Source: Setoptus koraiensis
Taxonomy: Eukaryota > Animalia > Arthropoda
Length of the DNA: 64,000 nucleotides
Reading direction: 5' to 3'
Assembly: GCA_048013815.1 (NCBI GenBank)
Contig: CM106585.1
Span: 7,688,001 to 7,752,000, forward strand
The translations under genes were made by a program, and so were the position numbers. Every line of letters starts with the position of its first letter. Within the stretch, counting starts at the first letter, position 1. The notes below the pieces were generated by a model. It saw only the letters and a list, made by a program, of their open reading frames with translations, did not search any database and was not told the origin of the DNA. This document shows, in pieces, positions 1-64,000 of the stretch.

Positions 1-1
1 C

Positions 2-217
2 GATCTGAAACGCATACCCATGCTAAAGTCCGCATTGAATACACTGTTCTGTGAAGAGGTTGCAGCTTTGCAAGATAGGGGGGAAAGGACAAAGATGAAA
101 CAAGAACTTATCTCCAAGTATTTAGAAGAGCATCAGAGTACAAGCAAGCTTAATGCCAAAGAAGTGTCGCAAAGAATTCAAGAGGATATAGAGGGTAGCC
201 TATCTAATAAAATCTGA
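2..217 (+). CDS. 3' end of an unidentified protein-coding gene (runs in from the window edge)
   Basis: Frame is open from position 2 (DLKRIPMLKSALNTLFCEEVAALQDRGERTKMKQELISKYLEEHQ...SNKI*) with helical, protein-like composition, followed by an AT-rich 3' region converging on the Pc gene. Family not recognised. Confidence 0.55.
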   Translation, partial: DLKRIPMLKSALNTLFCEEVAALQDRGERTKMKQELISKYLEEHQSTSKLNAKEVSQRIQEDIEGSLSNKI

Positions 218-350
218 AAACTATGAATGTGCACAAATTTATATAGTCATGCTAATGTTGTCATCTTCCGGTTTTTTATTTACATTGGAACTTAATTAAT
301 TAAAAATATACAGTTAAGTAGACATGCTTATGCATTGCGATAGTTCTTGT

Positions 351-1838
351 TCACTCATCAACAGTCTCGACGGCAACGCTATGCTTGTCTTTGTCCCTAA
401 AGAAGCCGCGCTCTGTTTTACATTCACATATACTTATAGTTTGATTATTTACAGTAACATCTGTGATAACAGTACCTAATATAGCTGCATCAGACAGATA
501 AAGTGAATGTTCGAGAGAGTTCACGGGTGTATGCTTGGGTGACGGCGGTGGTTCTGATGCTTGATTTAGATTGTCCACCGATGTTGGAGCTAATATTAGA
601 GCTTGTGAATGTGTTGGTGTGCAAGTGAGTATCTGTTGGTTATTTTCTGATGTTCTTTTAGTCTGAGTGAGTGCTTTGGGAACAGTTCGGCGTGGCTGCA
701 TCCCGAATGCAGCCTCTATGGTAGGCATAGTTCGGCGTGGCTGGATCCCGAGGGCCGTCCTCATAGTTGGCACAGTGCTGCGTTGTTGCGTACCAAAATT
801 AGCGCTCACAGTCGCCACGGGGGTGCCCTGTGGGATTCCGAAAGTGGCCCTTAGAGTGGGCATGGCTTGACTTGACCTAGGTTGTAGATTGGGCTGGACT
901 GTGGCCACTGTGGATACTGGTGCAGCTTTGATTGCAGGTGGACGTGCGGGTTTAGCTGCATATGCGCGTACTGATTTGGGTGTAGACGTGGGTGCTGGTT
1001 TCGTTGCGGGAGCCGGTATGGATACTGGTCTCATTGCTACTGTTGGTGTTGGGGCGACCAAGGATGGGGGCGTAGGTGTAGATTTCGGTTTGAGTTCTGG
1101 TACCAATACCGGTGTGGATGTGGGTGTGGGTACTGATGTAGACGTTGATGTGGATGTGGACGTGGACGTGGTACAGACATATGTTGGTGCCGATGTGGCA
1201 GCTGACACAGCTGGTAGTACCGGTGTAGATGCTGTTGGAGATACAGTTTTCGGTGCGGTTGAGGAGGCAGGTGAGGTTGCCAAGGTGGTTTTGGGTTCAG
1301 ACACATTATTGAGTATGGGCGCCGATGTCGTTGGCGTGAGTGTAGGTGCTGGTGCGGGTGATTTTATGGGACTTGAGGCCGCCTCTGATGATGGAATTGG
1401 CTTCAAATCAGCTGATTTCGAGGTAGAACTAGATTCAGGAGTCTTGTCTTGGTCGATTTCCACAATATGAGATAACTCGGTGTCACCGGATTTGGAGGCA
1501 GTGGTTGCATTCAGAGTTTGATCTAGATTTGTTTCTAAATTTTGAGTCGGCTCGGTATCATCTGACCTAGGGGCAGGAGTTGAGTCCAAAGTTTGGTCCT
1601 GATCTATTACTAAGTTTTGATTTGATGTATCTAGGGTTTTAGATATATTAGAGGACTTTTTTCTTTCTTTACTCTTTTTGCGTTCAAAGGCATCAAAGAG
1701 TCTCCTATCCAATACATTTTCAGCTGGTTCCCAAGAATTGTGTTTACTGCTCCAGCCCTTCCATTTGATTAGATATTTCATTTGACCATTTTCTTCTTTC
1801 TCTTCCAGAATGCGTTCGGCATCATAAACGTCATCCAT
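351..1838 (-). CDS. Pc: Polycomb / CBX2-4-6-7-8 class chromobox protein, 495 aa, intronless
   Basis: N-terminal chromodomain VYDAERIL...KYLIKWKGWSSKHNSWEPAENVLDRRL, a Pro/Thr/Ser-rich linker, and the C-terminal Pc/Cbx box TVITDVTVNNQTISICECKTERGFF. Confidence 0.92.
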   Translation of the reverse strand: MDDVYDAERILEEKEENGQMKYLIKWKGWSSKHNSWEPAENVLDRRLFDAFERKKSKERKKSSNISKTLDTSNQNLVIDQDQTLDSTPAPRSDDTEPTQNLETNLDQTLNATTASKSGDTELSHIVEIDQDKTPESSSTSKSADLKPIPSSEAASSPIKSPAPAPTLTPTTSAPILNNVSEPKTTLATSPASSTAPKTVSPTASTPVLPAVSAATSAPTYVCTTSTSTSTSTSTSVPTPTSTPVLVPELKPKSTPTPPSLVAPTPTVAMRPVSIPAPATKPAPTSTPKSVRAYAAKPARPPAIKAAPVSTVATVQPNLQPRSSQAMPTLRATFGIPQGTPVATVSANFGTQQRSTVPTMRTALGIQPRRTMPTIEAAFGMQPRRTVPKALTQTKRTSENNQQILTCTPTHSQALILAPTSVDNLNQASEPPPSPKHTPVNSLEHSLYLSDAAILGTVITDVTVNNQTISICECKTERGFFRDKDKHSVAVETVDE

Positions 1839-2134
1839 TTTGAATAATAGTGTGGCTTGGTATGATTAAATTTTAAATATGGAATAGAGGATAATAATAA
1901 TAATAAATAAATCCTATAATAATGAGGATAAAATCACGTTCATGAATACTGTAATGCGAGAAGATACATGTAAATCCCATTCACAGTGAAAACGGCTGTA
2001 CTGCAAAAAGCCCGAATTGCCGAAAAGAAGCGCGCAACTCAAATAAAAAATTTATGTAGAGCAACCAGTTCATTTTTGATGACAGTCAAGTTGGAACTAA
2101 ATAATTGATTCAGAAATCTTGAATATACTATGAG

Positions 2135-2500
2135 AGGCAATAATGTTAGAAATCTGTATCCATTCCAGGGCTAGGCTAATAGTTCGGAGATCTTATTGGC
2201 TTGGTTTTCTGACCGACATCTAGCCGATAGTGTGCAAAGTAAGGCGCCGGCCAGTGGGCACGAAAAAGCGCTCACGATAATAATTGACACTGTTGAGGAG
2301 AGGAGACATTATTGTTGATAATGAAGACAAAAAATGAGATTGCTGATAAGATAATGCAAAGTTGGATGATTCTTTCAGCTCCGCCATATAGCTATTTTTG
2401 ATTTTTGAGGACGCTGTCGATGATCATGCATTGATAGAATGGACATGGTGAAGATTTTGTATGGTTTACGATGGCGTATTGCTAGATAAAGCGCATTCCA
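2135..2500 (-). repeat. Diverged direct duplicate of the ENPP last intron plus final exon (partner copy at ~12350-12695)
   Basis: Collinear similarity by eye, e.g. 2217 catctagccgatagtgtgcaaagtaaggcgccggccagtgggcacgaaaaagcgctcacgata vs 12423 tatctagccagcagtgtgcagagtaaggcgccggccactaggaacgaaaaaccgctcatgata; atgcattgata and agctccgcc blocks are also shared. Confidence 0.9.
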
Positions 2501-3036
2501 ACACAACAAAAGCGAGCGGTGCACTTGCAGCAACGGGCTTATGTTGCGCCTATGTCTGCAGAAAAGCCGCCCTGCTGATATCGGTGCCTAACAAATTCAC
2601 TGTGGTTATTTTGCGTTGTTGTTGTTGTAAATCTAGAGCTAACTGTAGGTCCGTAATATCATTTTTAATTATCAATCATTTATATAAAATACACATGTTA
2701 TTGTATGTTGTCAACCAACGACGTCGTTCTATATCAATTCATTATTAATTGTATACAGTTCAAAGACCCTGTAATGCCTTATTATACCAGCCAAGCCCAG
2801 TAGTCGCCATTCTCGACACTTACTCTAGATGGTGCAATTAGACTCACAGTGATAAGAATAAGAGAATTAGTGTGTTTGGGCGAGTTTAATGCTCGTTTAC
2901 TTTTGACCCGGACTAAACCGATATTGCCTCAACAGAGACTGGAGGGCCATAGGAATTTTCCACCGGTTGATCTTGCATTGGTTGTTTAAAGTCCAATAGA
3001 ATTTTTATTGATATCATTCGGAGTGCCTGCCTCACC

Positions 3037-4095
3037 ATGTCCTCTGACATTTACATGGACCAAGAAAATGACAGACTTCCTGCAGGAATGACGCGAATTG
3101 GAAGTGAAACAGATACTCAACCTGACACGGGCTATGATAATAGACGCCAACAAAACAGCACCTCACGTCTCGATGATAACTCAACCTCGAGCGACAACAC
3201 CAGCAATTACAACACTGTTAATGGAGTTGAAGTTACGGACGCCTCAAGAAAACGAGACTCCAATTGGAATAGAGACGAAGTTGTATGCCTCCTTAATAGT
3301 ATTAAGGAAATAACTAACAGCAAACGAAGCGATGGCAGAAAAAGAAGCTCTCGTGAAATATTTGAATACTCTGCCAAGAAGATGATAGAGAAAGGATTTC
3401 CAGTTAGAGGTGACCGCGAAAAGTGTAGGACCAAATGGAAAAAACTCAAAGAAGAGCTTTCGTTGGCTAAACGGGCCAGACAAAGAGATGGCCCAAACGC
3501 TAGAATACCTGTTGGTATAATACCATTCTTTTCGATGCTTGATGAAATGATTAATCTGCAACACCATAACATCAGTCCAAATAGCACAATTGTTAGACGC
3601 TCACAGTCGTCTATCAGTCGTGACGCAATCCATAGTGTTCCTCGTTCGAGCCATATTCAGCAACAAAGATCTACGAACACTCATATCAACACTGATTGTT
3701 TACATGGACAGGGAAATGATCAAGATATGCCTGTAAATCAATCCGACACCGATCCAGGAGATCTGGTCCAACACGGTACTTATACTGCAGGTATACCTGG
3801 TTCACTAATGAGCAAAACAGGCAATAATCCTACGACCAATAACCATCCACAACAACAATCCGGGAGCCCTATTGAAGATTACAATAGCTCAGCTATGATG
3901 AACAACTCTGAAGCTAATGCTTCTATGATGCAAAATTCAGAACAAGCCTGTGACATTTCATACAGAGTTAGTAATGGCTACCGACAGATCACGATTTTTG
4001 GAGATCATGATGTTGACATAAAATTTAGAGGAGACTGTGTTACAATAAATAAGTTGATTGAAGAATACACTGGGTGTGAGATGCCTTTCAATTAG
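3037..4095 (+). CDS. Myb/SANT-like (trihelix/MADF-type) DNA-binding protein, 352 aa, intronless
   Basis: Motif NWNRDEVVCLLNSIKE...REIFEYSAKKMIEKGF...REKCRTKWKKLKEE is typical of Myb/SANT-like trihelix domains; the rest is low-complexity N/S/Q sequence. Confidence 0.8.
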   Translation: MSSDIYMDQENDRLPAGMTRIGSETDTQPDTGYDNRRQQNSTSRLDDNSTSSDNTSNYNTVNGVEVTDASRKRDSNWNRDEVVCLLNSIKEITNSKRSDGRKRSSREIFEYSAKKMIEKGFPVRGDREKCRTKWKKLKEELSLAKRARQRDGPNARIPVGIIPFFSMLDEMINLQHHNISPNSTIVRRSQSSISRDAIHSVPRSSHIQQQRSTNTHINTDCLHGQGNDQDMPVNQSDTDPGDLVQHGTYTAGIPGSLMSKTGNNPTTNNHPQQQSGSPIEDYNSSAMMNNSEANASMMQNSEQACDISYRVSNGYRQITIFGDHDVDIKFRGDCVTINKLIEEYTGCEMPFN

Positions 4096-4633
4096 TTTTT
4101 GTATGATTTATAATGGTGATGCTGTTGATGCCGAATGCGTGTGCCTCTTGGTTTGGGTTTCTGATGCGGTTGCCTATCTTTTTTTGATGTTTCTGCGATG
4201 TACAGGAAAACTTTATCATTGTTTCCGCGACTGGTGACACCTGTATCACTATGGCTCTTTTTCATCTTCTGATAAGACACTCATGTTGTTGCATTGCATC
4301 TGATCAGCAATGAAGCAACAAAACCTCTACCGGCTATTCAGTCAATTATGTAACGACTCTGAATGAACTGATCAATCGACTGATAGCATCAGAGGATGTA
4401 ATTTTTATTATTTATTACACTTGTAATACTACGGCGACATTATCACTTGTACTAATGACCATGACTCGTGAGTCTGTGTTATACCTGCAAACATACTTGG
4501 TGCCTTTCTATGGTAACAACACCCTGTTGAATTTGTAATCGTTCATTCTAAATATAACCCATCTAATATTCACATCACAAGATAGCTGAGGACTCTCTCA
4601 GTCGATATTGGATTATTTACAAAACCTAACAAT

Positions 4634-6091
4634 ATGGCAGAACAAAACCAAGATGATGCGAGCCTAAAAGAGGTCTCAGAAATCGATGCTAGTGGTGACC
4701 TCAAAAATGGTTCAAGTAGCCCTACAAAATCGTTGTCGGAAACACCAACTCGCAACAAATCTGCAGAGAAATACTGGTCTGAAATCGATCCGAACGAAGA
4801 ACTAGTTTGGATGGACTACTGTATAGAGGATATACCAAGATATGAGCTACGTAAAGAGATAACTGACGAGCAACTATTGATTTGCTTCCACAACTTTCAT
4901 GCCACTTTGAACACGAGAGTGAAGGATGCGAGTTTTGCAACTTTGATGAACTTGATGTTGCAGTTGGCCCCAAATCTGTTGCATCACTGTACAAGTTGCA
5001 GGTTTCAGGGGACCAAGGTGATCGAGTCTGTTAGGAGAGGACCCGTTAGAGAATTGATTATACCAGAAAATCTATCTACCAGAATGGAGGTAGACTTTAA
5101 TTCCAAGAAAGAGATCAGTGTTCCGAAATCGAAATGTGACATCGCAGGAACTGTAGTAGTAGATGATAAACAATTCAATGAGTGGTACTCGGATATATCA
5201 AACAAACAAGACTCCATTGCATTCTTTGCCTTGTTTAGTATGGCAAGCTTTAGAATTCTAACAAAATCGAAATACAATTCTATGAAACATCTGCAAGGAC
5301 TTTTATTCAATAGATTTCGATTTTTCGCACGTACTGCTAGACCTCCAGCATTCCCTCTGATAAGTGAGAAATTCATAGAATCTTACCAAGCTATAGCCAG
5401 GGAAGATTACGCATCTTTCAAGAGCATCCTCGCTGATGTTATCTACCATTTCCATTTTCCAAGATTATACCGAGACGGGGTATGTCGACTATGTCAAGAT
5501 CTCCGTGGCTATGTAATTCAAGTGCCATTGAGTGGGACCGATATGGCGGTGTTAAAACTGCTAGATAAAGGGAACGCTATTTCGGGTGGAAAAGTTTTCT
5601 GGCTGAGGGACAAAATTGAGGAGATGAAAAATGCGACGATCAGAAAACAGTTCGAAAATTGTCTTAGGCTGTTGCTTACCTTTTATATCAAACCAGTTGA
5701 TCTTGAGGGTCACAGTGCTTGTTTGATCACGTATGCTCGTCTCATAGACAAAAGATTTTATTCATCTTTAAGTAATGCGGCAAACAAAGAATTGTGGTGT
5801 CTATTAGCCGGGATCGAAGCATCAAGCGATGATAGTACGCTAGAGAGTATACATTTATTGAAAGCTTTCCTGCCAAGAAATAAAGAGAGGATTTCATATT
5901 TTCGGAAAATCTTCAAGAAGGGATTCTCGTTGGGTGAAGATTTGAGAGAGGGCATCGACACCAAGTATAAAGATATAAAGTTAAAAGAAGATCTAATTGC
6001 AGAGTTTATGAGGAATGGTTTCGATAGGAAACTCTGGCCACTCCCGATGATTAACAAGGAGATACTGGTACCTCAGCCGAACGAAGGATAA
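4634..6091 (+). CDS. Endogenous viral element: rhabdovirus-like (plant cyto/nucleo/dichorhavirus-type) nucleoprotein N, 485 aa, intact ORF
   Basis: Length fits plant rhabdovirus N. Recognised motifs: N-terminal W-x-D-x2-I-x2-IPxYxL, central FALFSMASFRILTKSKYNSMKHLQ...RFRFF, and C-terminal YARLIDKRFYSSLSNAANKELWCLLAGI (cf. YAR(L/I)xDxx(F/Y)FxxL). No resemblance to a cellular family. Recognition from memory only. Confidence 0.75.
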   Translation: MAEQNQDDASLKEVSEIDASGDLKNGSSSPTKSLSETPTRNKSAEKYWSEIDPNEELVWMDYCIEDIPRYELRKEITDEQLLICFHNFHATLNTRVKDASFATLMNLMLQLAPNLLHHCTSCRFQGTKVIESVRRGPVRELIIPENLSTRMEVDFNSKKEISVPKSKCDIAGTVVVDDKQFNEWYSDISNKQDSIAFFALFSMASFRILTKSKYNSMKHLQGLLFNRFRFFARTARPPAFPLISEKFIESYQAIAREDYASFKSILADVIYHFHFPRLYRDGVCRLCQDLRGYVIQVPLSGTDMAVLKLLDKGNAISGGKVFWLRDKIEEMKNATIRKQFENCLRLLLTFYIKPVDLEGHSACLITYARLIDKRFYSSLSNAANKELWCLLAGIEASSDDSTLESIHLLKAFLPRNKERISYFRKIFKKGFSLGEDLREGIDTKYKDIKLKEDLIAEFMRNGFDRKLWPLPMINKEILVPQPNEG

Positions 6092-7853
6092 GGTCGTATC
6101 ATCAACGTATATTTCGTGCATTTCTCTCTGTTTCGATATACAATTGTAGCCGGAAGATGTCATAGGAAAAGCTCACATCAGTCTGTTTCGTCTGATTTAG
6201 GCTCATCAAATTCATCGTCGCCCCGATGGTTCATGTCACCATTGCCTCCGGACGCACCGCAAACCAACTTAACAGTGAACTACTGATCAAGTGTCAATCG
6301 ACTAGCAATAAACGCCGGCAATCGCGATATTAATTGGTTTCTTTCCAGTGAAATGCTTCTCAACAAAAGTTACTGAATCTTCATCAACCATTGCCGCGAT
6401 TAACAATGGTTTGCGTAAAAGATTGTTTCTACCACACCAGCTACTTTGAGCTGGCAAAACCGTTTCTAATGACAATCACTGTTATTATTATCACTATTTT
6501 ATTACCAACATCATCATTGATATCATCATCCATGTATAGTTCGATAAAAAGATAGTTTATCTTAGCTATCATTTCTTTCTTGTAGCCGCCATCCAAATTT
6601 TCTCAATGAATTGTAATACGTTCGTCACCTATCCAGAATAGATCTGCATAAGCATAATCAGAATGATTCACAGCTTGGTTATTATCGCTTTGTTGCATTG
6701 TACTTACAAATAAACATATTCTGGCCGGAATCTCTGTGGCGGAAGAGCGTCTCTTACCTCCTAAGACCAAGGTCAGACTTTTAGTAGCGAGGGGTGACGG
6801 AGGAATTTTTCGCCCCGCTGTAGTGCAGTAAAGCGAATGCCCGCTGTAAGCAATAAGATTCTTGTCCAAAAGTGGTGGCGAGAGGATTCTCACTGGACCA
6901 GTCAGCCCGATGATGATACAAACTGTGTCGGAGAGACGGGCGCTGCAACCAGTACATATACTCGGGTGGTGAACGTTCGCTGGCCAAAAATTCCAAAGAA
7001 CAGTATTGCGGAAAGAAAATCTCACCTGACGCAAGGATGAGATGAGAGTGATGCATCATCTCGAAATACTGTCAGCTTCAAAATATCATTATTTTGTTAT
7101 TTTTTTGTGATTGCCAAAATATTCAGCAAATTCAACTCTAATCATCCAATTATGTATACTTAAGACTAATAGAAGCAAAATAAGGATTTGTTGCAAAAAG
7201 GGCTGTTCTGAATAGTGTCTGCTACGGGTAAATCTTTTTGTGGGTATTGTAGAGCACCTCGAGAGAAATCTTTTCAGCCGGGTTCCATTTCCGGTCAAAA
7301 ATAATAAGATTATTGCAAAAAATCGACTTAGTGGAAAAGTATTTAATAATCCCACTAAAGATAAGTTTAGCTCGATCTCAGCGAATCTTCTGTTCTCTCT
7401 TATCAAATCAACCACCAATACAGTAAAATTAACTCAGCTGCTATACTGCAATGTAGCTCTCTCAGGCCTACTAACTTAGTCTCTGAATTGATTATTTAGT
7501 CTACAATTATCAATACTCGCTCTGCTTCTCATCCTCAATAGATACCCTTGCTGAGTATGAGGCTATGTTTTTATGTTGGTATGTAATATAGTGTATTAAA
7601 TAGACTGTATTAAATTTTTGCATTCTCATAGAGTTATTTCTGGTGTCGGAAAAGATGTAGGTGTAGCCTTCAGCTTGGGTTTTTGGTAATCAGTTGTGTT
7701 TCAAGATCATTTGTCTAAAACTGCAATAATAGGATGTTAATAGGATAAGCGAATCTTCAACCCATATAAAACATAACCTAGACAATTCTTTGTGAGTGAT
7801 AGATCATGATCCTCTTAGGGAGATTTATTAGAAATAAAATATTATCATTTGGC

Positions 7854-10035
7854 TTAATTTAGTGGGGCTTGCTGAGTAATCTCTATTCTTTGTACGGTCA
7901 TATTTGGATCCATCATGGTGGCCTCCTGAATTGCTTCAGCTAAAGCTAATTCATGATCGACAGGATCGCCATCGCTCTTTATAGTAATTTTGTGTTCAAC
8001 ACGCGTTTCTACCATGCCATCTTTTTCCATTTTGTACTGTTTTTAGAATTTTTTAAATACAAAATGAGATTGTTCTTGTTATGTACTTGAACCTACACGG
8101 ATCTCGAATAGTAAAATGAGTTGATCTTGATCATTTATTCATGATACTTACTGTCATCGTCTCCACCGTATGAGTTTTACTCGAGATAGTTTGAGAACTA
8201 ACGATGTCATCCTCTCCATCTGGAGAAGGTGACTTGAGTGCAACTCCTGATGAGTTGGCAAAAGATTGCGGCGGGGCTAAACAGGTGTCTGAATGCTTTG
8301 TTTCACCTTTTGAATAAGAGTTGGACGGCTGTGATGGAATTTAAAAACAAGTGGGTGTTAATAGATTGCTAGAAAATTTCTTAGAGCAAAGCTATCAGCG
8401 GGTTGGAGAGATCTCTTGTGCACGTACCTTTTTCTCGATAAATGCTGCTTTTCTTGTCTCAGAGGTAGTTACTGGCATGGAAGTTCTGTTGGTGGCATAT
8501 TGTTGTTGGCCCCTTTGAGGTCCTATGGATGACGCAGGAGCGGCACCATATCTAACCATCTCACTATAAATGACAGGGGCTATATCATCGTAATTACCAC
8601 TTACTATCAGATCCGACTTACGATTATTATTTTCATAAACTGATTGTCTAGAAATTGATTCTTTGCTTTTAACTCGTTCGATGGGACTTTTTCTCTGCTC
8701 TTCTATTTTTTTCATTTCCATAGGGGGTAGAACAGCAACACCACCTATAGGTCTTCTATGCATAGGTTTCTCTTTTTTATCACTGAGTGATTCTTCTGTC
8801 AAGGATGGTGAAACACTATCATGAGTAGTTATGGAATTATAAGAAATTGCATTGCCAGAGAGCGTTCTGTCTGTGGCTTGTCGACTGGACCTGCCAGCAC
8901 CATCATCGTTATATACAGGATAAGTTTGTTGACTTTTTATACTGTTTATATCTACTTCTGATGGTTGCCGCCTGTTTGATTGTCTTTCCAATGTTTGACC
9001 CCCATTGTCAATACTCTGACTGGCCCAGTTTCTGTTGCTGAATGTCCTTTGGAAATCAGGATGTGGCCGTTTTATTTGCATGCTGGCTTGTTTCGATTGG
9101 TATTGTGTACGACCGGAGTATCTAAATTTTGATCCAAATCTTGGTAAGAGAATTCTAGTTCTATTTGGTTCCTCGGGTGTTGTCAATCTAAAAAATGTAT
9201 GATGCTCAACGCAGGTCTTCCACAATCTTTTCGCAGCAGTTAAATTGGCCAATTTGAAGCCTATTGTACTTTCGTATTGATCGAATTCGCCCGGCCTTAT
9301 TCTAATATAAAAATTATTTCTCTTATAAGATATCTTCAATATTTTAGGCCAAGCAAATCTATTTATTCTCAATCGGTCAATGTAAACAAATAGACCTGAG
9401 GCACACACGCCAATGAGTATATCCGCGCCAGCTGAGTCCTTGGCTGGATGTAGATCAACACCATACATGGCCAATCTGCGCGCATTCTCTAAATAGTGTA
9501 GATCTGCCTCGGCTGACGTTTGTCCTTTATGTTGCTGATGCAATTCTGCCACCCGCAATTCAAGCTCTTGTGTTTGTTGGGGCGCAAATTGAAAATCCCT
9601 GAGATAATCTGAATCGTGCTCTTGGGGGTCGTAATCGCCCAATTCCGATTGGACCATGTAAGAGCCTAGGGCAGCGTAAGTAACTAGAGAGCATGGCAGT
9701 CGGCCAGTGAGTATGTCCCGGCGCACTTGTAGACAGACAAAATATCTGGTGATGTCCTCGTGCAATTGTGCCGGATCTGGTGGATAAAATTTGACTTCAA
9801 AGTATAATTGCGCATTATTGTGACTCTTGAGTTGTCTGCCAATGGGCTTTTCGTTGTTTAGCCAGTCCTTGCCCTCGTTGGGCGACGTCTGAAACGACAG
9901 ACCAAAATAGTCTTTCTCGAGCAGGTTGACGTGATCGCACACCTTGTCGAACAATAATTGACCCTTGGATTTTTTGTCCACCTTGATGTCGACATGGGTG
10001 TTGTCGAGCAGTACAACCTTAATAGATTTCTTCAT
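7854..10035 (-). CDS. cora: Coracle / protein 4.1, ~655 aa; exons 10035-8428, 8328-8152, 8036-7854
   Basis: FERM plus FA domain ([43 protein letters not shown]). Two phase-0 GT-AG introns join it to the 4.1 C-terminal domain ([62 protein letters not shown]). Confidence 0.95.
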
Positions 10036-10356
10036 GATTGTATAGATCTAGTAACTGTTGTTGTTGGGTTAGCGATAGTGACAGTAGTGTTAGTATTGCG
10101 TGCGTTTGTGGTCTATGCGTCTCTCAATCTGTTAATGTGATATATCTGTTTCTTTTTGCTTGTTCGTCTGGCCATAACTATGTGTGCTGTGATGTTGTGT
10201 TCAATTGTCGAGATTGGCCGCGTTCGTCATCGTGCTGCGAATGATTGCGCTGGAATAGTGTGGGTCGTAGTAAAAATATTTCTGTGATGCGTCTTGTATA
10301 AATAATGGCAGTAACAAACTAATACGGCGCTTTTTTACACAGAAGCGACAATACGC

Positions 10357-10470
10357 TAGTGATACGGTAATACAGTGATACGGTAATGCAGTGATTCGGT
10401 AATACGGCAATTCGGTAATACAGTGATTGGGTAATACAGTGATAGGGCATTCATACAGTGATTCGGCGGT
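10357..10470. repeat. Degenerate ~17-bp tandem repeat (CAGTGATACGGTAATA-like), about 6-7 copies
   Basis: gtgatacggtaatacagtgatacggtaatgcagtgattcggtaatacggcaattcggtaatacagtgattgggtaatacagtgataggg seen directly. Confidence 0.8.
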
Positions 10471-10875
10471 AGTAAATGGGGCGAATATTATTATTATCGT
10501 ATCCACTGTGTGTGCAGTTGTTGCGAGAAGCAAAACAGTGTGCCAATGGTTCGCTATTTTTCTGCACCGTCTGTATTGGCGGTGCTGCTGCTGCTGGCTG
10601 GCTGGCTGGGTGTAGCGTTCACTGAATGGATTCTAAGAACGCAATCATCGATTCGATCCTTTGTCGCGCACACACACACACAGCGAGAGTGTTGCCACAC
10701 ACTGACGCTGCCTGGCACAAGATTAATTGGACACCCTGGTGCAATTAATGGTGCAGCGCAAGCACACCCCAATGGCCGGGTGCGCAACGAATAATGTTCA
10801 ACAACCTCCGCCCGTGTCTCCTTGTCCGCAATGAGTAACGAGTGATGCGACGATCCCACTCATTCGATCCGACAT

Positions 10876-10900
10876 GCACACACACACACACACACACACA
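10876..10900. repeat. (CA)n microsatellite, one of many (also ~44247, 44629, 56238, 57300, 62088)
   Basis: Direct observation of CA/TG runs. Confidence 0.9.
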
Positions 10901-12247
10901 CCGTGCACCATATACAGCAAGCTGCACCAAACAACCAGCGCCAACAGTTGCTGTCGGGCACTTGCAGCCTGCAAGTTGCAGGCGCATCACGCACAACACA
11001 CAGCGAACGCACAAAATCGAACAAGCGTAGCGACCTACTCTATCACGCTGTCAGTGTACAGTGCTGCCTAAACACACACACACAGTAGTAAACGTTGGAC
11101 GCTTGCGAACCACCGACAATTCGATTCCAATACCTCCCCCTCCGAACTTATGCTGTAAGACTTGACTCGTAACACGCCAGCGGCCACTCTTACTCACCAC
11201 TTCTCGCCTGCCTTGCTGATACCATCGCACACTATACGCACACACTTTGTCGTGCCGCGAAAGCAGAGTGGGCGTTATAGTGAACACTGTTCAGAAAACT
11301 TTACCGTGTGTGTGTGTGTGTCCGAAAACAACAAAAAACCGCACCGCATATCCGCCCAGCACGGGCATACCCGCACATCACTATTGCTACTACACTCGTT
11401 TGCTGGACCGGTTCCCGTGTCGAGGCGGCCCGCACTGAACATGGCAACCTCGGCATAAAAATCAGCGCGTCGCCAACAACAGCCTAGCCTTTCACTGCTA
11501 ATCACTGGTGAGGCTCTCTGGCTGGTCATCCGGCTCCCTCTGTTTATATATGTAACATGAGTCACAAAGTGACTCCAACATGCAGCTTCAAAAATGTTAA
11601 AATGCCAAAAGTTGGTACTAGGGCGCAAAATTTCAAATCATCTGCCCCAAAATGCAATGAATAGTTTACTTTGTTACACCAAGTCGCTATTTACTAGTTC
11701 AAATTGACATTAACGAGCACTTCGTTAGTGCGAAAGTTTTTTATTATCAGTCGTTTTATCGTTTGCTTATGTAAAACTATAGACAAACTACAACAACGAC
11801 CACGCCGCGCCATATCCATCATCCATCGAATCGATTCAAGATGCGTCTGTATAAACTTTTACTTACAACTTACTTTGTTAGAGTCAGAGAAAATCATGGT
11901 ATGAGTAACCTTAGCTTGCGTTGGCACATTCTTAGTCAGTTGCTAAATTTGTCGACCAACCGTTTATAAGATTAATAGATAAGAATTGTAACCGCATGTT
12001 ATACGGTCATGAAAAACAGAACTGCCGACGAGAAGCGCGCGACTAGATGAACGATATTTCAGCTAGTGCTTTTTTCGCATCAGCTAATCTGAACATGATG
12101 AATTGAGCCAGATATTCCAATCAATTTGAAATGTCATGTTATGCAACGTATGTAATGTAACTTCGGTGTGACGACACTGTTAGTTGCCTATTAGTTGAAA
12201 TCTATCTGTTAGTTTATTGCATATTGATTCAATCAGTTATTTGATTA

Positions 12248-14437
12248 CTAATAATAATCGGGCGATAACAAGAGGCGATTCTCTTCAGACTTTTTCCTGT
12301 TCATCTTTTTTATCTGGTCGTCAAACCTAAAACCGGCACCGTCTAGATAAAATTCCAAATCTATGTTTAATCCTGGGTTAAGGCTAGAGGTATCAGGATC
12401 TGGTTTGGCCTTAGGTTTCTTATATCTAGCCAGCAGTGTGCAGAGTAAGGCGCCGGCCACTAGGAACGAAAAACCGCTCATGATAAAAATTAATACTAAT
12501 GAAGAGAAGAGACATTATCGTTAATAAAGACACAGAATAAGATTTCTGACAGGATAGTGCAAAGCTGGTTGGTGATTCTTTTAGCTCCGCCGAATAGCTG
12601 TTTTTGATCTTTGACGAGGCTGCTCGCGGTCATGCATTGATAGGACGGACATGTTGCGGAATTTGTAGGGTTTAGATGAAGCACATTCACACATTTAACA
12701 AGTTAAGAACGATATAGCCATGTCAGGGAAGGTTGTTGCCGAAGATATTGGGAAACCAAGACGTGTTCAGGGTGAACAGGACATACATTATGGAAGATGT
12801 GCGGGTTAGAGCTTAGGATATGAGTTGCGTGCCGAGATTGGGAAAGGTTTTGCTTAAATTGAATTAAAAAGCTGGAAATATAGTGAAAGAGCTTACATTT
12901 AGCCAATTGTTGTTGGTAACTATATCGAGGTCCACTGAGCATATCGACCACGTTCAAGAAGGTACCATTATTAAATAAATTTTCTCTTGGTAAGTCCAGG
13001 ATATAGCACATCAGGGGGAAGAGATCAATGTTTGGGAAGGCCTTTTCGTGATAGTAGTCCTTCTTAAATTTAGGCCCTATCGCCATGAATAGAGGTCGCA
13101 TATCATCTTCTGTGGGACTCCAGCCGTGATTACCCCAAATCTTATTTTTGGGTCCCATATGCGTTTTGTTGTAGAAAAGGTCGTAACCTGGGTCAGTGAT
13201 TATAAAGTAATGACCGATACGAGCCGATTTGCTATAGTGAAACTCATCTGGTATAGATCCGCGCTTGTAAACGGTAAAATGAGCTTTCTTGGAGGCTTCC
13301 TTAAGTTTCCTATAAACTTTGCTTCTCATTGTCAGGTATTCGGGTTTGATCCAGACTGACCAAGTGGGCGAAGCTCCATATAATTCGAAGAACTTTGTAT
13401 CGACATAGTCTTCCAAGAATATTGACTTGTTTAACTGTGCCATTCCGTGATCAGACAAAAAAATGATGTTGGTTTGTTCGTATAAACCAACATCTCTCAG
13501 TCTTTTGACTAGATAACCTGCAGCACTGTCAACTTTTCTAACTTGAGAAAGAGTCTCATGAGCAAACGGTCCATAGGTGTGAGCTGTTGAGTCTGGCTCC
13601 TGTTATTGTTCAAGTGGGTTGAAAATCTTGTTAGTTCAAACTAGAATTCGACCATTCCTTTGATCTGAGATAAGATATGTATGTGTCTACTCAACTAGGT
13701 AAACTTACATCAAAATAAATGCTGACAAAATTAGCAGGTGCGACTGGATCAGTCATCCAATCGATGACCGTGTCAACATTCAACGTCCAATTCCTGTCTC
13801 TATCGAAATGTTTTAGATAATGAGGTGTGATACCGTGATATGGTGGAACTGAGCCGGGATACATCATTGATCCGCTATGGCGCAATCCTTTACCGTACAA
13901 TTGGTTAGCAGTCTGTATCAATTTGATTGTAGAAATATTGATGAAACGGATATGTTATTAAAAATGAAAATGATGAAAAGTGATGCTGCAAATCGAATGA
14001 AACTGCTAATTACCCAAATCGGCGTGGTTTTATTGTCCGGATCCCACCATTTGGGGTCAGTAGTTGATGGCTGAAATTTATTGTCCTTAAGTCTTGGATC
14101 GAACATACGATTATTAATGATCTCATGTTCATCTTCATATAATCCAGTGGCTATAGACAAATGATTAGGGAAGGTCTTTGTTATATATAGACTGCGCATG
14201 TGACCAAGGGTGGCATGAGGCACCAGATCGAACATATTTGGGGCTGTGGATTGATGTAAGTAATCATGTCTGAAGCCGTCAAATGATATCAAGATTAAGA
14301 TTGGCACCGCTGGGAAGATGACATAATGATAGAAGTGTTTCGTGAATAAAATTGATAAAGTGTGGTAAAGTTTTTTTGGGTTGTTCTGAAGGAAACAATG
14401 TTAGATATAACTTACTTTGAGCAATGGGAGAAATCAT
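12248..14437 (-). CDS. ENPP4/5-like nucleotide pyrophosphatase/phosphodiesterase with C-terminal TM; exons 14437-14416 (tentative), 14309-14014, 13912-13709, 13599-12897, 12495-12248
   Basis: Alkaline-phosphatase-superfamily motifs are intact: SFDGFR, TKTFPNH (catalytic Thr), YFDEPDSTAH, SDHGM, GNHGW. The splice model is phase-consistent. The last exon encodes a TM (LLIFIMSGFSFLVAGALLCTLLA), a basic stop-transfer RYKKPK and EENRLL. The true 5' signal-peptide exon is unresolved. Confidence 0.88.
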
Positions 14438-16945
14438 TGTGAATATTGTTTATGTCTGATAAATTTTTTGGAATTTTCGTGGACGAAATTGTAATGTCGA
14501 AGCTTAGCTCACAAATTGTTTTCTCTGTCTCAATCTATCACAGTTAGATTGTAGTTTGACGATTCTACCTTTGAGGTTCCATTATTATTTAATCCTAATA
14601 TCACACATACACTATCGTTGTAATGTTTGTTTTGTTCTCAATGTGATGATAGTGGCTGCTGCTGTAAGTTAGTTAGTCAGGCTCGAGTTTAGTTTGCTGA
14701 TCAAATACCGAACAGGTAACCAATACGAAGAAAAGGATTGGAAACAGACACCTGTTAACGAGTGGCTGTGTTGCCGTGTTGCTATTGCTAGTATTACGAG
14801 TTGAGTCTATAAATCGATTATTTGCAATGCTATGATAATAATACTAGAACCGATGCAAATGAGCCTAACAAGTGCTAAGGCAGTTATAAGTAATAATGAA
14901 AAATGTGTGCATCATTTAATTATTGATCCCGGCCGATATGTTGGTGTAATGGTGCTGTTTTCAGGATAGTGTGTGCGTGCTCATAGGTCGGCAAGATACA
15001 TTTTGGAGGATGAAATTGGTTAAAAGCTATTGGTTGACTGACTGAACTCTTTCTGTATGTGGACCTGTCCCCTGCGTTGTTTGTTGCAACAGACGATTAG
15101 TCTATAATTGATTGTTGCGGATGGCTGGCCGTTTTATTATTCGTACGTAGTGGCTACAATAATGATAATGAGCTGTTACTTGATTCGTTGATCGTTCATC
15201 GGGGTGTTTCTTTTGGTCTGTTTTTGCCACTGTTGCTAGAGCACAGGCAATAGAGAGAGAGAGAATGAAATTTTTTCCAGCAAAAATCTAGATTTGACAT
15301 AAGGCAATTCCATGATCCATCAGATCAATATTGCTGCGTTCTGTTTTGTTCTCCATCTATCCATTTTGTATTGTTACAACTGGCATGAACAAATAATTGA
15401 GCATGTGATAGCTAACTGGCTGGCTCACTGACTGGCTCACTAACTGACTGGCTGGCTGGCTGACGTTGATAATCGAACTGGAGATGATCACAATAAAATA
15501 TAATAATATAAACGATTAATAATCCTAGAGATAATAGATAACACGGATAGTAGGATAATGGTGACAATAAAAGCTACTGATAATAACAATAATAATAATG
15601 ATGATAATAGTGGCGAATAATATTCATAGATACAAGTAGTTAACCTTACCACAGTGTGCCCAGGTGAACAACAATAATACTGACAGCAGACAAACAAACG
15701 ATCTTGTGACCCAAAAATGAGAACAAAACAAATGTGGAACAGCGCGAACGGGCGCAAGACGGCGCAGAAAGGCGCACAGAAATGCGCAAGACAGCAGTCA
15801 AGGTTAGCTCTGGCTAACCAGGTGAGAGGTTTTGAATTTCTGACAGCGAACAAGCTTGCGCTATTTTCATTTGTGCACGACTTTCTCGACTTGGCAAGAC
15901 TCACTCACAACATTCAACATTCGGCAGCAGCAGCAACAACAACAACAACAACAATAAATTGGGATCAGTGTCATATTATAGCTACACGCTCCATTAGACA
16001 TGCATCACCTATCTAGCGGCACTATCTGTGGCATTGATCCGATTTCGCGGGATCACTCAAGCCCGACAATGAGTTTCTTTATGTGGGCTCTTCTCGTTCG
16101 AAAGGAACGACTCAGTTCCTGATGAATGCGCCAAGCATCTCGGCGTCAATCGTGACTACACTGTCAGCAAGACACCGACGATGGCGACAGCTAAAGTGAC
16201 TTTTTTGGTGGCCATTGTGAGAGCGGTGTGTGGGCAAATGTCAAAAAATCGCCCGAATGTCGATATGCCGACGGGATCAAATCATCGCTACACTGCAGTG
16301 CAGCAATGATTTGTTGCAATGTGATCCCGATCCTATTTTGTCCTGCCAACTAATCCCAATAATGGATACATGCATCGGACAGGTGATTCTCGCTCTCTCT
16401 TTGCTGACATGACAACTGATGTAAACTTATAATTGTTGCGTGCATTTAGAGTAGCGTTCGAGAGCGCCATTTTCGTTGTCGACGACATCGAATCGTGGCA
16501 ACATGATGCTCCATCAGATAGGTGATGTGATCATGAGTCGCTTCATACGACCATGCGGATTCTATTAATTATGTTGATGCACAAGCGAAACAATTGAAAT
16601 TTGACACCATGAATTAATTGGTTGCTGTCATTCGAAGCCGCTCAAATTGCTAAAACTGTTCTATTTATTTGATTCAAGTTTACATCAACATTGTCGATAC
16701 AGAGTGGATGTAATTTGACAATATGGGCATGATAAGATGATGTGACGACGACAAACTGGATATTCAAGCTGATACGTGAGCATTAGTGATTGTTGATATG
16801 TTGATTATTCTCTCTATCTGTGGAATTGGTTCTTCTATAACATTATATTCTATTCTATTTTTGAATTAGACAGATCAGATTTGTCATTTGCCATTCATTA
16901 TCCGTTAGACGTTGATTAGACGTAACATTGTAGCGGTTGGCCCAA

Positions 16946-19551
16946 TTAGGGCACCACTGCCATTAGCGAGTCCAGGTCCTCCTCTATGTTGTGGCGCTCC
17001 TGATTATCGTCTGCTGGATGGTTGCCACTATCCAATGTTTTGATGGCCTGTCTAACGGTGCAAAGATCGCCCTTCAATTCGCTCACCAGTGCCATGATCT
17101 TTCTGGTGTTACTCAAAATCTCAACACTTTGCGTATAGGGATTGTATCTTAAGCCAAATGGTCGTTTAATGGTGGCACTGAATTCGCGCATCATCATTTT
17201 TGCCTCATCAAAGCTCTCTGTTGTGAAATAGGCCTCTTGAAATGCCGTTATAATTGGGGTCGCCTGGCACGTAACTATTGGATCAAATGGTAGTATGTGT
17301 GCGGAACCTGACACGGCATGCTTTAATTCGGCTATGCTAGACAGTAGGCCGGCGCCATAGATTTTTAATTCGTTGTCTTGTTTGCACAAACCAAATTCTA
17401 TGGTAAAAAAGTAACACGTTGCCAATTTGTCCACCTCGTCATCGTTGGCGCCCAACGATGCCAGACCGAGCTCTTGCGAGAATTGCGCAAAGCCCCTGTC
17501 GGCCAACAGTGGACAATGGCCCAATAGCTCATGACAACAATCTGGCTCTGGCGTGTAAAACGGATCACTGGGATGCCTAATGTACTGCGTACAATGAAAC
17601 ACCCTGAATGCCAAGCCAGCCAAAAAGTCCCTAGACGACAGGTAGCCGGCCACTGGGCGCAATGTGAAGCCAGTGCGAACGCGCAAAAATTGTGATATAT
17701 CCTCTAATTGAGGTATGTTGTCTTGCCGGTAGCCACAATATTTGATGAGCGATTTGAAATTGTCATTGAATTCACGGCAAGCGTGCTTCTCATACAGCTC
17801 AGTCAACTTACTGAATATGACCGACCAAGTGGCTATCTCTTCTTTTGTATACTCAATACGAGGTATTGGCGTACCATGCTTGTAACCGTACGCGATTTCG
17901 GTGAATTCCTTGCGTCGTTCCCTGTAAACGGGATCTTTGAAGCCCTGTAAATGAACGCCACACACATAGACACACACAATATGGCAAATACGACAAATCA
18001 TTGACGAAAAAACAAAATCAATACCACACGCTATTGATTGGTTTCATTTGCGACCGTCAACAGTCAGTCACAGGCTGACTCAACTAGCTCGCGCCTCACT
18101 TGGCAAGCTATTTGATGAGGCTATTTGGTGAGATGTGAGCTGAGATACTCACAGGGTGATCGGCGTCCAGTTCGGTGCCGTACATAAGCACCCGCTTCGA
18201 CGACAGGTCCAGCTCGCCGATGTGTCGCGGAAACCATGGCATGCCCTCCATGAGCGACTCTGTGTATTGATTGACCCACATAACAATATGTGTGTGACAT
18301 ATTGGCCCACGGCCACATGATGATAGATATATATATATATAGACATGGTGAAATTAATTTCCGCGTTTGCAATCCAATTACAAGTGATTACAAGCAATTG
18401 ACCACTCACTCACCTAGATCTGTTGATGGCTGCGACGGCACCAAAGAGTGAGCTCGAGTGGCTCGATAAAGTGACTCTGAGCCGTCCATGGAACCGTTAG
18501 TGCCGTTACAATTGGCCAGACCGTCGTTCGCATTTGCAACGCCCCCACCATTCAGCGAGGGCGAATTCTTTGCCTTGATTTGAGCCGCGTCGGAGCCCGA
18601 CCATCGATCGAATTCTTCTTTGGTCAAGCATTTAACCTCGTGCCTATACCGATATGTGATGTAATACGTGAACAAAATCAATTATCTATCTCAGCTCACC
18701 TATATAATGCAAACAATAGTGTTAAGCTGTACCCACCTTAGATGGTGCACCAATTGTTTCATCTTGTTTGCATCGCTGCAATCAATGTCGACAAATATCT
18801 CAAATTCCGAGTCGCGCCTCTTCGACTTGCGCGACTCTATATGCTTGACGCCAATGTCGAGTTCCTGAACAAAGTGTGATAGTGACCGGTAGTTATGTAA
18901 TTTTCTGTTATCGGCTTACAAAATACAGGTTCTAAACAGACTACCAAGCTACTTAGACAAAACCACCAATTACCCACTTACCTGAAAAATGCGCAAAGCT
19001 CTCACCAGGCCACCGACCTGGTTGCTGAGCGAAAATATAAGCTCGCTGTCGCTCAACCAATTGGCCGACTTCAATTGGGTGCCCTGGTCCCCATCGTGGA
19101 TACTATGCGCTTGCCCAAAACAAGAGTCGTCGCCGAGACAGAGCTCGCCCGTCCCGTCCATCTGATGATAGCTTGAGGTGGCATAATGATGTTCGTGTGG
19201 ATCTTGATGGTCGTCGTCTTGATGATCATCAGTGGTTTCCTCTTCTGATATAACATGAGTGTTTCGCAGTTGTGCTGACAATATTCTGTTGGCAGAAGCG
19301 CCACTATTGCTGTCGAATACTGTTGTCTGATTGATTTGCTTCAATCTGACTGATTTGTCCTGTTTCAGTGAATTTGAGTCAGTGTCGCTAGTATTACTAT
19401 TTGTGCCATTGCTGTTGTGACCGTTTGACGATTTTGCTATCTTTCTTCTGAGATCCTCGACAAAACTGTCGGTGAAGTCGCGAAGATTTGCCACGGCCGG
19501 CGTCGAACAATAGCGCCTAGTCTTGAAATCGAAACGTCTCAAATGTGCCAT
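16946..19551 (-). CDS. Trh: Tryptophan hydroxylase, ~677 aa; exons 19551-18982, 18864-18737, 18643-18414, 18259-18153, 17944-16946
   Basis: ACT domain [20 protein letters not shown]...[19 protein letters not shown] (TPH-type, not PAH-type); catalytic PWFPR...[58 protein letters not shown]. All four introns are GT-AG and phase-consistent. Confidence 0.93.
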
Positions 19552-21376
19552 TTCGCTACCAACTACGATTACTACTAACCTGTTACCTAATTATTATGAT
19601 CGCTAGTTTCATTAACTGTGAGTTGATTTTACTCGAACAACATGACGTTTATTTATTTATTACATTCACCAGTGATGGCATTATAGACATGGACTAACTT
19701 GCGACGATGGCGAAATTTTAACCAGATTGCGTAAGTGTGGCAAAGCCGCTGGTCAGTGAATAAATCCGTGTTGTATTGCAACTGAGACGGCGCCAACTAT
19801 CGTGATGAATAACTGCGTTAATAGTTGCTCATGGTGCGCCTATATATTTACACTTGCGCCCCAATGATAATGGCGCACACGATGAATAGAATGCGTGGGC
19901 TCTCAATTTACTCACCTCCCCCTATCTGTTATAAATATCTCAATCTTTAGCGGAGATAGTTCTATTAGAAACGATCACATCATAATACAATTTCAATGGC
20001 AACCCACAAGGTTAGCGAGGTCGCCCAAAAAATCGATCGGCTCATCAATGCTCATCCACTAAGATATCTATGCTCCGATATTGAATGGCGTTGTTGAATT
20101 GGTGATATGCAATTTATTATTAAACATTATTCAATCGCCACTCGCCTATATGATGATACCTGCAGCCATCTCGCGAGTCAACCTAGGTACCTTGTAAGCG
20201 GTATTGTGTTGCGGGTCACTTTGTTGCGTAACAACTTGAGGCGGCAGATTTAACGGGTTTGTGGCAATAAGAAAAAAGCGTTCGGTCGGTTCATTTTGAT
20301 TCGAGTGTCGCTGCTGATTTGTCTGATATCCGGCTCTCTTGATTTCCAGCGATTTCGGCTGGCCATCTTGGGCTCCAACTGGCCTCCAAAACAGCCCCCT
20401 CAACTGCAGCACCTCTATCGATCTATTTATACACAATATACGTATGTAGAATGCTCTCGAAATAACCCAGGCCAATAAATAATGCTTTTGTCCGCCAGGC
20501 GCGCCAGGGTTGTTGCGCCGATGATTATCGCGTCACTCGTAATGCCACCGCCATCGCACCGTACATCTTATCTTTGGGGCGTCAATGTCAAACAAGAGCT
20601 ATCTATTATTCTTTCGGTCATTGCTGCCAACCATTGATTTACTACAACAACACCTGCTGACATCTTATTATCCTTATCTTTAAACGAAAATCTCTTCACT
20701 TTTCGGTGTGTGTGTGTGTATGTGTGCGTAGGCAGTGAACAAAAAGTTGCGATAACATTCAGTGACAACCATCTTGAATAGAAGTGATATCTATAATTTA
20801 TTCAAGATTACGACACACACTGGCCAGATAATCCACTAACACGTGGTGCTGGCTAATATAATATCTGGCAAATGGGCAAACCATCATAAAATTGCTGCTT
20901 GCGTCATCGTTTCAATAAGCTATGTTCGTAGCGACTCGCTTTTAGAGACACACGATCAATATCGGCATTAGGTTTCAGTTTATTGTTGTTGGTGTCTCTG
21001 TTTATGCGACACACTGTGTTAAAATATAAAACATGCGTCAGGCCTGGTGTGAGGTTAGTAATTTTTGTGCATTTTTAATTATGTCTCCATTATAATAAAT
21101 GGCCGATGTTCATTAACAGCATCACATGCATGCTGATATCGGAAATTCGAAAACTAGAAAGTTTCTGTAGCACTCTTATGACTGCCACTCATGGATCAGA
21201 GTTGTTTGTCCGGATGCGAATGAAACACGATCCTCTGCTGTTTATTCAATTCATTTAGAAATCGGCAGTTAACTGTCGAAAGCCAGACAAAACTATTATG
21301 TTGTAACTATATTATTTTGAAATGAGTATTATCGTCGCATATTGTTGATTATTCTCAACGTTGCGCGATCTACGAC

Positions 21377-22917
21377 ATGGACTACGACACTAAATTGACA
21401 CTGCGTGTCGCATTGGTTTATCTCATCGGTATTATCAATACGCTCAATGGATTTGTTTCGTCAACCGCGCTCAGGGGAGATTTGAAAACATGGCTAGTGA
21501 ACACTAATTTAAACAATGAACTCAATTGGAAAGATCACAGACTGCCCTGCATAGGAACCATCGATAAAAGATTGATAATTGGCGAGGATAATTTGGTTAT
21601 GTTGATTGCAAGCCCCTTAAGTGCACTGGGTCTAATAACGTTATTACCCGACAACGGTTTGCTATTGTTTGATGATGAGAGAACCGACAATCTTGAGAAA
21701 AGCAACAACGCTATCAATTGTGATCTAGACGACAATCAAATGCACAGTAACGAAGTTGAGGATTTCGTCTACACGTTAGATGGATATGACAAGAGCTGGT
21801 ACAATCCATACAATTGGGAATCAACATATTACGCAATCAGAGAGTTTGATCCACATTCGCATCAAATACCCTGTTGGCAAGATACAGTTGAATTTGGAGT
21901 GGAGACTTTTTCGCGGGATGCACCAACGACACACGGATTTAAGGTCGATTTTAATTCTTTTCCCAAAGCTTCCGCAAATGCAGCTACTGAGGTGCCAGAT
22001 ATTAATATAAGAGTGAGTGCAGTAAGAATCAATAATATTAGCTACGACAACGAACAATTGGCCGAGCTACTGAAATCAGACGAGTACAGCAATAAGTTAT
22101 TTCACAATATCGGTGGTGACAACAGTAGTGACAGTGGCACAAAAAACATCGAGAAAACAATCACAGTTGACAGTAGCTCATTGAATGAAAACGGATATTG
22201 CAACGACGATGCCGGTTGTCTTTGTGGCAACGAAGACAAAGACACAATGGCCAGAATATGTTCGTTTGTCACTGCAACAAAGCAAAACGATAGTGATCAA
22301 GCTGTGATTGATTCTAATTATGCTGATCAACTTACGTGCGACGATCCCATTTACTCAACTGGCTATTGTAATAAATTATGTGCGTCGGTATTGGACATTG
22401 TTATAATTCCTTCAATGTTTCAAGCGAGATATCTCGAGAATTTCATCGATGACGAATTGTATGGTTACGACGACATTACAACAGACCGTTATTTTATGGG
22501 CAAGGTGCATGTTGTGGCCAGAAGAGTTTACTATAACAAATTCGAAGTTACATTCATAGACGGCGACGGTGTTCACGGTCACGAGCTTGCCACGAAAATC
22601 CAGGCAGAGATCTTGAGAGGTAAATTAACTGAGCATACGCAACTATGAGCAACCTCATCTGTTGTCCAATTGGACTATCTCACGAACACAATCAATTGTT
22701 TTGCATTTGCGCTCTTTTCACTCATCACACCATTTCCCCATATATTACAGATTTAAGACTAGAAAACAGCTATGGCGTAAGATCTGTCGCCTTGCGCTAT
22801 AGCTCTCAATGGCGTTTGGTGAGGAGAGGCCACATGATGAATATACTAATCGCAATCGTCATGCTGTTGGCAATCATATTTTATGTTTACCAAAAATTTC
22901 GAGGACACTTAGGGTGA
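21377..22917 (+). CDS. amn: Amnionless-like type I membrane protein; exons 21377-22619, 22751-22917 (a further 3' exon is possible)
   Basis: Signal peptide; WLVNTNLNNELNW...PC and LLPDNGLLL N-terminal motifs; Cys-rich CNDDAGCLCGNED...IC...C...TGYCNKLCASVL; a phase-1 intron joins it to a TM helix (ILIAIVMLLAIIFYVY). Confidence 0.85.
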
Positions 22918-25562
22918 GAATAAATTCCCTTCTGCTGCTCAACATTGACATTAATACTCTTTCAATTGACCCAAAAAACTTGTTATGATATCTCCCTGGA
23001 AAGTAGGTGCCGGCCAAAACAAAATAGGGCAACCTTTGTCAGGTTCAGCAACGATGCGCAGGAGCAGATTCAAGTGTTTCAAATCTGACTTTATCTCTTG
23101 GTAAATCAGTTGTCCATCAGAATCACAAAAGAGAAGAATATTCTTCAGCATTACAAAAAAGGAAAATATTTTTCAGTATCTGAGCAAAGAATATACGAAA
23201 CTATCCGATGAATAATGACTATTTGGCTTGGGTTCAGTATCGCGACGCACCCAATCTCTGTGATATGAGAAGCCGACGTGTAATATATCGTCAGTACCCA
23301 ATGTCACGGCACTGAGTCCCAGCGAGGTTTATTTCAAGGCCACGGACCATGGTTCGCTGTGAAAAATCCGGACAAAGTTATTGCTTAATTAAGTAAGTTA
23401 TTGCATGCTACAATGTATTCAATCGATATAAATATAAAATTGACATGTTCGATCGAATTCTTCGCACTCGCTGGCATCTTCTTGTTCCGTGCTACAACCG
23501 CTCTCCGTCATCGCGTGCAACAACTGTGAACTCAACAAATCAGAGTTCGAAAATTTACGCGCTCTCAAATTAAATGTTCCCTGAAATCTTTCTTCTTAGT
23601 AATATGCCTCTCTGAAATATATGCCTCTTCGAAACGACTGTAACCCATATGTTATTAAAAATTTTGATAATTCTAGGGAGGCTTCATGTTCATCGACAGC
23701 TCTTAATCACCTCTCTCCTCTTGATGTCACTGCTAGAAAACAGAACCAATCCAAGTTGCGAACTTTCAACAATGATCGCGTTTGCATTTCGTTTGTTCGC
23801 AAGGCTAATGCGATGAAATGTCTTATGCACCAACATGATCGTTGCCAGGTGAAATGCCGATTTTCATAGCCGGGCCTCCAAAGATTTCTGACTAACATAT
23901 AGCACATAATCGCTGTGGTTTACGCTGTCATCAAATTTTTTGACCAGCAACATAATAGTTGGCAATCCAATCGACCAAGTTCAGTTTAAACGACGCTCCC
24001 GACTGCATTTGTATCTCGTGAGAAATCGGTCCCCAGTAGAACATTGTGGTCGGAAAAATATTCGGGTGCATTACTGTTTTCATTCCACAATCGACGAATA
24101 GATGTAAACAAATGGATGAACTAGCGATGAACCATAAATTATCTTTTTGCTACGTTCCACTAGAAACGATGTCAAGTGCAGTTTGAACTGTGTGCACTAC
24201 CTTTTAGACATATCGTTTGGCCCAGGTGTAATGTTTGAAATAAAGTTTGTTGGTTAGATAGCGAAATATCGTGTTGTTCGAGAGAAAATATCTGTCGCGA
24301 TACCGACCGAAGCTCATTTCAGGCTCTGCATAAAGCATCTTTTTATGCCTTCATGCACTCCTTGGTAGAGTTGGCATCCAACTCCGTTGGTGACATTGAT
24401 GACATTTATATACAAAAAAAATCGATCGACAACAATTTATCACAAGTTTTTCAATCGAATGTCGAAATCAAATCTCGAGCATCGATCTGCCAGGATCAGA
24501 TTGCCCTTAGTCTAGCTCTTAGGCATAGGAGGCACGGTACGGCTCCAACTGAAAATTTCTCTGAATTTCAAAAATCGTGACGACAAAGTCGACAAATTGC
24601 CGGTTGGTCAATTTTTCAATATTAATCGTTGCGTCATTGAGAAGCGCCTGAACGCCTGTCGTCGCGTGACCAACGATCGAAAAAGAGATAAACAAATGCA
24701 TTTTTAGTTGAAAATATTATCGATTAAATTTGCATAGTTCTAGCTAAGTGACCATTCGAGCCTATTATATATGTACGTCTAGACATGGACTTGGTTTCGT
24801 TTCGCATTAAATTGTTCATGCTCGAGTCAGTCACCATAACAAAACTTAGCTCAAATCTTGCTCTGTATTCCGACATAGCATAATTATTCTGCATTTGCAT
24901 TTTAGTTTAGAATCTGACTGGAAATCCAGGATTGTTGTTGTTAATGTACTCAGATTCGCATTGAACTTACAAATTATATCAAATGCTGTGTTTAATTATG
25001 AAATCAGATTACAATGAATATCCTTGCGTACATGGGTCGCACAAACATCGATATAAACGCTCATACATGTTTGAATTCATTCGGTGTATGCGTTTCTTTG
25101 TTTGGTGGAGATCCATATATCAAGTTAGTGTGCCGGCTTAAATTTAAACAATGAAGGCATTTGAGGCGTTTAAGGCATGCCTTTTTCTATTTCTGGCAGA
25201 GTGGAATTTCAGGCCAATTGGCAGAAAATGCTAGAACTATCCGCTGGGGACGGTTGCTGATGAATGTGAACTATACACCAATATCAGCTATCACAAAAGA
25301 ATAGGTTAGGTCGAATGGTAATTGATGAGTCTTCAACCCAGATTCACCGGAAGATTGTCCGTGGAAACTGCGGGTGGCAACGATTCTTCCATATTCACAC
25401 AGGCAAATAAGAGCTTGTGGCCCCCAACACTAGTCGCTTATACCAAAATATATGATGGGATATATAAATATATATATCAATCTGATGAGGATTCTTTGCC
25501 ATTTCAGTGATTTGCATTCTGGTCCATCAATCGATCACGTGTTTCTGTAGTCTTTCATCGAA

Positions 25563-27691
25563 CTAGCTCAATGTTTGTGTAAATTGTGACATCACATATA
25601 CTGCTGTAGTGATCCAGACGGCTATCTGCTCCAGATTAAAAAATTGAACAATTTTTGTGGTTATTTCGGTTGGTTCATTATATGCTGTCGAAACATAGTT
25701 ATGAACAGAGACAAAACTCACGGTGGGAAAATTATCATAGGTGAGCGTGATTGTTTGCAGCATAACAAACGAGGTCTCTGATCTCATCTGTAGATGCGTC
25801 GACGTTTCGATCAGACGCAACCTCCTAGAGGGATCCAACGAACTGTATTCGGCCAGTAGCCATAAGATTCCTTTATTGATAGTCTTGAACTAATCATTCG
25901 ATGAATAGTAGCGGAATTAATAATAATTGGTGTACATCTCATTAATGATTAGATTAAAAGATGGGTTGCACTGGGCGGGAAGTTAATTAGAGTGTTGCAA
26001 AATAAAATAATGACCTTTTGAGCGACGTGTGCGAACATTGTCATTTGGACCAAGACATTACTCGCGTGACATATTAGACAGCAGAGTCCTGCCCACTCTG
26101 ATACAGGTTTATAATTTTCAGTAAACCTATCGAATACTATTATACCTACGTGCCAAGCTGAGGCCGACAACGATATAAGTAAATCCAAATCAGTGCGTCC
26201 CATGAAATATCCGCGATAAGTCTTGAATTCATATAGCAATCTGTGCAAATTCGTTATCAATTGTGAACACTTTTCATTCAATAATCTTCTTCTATGATGA
26301 TCAGCGTTTGATGTACTTTTATAAGCGACATCATAGAAACTTTGAGCTAATTTTGCATCTTTTCTGCCCTTCGATCCCTTCGCCGATGGCGACCTACCTG
26401 TATATCGGACATGTTTCAATTGATCATAATTGAATGCTCGACATTGTTTGCGAAAATTTTCAAGTTGTAAATCTAGAATTCGCAAACGATCATATAATAT
26501 CAATGTGATAACAAATGATGAATTTACATCACAGAGGGAGATGGTATTTACCAATGTCAAAATTACTCTGTTTGTTATCACAATAAAGTGACCGATCGTA
26601 TTACGTTCTTCCATTTGTGATTTCGTCAATACACAGGTTAGCAACACAATAAATAACCAAAATAATGCCACGACAAAGAACGTCAATACACCAATTATCC
26701 TGTAAAGCCACTTGTAGCCCTTATAGCTACAAATTACATAATTTTGTTCACATATTGCCATCAAGTCAAACTTCAACAAATCATCCACCGTCATCTTTTT
26801 CAAAATTGGAAATTTTCTGACGATTTTAGTATCTAAGTCCCTCTCTGTACATAAGTATGTGATGTGATCTTTAACGGACATTTTGGGCGCAAATAAGGAC
26901 GTTGTATATTCCATACCAACAGTAGTGTGCAATTTAGTTGACAAACTTATCGGTTGTTCGTAACGGTGTTCTTCAATTGAGCACGTAGTTGATGCAACGC
27001 TGTATGCTCCCCTGGTGCTCGTCATTTGTTTCCGCAGCAAACAATACGCTCTCTTAATAAGACCACCTAGGATAAACATCATCGCAGCCATGTTTAGTCT
27101 TTTGTTTTGTTCGAATGCAGAAAAGTTGTCGTATTTAATTACTGTTTCAACAAATTCGAACAAGTTACCAAAAACTGCAAACACATAATTTGTTGTTGTG
27201 TTGGAAGCTTCATGAGACAGACTAACTAGATGCTTTTCTAAATGCTCACTTGTTGTGTTGTCACTGTCAAACAATATCGCTGATTGGTTACTCGTATTTG
27301 TATATTTATGAAGGCTTTCTATTTGGTCTGACATGCTGATATCATGTGCCAAATGGGTTTCGGATGTGGGACGGAGTAGCCCATTGTGAACGCACTGCAA
27401 GAACCATATCATTAAATAAAATATTTCCAAAATGTGACAAAACAATCTTGGTTTATTCTCTCTGGCCATCACTAGGAAAACTCGCTTATCGCTGCCATAT
27501 TTGTTATCATAGTAATAAGGGGTCCAAGAGAAATTAAACCATTGGATTATGTATGATAAAATTAAATGTAAGTTGTAAGGAGTTTTAATAATATTTATCA
27601 GTGTGAATTTCTCATTCTTATTTTCGTCATGATGATCGTGAGGCCGATTATTGGTGTTGTTTCGCATTTCTTCTATCTGACTGTCGGACAT
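25563..27691 (-). CDS. Gustatory receptor (7TM ion channel superfamily), ~635 aa; exons 27691-26015, 25889-25722, 25625-25563
   Basis: Multiple TM helices; two phase-0 introns near the C-terminus (AQK|FKT and FPT|IAV), as is typical of GRs; terminal exon IAVWITTAVYVMSQF matches the GR TY-h5-QF-like TM7 signature. Confidence 0.75.
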
Positions 27692-29230
27692 AATGCCGGA
27701 CACACTTTCACACAATGAAACAATAGTTTGTGACGATCAATCGTGGTGACGTTTTCCGACTGATAGATAATGATGTATTATAATAACAAGCAAAGTATTG
27801 TTGCGGATAGGTTATAACATATTTATATTTTAGACATTTTTAGATATATATACTGATTTAGCGATCGTTCTGAATCGTTTGAATGAGGTGGTCTGTGGGA
27901 GATGGAGGTTTGCATTGGCTCTACACTAGGAGTAGCTGCAGCGTTTCATTTATGGGACGGCTTCGGTCAGCACAACAAAAAGTTTAATTTCTGCATGTAG
28001 AACGCGAAGTGACGCGCATGAGATAGTAAAAAAAGTTCACTTCACTTCTGGCGTAGAACCCCAAAACACTGTTATTTGGGCGTTGAATAACGTTCATAAA
28101 CGAGAAAAGAACAGTTAGGAATCACGCCATAAAACTCAAAAAATTTTGGCGATAACTGTTGCGAACCACAAGATTGAAGTCCAGACACGCATTTCTTTAA
28201 TTTCGAACCATTTAATCATTCGTGACAACAACAAATAATCTTCGTGCATTTTTGTATCACCCTTCCGATTGCTATACAATTGTTGTAGTCTATGTTTATA
28301 GTTAGTTTTTCGTTACACTTATCAAGTTTGCATACAAACAATAAACGACTGAGCGGAACTAGAAGGCCACTATAGAGGGCCAAGTATCGCTTTCCAAGAT
28401 GCATCATTTCGTGCATCAATTCATTAGAAACTCTAGACTTATAGTAAAACATATATACATAATTTATTCATTCAATTCGCTCAAGATTGTCTGGTTCTTG
28501 GGTCCTTCCTGTCTGTCTAGTGAATGTCTTTGAGATCTCTTTGTTGTATTTATTTGTGAAAGAAATGTAGAAATAAACTTTGTAGACATCATTAGAAAAA
28601 CGAAAGTCGCAAAAAACTTTCTTCTGTATTTGTGCAGATAACCCTTTCACGACTGATAGTAACGTTTTTGAAATATTCAAAAAAAAAGTTGCACAGTTTA
28701 AGTTGGGACACACTGTACAATGTTCTCGATCAATTGTCATATAGACGAGAATAGTTACAATTGTTTGCAAAGCGGTTGTCTCATTTTGGGGTGTTTTTAT
28801 TTTTGGTCTTCGATTCTTGAAAATAGGGTATGTTTGGAAAGATCTCTCTCCGGTGGAGCCAGAAATCTGGTTTATTTCTGTTTCTGGTTTTTCGTTCACC
28901 AAACACGCCCACTTTTCTCAGAATTTCAACTTTGAGGCCCCGTTTCACCCCGAGAGAGCTGAGATACAAGGTTAATTTCGGCTCTGAACGACGTCTTCTT
29001 CAGTGAACTATAAGGTGAAATAAAAAAATAGTGAGAAAAGTCGCGCAGTCTTGGTTAAAATTACGAAAAACCTAGGATACCGGGATCGAGATTTTCTCAC
29101 AAAATGATACCATAGGTCACTCGAAGTCAGCAACCTCATATTTATTTGATAAAAATCTACTAGTTATGAGAGTTAGTTTTGTACAAATATTCATAGGCGA
29201 ATAATCAATAAGTTTAATTGGTGTCCATAT

Positions 29231-32200
29231 TTAACTGATTGATTGGTGATTGTGAAATCTGACTTCAGACTTTTTAGTTTTTTTCTTTTGGATTGTCTTG
29301 AGGTTGACCGCAGATATTTTGCACTTGTTTGGAATATTGCGAGCAAAGTCTTGATCTTTGCAACTTTTCAGCAGATCTTTCTCGCGTTGGCTGGCATTCT
29401 TATCGAACAAGAAAACACTGAGGCATGTCTTAGCGGCTTTACCTCTCTTGTTTGTTCCAGGTATTACTTTTACTTTGAATTTGTACGATTGCAACGCTGA
29501 ATAGGGGCCACAAACAGGAATGGCATAGGATAAAATATCATCTTGAACAGGTGCACCTGTCAATGTATCTACCAGTCTATGCTCTTTGTTGCCTTTCTTG
29601 CTCTCGTCCACATCGTCATCATCATCTTCGTTATCCAGATCATCATCATTGTTATTGTCGCTCCTATCCGCGATAGGCTGGTCACCAATCACAACGGCAA
29701 CATCTTTTTCTGACTTCTTCTTATTGGTTCTGTCTTCATCGCTGTCATCTTCCTCACGCCCTCCGCCACCATCTTCACCTATACGGTGTCTGGAGTCCGT
29801 TGCTTCCAACAAGGTGATTTCGTTGGCCTCTGAAGTATCATCACTAACTTCGGTAATGGTTCGCTTACGCAAGTCTTCAAATTCTTTGTTTTCTTTTACC
29901 ATCAGTGCCTCTCGCCTGAGTCGCTCTTTAAATCTCTTCTCAATGCTCTCTTCCTCTAGACGGAACAAAAATCCAAATCCCAACACCAGCGTAGACAATG
30001 GTAAATAGTTTTTCTTGCCACGAATTATGAACGCACCAAGAGTCAAATACTCACCAGCCGGTGCTGTCTTGGACACTTGATTGGGATATACCCACCATGA
30101 TGTTGTGGCAATTTTAGCCTCCCAAGCCGTCGAGTAACATGCAGCCATCGTACCTGCTTCGGTGAGTGTTTTAGGTGGCACCTGTTCTGTATTTGATACA
30201 TTCTTCACAATTACTGATGAAGCACCATGCAAATCAGCGTGAACATATATATCATTTGGTTTCATGTAACGTTTCACCAGAAGTTCATTTTGCTCGGCAT
30301 CACGACCTGCGACTACAAGATAACCGTCGGACGATATAAACCAAAAGAAGTTCTCGAACCAATAACGTTTGCGAGCTTTTGTAATATTTGACTTTATGAC
30401 AACTTCCTTCAACATTTCCTTTGCCTTCCTCTCAACGTTTTTGAAAGCTTTTGCCGATATATCTATTGTTTTTTGTTCCTTCTTCACGGCAAAACGACGC
30501 TTATCAAAGTATCTTCGAGCATTGGCGTAAGCCGATATGCTGATATCAATATCAACCAGTTTAGAATGTTTCGATTTATCATCTTTTCCTGATTTTTTTT
30601 GCTCCTTCTTTTTGCTCTTATTTTGTTTCTTCTTAATTTTCTCATCATCGTCGCTATCACCAGAGGATGATTCAGAATCATCTTGGGAATTATCATCGTC
30701 ATCACTGCTGAATTCTTCATATGGATTCTCTAGGCACATTGTAAATTCGTTTCTGTCAAACTTCACACCGGTTATCAAACAAGCAACAGGGTCCTTTTTA
30801 GCTTTGGCCTCCTTGATGGTCTCCCAAATATCACTCCATGAAGTCTGGCAAGCTATTAAACTCCTAATAACGAGTAGAGCATTCTCCACCTTATCACAAT
30901 TCAACTCTATAAGTCTGGCTTTTTCCTCGTCTTCCTTCTGCGCCTTGGCCAAACCATCTAGACGTTTCTGGTGATCAAGCTTAATATTCTCTAGACGTTT
31001 TCTGGCGTCTTTCTCAGCGTGCAAAGCCTTAGAGTCAATCTTCTGACTTTCCATGTTACAAAAATAAATATCTACTGCTTTATCAAAAGAGTCAAACTCT
31101 TTGAATGTGAGCGTTGTGGGGTCCTCTCGGATTTTCATGTCAACGCATGATTTGATAGGATAGAAATCTATATTGGTGAGATACTCCTGCTCAGACTCTT
31201 TGTTTGCATCCTTATTCTTGCTGGCATTGTTGTTCTGATTATTATTATTCAATTGTGATTGCTGTCTCTTTTGGACAATGTATCCAGGGCTGCATGTGGA
31301 TTCTTTAACTGATTTGAATTTTTCATCAGCAGAATCAAGTGCCTTGTGTATTTTATTTGCTATCGCCTCTACTCGCTCGGGATCTAAACGACCGTTATCT
31401 TTCAGAATTGGGATAGTAATAGAACATTTGCGTCCATTTATATCCTCACCAAGGTGAGTAATAAGTGAGTCCTCCAACAACCCAGCTCCGTAGACCACCA
31501 TAGGATTCAACAAATCTTTCAGACCTATCTCTTGGAAATTCGAATCTTTCTTTGTCTTGTTCTTGCCTTTTCCTTTCCTGTTCTCCATAACCGATGTAGA
31601 ATTATTGAGTATCTCTCTTATTCTGTCGATATGCAAAACTTCAAGGTCCTTTTCCTTTCTGGAGGCAACAAGCGGGTATATTTGACCAACTTTAAGATTT
31701 TCACTGTCGGCCTTATCCCTGCTATTAATAGTTTCGGTGTGATCAGCAGCGGCATTTTCTTGTTCCCCTTCTTTGACTGGTACGGGTTTTCTCCAGCGAA
31801 GAATATTGAGTATGGTGTAATCGCAGTCGGTTAATATCAAATTACCCCGATCGTACAATTCCACTATCAAATGATAAGCTGCATGACTAGAACCAAATTG
31901 TATGTCAACCAATCTATCGATGCCTATTTGATTAATAGATTCGATACGTTTGTTTTTGAGATGCTTACGTAACTTTAAAGCAAAGCCATTTGGTGTGTGA
32001 GATTTTGGCCAGTCATAATCTGTGGTGTGCATCCTTAGTCCAGATTCAATGATAAAAAACATCTTGTTTGCATTTTCCTCTTCTTCGTTGATGGGATCCG
32101 AGTCGGATTTCATCTGAATCAGTGACTTGTTCAGTTTGAACAAATACGTTTTAGAATCGCAATCGTAAACTTGATTCACTCTCCATCCGCAAATTTTGCT

Positions 32201-32254
32201 TCTAAGCTCAGGCAAAATGGCCACAATATCCAAAGTGGAGAATCTACCCTTCAT
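29231..32254 (-). CDS. NEMF: NEMF / Rqc2 ribosome quality-control subunit, 1007 aa, intronless
   Basis: MKGRFSTLDIVA; LRKHLKNKRIESINQIGIDRLVDIQFG; LIVELYDRGN (NFACT-N); WFENFFWFISSDGYLVVAGRDAEQNELLVKRY, YVHADLHGASS, VSKTAPAGEYL (NFACT-R); DSLTG-like DTLTG and AIPVCGPYSAL...KFKVKVIPG (NFACT-C). Confidence 0.97.
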   Translation of the reverse strand: MKGRFSTLDIVAILPELRSKICGWRVNQVYDCDSKTYLFKLNKSLIQMKSDSDPINEEEENANKMFFIIESGLRMHTTDYDWPKSHTPNGFALKLRKHLKNKRIESINQIGIDRLVDIQFGSSHAAYHLIVELYDRGNLILTDCDYTILNILRWRKPVPVKEGEQENAAADHTETINSRDKADSENLKVGQIYPLVASRKEKDLEVLHIDRIREILNNSTSVMENRKGKGKNKTKKDSNFQEIGLKDLLNPMVVYGAGLLEDSLITHLGEDINGRKCSITIPILKDNGRLDPERVEAIANKIHKALDSADEKFKSVKESTCSPGYIVQKRQQSQLNNNNQNNNASKNKDANKESEQEYLTNIDFYPIKSCVDMKIREDPTTLTFKEFDSFDKAVDIYFCNMESQKIDSKALHAEKDARKRLENIKLDHQKRLDGLAKAQKEDEEKARLIELNCDKVENALLVIRSLIACQTSWSDIWETIKEAKAKKDPVACLITGVKFDRNEFTMCLENPYEEFSSDDDDNSQDDSESSSGDSDDDEKIKKKQNKSKKKEQKKSGKDDKSKHSKLVDIDISISAYANARRYFDKRRFAVKKEQKTIDISAKAFKNVERKAKEMLKEVVIKSNITKARKRYWFENFFWFISSDGYLVVAGRDAEQNELLVKRYMKPNDIYVHADLHGASSVIVKNVSNTEQVPPKTLTEAGTMAACYSTAWEAKIATTSWWVYPNQVSKTAPAGEYLTLGAFIIRGKKNYLPLSTLVLGFGFLFRLEEESIEKRFKERLRREALMVKENKEFEDLRKRTITEVSDDTSEANEITLLEATDSRHRIGEDGGGGREEDDSDEDRTNKKKSEKDVAVVIGDQPIADRSDNNNDDDLDNEDDDDDVDESKKGNKEHRLVDTLTGAPVQDDILSYAIPVCGPYSALQSYKFKVKVIPGTNKRGKAAKTCLSVFLFDKNASQREKDLLKSCKDQDFARNIPNKCKISAVNLKTIQKKKTKKSEVRFHNHQSIS

Positions 32255-34278
32255 TTCGATCGCTGGATTATCCTACCAATGAACAATTTTTGAATACCGT
32301 AAGCAAAAGAAACAGAAATGATTCTGTGATAATAATAATTTCGATCTTTCCTGCCTTAATATTCAAAATCGAACCACAATAACATGATTTTGGTGACGGG
32401 GCATTTTTGAAGTTGTTGTGTAGATGTGCACTGTTTTGCGATGGATAGTTAATAATTGTAGGATTGTCGACTGGAAGGGAAAACCGTCTCTGTTGCCAGT
32501 ATATCAAGGTATTTTATACTTCCATCAATGGTAAAACCAGATTTTATATTTATAAATATAATTCTTCTTTTCTGCAAGTTGAAGCATCTGACCGACAAAT
32601 GCAAAATGAGTGAAATGTTTTTTTTTTCTTTTTCAGAACATGTGTTCAAACAAAAAGCTCGCATGTGCTCTGGCATGCTCGTCTTCCGTGTTATTACAGC
32701 CTTAATCTCAAACGTTAATCTCTTGTTTTCATGCTGATACCCTAGAACAATTCTGATGGTTACAATATTACACGAGCCGACATATCGGGATATTATCAGA
32801 TTCAACCAGATATACCGTATAGACGATTCACCATTTTCAAATTCCTACAGAGGCATTCACAGATGAACATATGTTTGTTATCGGACAAAGCACGATTTTT
32901 AAGAGACAAAATTGATTCAAATCACCATGAGCATACATGGGCCCACAAATGCAATAGCTATTCGGGTGCCGTGAGTGGGTGGATTACACTTGGCAGAGTG
33001 AACCGAAAATATGAAATGGCAGGACACCATAACTAATATTTATCAGGTTGTGTAGTTCAAAAGTTTCTCCCAATGATTATCGCACAACAGTTATGACCTT
33101 TACCTGGGCACACTCTCTGGGGAGCCTTTAGCGGAGGCTCTTAGCCAAAGGTCACCAGACCTGGCTGATAGGGATAGTTAGTGGCGCTAACTTGAAAGTT
33201 ACCGAAGCCGAACGTATAGAATAAGAGTGAATTCGAGATTCAATTTACGACTTTGCAGAAGCCGCCAACCTGACCAGTTAGATGGTTTCGCAATGATTGG
33301 TAACAATGAGGCGTCAGTGATAAGTTGTTATCAGGCGCAAAAACATATTGAAGTTGCCCAATTTTATACATATATACATATATTGGTATGTGCATATTCA
33401 GGTACAAACAAACATGAACAATCAATTCCATATTTATATACATTTATATAGATATAGATATATACATACAAATTCACATTCACGTTATGTACGTATAATA
33501 ATATTATTAAGTATGTATGTATGTATTATGTAACATTGGTTGTGTTGGTGTGAAAATTTGAACAATGAATAATTATCAGCATCTATGGTTTATAATACAG
33601 GTACTCAATTACTAGATATTGGTTGTGGTTGGTTGATTGGTGATAGGTGATAGTTGTTAGTTACAGAACCACATAGACTGCTGCTGTAGTTATTATTACA
33701 TAACTACTGTTGTATTAAAATTGTCTAGCAATAGATAATAGTGGCCATGTTGTTGCATTGTGTTTGTTTGTGTGTATGGGTGGGTTATGATATATAATCT
33801 CTCTTAAGCGGCGTCAGACAATGAGAAAATATCATAATCAAAGTAGGTATAACATGTCCATGTGATGATTCATATGCTCTATCAGACATACTCCTGTCGT
33901 GGATATCTGAACGCTTGTTGTGAAGTGTAGTGACTGAGAAAGTAGTAGTATTGTGTGTGTGTCTGTGTGTGGTTTATGGTGAAACGACAATAGATATAAT
34001 AGATCTAAGGACACACTAACACTTCCTGTGTCCTATTAGTTGTCGATGATGATGATGATGTCGGTGTTGGTGATATTGGTTTTGGTGGACTTGCGGTCCA
34101 TTTCGGCCTATATGACGCCAAAGAGCGGCTTCCTTCCGGTTTCGCTGGTGTGGCCCGCTAGATTGATGTGTTTGTGAGTGAGTGATCACGTTATTTTTAG
34201 TTACGTAACCGCTAACAACACTACATTGTGGCCATGACAGCCACAGTGGTGGTAATGGGCAATAATGATACCGTGATG

Positions 34279-37200
34279 TTATTTATCTCGTTGTTGTTCC
34301 TTTTGCGAACCATCGCCGGCACAGTCAGCCGACTGTTGTTGTTGTTGTTGCTGATCTTTAGATCCCTCTCGAGCTTTGGCGTCTACCAGGTCAGTATTAT
34401 AAATGGATCAGAACACACATCGGATAGATGTGTGTGTGTCACAACATGGTTGAAACAAACAACAGAGTTACATAACATGGTTAGTATAGACAAAAGTGAG
34501 TTTGTTAGCAGTGATGAGTCTCTCATTTTGCGACCTGATCACCTAGCGCTCTCGGCTAGCTGGCCAGTATCGCCAGTATGTGTGGGCGTCTAGCTAGCCA
34601 CTGGGATAGCCAGTGACGATGGCAGTAATTAATTGACAACCATGTACTATGATACTAATTTCTGTTCACTAACCTTGCACCGCCCTCTCTTGCCACATTC
34701 TCTTGTTTCGTTCTAGGCAATGAATCCAAGGTCTTTTCACCCGATACTGAAAGCTTGCCTGGCTGGACTGTCGAACGTTGGCATGCGAACTTGCCGGAGC
34801 TGAGCTTATCCTGTGTTTGAACGAATAGAGTCAGTAGCAGAAGTGGGGCCAAAAGAAGAGCGGAAGAGCCAAAATTATTGAGCAGTGGCCGTGTTGACAC
34901 GAAGGCAGCGAAACAAAACGAAAGAAGAATATTATTAGAAAATGCAATGAGGCGTATGTGTTGTATGATGTCTATGTGACAGCATCAACGATAGACAGGC
35001 GATAATTATCTCGACTAACCTTCTCGGGTTGACATCATCCTTGGATAGAGTGCGCGCATTTTGCAACGAGGGCGCCCTTGAATTACTCTGATTACTGGCC
35101 TCTTCTTCTGGATTGAAATTATTTGGATTGTTGTTGATTGTTACTGATGAATGTTGTTGTTGCTGCTGCTGTTGCTGCTGATCAGTGGTTGTTACGTCAG
35201 ACGATACATTGTTGGCTTTTGCTTGCGTTGTTGTTGAGGACAATTGATCAGTGACGATTTTAGCCGATAATTGTATAACGGGATGCTTGTAACTGGGCTT
35301 AATATTATATTTGGACATGGCAGCCTGAGTTGTTGTTTGATTGCTAAGTGTGTCGTGAAACGACGACGGCTGTTGTTTTGAAATACCTGAATCATTATTG
35401 TTATTATTATTTTTGTTAGCAATTAGTCTACAATCAGAGACGGTAGAATTATCATCATTGTCCGATGGTGTTGTTGTTATTGATGAATCTTCACTAGTTA
35501 CAGATAATCTTGTTGTCAACGCTGGCGTAGGTGATCTCTTTCCGCCACTGTTATAACAACCACTACTATTACTACTCTTAGATGACGTTGGTCTAATGGA
35601 CGTGATTGGTTTTGTTGTTGGTGTTGCTATTGTTGCAGTTGGGTTGTCTGTTGTTGTTGTTGTCGCTGACGTTGCAGCTTGCTGGTCAGTGTTTGCCGAT
35701 TGTAGGACCGTAGGTAACGCTGTCACTGCCGGCAAAACAACCGACGCCCTCGAGTCAACCATATGATGATGAACTCTGTCGAGAACGTCGCCACACACCT
35801 CCAGACTTGGGCTCACAATGAATTCGATAAAACCTAATTCAATGCAAATTATCCACGCCAGTCGATATGCAAATGAAACGTACATGACGACATGTACCGG
35901 GGAAACGACGACGCAGACGAGCGAGAGGAGAAAAAGAAAACCAGAGGAACCAAAGTAAGATAAGCTCATTATTATTCGTTATCAGCTAAGCCAAAGTCAA
36001 GCTTATATATCGCATATATTGCATCTACGTATATATATATATATATTCAACTGTATGATATTTGTGCAGTTGTTTTATATACAGGAAACAGTGTATTATA
36101 TTAGGATTACTACTCACCTAATTGAGACTCGGCCACAAGCGTTGTCTCGCGATCACATAAAGGCGAACACTCTAGATCGAGTTCCTTCTCACGGTCGCCC
36201 TGATTACTCGATTGGATGATCGATCGATCGATTTATGAAAGTAAGTGTTTAGTTAGATGAGTGTCCGCATGTGAGTGGTGCCAAATGGGGCGCCATATCA
36301 GTAGTAATTTGCTGTAGACTTTTGCTTGTCTCAGAGAGCTCACTCACCTGGCGAAAGAACTCCTCCATGAGTAATTGGGTCCAATGACTGTGCAACTCCC
36401 ATCGCTTAGCTGGATGACTCACATCGGAAACGTGTATCACCAGGGATAAAATTTTTGATTTGTCTGCGTTGAAATTGTCTGAATGATTTAGTATGCTCTT
36501 CATTGCTTTGATTTGTTGAAAATGCGACGACATATCCGTGGCCAGCACCATATCGATCACCAGCGACCTGAACTCGCTGTATAAATATTATAGAAAAAGA
36601 GAAGCGAAAACAATGGTAAACAATTTTTTGTTTGTTATCCATTAGTTATCATTTGCATAGTAGCTAGTACAGTAAGTGCTGAGTAAGGCTTATATTTAAA
36701 GTAATCAAAATAACATCGTTTGCCCGATGTGATTTGCGAAACTGCGCCAGCGGTACTGGCCAAATGATTGAAAAATTCAATGGCTGTCGAAATGAGTCAG
36801 TAGTTGCCACTGCCAACTGTGTAAATAAATACATATGGAAATGGATAAGTAAATAAATAAACAAACAAATAAACGAACTCGGGAACAGGCTTAGCAGCGC
36901 CAACAGAAATTCGCTCATTGGGGATGGAATAGTGATAGAAATGGGGCGATTGCAGAATGGAAATACCAGAGAAGATTTTGGGGGCAACTCTGGAAATAAA
37001 TTAATAATAATCAAAACATACATTTACATTTATGACCGTTTTTCTTCCGACTAACAAGCCGACAGTACTTACCGGTATTCGTCTTTGGACAGGCCGCTTA
37101 ATATGTTGCAATCTTCCTGTTTCAACAATGTAAACGCTTGACATATATGATAATTCTCCAATACAGCCCTGTCATTATAAGTGAGAGCAGTGTCGGATCT

Positions 37201-40200
37201 GGACGCCAATAGGGTGCGATGTTGACCGATGGACCACGTCGGAAAGTAGTTTTTTTTATAAGAAAATTTAAAAGAAGTGACAATGTCAGTAAATAGCAAT
37301 GCAATAAAAAGTTGTTTGTATAGAAAACAGTTAAGTTGGGACTGTCCAAGCTGGTCAACGGACTGGCTCGGTGAAGTTAGAAAATTAGGTAACAAGTTGC
37401 TTTGAGGCTGGCCTCGTTTTCGCTCTCGGTCACACACATTCCGGTGCTTATTGATCTCGTTCGAGGAAGATTCGTTAACCTGAGCGCGAAATTATTGAGT
37501 ATTTCATTTGGCTTAGATGGGACTTGGTTGGTTTCGTTCAATAATCTTGAATGAAGACTGAGAACGACCTTGGCAACGAAAGATCTTTTTTTGTTGTTGA
37601 GCCGAACAGAAACTATTTATTGTCGCGATCTTTCTCGCCGACACATAAAACGCCATTTTGTCTCGGCATTTCGTCATTTGCAAGCGGGTCTCAGCTTTCA
37701 ACGAACGCAACACTTGAAAACTGGAATATATTGCAATTCAGTTTTCAGGCCATGTCAACTCGGTAGGAGCGAACACAAGTTGAAGTCTCAGACGCCCTGA
37801 GCGTTTACACAAATGATGCATTCATTATCACGTGTGAGATCTAAATTGTATCTCTTTCGGCTATATCATATATATATATATAAATTCATTTATATCCAGT
37901 GCAGCATTGACCAGAAACTTTGCACTCGAATATTCGTGTTAGAATTAGAGATAATCTGTTCAAAGTGATAATCTGGCAAGAAGCAGTTGTGACAAAATGC
38001 GAGACGAACATCAAATACTACAAAACCATAAATATTTCAGTGGAGAGGGGCTCGTTATTTGAGTGAGTTTCAATTATGTTTGTCTCGTTTCACAGGATTT
38101 CCCGGTTCCATTTGGAACGTGGCGAACTCAACGGACCACAGACCACAAACGTTGAAAGAAAAAAATCAATGCGCATACGTATTCGAAACAATAGAATGTC
38201 ATCTATCATGGTTCATGACATTCCGTCGACACATGGCATGTAGTGTGATGACAGTTGCCATACCGATGATCTCATGCGAAACAAAAGAATACATTTACAA
38301 TATCGATGCATCGCCCCTGGGATAGCTTGTCGATTGTTGCCCATTTTTCATTCATTTTTCGAGCGAGCGCCAGGAAGTTTTAGGCACGCGTGCAGCACAT
38401 GGCGGGGGGCAATATCCGCATTCGTTATCCGAATACTCGGATCATTTTCGTCCGGTTGCTAGAACGTGTGATGCTTCTATAAACGACTAGCGTGCGATAT
38501 GATTCAGACGAGTAAACTCAATCACTGGAAATCGTGCACGAGAGCATGCTGTGAAATCGTGCAAAAGCGCCCCGCATTCGTGTAGAAATAAGTCGCTGGC
38601 GTTGTTGCAGTCATCTCAATCATTGCAGTTCGAAATTATCTGTCAGAAGTCAAGTGCGAATCAACATTTGTCTACATGTCATATGGCAGTGTGTTGATCA
38701 AATAGCTCGGGGAGATAGAGCGCATAGCAGATGTAGACTATCTTAATCAGCCACCACAAGGGGCCCCAATATTAAAGGTAGTTGTGACATTGGGCACACA
38801 GAGCAGCCAACACAACTGACTAGATGGCATATGACAAATGTGAGTTGACCGACCTCATTCTGGCGCGCGCGACAATTTCATTAGTGAGCCTAGGTGGCGT
38901 TCGCTCTGGTTGGTGAATTATTGAGCTTTAATTTCATGAATAATTCAACAACAACAGACGCACACTGCCGGCATCGGCAACAATAACAAGCAATGGGAAC
39001 ACATTAAACATCCTTGTGAAATCTATCAGCATGACAGTTGATAATGCAACTTTCGAGTTGAAAAATGATGCATGATGGTCCATACATTTGTAATCGCTAA
39101 GACTAGAACGGATATTTTCATTATTCAGCCGAGTTAGTTTAGCGGGCCACAGTGTCTCTAAGAAAATAGAGATCCTGCTGAAATGAAGCGACAACAGAGA
39201 CATTTTTAGTGGAAAAATTGGCCGGAAGCTTGTGCAACAGCAAGTAAGACATCGCCAAAATATGGTCACATGGCTCAAATGAACACTGAAAGATGACAAG
39301 GGTTCGCTTATCTGACCATTGTCGAGCTATGGAAATGATGGCTTGAGCAAAAATCATCGCTAGTTTTAATTGTCAATAATAGGCAACCTCGTGAAATTGG
39401 CAAATATGTCTGAGAGAATTTTCGCGAGACTTTCAGATTGTTTTATCAGTATAGCCTCTGCACTGACGACGACAACTTTCACGGAACGAAGACAGTGCAG
39501 TTGATTCGCAGATGATATTAAGGTCGGGCAAATAGGTACCGAAATTGCGTCAAAAGCTTATCAAATCGCCTCAAAGATGTTTCGGATATCGAAAGACATT
39601 TGCATATACCTCAACATGCATGAATTTAGATGCGTTTTGACATGTTCTACGTAATACGAATCTTCCAGTACTGGTGAAGTTTGTTGGAGCTCCGAAAATT
39701 GACGCGAAGATGAAAAATTTTCTAGGAAAATCGATTCTTACGTAATGTGAGCATATTTGGAATAGAAAAAGAATGGCCAAACTTAAAACCGCACCAAGAA
39801 GAGTGCTACAGAAGTGTCTTAATCGGATCATTTGTTTGCTAGCTGGAGCAGAAAAAAACTCTTCTTGAATTCACGGATATTTGACACATTTTTAGAGGGG
39901 CCCTAGCGGTCGAATATAAAATCATAATAATGAAGGTTTGAAAAAAAATTACTAATAATGTTAGATAAGTTTCTTATATCATCAGTGATCGACGAAACTC
40001 ACGCCTCTGAATTCACTAATTTGATAATTGAATTGAAAGTCATTTCTTAGCGCCTCGTTGCCTAGCTATTTTTTCAGTTTTTAAAATTGAGCTACTTCTG
40101 AATTTGGAGTCTTCGCTCCAAATACCCCCGAGTCAGGTAGCTAGAACACAAAATACAGAAGATAGAAGAAATTGTTTACACAGAAATGCTCACGAGGAGA

Positions 40201-43200
40201 TCAATTTGGCAGTGCCGGTGAAAAAGCATGCAAATTTTAACTGTCGCAAAGACGATGATTTACTCGAAAGCCTCGTTATTGGTTCTCCTCTGTGTGTCGC
40301 GAGGCAAATTCGCGCGACGAGATCAGGTGAAATGATGCAAGACGATTGAACGAGCTCGAAAATAGCTGATGTGATGCAAGAGTTGTCAGGTCCGCAGAGT
40401 TAATCACCAATCGATCAAACTATATTATCATTATGTTTGCGTCACTCATCACCAAGGTCAAAAGTTCGAGATGAAAGCGAGAAAAAAATGTGTAAAATCT
40501 TGAAACGAATTGAAATCTGACTTATATTTGCAAGCACGCAGCATACTTTTAAATATGTGCAATATTTTATTTTTTTCAGGCCCGAACTTTATGTGTTATG
40601 TAGCGGCTCACTATAGGCAGTTAATTTAATTATCACCGATAATCAATCAATCACGCCGAGTTGAGAGTGGGCAGTCAAGGCAGGCGAGCTTTTGTGTGAA
40701 AGATGGATGAGTTTATTTTAATGCGCATGCAGCAAAAAGTAATGAGATGATTGGATTATTTTTGTTTGTTTGTGTCGTAACGTTGTAGCCGGTTGGTGCT
40801 GATCGAGATTATATTTTCCGCAGACTGTTGCCTGGTAGCGCTGCGACTGCTGCTGCCGCCGCCGCCGCTGCATTATCGAGCCGCATCCAATGAAGCGGCC
40901 AATTGAAACACGCGCGACACGGGCCACAAATCGGGGCCGGGGCCCCATCGATGGGGCAGGCTCCGGTTATTGGCGTTTGTGCAAATGTGAAACCGATGAA
41001 TGTCATTGAAGTGATTCTCAATGAGCCGGCCTCAAGTCTGGCCGGAATTTAGATGGGCGAGCGCGATGCATTAGATGAGGAGCGTCACAGAGCGGCGGCA
41101 CTCAATCGAAGATGGGCACGAACAATTGTAGTTTTACTGGCCGATTTGAATTGGCCGAAAAAAAGCTTTCCAGCGAGCTCGCGCGCAAAAACAAACCCCA
41201 ACAATTGTGCGTAGGTGTGCGTGCCGCGCCACGGCTCGGGGTGATCGATCAATTCACTTTGAATTAATGGCGTCCACTAGCGCGCGCACTGTTGCGACCA
41301 ACTAACTAGATATTGGCACGCTGGGCCCCCACCGTTTGCAGCTTGTTTCGAGCCAGTTGTTACAGCGGCGCCGTTACAGCCAGCGCTGTTTTAGTGATCT
41401 TGTATAGGTGGCCCGCGGCAAGCTCACACCTTTGCAGTGCGCGAGCTGGCCGCCAGTTGAATTTTAGCAGCCAGATAGTGGACACTTCCGAGGGGGCCCC
41501 GGCAAATATATATATATATACGTATATCTGGCCTGGCGGCGGGTAAGTGGCGCCGACACTCGCTGCATGGCGTCACTAGCTGGCACCGGCTACTGGTGTG
41601 GCCAGCTCGACAATCGCAACACCAGATTCTAGCGACCGGAGCCACCCACACGCACACACATACACCTGTCATTAGTGGCCAACGACAAGCTAGCGGAAAA
41701 CGCACAACAAATTACATATATAGAGGCGCCGGAGAGCGACGAAATTGGATTAGTAGCAGCGCCAGCACTGATGCAGCGCTGCTGCCGACTGACTTATCCT
41801 GGCCGCTAACAATTGTGTCTACTGTGTGTTGCACACTGTGTCGTGTTGCGCAACCTGGGGCCCCAAACAAGGCAAACAATGACTTGCCGATGGATTGTGA
41901 TTGTGTGGCGCGCATGATGCAATGGGCACCAAGCCAAAGGATGCAAGCGCAGAGAGAGAGCGAATAAATATTAATAGTTGCAATCGGTGGCTGCCTCTAT
42001 ATCTGGCGTGTCGCTCAATGACTCATTGACTGATTATCTGATCGCATTTACCGCACCCGACAACCCGCACCCGACAACACACACCGGCAACATACATGAC
42101 AGTAACACGCCTCGCAAGGTGGCAACTCGCAGAACAGGTGAGTCGGGTAATCCGCCTCGGCCGGCGCACCAGATATATTGTGCATCACAATTGCTATACA
42201 TATGCATGCACACGACAAAAGATATAACGGGATGAAGAGATACAGTCACACAGAGTGGCGCCCACTTCGGCCAGCTCCTTTTGGCAAGCGAGCGGCTGTG
42301 GCGGCTGGACACCAGAGGCGCTGTCTGGCTGGCTGGCTGGCTGTCCTGTAAAAGCGGGGCCCGTTCTCTGCAACTTACAGATCGTCGCAAGCGCGAGGGC
42401 CGCGAAGGCTCAGCGAACCCGACGAGGGGCCCGATCGAAGCGAGAGATAGGCTCATATCGCGCCGTTGCAGCCAGCGACTAGCGCACCAGCAGTCGCCAT
42501 TTCGATCGTGATGGCGGCGCCCGGTTTCTTGGGGCGCGATGCCCGCGATAACAGAACGCGGTGAACAGATAACTTATTATCGGTGCCTCACTTGTTATTA
42601 TTATCATTAGAAGGCAAGTGTGTGGGCAGAGAGAAAAAATGAGGCGCGCGCGCGCCACGACGAGAGTCAGTCCCCATGAGAGGGGGGCACAGGGATGGCG
42701 AGAAAAAAATGGGCCGCTTGCCCGTGGAGGTCACAGCCAGAACAATGACAAGTTGAGTTGTAGCTGGCCGACGAGCGCCACAGACGCCATCGACGGATAG
42801 TTAGATTAGGGGCACACAGTTTGATTGGCTGCCGGCGAGTCGCTGCAGTCACCTGTAAGTCGGCTGCAGTGTTGCAGACTGGGCACACTAGGCAGACATG
42901 GGCGCATTAGCACAGGGTGCCTCACAAGGGGCCCCGACGCGTTGGCTGACGAAGTGCGTTTTGCGCCCAATTAATTTGACCTGGCGCGCACTGCGTACAG
43001 CACATGGCCACCAACAACGACCAACATTATACGGATTTATCTATAGTCTGTCTGTCTGTCTGGTGTGTCGCTCGGCGCGGCCGGCTTGTCGCGCCAGGCG
43101 AAAACACACGAAATGCGGGGCGCGAGAGAAAAAACAGAGAAAACACAGAAGAAGCCAGCGGCCTCTTCTCGCCCCTTTTCGTCCGCATTCGTCCGCTCTC

Positions 43201-45413
43201 GTCCGCTTTCGTCCGCATTCGCCCGCTTTCGTTCGTTTTTCGTCCGCGTTCGTCCGCGTTCGTCCGCGTTCGTCCGCGTTCGTCCGCGTTCGTCCGCGTT
43301 CGTCCGCGTTCGTCCGCGTTCGTCCGCGTTCGTCCGCGTTCGTCCGCGTTCGTCCGCGTTCGCCCATTTTCGTCCACTCTCGTCCGCTTTTCGCTCGTCC
43401 TCTGGCGCGTCGGCCAGAGGCCGCTCGCCCCTTCTGCCAGTCGCTGGCCACTGCCGCTCCGCAAATAAGCCGGGCGCGAGATTACGCTCAATGTGCAAGT
43501 CGTCACGGCCAAAAATATGGCAAGCCGAGCACATTGACGGGCAATAGTCTGGTCACATACCATTGGGCACGGCGGGCCGGTGCGTGTGCAAGCGGCCCCG
43601 CGCCAGCGTGCACCTAGGGTACAAATTGGTATTTGGGCGTGGGCTGTAATTGTATTATGGCGGAACCGGTTGCTAAGTAGCTTGGGCGACTTAATATCAT
43701 CATTGAGCATTCTTATTCGCCAGCGCCCTTCGCTGTCGACTGCTGCCCAGACTGGCTTGGCCGCCGTTATTCTGCTTATATTATCGCATTTTATTTTATT
43801 TTATTTTACTTTATTTTACTTTATTTTACTTTATTTTACTTTATTTTATTTCGCCCCTTGGTTTGGCCTCTCGCTCTGTCGCCATGGGCGCGACTCTTGC
43901 TGTCGGCGCGCTCGTCGGTACTTTATTTTGTCTCTTGGTACCGAAATTGCAGTTCAATTGTGCGCTCACAACCGGCACACACCAGACAGCGACAGATAAA
44001 ATCAAACAATGATGACGATACAACGCATTGACAACACCGTCGGCCATTGCCACCAGTCTGCGAGGGGCCAGCTCCCAGTTGAGCAAATCGTCGGGCAAGA
44101 AAATGCCCAAAGTAGTTTGAGAGATAAAACAAGTTTGGCTGTTGTCGTTGGCCTAACTGAGCCACGCCGAGCCACGGACAAAGTGTGTGCAGTGCGGATA
44201 AAGGACACTGCTCACAAATTTACATCTCGGCGACTATTTGTCTGGCACACACACACACACACACACACTGCACTAGCCAGCGAGGCATTGCAAGGGGCGC
44301 CGGCGAGACATTGCAAGAGTGGCCCCATGGCCCCGCGAACTGCGCAGCGCAACTCGCAGCCTGCAAACTGTTTGATTAGCGACGAGATAAATAGATAAAT
44401 AAAATCACCATTAGCTTGGCGACTTGCGCGCCCGATCTCTGCTGATTCTTGAATTCTGCTGGCACTTGGGGCCCAGCCAGCGGTATCGTCGACAACACGT
44501 GGTTTAGCCCTGGATAAGCCATCTCGGCGAGCATCTGTGTGTATATCCGCCGTATTCCGTTCTCGCAAGCGCGAGCCCATCAGTCCCCATCAGGGCAAAA
44601 GCCCGGCGTGTGATATATGCTGCGAGTGCGTGTGTGTGTGTGTGTGTGTGTGATATCAATAATTGATAGATAAATAAATTGATGATTACCTCTATCTGTG
44701 CGTCTATCGGTGTGGCCGGTGCGCCGACTCTGCCGTTGCCGAAATCAACAGCTGAGCGCATTCTCTTGCTGCATACATTATCCTCTCTCTGGCTGGCTGG
44801 CTCGCTGCTGTCTGGTCATTACTAATCGATTACATCATACTAAATATATAAGCTGCATTAATGTTGCTTATATATTTAGAGCCCCACAGCGGGCCCCAAA
44901 GAACGTTCGGCGTGCCACTAAGCCAGCCAGCCAGCGAGCACGACGGCCAATGCGATCGAGATTATTCTAACTAACTACCGGCGCTACTGCAACGGCTTCG
45001 GCTGCTGATGTTGCTGTTGCTGCAACGGCACTGGCGGCCAAGTAAGCCCATGGGGAGCCCCTGCCGGGCCGACCCTTGGGCCAAATTGTATATCGGCTCA
45101 CAATCAGATCGATCGGACGGGCAACGCACGGCGGCAACTGGGCCGGGCCGGGCCAACTGGCGACCGACTTGAGAGAATAAATGCAAGCAGGCATAACAGA
45201 GTGCATGTGTGCCCATTTCATCGCAATCAGTTTAACACGAGCCGGGCCGGGCCGGATTGTGTCACTAGTCGCAACGATATCGGTCGGTTGTTTGTCGATG
45301 CCAGTCAACAACAAAAAAGCAAAGTTCACATGTGATGACGCAACTCGACTCGACTCGCATCACAGATATCGATCGTGGATAAATGGTGCCCGATGCTGTT
45401 TATTTTGCTCACA

Positions 45414-45445
<32 letters not shown>

Positions 45446-47321
45446 GAATAGCCTGTGATGGGGGGCCCGTGCGCGATCATACGAGCCAGATTAGTTAGTA
45501 TGCGACGACTATATCACGCGCTGATATAATTATTATTATAGGCAGTTCATGTTTGTTGCAACTTGTGTCGCGAGTCGCAACTACAGCGACGACAACAAAT
45601 TATAAACAAAGAAACTAATTAGTAGCAAATTGTCACTGCCTGCTCTGCCGTCTATCTCTACGCCGTATATGCCACCGTATATGCCGTATATACTCTGTAT
45701 ATATAGCGTTATCTAACGCTGTTTGCCTGTTATATAACACACAGCTGACTAAATTGAAAATTAACAAAATAGAGGCGCTCCAGTTGCCCTCTAACAAGTC
45801 TGTGGAGCCTCTTTGTTTGCTTGAGCAGATTTTAATTTTATCATCGCCGAGATAAGGTTCTTCTTCAGACTGAGGCCTGAAATTAGTTGACTCGTGTCCT
45901 ATCATCGGCAGCCAATGACAGCCTTGTGCTACACATTTGCAGTGGCTGCAACAACTGCATTATCGGCCATCCTAATTGAATACAACAACATACGACGGAA
46001 TGGGCTCCATTGCCGCCAAGAAACGGCCCCAATTTCAGCGATAAATAACGCAACACCATAAGGCGATTATTATTTTTGTTTATAATGTATTATGACGGCA
46101 CTGGCCAGGCATTAATGAAGCGCCGCAAGAGACTCTTGCGGCAAGAGCCAATTTTTACGTTGTGTCTGACTCTCATTCGGTCAGTCAGACACACCGTGTC
46201 ACTCGAAAGGTGACCCCTCTTAAATTAAGTGCAAGTTATCAGTTGAATTTGGTGCGCTTGCTCAAGCTCGCAGCACTCACCTTGACATCACATGAAAATT
46301 ATTTGTCGTTCCTGTGTGTAAATAATCGTGAATTATTGCAGCCAATAATGAGGCAAATATCTCTAAATCGCTGAGCCAATTTGCCAAGCCAGCTTGCCAG
46401 AGCATATAATGGACGGTCTGGGTGACATCGGCCGCGTGCAAATTATTGTGATAAGGATTCTTGTGTTTCGAGTAACCACATTCTATTTGGGTAAGAAAGT
46501 TCTTCAGGGTATTCGTTTGAATCTGATTTTTCGCAACCATCGGCATGAAAACAATTACAGTTGTCACAGGTGCAGTGAGTTAGTTATACAATAGTTGTAA
46601 ATTAGTCATTAGTTGTTTTCAAACATTTTCCGCTGTAACTGTAATTGCCGATTATAGCCGATAATTGTCAGTACTATAATTGTAGTATAATTGCAAGTTA
46701 TCACTCACCTTGAACTTGTAAATTAAACCATAACGATTAAACAGCTCATAGCCAACACTTTTGAGCACTTGACCTTGTGAGGCTGCATTGACGGAAAAGC
46801 AATCAAATGACCAATCATCAATGGATTTGAGCAAACCGGCCACTTCTGGTGTCACAAATGGCGCAGTCGACGATGACATGCGCCGATAGATTCTAATCGA
46901 GGCGCCACAATCATTACGCCACAATCATTACGCCACAATATGCATGATTCATGATTATTATGACGATTATCATGGTATGAATAGACGAGAATTGATTGAT
47001 TTATTAATTAATTAATTAACTTATCATGTGCTGATTTGCTTGACCCAAAACAGAGGCTGAGTGGCGCTGATCAGTTGACACTTTCACCTGGTCATTAATA
47101 CTGATTTTATCAGAATTGTTCGCCTGTCCACTTACCTGTCCACCACTATGCCGGCCCGGATTGCGTTGGCCACGGAACGAAACTTGAGTTTATCATCCGA
47201 TTGGCGCTTCTGTGATATTGAATTCCTCGTGAACGTGGTCTCAAGCCATTTTCTCACTTCATTTGGGACAGCGTCCGATTGTACTTCCGACAGGTCGTCC
47301 TCCTCCTCGTCCAATGCCCTT
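34279..47321 (-). CDS. Pde1c: Ca2+/calmodulin-dependent PDE1 core; exons 47321-47136, 46892-46709, 46522-46281, 37198-37073, 36576-36348, 36199-36118, 35833-35020, 34810-34674, 34382-34279
   Basis: PDE1 N-domain DDLSEVQSDAVPNEVRKWLETTFTR...KFRSVANAIRAGI; catalytic NPYHNNLHAADVTQT, HDYLHTGTTNNFH, YNDRAVLENYH, VLATDMSSHF, HVSDVSHP, EEFFRQGD, SPLCDR, ESQLGFIEFIV; C-terminal RPWIHCLERNKRMW. All junctions are GT-AG and phase-consistent. Confidence 0.93.
43241..43360. repeat. Perfect 10-bp tandem minisatellite (CGTCCGCGTT)x12 with degenerate flanks (~43170-43400)
   Basis: Counted directly. Confidence 0.97.
43790..43851. repeat. (TTTTA/TTTTAC)n AT-rich simple repeat
   Basis: Direct observation. 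Confidence 0.85.
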
Positions 47322-47552
47322 CTTTGGATTTTGCAAGCACGATTATTATTGTGTGTGTTATTTTGACATTTTGTTATTTTGGGCACGGCGAAGCGCGACA
47401 AAAAGTCAGTTGAATGAACCATGGATGATAAGAAAAAACGTATGTTTAGTACTGTGGTATTTTTATATCACTATATTTATATATAGATATATTAATCATT
47501 TTTCGCGTACCCTCGAATCAGTCGGACAGCGACCGAAACGTGGATTGAAATT

Positions 47553-47637
47553 CATTTAGGTGCAACATTTAGGTGCAACATTTAGGTGCAACATTTAGGT
47601 GCAACATTTAGGTGCAACATTTAGGTGCAACATTTAG
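47553..47637. repeat. 13-bp tandem repeat (CATTTAGGTGCAA)x6 plus a partial copy
   Basis: Counted directly; the copies are perfect. Confidence 0.95.
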
Positions 47638-50600
47638 CCAGCAGACACACTATGTCTGGCAATGATTGTCAGTCAGTCTGAGAAATATATACAGCGTATA
47701 TAAAGTCTGGCAGATTCAAGTCAGTCTAGACTAGATAAAAATGGGAGATAATAATAGAGGTATTGATGAGTGAGTTTGGTCACGGCCGTTTGCTCATCAA
47801 ACGTTCGTGCCTAGGAAATAACCCGTGCGCCCGAAATAACTGCGTGTTTGTGTCAATTTAGCAAAGCTAGTTTGTCATTCTGGCCACCGCATAACTGGTG
47901 CGCTCGAGTGGCCAGCGGGCCTCCAAAACGCTCCGGTCATAATAAGTCACAATAATGATAATAATATTAATGGTGGTGGCAGCTCTGTTTTAATTCAAGA
48001 CAGTAGTAATTAACTGAAACGAACGTCGTCGTCATGGCAATCACTGTCTGTACGCGCGTAGACTATCTCAAATCAAACACAACGCAAATCCAAGTGAAAG
48101 TCAGAGTCACAAAAATAAAAATAAAATAATAAAATAAACGTCGCCAACTCGAACAGCCAGCTAGCCCCTAGACTAGGGGCCCTAGTTCGAACGATTTCAG
48201 AGCCTCTCACAGCCCAAGTAGGCCAGTTACTAACGGTGTTGCACCGTTATTTAAACGTTAGCTGTTTTATTAGCGCTTGATTTAAATTACCTGAGCTCGG
48301 CTGGCTCGGCTCGGCCCGGCCCAGCAATTGAATAATGCACTAGCTGTGAATAGTTATTCTGTGGGCCCCATCAGATCGTTGTCGTTGGTGTTGTTGAGGT
48401 CGCTGTGCAGCGTTGTGTACAGTTGACTAGATATGAAAATTGATGCTCGCTACTGGCAAGTTGATTGCCATAAATGGCACACAGTGAGAGACAGCAACAA
48501 CAAATGAGGCGCAATAAAAAAAAATCTCTTCGTTCTTTGTTGTGTTTTATCGAGCGTGAGTATGCTTGTCTGTCATGTGAGCTTTCAGAAAGAGAGATTT
48601 TTGCGTCTGTTTGTTTGTGCTGCGACATACAGAAAGCGCATACAGCGCTATAAATATATATCAGCGTTGTCTAAACAGGGGGACATAGCGACATTCGCGA
48701 ACTGACGACTCATGTTGCCACGATGGTTGCAGAATGCAAGTTTCAACGAACGTCACTAGCGACTGACCTGAATGGCGGATGACTGACCAAACGCTCAGGT
48801 GTCCGTTATTGCAAAAGTAAACCAATCGTCCTTGCGAGAGCCTTAATGACACAGTTATCAACACCGTTGGATCTTTGTTTGCCAAAGAGCGTTCGACAAA
48901 CAAAAATTCGTTTTGCAGCCAAATAGAGCCAATGAGCAATTATTGAAATAGTCAGTAATAGTTGGCGAGCGCATAAATAAATGATTGCACAACAATTGAG
49001 ACGATATCGCTGTGCTCGTCATGGGGTATATATGCCGATAATATGGCGCGATAATCTATTGCGTTTCGCTACTCACTACTGGGTGATTTAGCACGAATCT
49101 AGCCTTTATTTGTCTATATTCAATACTTGTCCCATTTGTTTGTTGCCACGTCTAATGTTTGCTGAATTGAGCGGCAAAAAGTAGCATTGTTTTTCGTGTT
49201 TTGCAAACATTTTTTCCGAACTCATGCGGGTAAAATTATGAATGCCACCAATAGTGAAATAATGTATTGCCACAGAATAATAGCAATTATTTCGATGCAT
49301 AAAGTCGAGGCTTGTTTGCTTGTATGAGGGTGCCATCGCGATCAATTTTCGACCACTGTCATGCGAATTTTCATTGGAGTTTCAGGGCCTCACGAACAAG
49401 CAATCTACTTTATCTACAAACTGCATAGAACGCAATCTTTCGCTCTATCCTAACTTATAAACAATTGAACTATGCATGTGACGGGCCCTTGCAATGTCAC
49501 CTCCTCCGACAACTACCATTGTAGATAGCTAACACTCAAGGGGTTAATTAATTTGCATATCGGCCCCATTGACACCGCCAAATTATGTCCATCTGTCAGA
49601 CTGTCACAGTTAGCTAATGACTGCCAACTGACGAGCTGCCAAAATTGTCCAAAGAAGGCATTCATCTTTGTTGTGCGAACCATTGTTTCTGCATCTGAGA
49701 GCTGTCAGCGCCAGTCGAATTAGAATGAAAAGATAACTTCATTTTATCGCTTTATTTCTTCATCAGAGTTTGCACGAGATGGGCGTGGACAGGACTAATT
49801 TGATTGATGAACGTGATGGTATCATTATATTATTTTGTCGGCAAGGACAAACTATACTATCGACATGGTTGATTATTGCATAATGTCTGGCCCGTTTTAA
49901 GCGGTCGCACTCGAATCAATCAAGAATCTACTCGTGATAAATATAGAGTATGACACTAGATAATCTTTTTGCTGGCGCAAAAAGCAAGCAAACTAACTGG
50001 ATAAAATGGATGAACGGTATCAGGTGATCTTTTATAGTTGGACCCCCGGTTGTATTGCCTGTTGTTATCGATAGGCGACATGAGCAAAATTTGAGTTTGA
50101 TTGAATGTTGCGTCATTCATTCATATGACAGTGGGTATTTATAGATGTCACCTTCGCAAACAAACAAGAGATTTGTCGAACATCGATGCATTGCCCATGC
50201 AACTGCACTCACAAAGGAGCGAGAATTGTCGCCCAGCAATGGGAGCCCCCTTCATCCCGTCGTCGTGGGAGGACATTTTTTTGTTCAGGTCGCTCCAGCG
50301 GTCACGAGCAAACATCCGCTCGTGGGATCCGTGGCGATGCACGTGAACGAATTTCGTGCTTGGTGCTTCGTGATGCAACGGGGGAGAATGCGAATATTAA
50401 CGCAAAGACAATACACAAGAGTGGGCAGGCCAATGGGGAGAATGTTTTTCGCACAAACCATGGGAGCCGCCGAGTTGGTCGGCTACCATGGCCAACTCGC
50501 CGGTCGAGACACGAAAACAATGTGACGCCGAAAAAAACCCCAAACCAGAGCGCAACTTTCAGCTGGAGCTCGACAAAACGCTCGACGGCCGCTGAAAAAA

Positions 50601-51079
50601 GAAACGACGAAAGCAAGTGGAAAATCGACGCTAGCTAACGGAACAGCCAGCAAATTGGCTTGCCAAACTTGTTTGCATGCGCGACGAGTTAGCAAGCCGA
50701 GCTGTCTAGCAGGTCGGCCCGCTGGTACCAGCCAGACACCTAATAGACTAACAGCGAGAATAGCGAAAAACAAGCGTCAAACTGAGTTACATTGACAGGT
50801 TACATTTGTTGTTTGTAGGCGCGACGAACGCGAAAAATAGGCTTTCGCTGGTTCTATTATTCCCACTAGCAACTCACACTCGAGTAATTGCTATTGCTCG
50901 TCAGCCAACAACTTATCTAGCTAAACTACTACAGCGCCACCTATCTTCCGGTGCAAAGCGACCAAGTGTTATGGAGAGAATCATCAGAGCGACAAGGGAG
51001 AATTTTCGCATGGATAGATGGACTTTTATTTGTTAGCAAGTAAATAAAACACCAACAACAACCGAATTAGCATAGATAT

Positions 51080-51566
51080 TAGAGCTGTATTCGGGTACCC
51101 GAAACGGGTATTTTACCCGGATGAGGAATCTGAGCAACAACCGAACCCGACCCGTTTACGGGTACCCGTTTTAAGACCCGTTTAGACCCGTTTGAACCCG
51201 GTTCCAAAACGGGTCTTCAAATATCCGTTTGAAACGGGTTTTTAACGGGTATTTGAAAATACCCGTTTTCAAAAAGTATGTTTGTTAGTCAAGTCAAAAC
51301 AGCTCTAACAGCCCCAGGATAACAAAAATAAAACAAAAACAAAAAAACAAAAAACCACAAAAAAACATGAAAACCCCCTGAAAAAACTTTGAAGAGCCCT
51401 GAAACCCTCTAGAATACCCGAAACCCGTTTTAGATCCGAAACCCGGTGAATACCCGTTGAGTTTTCGGGTCCGATCAGAAAATCAGAACCAAACCCGACC
51501 CGTAACCGGTTCTTCCAAATGCCCGTATACGGGTACCCGTAAACGGGTCGGGTATCTACAGCTCCA
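51080..51566. mobile_element. hAT-type MITE, 487 bp
   Basis: TIRs TAGAGCTGTA and (reverse complement) TGGAGCTGTA; 8-bp TSD atagatat/gtagatat (7/8); about 26 subterminal ACCCG/CGGGT motifs; perfect 25-bp inverted repeat 51145-51169 vs 51529-51553; no coding capacity. Confidence 0.88.
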
Positions 51567-51713
51567 GTAGATATTGTGAGCGTCGTCGCCGTGCTAAAAC
51601 AGATAGGCAACTTGCTGTTTGTTGCTAGTCACTATCACTCGACAACCATCAGTTATGTTGATCTAGTGCTGCCAATAAAAGTTAAATGAGCTCTGTTTGG
51701 ACTATGTGCTTTC

Positions 51714-52422
51714 TAGAGATGATAATGGATTGGCCCCAAACGGATAACCGTTGGTTCATCTGTGGAAAAACCGTCTACAGCCGGTTATGGATTTGTGTTT
51801 AAATCTCACCGGGTTCAACGGTTTATCCGTACAGATTCCGTTTCCGATTTTCAAGCGACTATCCGTTTGCAAACGGCTCTTGAACGGATCACAACAGCGA
51901 CCCTCATATTTGTTCCAGTGAAGAATCTGCATTAACTACAAACATTGTTGCTATGCATGCTCTTGTGTTTAATCTGATGAAATATCTCTTTGAAAACTTA
52001 TCAATGGTTGGAAAACGGTTGGATAAGAGACTTGATTGTGCTTATGAGATCACGAGATCAAAAGTTTGCAACATTGATTATGAAAAACTCTACTAAGACT
52101 TTTCTACGATGAAAGTCAGATCAATGGCTTCCAACATACGGATGAAAGTCACTAGATTCAGCAACTTCAGTCAGTTCGATGTGTCTCAAATAATTAATCT
52201 GTTCAGTTGAGCAACATGAAACATTCGAGACAATTTTAAAAACGAGAGCTTTCGGAAACGAAAACTCTACATAGTTCGTTCATGAAATATAGCCGACCAT
52301 TGATAAGTTTTAGAAGAGATATTTCACCGTCGTGCATTCACTTCCGATTATCCATAAGATAAATGTTCTCGATCAAATGAACGGATTAGGTAAGCGTCTA
52401 CGGTTGCCCATTGTCATCTCTG
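51714..52422. mobile_element. Second hAT (Ac/Ds-like) non-autonomous element, ~709 bp
   Basis: TIRs TAGAGATGATAATGG and (reverse complement) CAGAGATGACAATGG (13/15), resembling the Ac ends (T/C)AGGGATG; AAACGG/CCGTT-type subterminal motifs; decayed 8-bp TSD gtgctttc/atgccctc (5/8, transitions only). Confidence 0.78.
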
Positions 52423-55400
52423 ATGCCCTCTCTCCCTTTGGCTGTTGCTTTGTAACATAACCAGTGACAATTAGATGACTATGTCTATCGATCAACAGAA
52501 GCTATAAGTAAGAAGTTTAGCCGTCAATTTGAGGCAAAAATATCAACAGTTGTTCGGTGCAACGCTCATGGCGACCATGAAGTTTTTCAGCACCTAGTAT
52601 CACATTCGTTGTGTCGAAGAACTAAGTTGATACCTCAATTTCAATTTCAGACATTTCTCGTCGTTTTAGCATTCGATAATCATAGGCAGCTAACACGAAG
52701 CCGGAGATGATCGGTCAATTTTCCCGATCTCTCGGAGGAATAAAAAAGCATTCGCTTTCGAGCTAATCTTGGTCGGATAAACCTTTCGAGGCGCAGTTGT
52801 TGCCACGAAAATCGCGGAAATAAATTGATTCAATCAATGATGTTCATCAACACATATCAAGGCTCAGTTTTCTACATAGAACAGACGAAAAAAAAAATGT
52901 TCTTCCAGTGCGATCATACCGACAGGCTAAGTTTTGTCGGGACGAGCCTATAGCCGCACCGGTCTCGTATCGATCAAATCGAGCATAGTATTGGAATGGG
53001 GAAAATGTGTAATCGCATTGTGATTTTTTTGCAGTTGAGCGCATCACAATCGAAAAGCAAAACATATTTTTCCGAAAGCAATCTGCAACTCTGCAATCCG
53101 AGTACAACTATCACTGGGCAAAAAATCAGGTCAGCAACATTTTTTTTTCGTTCAATAGATTAAAATTTTTGACCGACATAATGTAGCCCGAACTGTGTGC
53201 ATATGTCTCGCGCATTGGCCTGGCTCAATGCATCGCATCCCGTGACAGCCGTTGACAGCTGAGCCTGGTTTCATATCATTTCACTTAGGTAAGCACATTG
53301 TTTCAATCACAATGTATCGAAAGAAAAAAATCGCTGCCAATCGGCAGGGGAACTGCACAGATTTCTGACTGGTCGATATGGACATAGCAGCAGCAGCAGC
53401 GATGCTGAGCCGCCAATGTTGAGCGAGCAATGTCCGAATCATCGATTCGAATTGAATGCAGTGAGCGAGCGCGTTCTTATCTGCTCGACGGCCAGACAAT
53501 GAGATAAACACATGGGAGAGGCACTCGAGAGTTGCTCTGGAAATGGCGATTTGCGACAGATAGATTAAAAGATATGGCCCCGATTAGATTCAATGAGTTG
53601 CACTCTTTGGGTAGCCGGTGGCCATTCCATTGGATCATCGCACCCATTTGGCGTGGGCGAACGAATTGTGGGGCCCATTTACATTCAGTTCAGTTTTGTC
53701 GAGGGCCTATCAAAATGTGTGCGCCGATCGAAGCGATTGCATTTTGTATGAGTGCCCATTTAGTGCAGTGCAACTAGACTGTGTGCACTGCGCAGTCTGG
53801 AGCTGGCCTCGGGTCTGGGGTCCGGAGTCTGAAGTCTGGCGAGTAAGTTAAGGGCGCACAACATTGGCATGATCATTAATGATCGAGCCGTGATGGGGCC
53901 TCAATTTATTAGAATGGCTCACTTTTGGGCCCCCAACTAAGAGGCAGAAAAAGACATCTGGTAGTTAGAAGAGGGGCCCACTAAGACGACAAGGCGATGA
54001 GATAGCATCGTGGTGCCATATATAAATATATGACGTAACATATCTAGCACAATGTATACATAGCATGTTGAGAGGACGAGAGCGAAATCGCCCGCAGCAT
54101 TTCACAACTTCACTACGTCTGTTGGCTGTCTATCTATTGGCGGCATTTGTCGATTTTATCGTATTTGTCGTGGTGGTGGTCGTCATTGTTGGGGCCCCAA
54201 TATTCACATATTGGCAAAGAGAGGGAGAGCAAACTTTAGTTTATCTCGGCCTAGCCGAGTTGCGCGCTAACAAGACCGCGAAAGGCGGCGCCAATATTAT
54301 TATTATCCATTATTTGAAATAGTGCGCACATTGTAGACACAGTGGCGGCGCCAGTAATGATATACTCCAACTTGCAACCATAGATAGATATTCTGCTGCC
54401 TATCTAAATCTGGCTCGACTGGATCAATGGGCCTCGCTGGCGACAAACACACACAAACCGCACGGTCAAACAATATTGCACTTGCCTGGCCAGCGTACTT
54501 AATAGCTGTCAGTGGCGCTGCCGGTCAGACACAATATAACTTATTGGCCAGACAGAAATAGTAAGCTACTATTGTTAACTGTTTGCATGTTGTGGTGATG
54601 CTGTTGTTGTTGCCATTTAATGTTCACTTTGCCACCGCCAACGCACTGCAACTGGCCACTGTCCACTGGACAGTGTCCGGCCTCTGTCAAGGCCAAAAAC
54701 TGGCCCATTTATCTCTGTATCAGAATCAGCTGAGCATGTATCATCATTATGAGGCAACTAATACATAAACAATGACATGTGTGAACAAGTGAAAAATATC
54801 TAACAAGCCAGCGAGCCAGAGAGCCAGCGAACGGCACCCATCGAAACAGGCACGCGCTGCAACGAACGGGCCAGAAATATGAGGCCGCAGAGGATTGTGT
54901 TGTCTATTGGCATACGGAATGGAAACCACGTTTATCTCTTGCGGATTTATTAATACAAACAGAGCTGGCCCAGATCGGGTGACTGCACTGGCGCTGGCAA
55001 TGTTTTAACAAATGTCGCTGCTTGTTAACAATTGTACAACTGTCGTCGTGGTTTTCATCGTCCGACAACAATTGTCTCAATTTTCCGTCCGCTTGCCACA
55101 ACAATTGGCGCAACTTTCACTGGGCGACAATGTGGCGACAATGTGACCAACGATAACTGCATTTGCAATGGCCCCTGCATTGACGTTAGCCCACAATACA
55201 TCGCCCCTCCCTTGGCCCCAAAATAAATAAAATAAAATCTATCAGGCAGTTGCATCAATTAGGCGCCTGTCGTGTCGTTCGTCGTATCTAATCCGATCTT
55301 TATCGACATGCCTCTCGTGCGCCACACCAGCACACATAGTGGTAAATCTATCCATCGTGTATTTATCTTTGTTACATCAACATCAACGTCAACTACACAG

Positions 55401-56418
55401 CGCAACACTGCACGAGTTGATTTAGAAATCATTATCGATCAAGTGTGTGTGTGTCATGTCTTATCGGATGACATCAACTTATCACATAATGTATGGGCTC
55501 CGATTGATCGATTTGAGTCGACACAAGAGGCCTGGCACAATTATTCCTGACTGACATTCTCTAGTGATGGCGCCTTTTCCCCATTGCGCGCCTCTTGAAA
55601 AGCATCCTGTCAAACCGTTTGCGCAATTCAATTTGTCGCCGCTTGTAGCTTGCCGAAATGCCATCGGTCGGCATGGCCAGTAGACTAATTCTCTCCACTA
55701 GTAGTATGTGGGGTCAGTGGCAGCAGTAGCGATAGTAATGCGCCGCTGCTGTAAGAACTGCAGCGAATCCGCGGCCCGCTCAGATTTCTGAACTTTGTAA
55801 ACTTTAGCAACACTGCAAATTTTTCAAGATTTGTTTGAATGCCATCGCTGCAACACGCTATCTTTCATCTATTTTAACGAGCGAATCTAACGAGCTTTGC
55901 CCGGCCAGACACGATACAGAAACAACTCGTATGTGTGTGTGTAAGTGCCATCACACTCAAACAGATGAAGAACAAATGTAGCTGGCCAAAAGGAGAAAAA
56001 CTAGAAAATAAAATAAAATGAAAGACACAAGCATCGCTTCGAGACCGGCAACCGTTGGCCGTTTGCTCAGTTTTTCAGCAGCCTTGCAATGATGCAATTT
56101 GTAATATAGACCAAAGTGGCCCAACCTCTGCCGGCCGAAATAGATGTGCTGGTCAGCGTGGTCGGCCGGCTACGTCGAGAAGGCTTCGGCCAACTGCGAG
56201 CCGAGTTTCTGACAATTTTCACGTTTGTCGCTCGCTCACACACACACACACACACACACACTCAAACGCGAACAATAAAGCGCGCAAACTTGCACCTAAT
56301 GATGGGACAGACACAGCGAGGGCCCCTGGAAAATGAACCCAGCAGCGCCCACTTTCACATATCGCACATATGACGCAATATATATATTGCCATACTTTCA
56401 TATATCTGCTGATGGGCA

Positions 56419-56466
56419 GCAGATATATGAAGCAGATATATGGAGCAGATATATGAAGCAGATAGA
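56419..56466. repeat. 13-bp tandem repeat (GCAGATATATGAA-like), ~3.5 copies
   Basis: Direct observation. Confidence 0.8.
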
Positions 56467-57141
56467 TATGAGTAGGCGGGCGGGGATATGCTGAAGAGAA
56501 AGAAACCGGGCCGGTTTGGCGAGTCGCGAACGCCGCTATCGCCCAGCATGAAATATTCTCTAGGTGGGCACTTCACTGCGCAGTCCGCAGACGAATGTTG
56601 TATGCTCGCTTAGCTGGCACTGGTGCGATATGCAATGTGTGCCACAACGACCATCATCATTATTATTATGATTATCATTTTGAGTTGGCTAGATAACAAC
56701 GACGAATCGCAAACAATGTCTGTCAGCAGCGCCGCTCTAATGATGCGTTGAGCGTCGCAGTAAATTTACACTCGCGACGTTTGTCAGCCACGAACAGGGG
56801 GGACACACACACACACTGAGCAAAATATTCATGAGCAACATGGAGAGGCAAGTTTAAAAATGGGGCCTCAACTTGAGGCCCTCAAGGTAAAATTGGGCGC
56901 ATATTTGTGCGAAGAAGAAATTGTGCCCAATGTGAAATTGTGTTCAACGTGTACGTGTGCACGAATTGCGAATGTCGGATGCTCGTTAGGCTGGCACGAG
57001 TTGGTTATTGTTTGTTGCATTGAGTGGGTAGACATTTTAACTGGTTTGCTTTTTCTGCTTACCCTGATACTGCCACTAGTCTATTGTGTTGGCTGATAGA
57101 GAGAAAAACGGAGACACTTTGATGAGTAAAGGGCTAGGGTG

Positions 57142-57222
57142 AATTCGGGCCAAATTCGGGCCAGATTCGAGCCAGATTCGGGCCAGATTCGGGCCAGATG
57201 ATTCGGGCCAGATGATTCGGGG
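57142..57222. repeat. 11-14 bp tandem repeat (ATTCGGGCCAG-like), ~7 copies
   Basis: gaattcgggccaaattcgggccagattcgagccagattcgggccagattcgggccagatgattcgggccagatgattcggg seen directly. Confidence 0.85.
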
Positions 57223-58671
57223 ATGACGAAAAAAAAACGGATAAGACGGAAGGGGGATTTTTCGGACAGACAGGCAGCAAGAGGAATTGTTTTTATGTAT
57301 GTGTGTGTGTGTGCATGTGTGTGTGTGTGTGTGTGCGTGTGTGTGTGTGCCAGAGTGTGCGTGTGTGTTGTGCGTCTTGCGGTGCCACCATTGATAGAGA
57401 AATCTATATATATTCTACAAACTAAATCGTTACCAACAAACATATTATGCGCTATCATTACCGGGTACATCATTATGCCCGCTTGAGATGGTGGTCGCAT
57501 CACGCGTGAGCTGCAATTTGTCAAGCTTGTCTGCTGTGCCATCGGGTATGAACGCGCCGACAGTGTCAGTGTGGGGCCAGCGTCAGTGTGGGGCCAGTGT
57601 CAGTGTGGGGCCGGTGGCGCCGGCGGACAATGCCAGCAAAAAAGTGACCACCACGCTCGAGCAGCTCCAAGTGATTAATAAATGTGCCACATGTGTGTCA
57701 GGTGATCTGGTCTGGCGCTCTGTCTACATGCTTTATCACGTCATCAGACAACAATCTCAGCAACTTGCAAATGCAACGCCAACACTTTTAGCGGCAATTT
57801 ATTACCGGCTGGCCGAGAGCGCCATTAAAATGTTACATTACCATGCACATTTGTCGTTGTTGTTGTTTGATCTGACAACAATTCACTTCATCTTATACAC
57901 TTTTGACACAAGTTGGCTAAAACGACCAAGTTTGTCGTTTTTGCATTACCTGTCACTCAATAGGTGCCATTGGCTACCGTTTCGCCACGGCTCATGCTTT
58001 CGGAGCACACGATGACCACTAGCGGACATGTCAACAACTGCAGCAATAGATGGCACTATTATGCTCTTGCATTTTCGTCTGTCTATCGATAGCTGAATCG
58101 ACATTGGCATGCTTGCGGCGAGCAGTAACAGGGGAAAAAAATCAAAATAATTTTTTTCATGCTTCAAGATTAGGGACGAAAAAAAAAACGGTGCTTGAAA
58201 TTACTCAAAGTCGGCTTTGTGGGACGTCAGATTTTTCACTTTCTCGAATCCAGTTGCAATCAGTTACTCCGATCACTTTATATCACTTTTCAGTTTTTCG
58301 GAAGCGCACAATTTCGAAATCGATGGAACCACCTTCCTCATGGACATCTACTCTCTGGACGCAAACTTTATATGGGACGATTAATGGACAACTGGCTATT
58401 TTTCAACAGAAATGGTAGAAATTTTGTGTTTTCGCTAGAAACAAACAAGACGGGTTCAGTCTAAATACAAACTTTCACAGTTATTGCTGTACCGGAAAAT
58501 TTTCGGCTCGGTGCCACTTTCTTTGTCGTCCCTATTGATGCTTCAACACGCTCGGCCCAAAAAATGCTTCTCGTCTCGAAATCGCCTCTTTCAGCGAGAA
58601 CTACTCACTGGAAATATCTGTGATATTCGATTAGACCTAGAGAGTGGATTTCGCAGAAGTCCACCACTCAC

Positions 58672-59191
58672 GGCAGCACAGTGCCTGCAGACAGAAGCCT
58701 TACGCGGCAATTTCCGCTGCGCATTGGGCACCGTTTTTCGGCTCCAAAGAATCTATCTATGTCGGCTGGCCCTGAACGAAAAATAACTTCACTTTTACAC
58801 ATGATGGGCGCGCACGTACAGCAGCGTACGTGCAGCTGTTTCATTGCCCGGAAGCGAACGAAAAGCGAACCGAAACTCGTTTGTTAGCCAACTTTAAAAT
58901 GCCAAATCTTGGTCAATTCTCGGAATTGTCAGGCTGGCGTTTTGGGTCATTTTTCGGCGATTTCGCATTCTTAGAAGAGAGATTTTCAGAGGACGATTTT
59001 AGTGGCCGCACAGGGGTGCGGTTTGTCATTAGCCTGATTGGTGGGTCACCCGAATCTCTTCGAAACAGCGCCACCGGCTGTCTGGCCAGGCGTGACACCA
59101 AGCCCGGACCGTGCCTTACATCATGTAAGTTACATGAGAGTGTATCATCAGATAACACTAATTTCGGCTTTAGTGCGATGGGTACGGCCAT
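58672..59191 (-). CDS. Candidate 5' coding exons of a PDE1 isoform (59191-59134 and 58771-58672)
   Basis: ATG exon MAVPIALKPKLVLSDDTLS with a phase-1 donor (T|gtaact), a strong acceptor ttatttttcgttcag, and a 100-bp exon ending CC|gtgagt (phase 2) that matches the phase-2 acceptor at 47321. This gives ...SWPADIDRFFGAEKRCPMRSGNCRVRLLSAGTVLP-RALDEEED with no stops. No homology check was possible. Confidence 0.45.
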
Positions 59192-62100
59192 GATGTATCT
59201 GGATATTGGTTGGCAGAAGCAGCAGCAGCAGCATGTCGTGTGTCGCACCTATGTATCACATGAACAGAGTCGTCTGGAGCCAACTTAAATGAACCGTTTT
59301 CGGGGACACACGCACGCTGACCGGACAGCTCGGAACAATAATGGTCAAGCTGGCCAATATCAAAAGGGCGTTAGTACCATTAGTGGCGCGCCAGCGACAT
59401 TACACAATGTCCGCGTTAAATTTTCGATGCAAAAGCGATGCAATCTTTGAATTTTGAATTCGCAAATACGCCACACAAACAAACACAACAAACTGGTGAC
59501 ATTAAGTAAAGTATAGACACATATACACAAATACACGAGCAAGCGTTCGAATCGATCGCAAAGGATCTTTGCATTGCGTCATTGACAAACAAACGCGCAT
59601 GTGCCTCTGCGTCTGGCAATTTATGCCGTATCCTGCTTGCCAATAGCCGGGCCCGGCCCCGGCCCGGCAATCTAAGGCCCATTTGGCCGGCAGAGCAGCA
59701 CACACAGGAGTAGTGTCAACACTATATTTGATTTGAATATCTAGTGAGGCGCAACGACTCGTTCCAACTCGTGGCCGACTGGCCCAACTGTGCCCGATAT
59801 ATATATGTGTATATATATTTGCGCATATATAATATATATATTATACATACACACAGCGGGCCAGAGAGTGGCGGCTGAAAAGTTGCAGCAAGAAGTAGCA
59901 AAGGCAGCCATGTGTAATCACTGGCACCCGTTGCCAGCGGTGCGGCATAAAACTGGCTGACTTGGCGCCTATCAATTTGATTGGTGGCGCGCCTAGCGAT
60001 ATTTGCGCACTCGCTTGCAAGGCCGGCAAGTGCGCGAATATCGCTAGGCCAGGCGCCAGCCCATTGTGCCTGCTGGTGAAGACAATTTGCAATTTGCCAA
60101 ATTTGCAAACTGGCTCACTTATGCCACTTTCAGCTCATTGCCGCTGCTGGCACGCCAACGCTTCGCAACACTACCGGGCCGCTCTGGCCAAAATTCGCGC
60201 GCCCCTATGTGTGTAGCCGATTCGAAGCTTGCCGCTTCGAAGCCTGTGCACGGCTCAAAACTGACTTTGCGCCCACAAGTGGCGCCGCCACAATATATCG
60301 AGCCAGCAGCCCTAGGCCATGATTGGCCGCCCGCCATGATTTAGATGGTAATGAATAGAGGATAGAGCAATTGCGTCAGCTAACCTAAACCAATCAAAGT
60401 GGCAGTTTAAATTGTAGTTTTCGCGCCAGATAGTTTATGAATGAATGTTTACGGCATCACATTGTTGTAATAACAACATATAGCAACAACTCGTTGACAG
60501 TGTGTAAAGTGTTGCTTTTTTCCGAAGGCTCTCGACCCGCTTCCAGACGAATTCGCTAGGGCGGCGCTGTCGGCTTGCAATGTGAGCAGCGTGAGTGAGT
60601 AGCTGTGGAAAAGTTGCTGAAAATGGTCATTGCGCCCCCTTGCCCCCACCGATACGGGGCGGGTATTCGCGCATGGCCTCGTTATAGCACGCTGCTCATG
60701 CAAGTTGTGAATATGAATGAAAAAAAAAATGGAAAATGTTCAACGAAACAGTCTGCCTTCCGGTGTACATTTTTGGGCGATGCCAGCGCCCGAAGCGGAT
60801 CCTTTTCGAAGCAGGTCGAGAGCCATTGGAAAAAGGTCACTCTGTACACTTTGTTGCACGTGACACTTTGCTGCTGGTTAGTTGAGACTGTCGCATGATA
60901 CCAAGTGATTGTTGCTTTAATTGCGCGCTCAGTTCGTTCAGCCGCTAACTGCTCTTCGCTTATGCAAATGAACCAGTTGCGGTAGGCTCGTGCCATCAAC
61001 AGCGATGCTGCTTCGTATATTCTCATTGGCGCCCCTTGCAGCTTGTCGATACTGCACACGAGAGCCGCTTGATAAACTGAAAGATATAATATGAAGTGGC
61101 ACAGCTATTTTTATTTGACTGTGCCCCAATATTGGCCACAACGAGCTTCGCGTTGGGCCCGCTCGAAAAGCTGCCGGTGTCATGATTTGTTTGATCATGA
61201 GAGCATCATTAGATGATGATTATGACGAACCATCACAATGGCACACAATTGATGAGCTGTCGTGTGCCGCCGATGCGCACACTGACAAGGGCCAATCTGG
61301 GCCCTGGGTGATGTTGGCCGATTTGAATATCGGCCCCACTGTGATATATTGCCTTATGTTGGCCGATTGCTCGACCGTATGGGCAGCGCCGTTCGTGTGC
61401 CACTTTGGCGCCGGCCTCACAGCTCGACTCGAATGGCTCGAATGGCATTTGCATTTGGGGCCCATCAAGACAAGTGTGAGCTGGCCAGTTTGTGTGCTGT
61501 TGGCAGTGAGCGCAAAATCGCAACTGAAAGCACCAAAACAACGACAACAATTGCAACAAACAATCATTCATCATCGGCCGCAGCTTGCCGGCCAAAGATT
61601 ATCGCTGGCACTCGCCGGCTGGCTGTTAACGGCTCTATTGGCCGTGTGTCGAGGCTGTGAGTGTTTGCGCTGCTGATAATGGCCATCGCATGTTAATTAC
61701 ACGTGATTACACCAGCAACTACAAGCCTGGCGCTTGTAACGGCGCACATTGTGGCTACCGTTGCGCCGTATGCAAGCGTTATATTTCGTGATCATCATTG
61801 GGCCCCAATGAGGCAGCGTTTTATTTTATTTCATTTTATTTTTCGGCAGCCAGCCAGGCAGCCGGCAGCCACACGCACACTCGCTGCAATAGGGGCGAGA
61901 CTTGGACAGATTGCGGCGAGATGATTGGGTCACTAGTGCGTACATTCGGGCTCCCCAAGCGGGCGAGCAAGCGAGCGAGCAAGCGAGCGAGTGAATAAAA
62001 CGAGCTACCACCGAAAAGAATGGCTCGTCTAGACGCGCATGGTAACGGAACATTGTCGATGAAAAGTGAACACAATTTCTTTAAACTCACACACACACAC

Positions 62101-63635
62101 ACACGAAAAAGAGGCCATAGTTTTGCTGGCTGGCAACAGCAGAGCGAAATGGGGCCCGGCGAGCCGTCGGAATCGTAATACGAGTTGCCAGCAGCAACTA
62201 CCAGAGGGGCCCGTAATTTCTAGACAGAGCGTTATTTGCATGCATAATACCGGCGCCACTAGGTGCACATGCATGCATACACATTTATATATATATATAA
62301 ATGTATATATCAGAGGCAGCCAGCGAGCGGCGCCAACGGACCAACCAACGGCTACATAAACATGACAGGTGAATTAAGCGTGCGCGCGGGCGCGCGCAGT
62401 TATCGGCGGCCCCCATTAAACCTTGAACTGAATTTCGCCCACACGACACACACACACACACACCCGGGCACACGATGACGCAATAGGCGCACTCGCTCCG
62501 TTATGCAACGCCGATCGACCAAACCGTTTGGCTGGGGGCTGCAGGCTGGGCCAGGCAAAAGGGGCAACGGGGCAAAGGGGCGCAGAGTGGCGACCGGGCG
62601 ACAGGGGCAAGGGGGCCGTCGACAAATAACGATGTACGCTAATCGGGCCCATCAGCAATGACGCCAGTGTCAGCGGCATCACAGTGGCACAAGTGGCAGC
62701 GTATTAGCATAAAAAACTACCACTACTCGGCCCCAGTGACGTCGAAGGAGAGCGTCGAAATTAACGGGCGATCATCGACAATTTTGTGAGTTTCTTGCTG
62801 GTTGCGCCGTTCGCGCCGCTCTTGTCGCTGCGCTTGCCGGGGGCCCCCGCTCGCCGCTCGCAGCTCGCAGCCAACCAATTAGCGGTGCATGCCGGCGAGG
62901 CCCAATTGCGCGTAACAAGCGGGCATAGATCACGTCTTGTGTGCTATGAGAGCGCTGTGAGAGCGCCCGATTGACGCGAAAGACGCGCAACACGCGCAAC
63001 ACGCGCAACACGCGCAAGTGTGCATCAGATGTGGAGGCGCCCAGGCTATAAGTTATAAGCATAAGTGAGTCGATCACCTCTTGCCCGTTGGCTCGCCAAC
63101 CGGCCCGACGCACTGCACGGGCAATATATCAAGCGCCGGCCCGGCCACCTATATGGCGGCCCGTGACGATCGGGCGGCCGCGCCGGCCAGCCGGCTCGCA
63201 ACTTGTGCGCGCCACAAGCGTCAGGCCGGCAATTTCTCACATGGGCCCTAATCTCGCCTCTAATCTTGTGTGATCTTGTGATTTTGTGATGGCGCGATCT
63301 CGCGCGATCCTGTGATCGTTTGATCGTGTGATCGTGTGGTCTTGTCATCTCGCCATCTCGCCATCTCGGCGGCTCGGCGTCTCGCGATCTGGCCGGCCCG
63401 AGCCAGTGTGCAGCCGGGGCGTTTGCCCGAGATGCCAGCGATCGTGTCAATCAAACAGCACGGCACATGTGCACAAAGGGCCCCTCTTGACTTGTGGCGC
63501 GTCTGCGTTCAGCGGCGACACGATAAGAGTTGTTAAATAGTGCCAGACACAACAGCAATTTCTCTATATTTTATTTTATTTCTCTCTACGCACATACTCT
63601 GTATGCACTCCGTATACACTCTGCTGCATACACTC

Positions 63636-63700
63636 CGGCCCGGCGGTATATGAACGGCCCGGCGGTACATGAGCGGCCCGGCGGTACATGAGCGGCCGGG
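63636..63700. repeat. 19-bp tandem repeat (GGCCCGGCGGTACATGAGC-like), ~3 copies
   Basis: Direct observation. Confidence 0.8.
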
Positions 63701-64000
63701 CCGACTGTGCGTGTCGGCCTCCATCTCGTGCGCGTGTTGCGCTCGCTTTTATCTCTCGGTCGTTGCCTAATCTTCTGCGGGCCAACGGGGCCCCACTTCG
63801 GACACTTAGCGCCGCGTTGTAGCAGCGGCCAGCAAGTCATTGTGTGAATGGGCCCGCCAGTGAATGGGCAGCCCTTGTTTTGTTGGCACGCGCAGTTATA
63901 ACGCACAAACAAATAGACAGGCGCACCAGTTTCGGAACCCATTAAAGTCGATCGGCCACGAGAAATCTACGAGAATAAATTACTCTGTCTGGCCGCGAAC

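Follow-up and report, generated by a model that had tools for sequence, protein, structure and literature searches.

A putative domesticated rhabdovirus nucleoprotein gene in an animal chromosome

In arthropods, insertions of RNA-virus sequence are mostly fragments whose action, where there is any, is through small RNAs, and those known to code for protein under selection are few. In the 64,000-nucleotide stretch of DNA analysed here (the window), a reading frame of 485 codons lies among ordinary genes, and a first-pass annotation, made from the letters alone, read it as the nucleoprotein (N) gene of a plant-infecting rhabdovirus. The locus raises the questions of whether this frame descends from a rhabdovirus N gene, what kind of virus gave rise to it, and whether it now serves its host as a gene. 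The features on which the analysis draws are as follows.

351-1838: chromodomain gene, a host gene to the left of the Myb/SANT-like gene
3037-4095, + strand: Myb/SANT-like host gene, left neighbour of the ORF (PF13837, E 4e-11)
4277-4354, no strand assigned: non-coding block common to a diverged copy, inferred to be a possible promoter element
4537-4633, with similarity to 4645, + strand: upstream block common to a diverged copy, likely 5' UTR
4634-6091, + strand: putative N-derived ORF, PF03216-type rhabdovirus nucleoprotein, with an N-like core at about residues 55-430
4808-4843, + strand: W59...IPxY70 motif, W59 lying 308 residues ahead of the YAR motif (262-313 in 16 reference N proteins)
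5252-5266, + strand: R207xxxK211 helix end, residue 207 being basic in all 7 relatives and all 16 references
5534-5548, + strand: altered site of the GmH motif (as given in the available part of PMC3136472, Figure S5), D-M-A at 303-305
5732-5785, + strand: YAR..D...F/Y..L motif, with the tail S...N like that of the unnamed relatives, as against QtkxC
6170-6246, + strand: downstream block common to two diverged contigs, likely 3' UTR, with AATAAA at 6307
7854-10035, - strand: coracle/protein 4.1, right neighbour of the ORF (FERM domains 8395-10035, 4.1 C-terminal exon 7857-8042)

Similarity to rhabdovirus nucleoproteins

The ORF at 4634-6091 (+) is a single exon of 485 codons without an internal stop; when the first 16 kb of the window were shuffled 200 times, no stop-free run exceeded 227 codons. 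The ORF scan, together with the neighbours identified by Pfam, confirmed the earlier description of an uninterrupted 485-aa frame amid host genes. Direct comparison with Pfam gave PF03216 as the best of 24736 families, at 14.6-15.7 bits (E 0.01-0.02), which is below the 25-bit cut-off. Nucleocap_ssRNA, the family originally proposed, did not match.

A blind phmmer search of 1.84 billion proteins returned nine matches to the ORF protein. Two were discarded as spurious: P0005, a repeat protein, and P0009, a match of 38 residues within a protein of 3265 aa. The other seven (E 1.8e-9 to 7.4e-4) all fit PF03216, four of them above the cut-off. A profile built from these seven relatives scores the query at 134.7 bits and, when compared with a profile of 16 reference N proteins, the query being in neither, gave a probability of 99.0 with E 4.5e-18 over 334 columns. 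The reference N genes were obtained by motif scans, in which 16 of 23 loci were kept; six near-copies or partial frames were left out, as was L025, which yielded no frame. By eye, seven references could be matched to rows of Figure S5 in the available part of PMC3136472: LBVaV, poplar RNLS3, SYNV, LYMoV, LNYV, PYDV and OFV. Two further motif scans yielded no stretches, and a third yielded one repeat of L019 and two non-N loci. In the scanned metagenome contigs, the poplar RNLS3-type frame of L004, L005 and L007-L010 is open for 445-490 codons in five of the six and is shorter in L008.

On profiles built from the references alone, the query scored 14.8 bits with 11 references (best of 5000 shuffles, 6.8) and about 14.0 bits with 16 (best of 5000 shuffles, 7.6). 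Because a phage frame chosen by its YAR pattern alone reaches 12.1 bits on the reference profile, against 13.9 for the query, this score taken by itself is thin support. Four of five motif blocks, chosen post hoc, peak at the expected query residues (67, 207, 303 and 367) and in the correct order; the query was matched by two of 1500 shuffles for the four blocks outside YAR, and by none of 1500 for the YAR block. A reference-guided structural model (pLDDT 49) matched a rhabdovirus N in BFVD (Foldseek E 4.6e-6) and the carp virus N (Z 9.7, rmsd 6.8, 312 aligned), and mononegaviral N proteins filled 13 of its first 15 rows against the PDB, all three results being partly circular. Insect and crustacean rhabdovirus N proteins were among the top fold matches of this model. 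With Foldseek, nothing in the PDB was found at E 0.001, mononegaviral N proteins taking 8 of the first 10 rows. The single-sequence model (pLDDT 34) had no N match and is uninformative.

Other searches contributed little. Word-seeded protein searches gave no matches, and these blanks are uninformative because one that included 11 known N proteins also came up empty. An exact look-up of five window proteins in a protein collection found none of the five. The best ESM Atlas scores (0.86 and 0.85) belonged to unrelated helical families, which were leads only and were rejected; PDB sequence searches were without an N protein, and their weak matches to PHIKZ128, CHMP1B and L14 were dismissed. Two 25-residue matches among related loci in viral contigs were judged to be chance. 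On the strength of the seven blind relatives and the profile-profile probability, which bear out the rhabdovirus N origin first proposed, the ORF almost certainly descends from a rhabdovirus N gene of the PF03216 type.

The motifs named in the first-pass annotation were verified at W59, IPRY 67-70, RILTKS 207-212, YARLID 367-372 and LSNAAN 379-384. The query contains the YaRifdxxxfxxL pattern and the ordered upstream motifs described in the available part of PMC3136472, the motif blocks having been picked after alignment, and two of its motif spacings exceed the reference range by 2 and 7 residues. Residues R207, K211, R369, D372 and L379 are retained. The GmH motif of PF03216 nucleoproteins is altered in the query: residue 303 is D, where G is found in all seven relatives and in 14 of the 16 references (S in the other two), and residue 301 is G, in place of the Y or F present in every one of the seven relatives. 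In composition the ORF is host-like (GC 0.40, GC3 0.42, CpG 0.84), as judged against NEMF in the same window.

Donor lineage and chromosomal setting

The seven relatives (P0001-P0004 and P0006-P0008) are 19-28% identical to the query. All are unnamed, each forms a single-member cluster, six come from Logan alone, and their contigs range from 1.7 to 18.7 kb. Since two of these contigs (10.2 and 11.8 kb) are rhabdovirus-sized and one (18.7 kb) is longer, the relatives may be viruses, insertions or both. In a quick, unrooted tree with a long query branch, a branch with 100/100 support separates the query and the seven relatives from the 16 references; the plant genera sampled were cyto-, nucleo-, dichorha- and varicosavirus, the tree being without several plant groups, among them NCMV-type cytorhabdoviruses and gymnosperm rhabdoviruses, and without all invertebrate groups. 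P0002, P0003, P0006 and P0008 form a supported subgroup among the relatives. AU tests, with groups named after inspection of the tree, reject placement of the query within the cyto, nucleo/dichorha or LBVaV groups (p 2.6e-5, 1.1e-5 and 1.5e-4). A tree lacking the seven relatives left the query unplaced.

From these sequence comparisons, the putative donor is a rhabdovirus lineage without a name, outside all the plant-virus genera sampled. The undescribed lineage that had been predicted is also upheld. The label 'plant-infecting' is unsupported, because the query falls outside the sampled plant genera and a spider-mite rhabdovirus likewise bears a PF03216 domain, according to the available text of PMC11512250. 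The ORF marks an unnamed clade, of at least eight N-like proteins, that escapes ordinary searches, and is a warning that such transcripts can pass for live viruses. It is conceivable, if unlikely, that the ORF and some of the relatives constitute, in place of scattered insertions, an ancient mite gene family, domesticated once from an undescribed rhabdovirus lineage and then duplicated and diversified as antiviral factors; were this true, protein-level antiviral factors would exist in some of the most stripped-down animal genomes.

Host DNA adjoins the virus-derived ORF at either end, and the locus is chromosomal. Beyond coracle, the window holds genes for a phosphodiesterase, an aromatic amino acid hydroxylase, amnionless and NEMF. 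Sixteen sequencing runs were listed, of which 10 contain part of 2500-8500 and 5 contain at least half of it; four (X2, X3, X6 and X7) were compared with the window. X2, from another sample and study, has identical contigs tiling 2500-5301, 5288-5938, 5910-7265 and 7236-8500, at depths of 116, 121, 121 and 111. The left junction of the ORF is bridged in X2 by 2500-5301 (0 differences) and in X3 by 4172-5151 (1 difference), and the right junction by 5910-7265 in X2 and 5910-7317 in X3, both with 0 differences. Both ends of the ORF are therefore bridged by contigs of two other runs, where no one contig spans the full stretch, the depth of a contig does not count copies, and the samples may come from one population.

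No target duplication, poly(A) or LTR partner was seen at the locus, and age would erase such marks. Between 4000 and 8500 no repeat frames the ORF; direct repeats there reach no more than 23 nt at 74% and inverted ones 22 nt at 77%, all of them short and degenerate. Among the remaining frames in 6100-7800, the longest two have no Pfam match, so that the repeat and Pfam scans agree with the original statement that no TIRs, LTRs or other viral genes lie beside the ORF. Positions 1-12000 gave no Rfam match, and no gene-end signal was found 3' of the ORF. The nucleorhabdovirus leader-N junction has a weak look-alike at 4618-4630, which may be chance, because the pattern occurs 66 times on the + strand of the window. 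Long intron-free frames are found elsewhere in the window (NEMF, 1007 codons; coracle, 546), and 84% of the genes of the eriophyoid Aculops are without introns (available part of PMC7738191). To judge from this, the host is likely an eriophyoid mite, and in a genome of that kind the missing intron says nothing about a retro-origin.

Several other elements were seen in the window. A short block at 7209-7295 recurs in other contigs of all four runs with differing flanks and no Rfam match, and could represent either a small dispersed repeat or a conserved element. At 6603-7055 (-) there is a stop-free frame of 150 codons, slightly GC-richer, partly present in the diverged contigs and without a Pfam match. 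A 580-aa frame at 25949-27691 (-) has several hydrophobic stretches and no Pfam match at E 0.05; by eye, we take it to resemble a diverged gustatory receptor. A 10-nt unit is repeated 21 times at 43178-43387, with an adjoining 5-nt AT-rich array at 43788-43851.

Diverged copies, selection and expression

Runs X2, X3 and X6 hold a diverged homologue of the ORF, about 89% identical where alignable (63 differences in 4730-5301), and the sequence shared with it extends into non-coding DNA, from 350 nt ahead of the ORF to 155 nt past its end. The 5' half of this homologue has a depth of 209 in X2, where from 5281 it divides into two variants of 100-123 each, which suggests that the ORF has two further, diverged copies. 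These may represent paralogues or a diverged haplotype, or come from a second species present in the samples. A second coracle (7768-8333), about 88% identical, is found in all four runs (31 of 275 and 24 of 197 letters differ), its depth against that of the window-type coracle being 118 vs 111 in X2 and 8.1 vs 7.5 in X6. There may be two deeply diverged haplotypes or subgenomes in the animal, or two species mixed in the samples. No diverged Myb gene appeared, and X2 depth is flat at 116 over 2500-4107.

Substitutions between the copies were counted in four gap-free stretches with apparently complete lists of differences, amounting to 124 of the 485 codons and 35 changes; the rows listed contain 40 of 214 and 40 of 79 differences, and gap-cluster and partly listed pieces were dropped. 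Over these 124 codons there were 19.5 synonymous changes in 74.7 sites and 15.5 non-synonymous changes in 297 sites (Fisher p 6e-7). The resulting dS of 0.32 and dN of 0.054 give a dN/dS of 0.17, a value biased low because only stretches at least 80% alike are visible, with 5447-5614 (the GmH region) and 5970-6091 unaligned. None of 3001 neutral simulations gave a ratio as low. Constraint is not uniform: the stretch 5120-5272 has 4.5 synonymous and 8.5 non-synonymous changes and is weakly constrained.

The net length changes between the copies (+9, -3, -9 and +6) keep the frame in four of four cases, about 1 in 81 by chance; multiples of three can nevertheless arise by chance, since the non-coding coracle intron also differs by 9 nt. 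A neutral frame of 485 codons stayed stop-free in 494 of 20000, 6 of 5000 and 0 of 5000 simulations at 0.08, 0.16 and 0.32 changes per site. With all net length changes in frame and dN/dS at about 0.17, a fresh or neutral insertion is unlikely. The first-pass annotation allowed for either a recent origin or purifying selection; the data favour the latter, and the codon pattern makes it probable that the ORF is a selected protein-coding gene. The small-RNA source that had been suggested as one role would not account for selection on codons. Our best reading is that the ORF is an old, duplicated, domesticated nucleoprotein gene.

A hint of transcription comes from X7. This run skips 8037-8151, which has CT..AC ends and corresponds to the coracle intron preceding the 4.1 C-terminal exon. 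It has pieces of the ORF identical to the window at 5161-5348 and 5633-5953 (depth 4-6, strandless), and a piece at 6104-6296, in the likely 3' UTR, at depth 3.3 with a 19-letter gap that is an allele or an error. X7 has no cover in several intergenic bins or in 4108-5112, to which no weight is given. None of the 16 listed runs is labelled as RNA, X7 included; X7 appears to be RNA, and the hint is from one study in which DNA carry-over is possible.

Possible functions and known counterparts

Because rhabdoviruses have no DNA stage, we infer that a host retroelement would have copied an N transcript into DNA, which then entered a germ-line chromosome. The N-derived gene would then have acquired host control elements, come to be transcribed and been duplicated. 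To judge from sequence, R207, K211, R369, D372 and L379 would permit binding of RNA or of an N partner, and the changed GmH region may make the protein a poor N subunit, as proposed for squirrel itEBLN. Such an altered N would enter the nucleocapsids of related viruses and block them. By this analogy we tentatively propose, as the likeliest function, that the ORF protein may be an antiviral decoy subunit against related viruses; granted that the ORF is a selected protein-coding gene, the chances of this are about even. In its favour, itEBLN associates with the viral RNP and polymerase is inhibited (available part of PMC4964890). Against it, a midge virus persists although its host has captured and expresses its N gene (available part of PMC6620529). 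Co-assembly with any known virus is doubtful, because the closest relative of the ORF is 28% identical, as compared with 77% between itEBLN and its target N (PMC4964890, in part).

A plausible but somewhat doubtful alternative, not far behind the decoy in probability, is that the protein, derived from N, binds or protects RNA for a host job in development, the germ line or feeding, and not in virus defence. The dN/dS of 0.17 fits it equally, the GC, GC3 and CpG of the ORF are those of host genes such as NEMF, the protein is far from any known virus, and its core GmH motif is altered. The available part of PMC10636211 offers a precedent in NlToEVE14, which the planthopper requires for development and fecundity. 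However, the duplication and the fast-diverging stretches suit conflict with viruses at least as well.

The copies might instead have been inserted independently and recently, as N genes of related virus strains, the selection having acted in the viruses, on whose N genes purifying selection also operates. The diverged N copies were not seen to be linked to the diverged coracle, nor was a diverged Myb gene seen. We consider this improbable in view of the non-coding blocks common to the copies, from 350 nt upstream to 155 nt downstream, and of the similarly diverged second coracle that these runs contain, consistent with a single old locus on two diverged chromosomes or in two diverged species.

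A role for the RNA only, in which the locus yields small RNAs directed at a cognate virus and the open frame is incidental, is customary for such elements in mosquitoes and sandflies (available parts of PMC13643977 and PMC10974309), and a piRNA pathway is present in the eriophyoid Aculops (available part of PMC7738191). It is nonetheless very improbable here: the synonymous excess and the frame-keeping gaps point to selection on the protein, the ORF lies among ordinary genes and not in a repeat cluster, and nucleotide matching would be worn down by the silent divergence (0.32) of the copies. An assembly artefact, or a host orphan gene resembling N by chance, could be argued from the sub-threshold Pfam match, the nearness of the YAR-picked phage frame to the query score and the single-sequence model without an N match, but this highly improbable explanation is largely refuted already by junctions bridged in two runs and by strong, full-length transitive homology through the seven blind relatives.

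A domesticated nucleoprotein gene, if its host is an eriophyoid mite, would mean that a viral gene was kept and duplicated in a lineage that has shed introns and gene families; retention in so pared-down a genome therefore argues for a real benefit. Eriophyoid mites transmit plant viruses, and an N-derived restriction factor, if that is what the ORF encodes, would have a bearing on vector competence. No report of an eriophyoid gene of this sort was found in the literature covered, which leaves out most subscription papers, although horizontal-transfer or orphan-gene tables in the supplements of mite genome papers could contain one; in the available text of the spider paper PMC12219104 'rhabdo' is absent, as is 'virus' in that of a Floracarus preprint.

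Several known systems resemble this locus in part; the cited papers are drawn on here for the portions available. The RNLS of plant genomes (PMC3136472) are likewise lone chromosomal N genes of the PF03216 type with the same motif order, whereas the query is in an animal host, stands apart from poplar RNLS3 and has an altered GmH motif. In the mite Tetranychus urticae, N-derived elements with long ORFs (1032 and 1239 nt) are found in the genome (PMC11512250); the domain there is named Rhabdo_ncapsid, and the likeness to the query drawn here is one of description. Sandflies have transcribed N elements (PMC10974309). Open frames of mononegaviral N genes are also known as squirrel itEBLN (PMC4964890) and afrotherian EBLN (PMC4982594), for which a dominant-negative model and long-term negative selection have been described; these are genes of mammals and come from bornaviruses, and itEBLN is close to its target, whereas the query is without a known close cognate virus. 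In the arthropod Chaoborus americanus, the captured negative-strand N gene of a phasmavirus is fixed and expressed, but its bunyavirus donor still circulates and infection persists (PMC6620529). RNA-virus genes kept as protein-coding genes include planthopper NlToEVE14 (PMC10636211), the partitivirus-like RdRPs of Brevipalpus, a plant-feeding mite (PMC13517406), and Aedes Flavi24 (PMC13643977); they derive from other virus groups and other proteins, and their expression or function has been tested. The domesticated N gene is thus of a known kind, and it is the donor lineage and the host that are apparently new.
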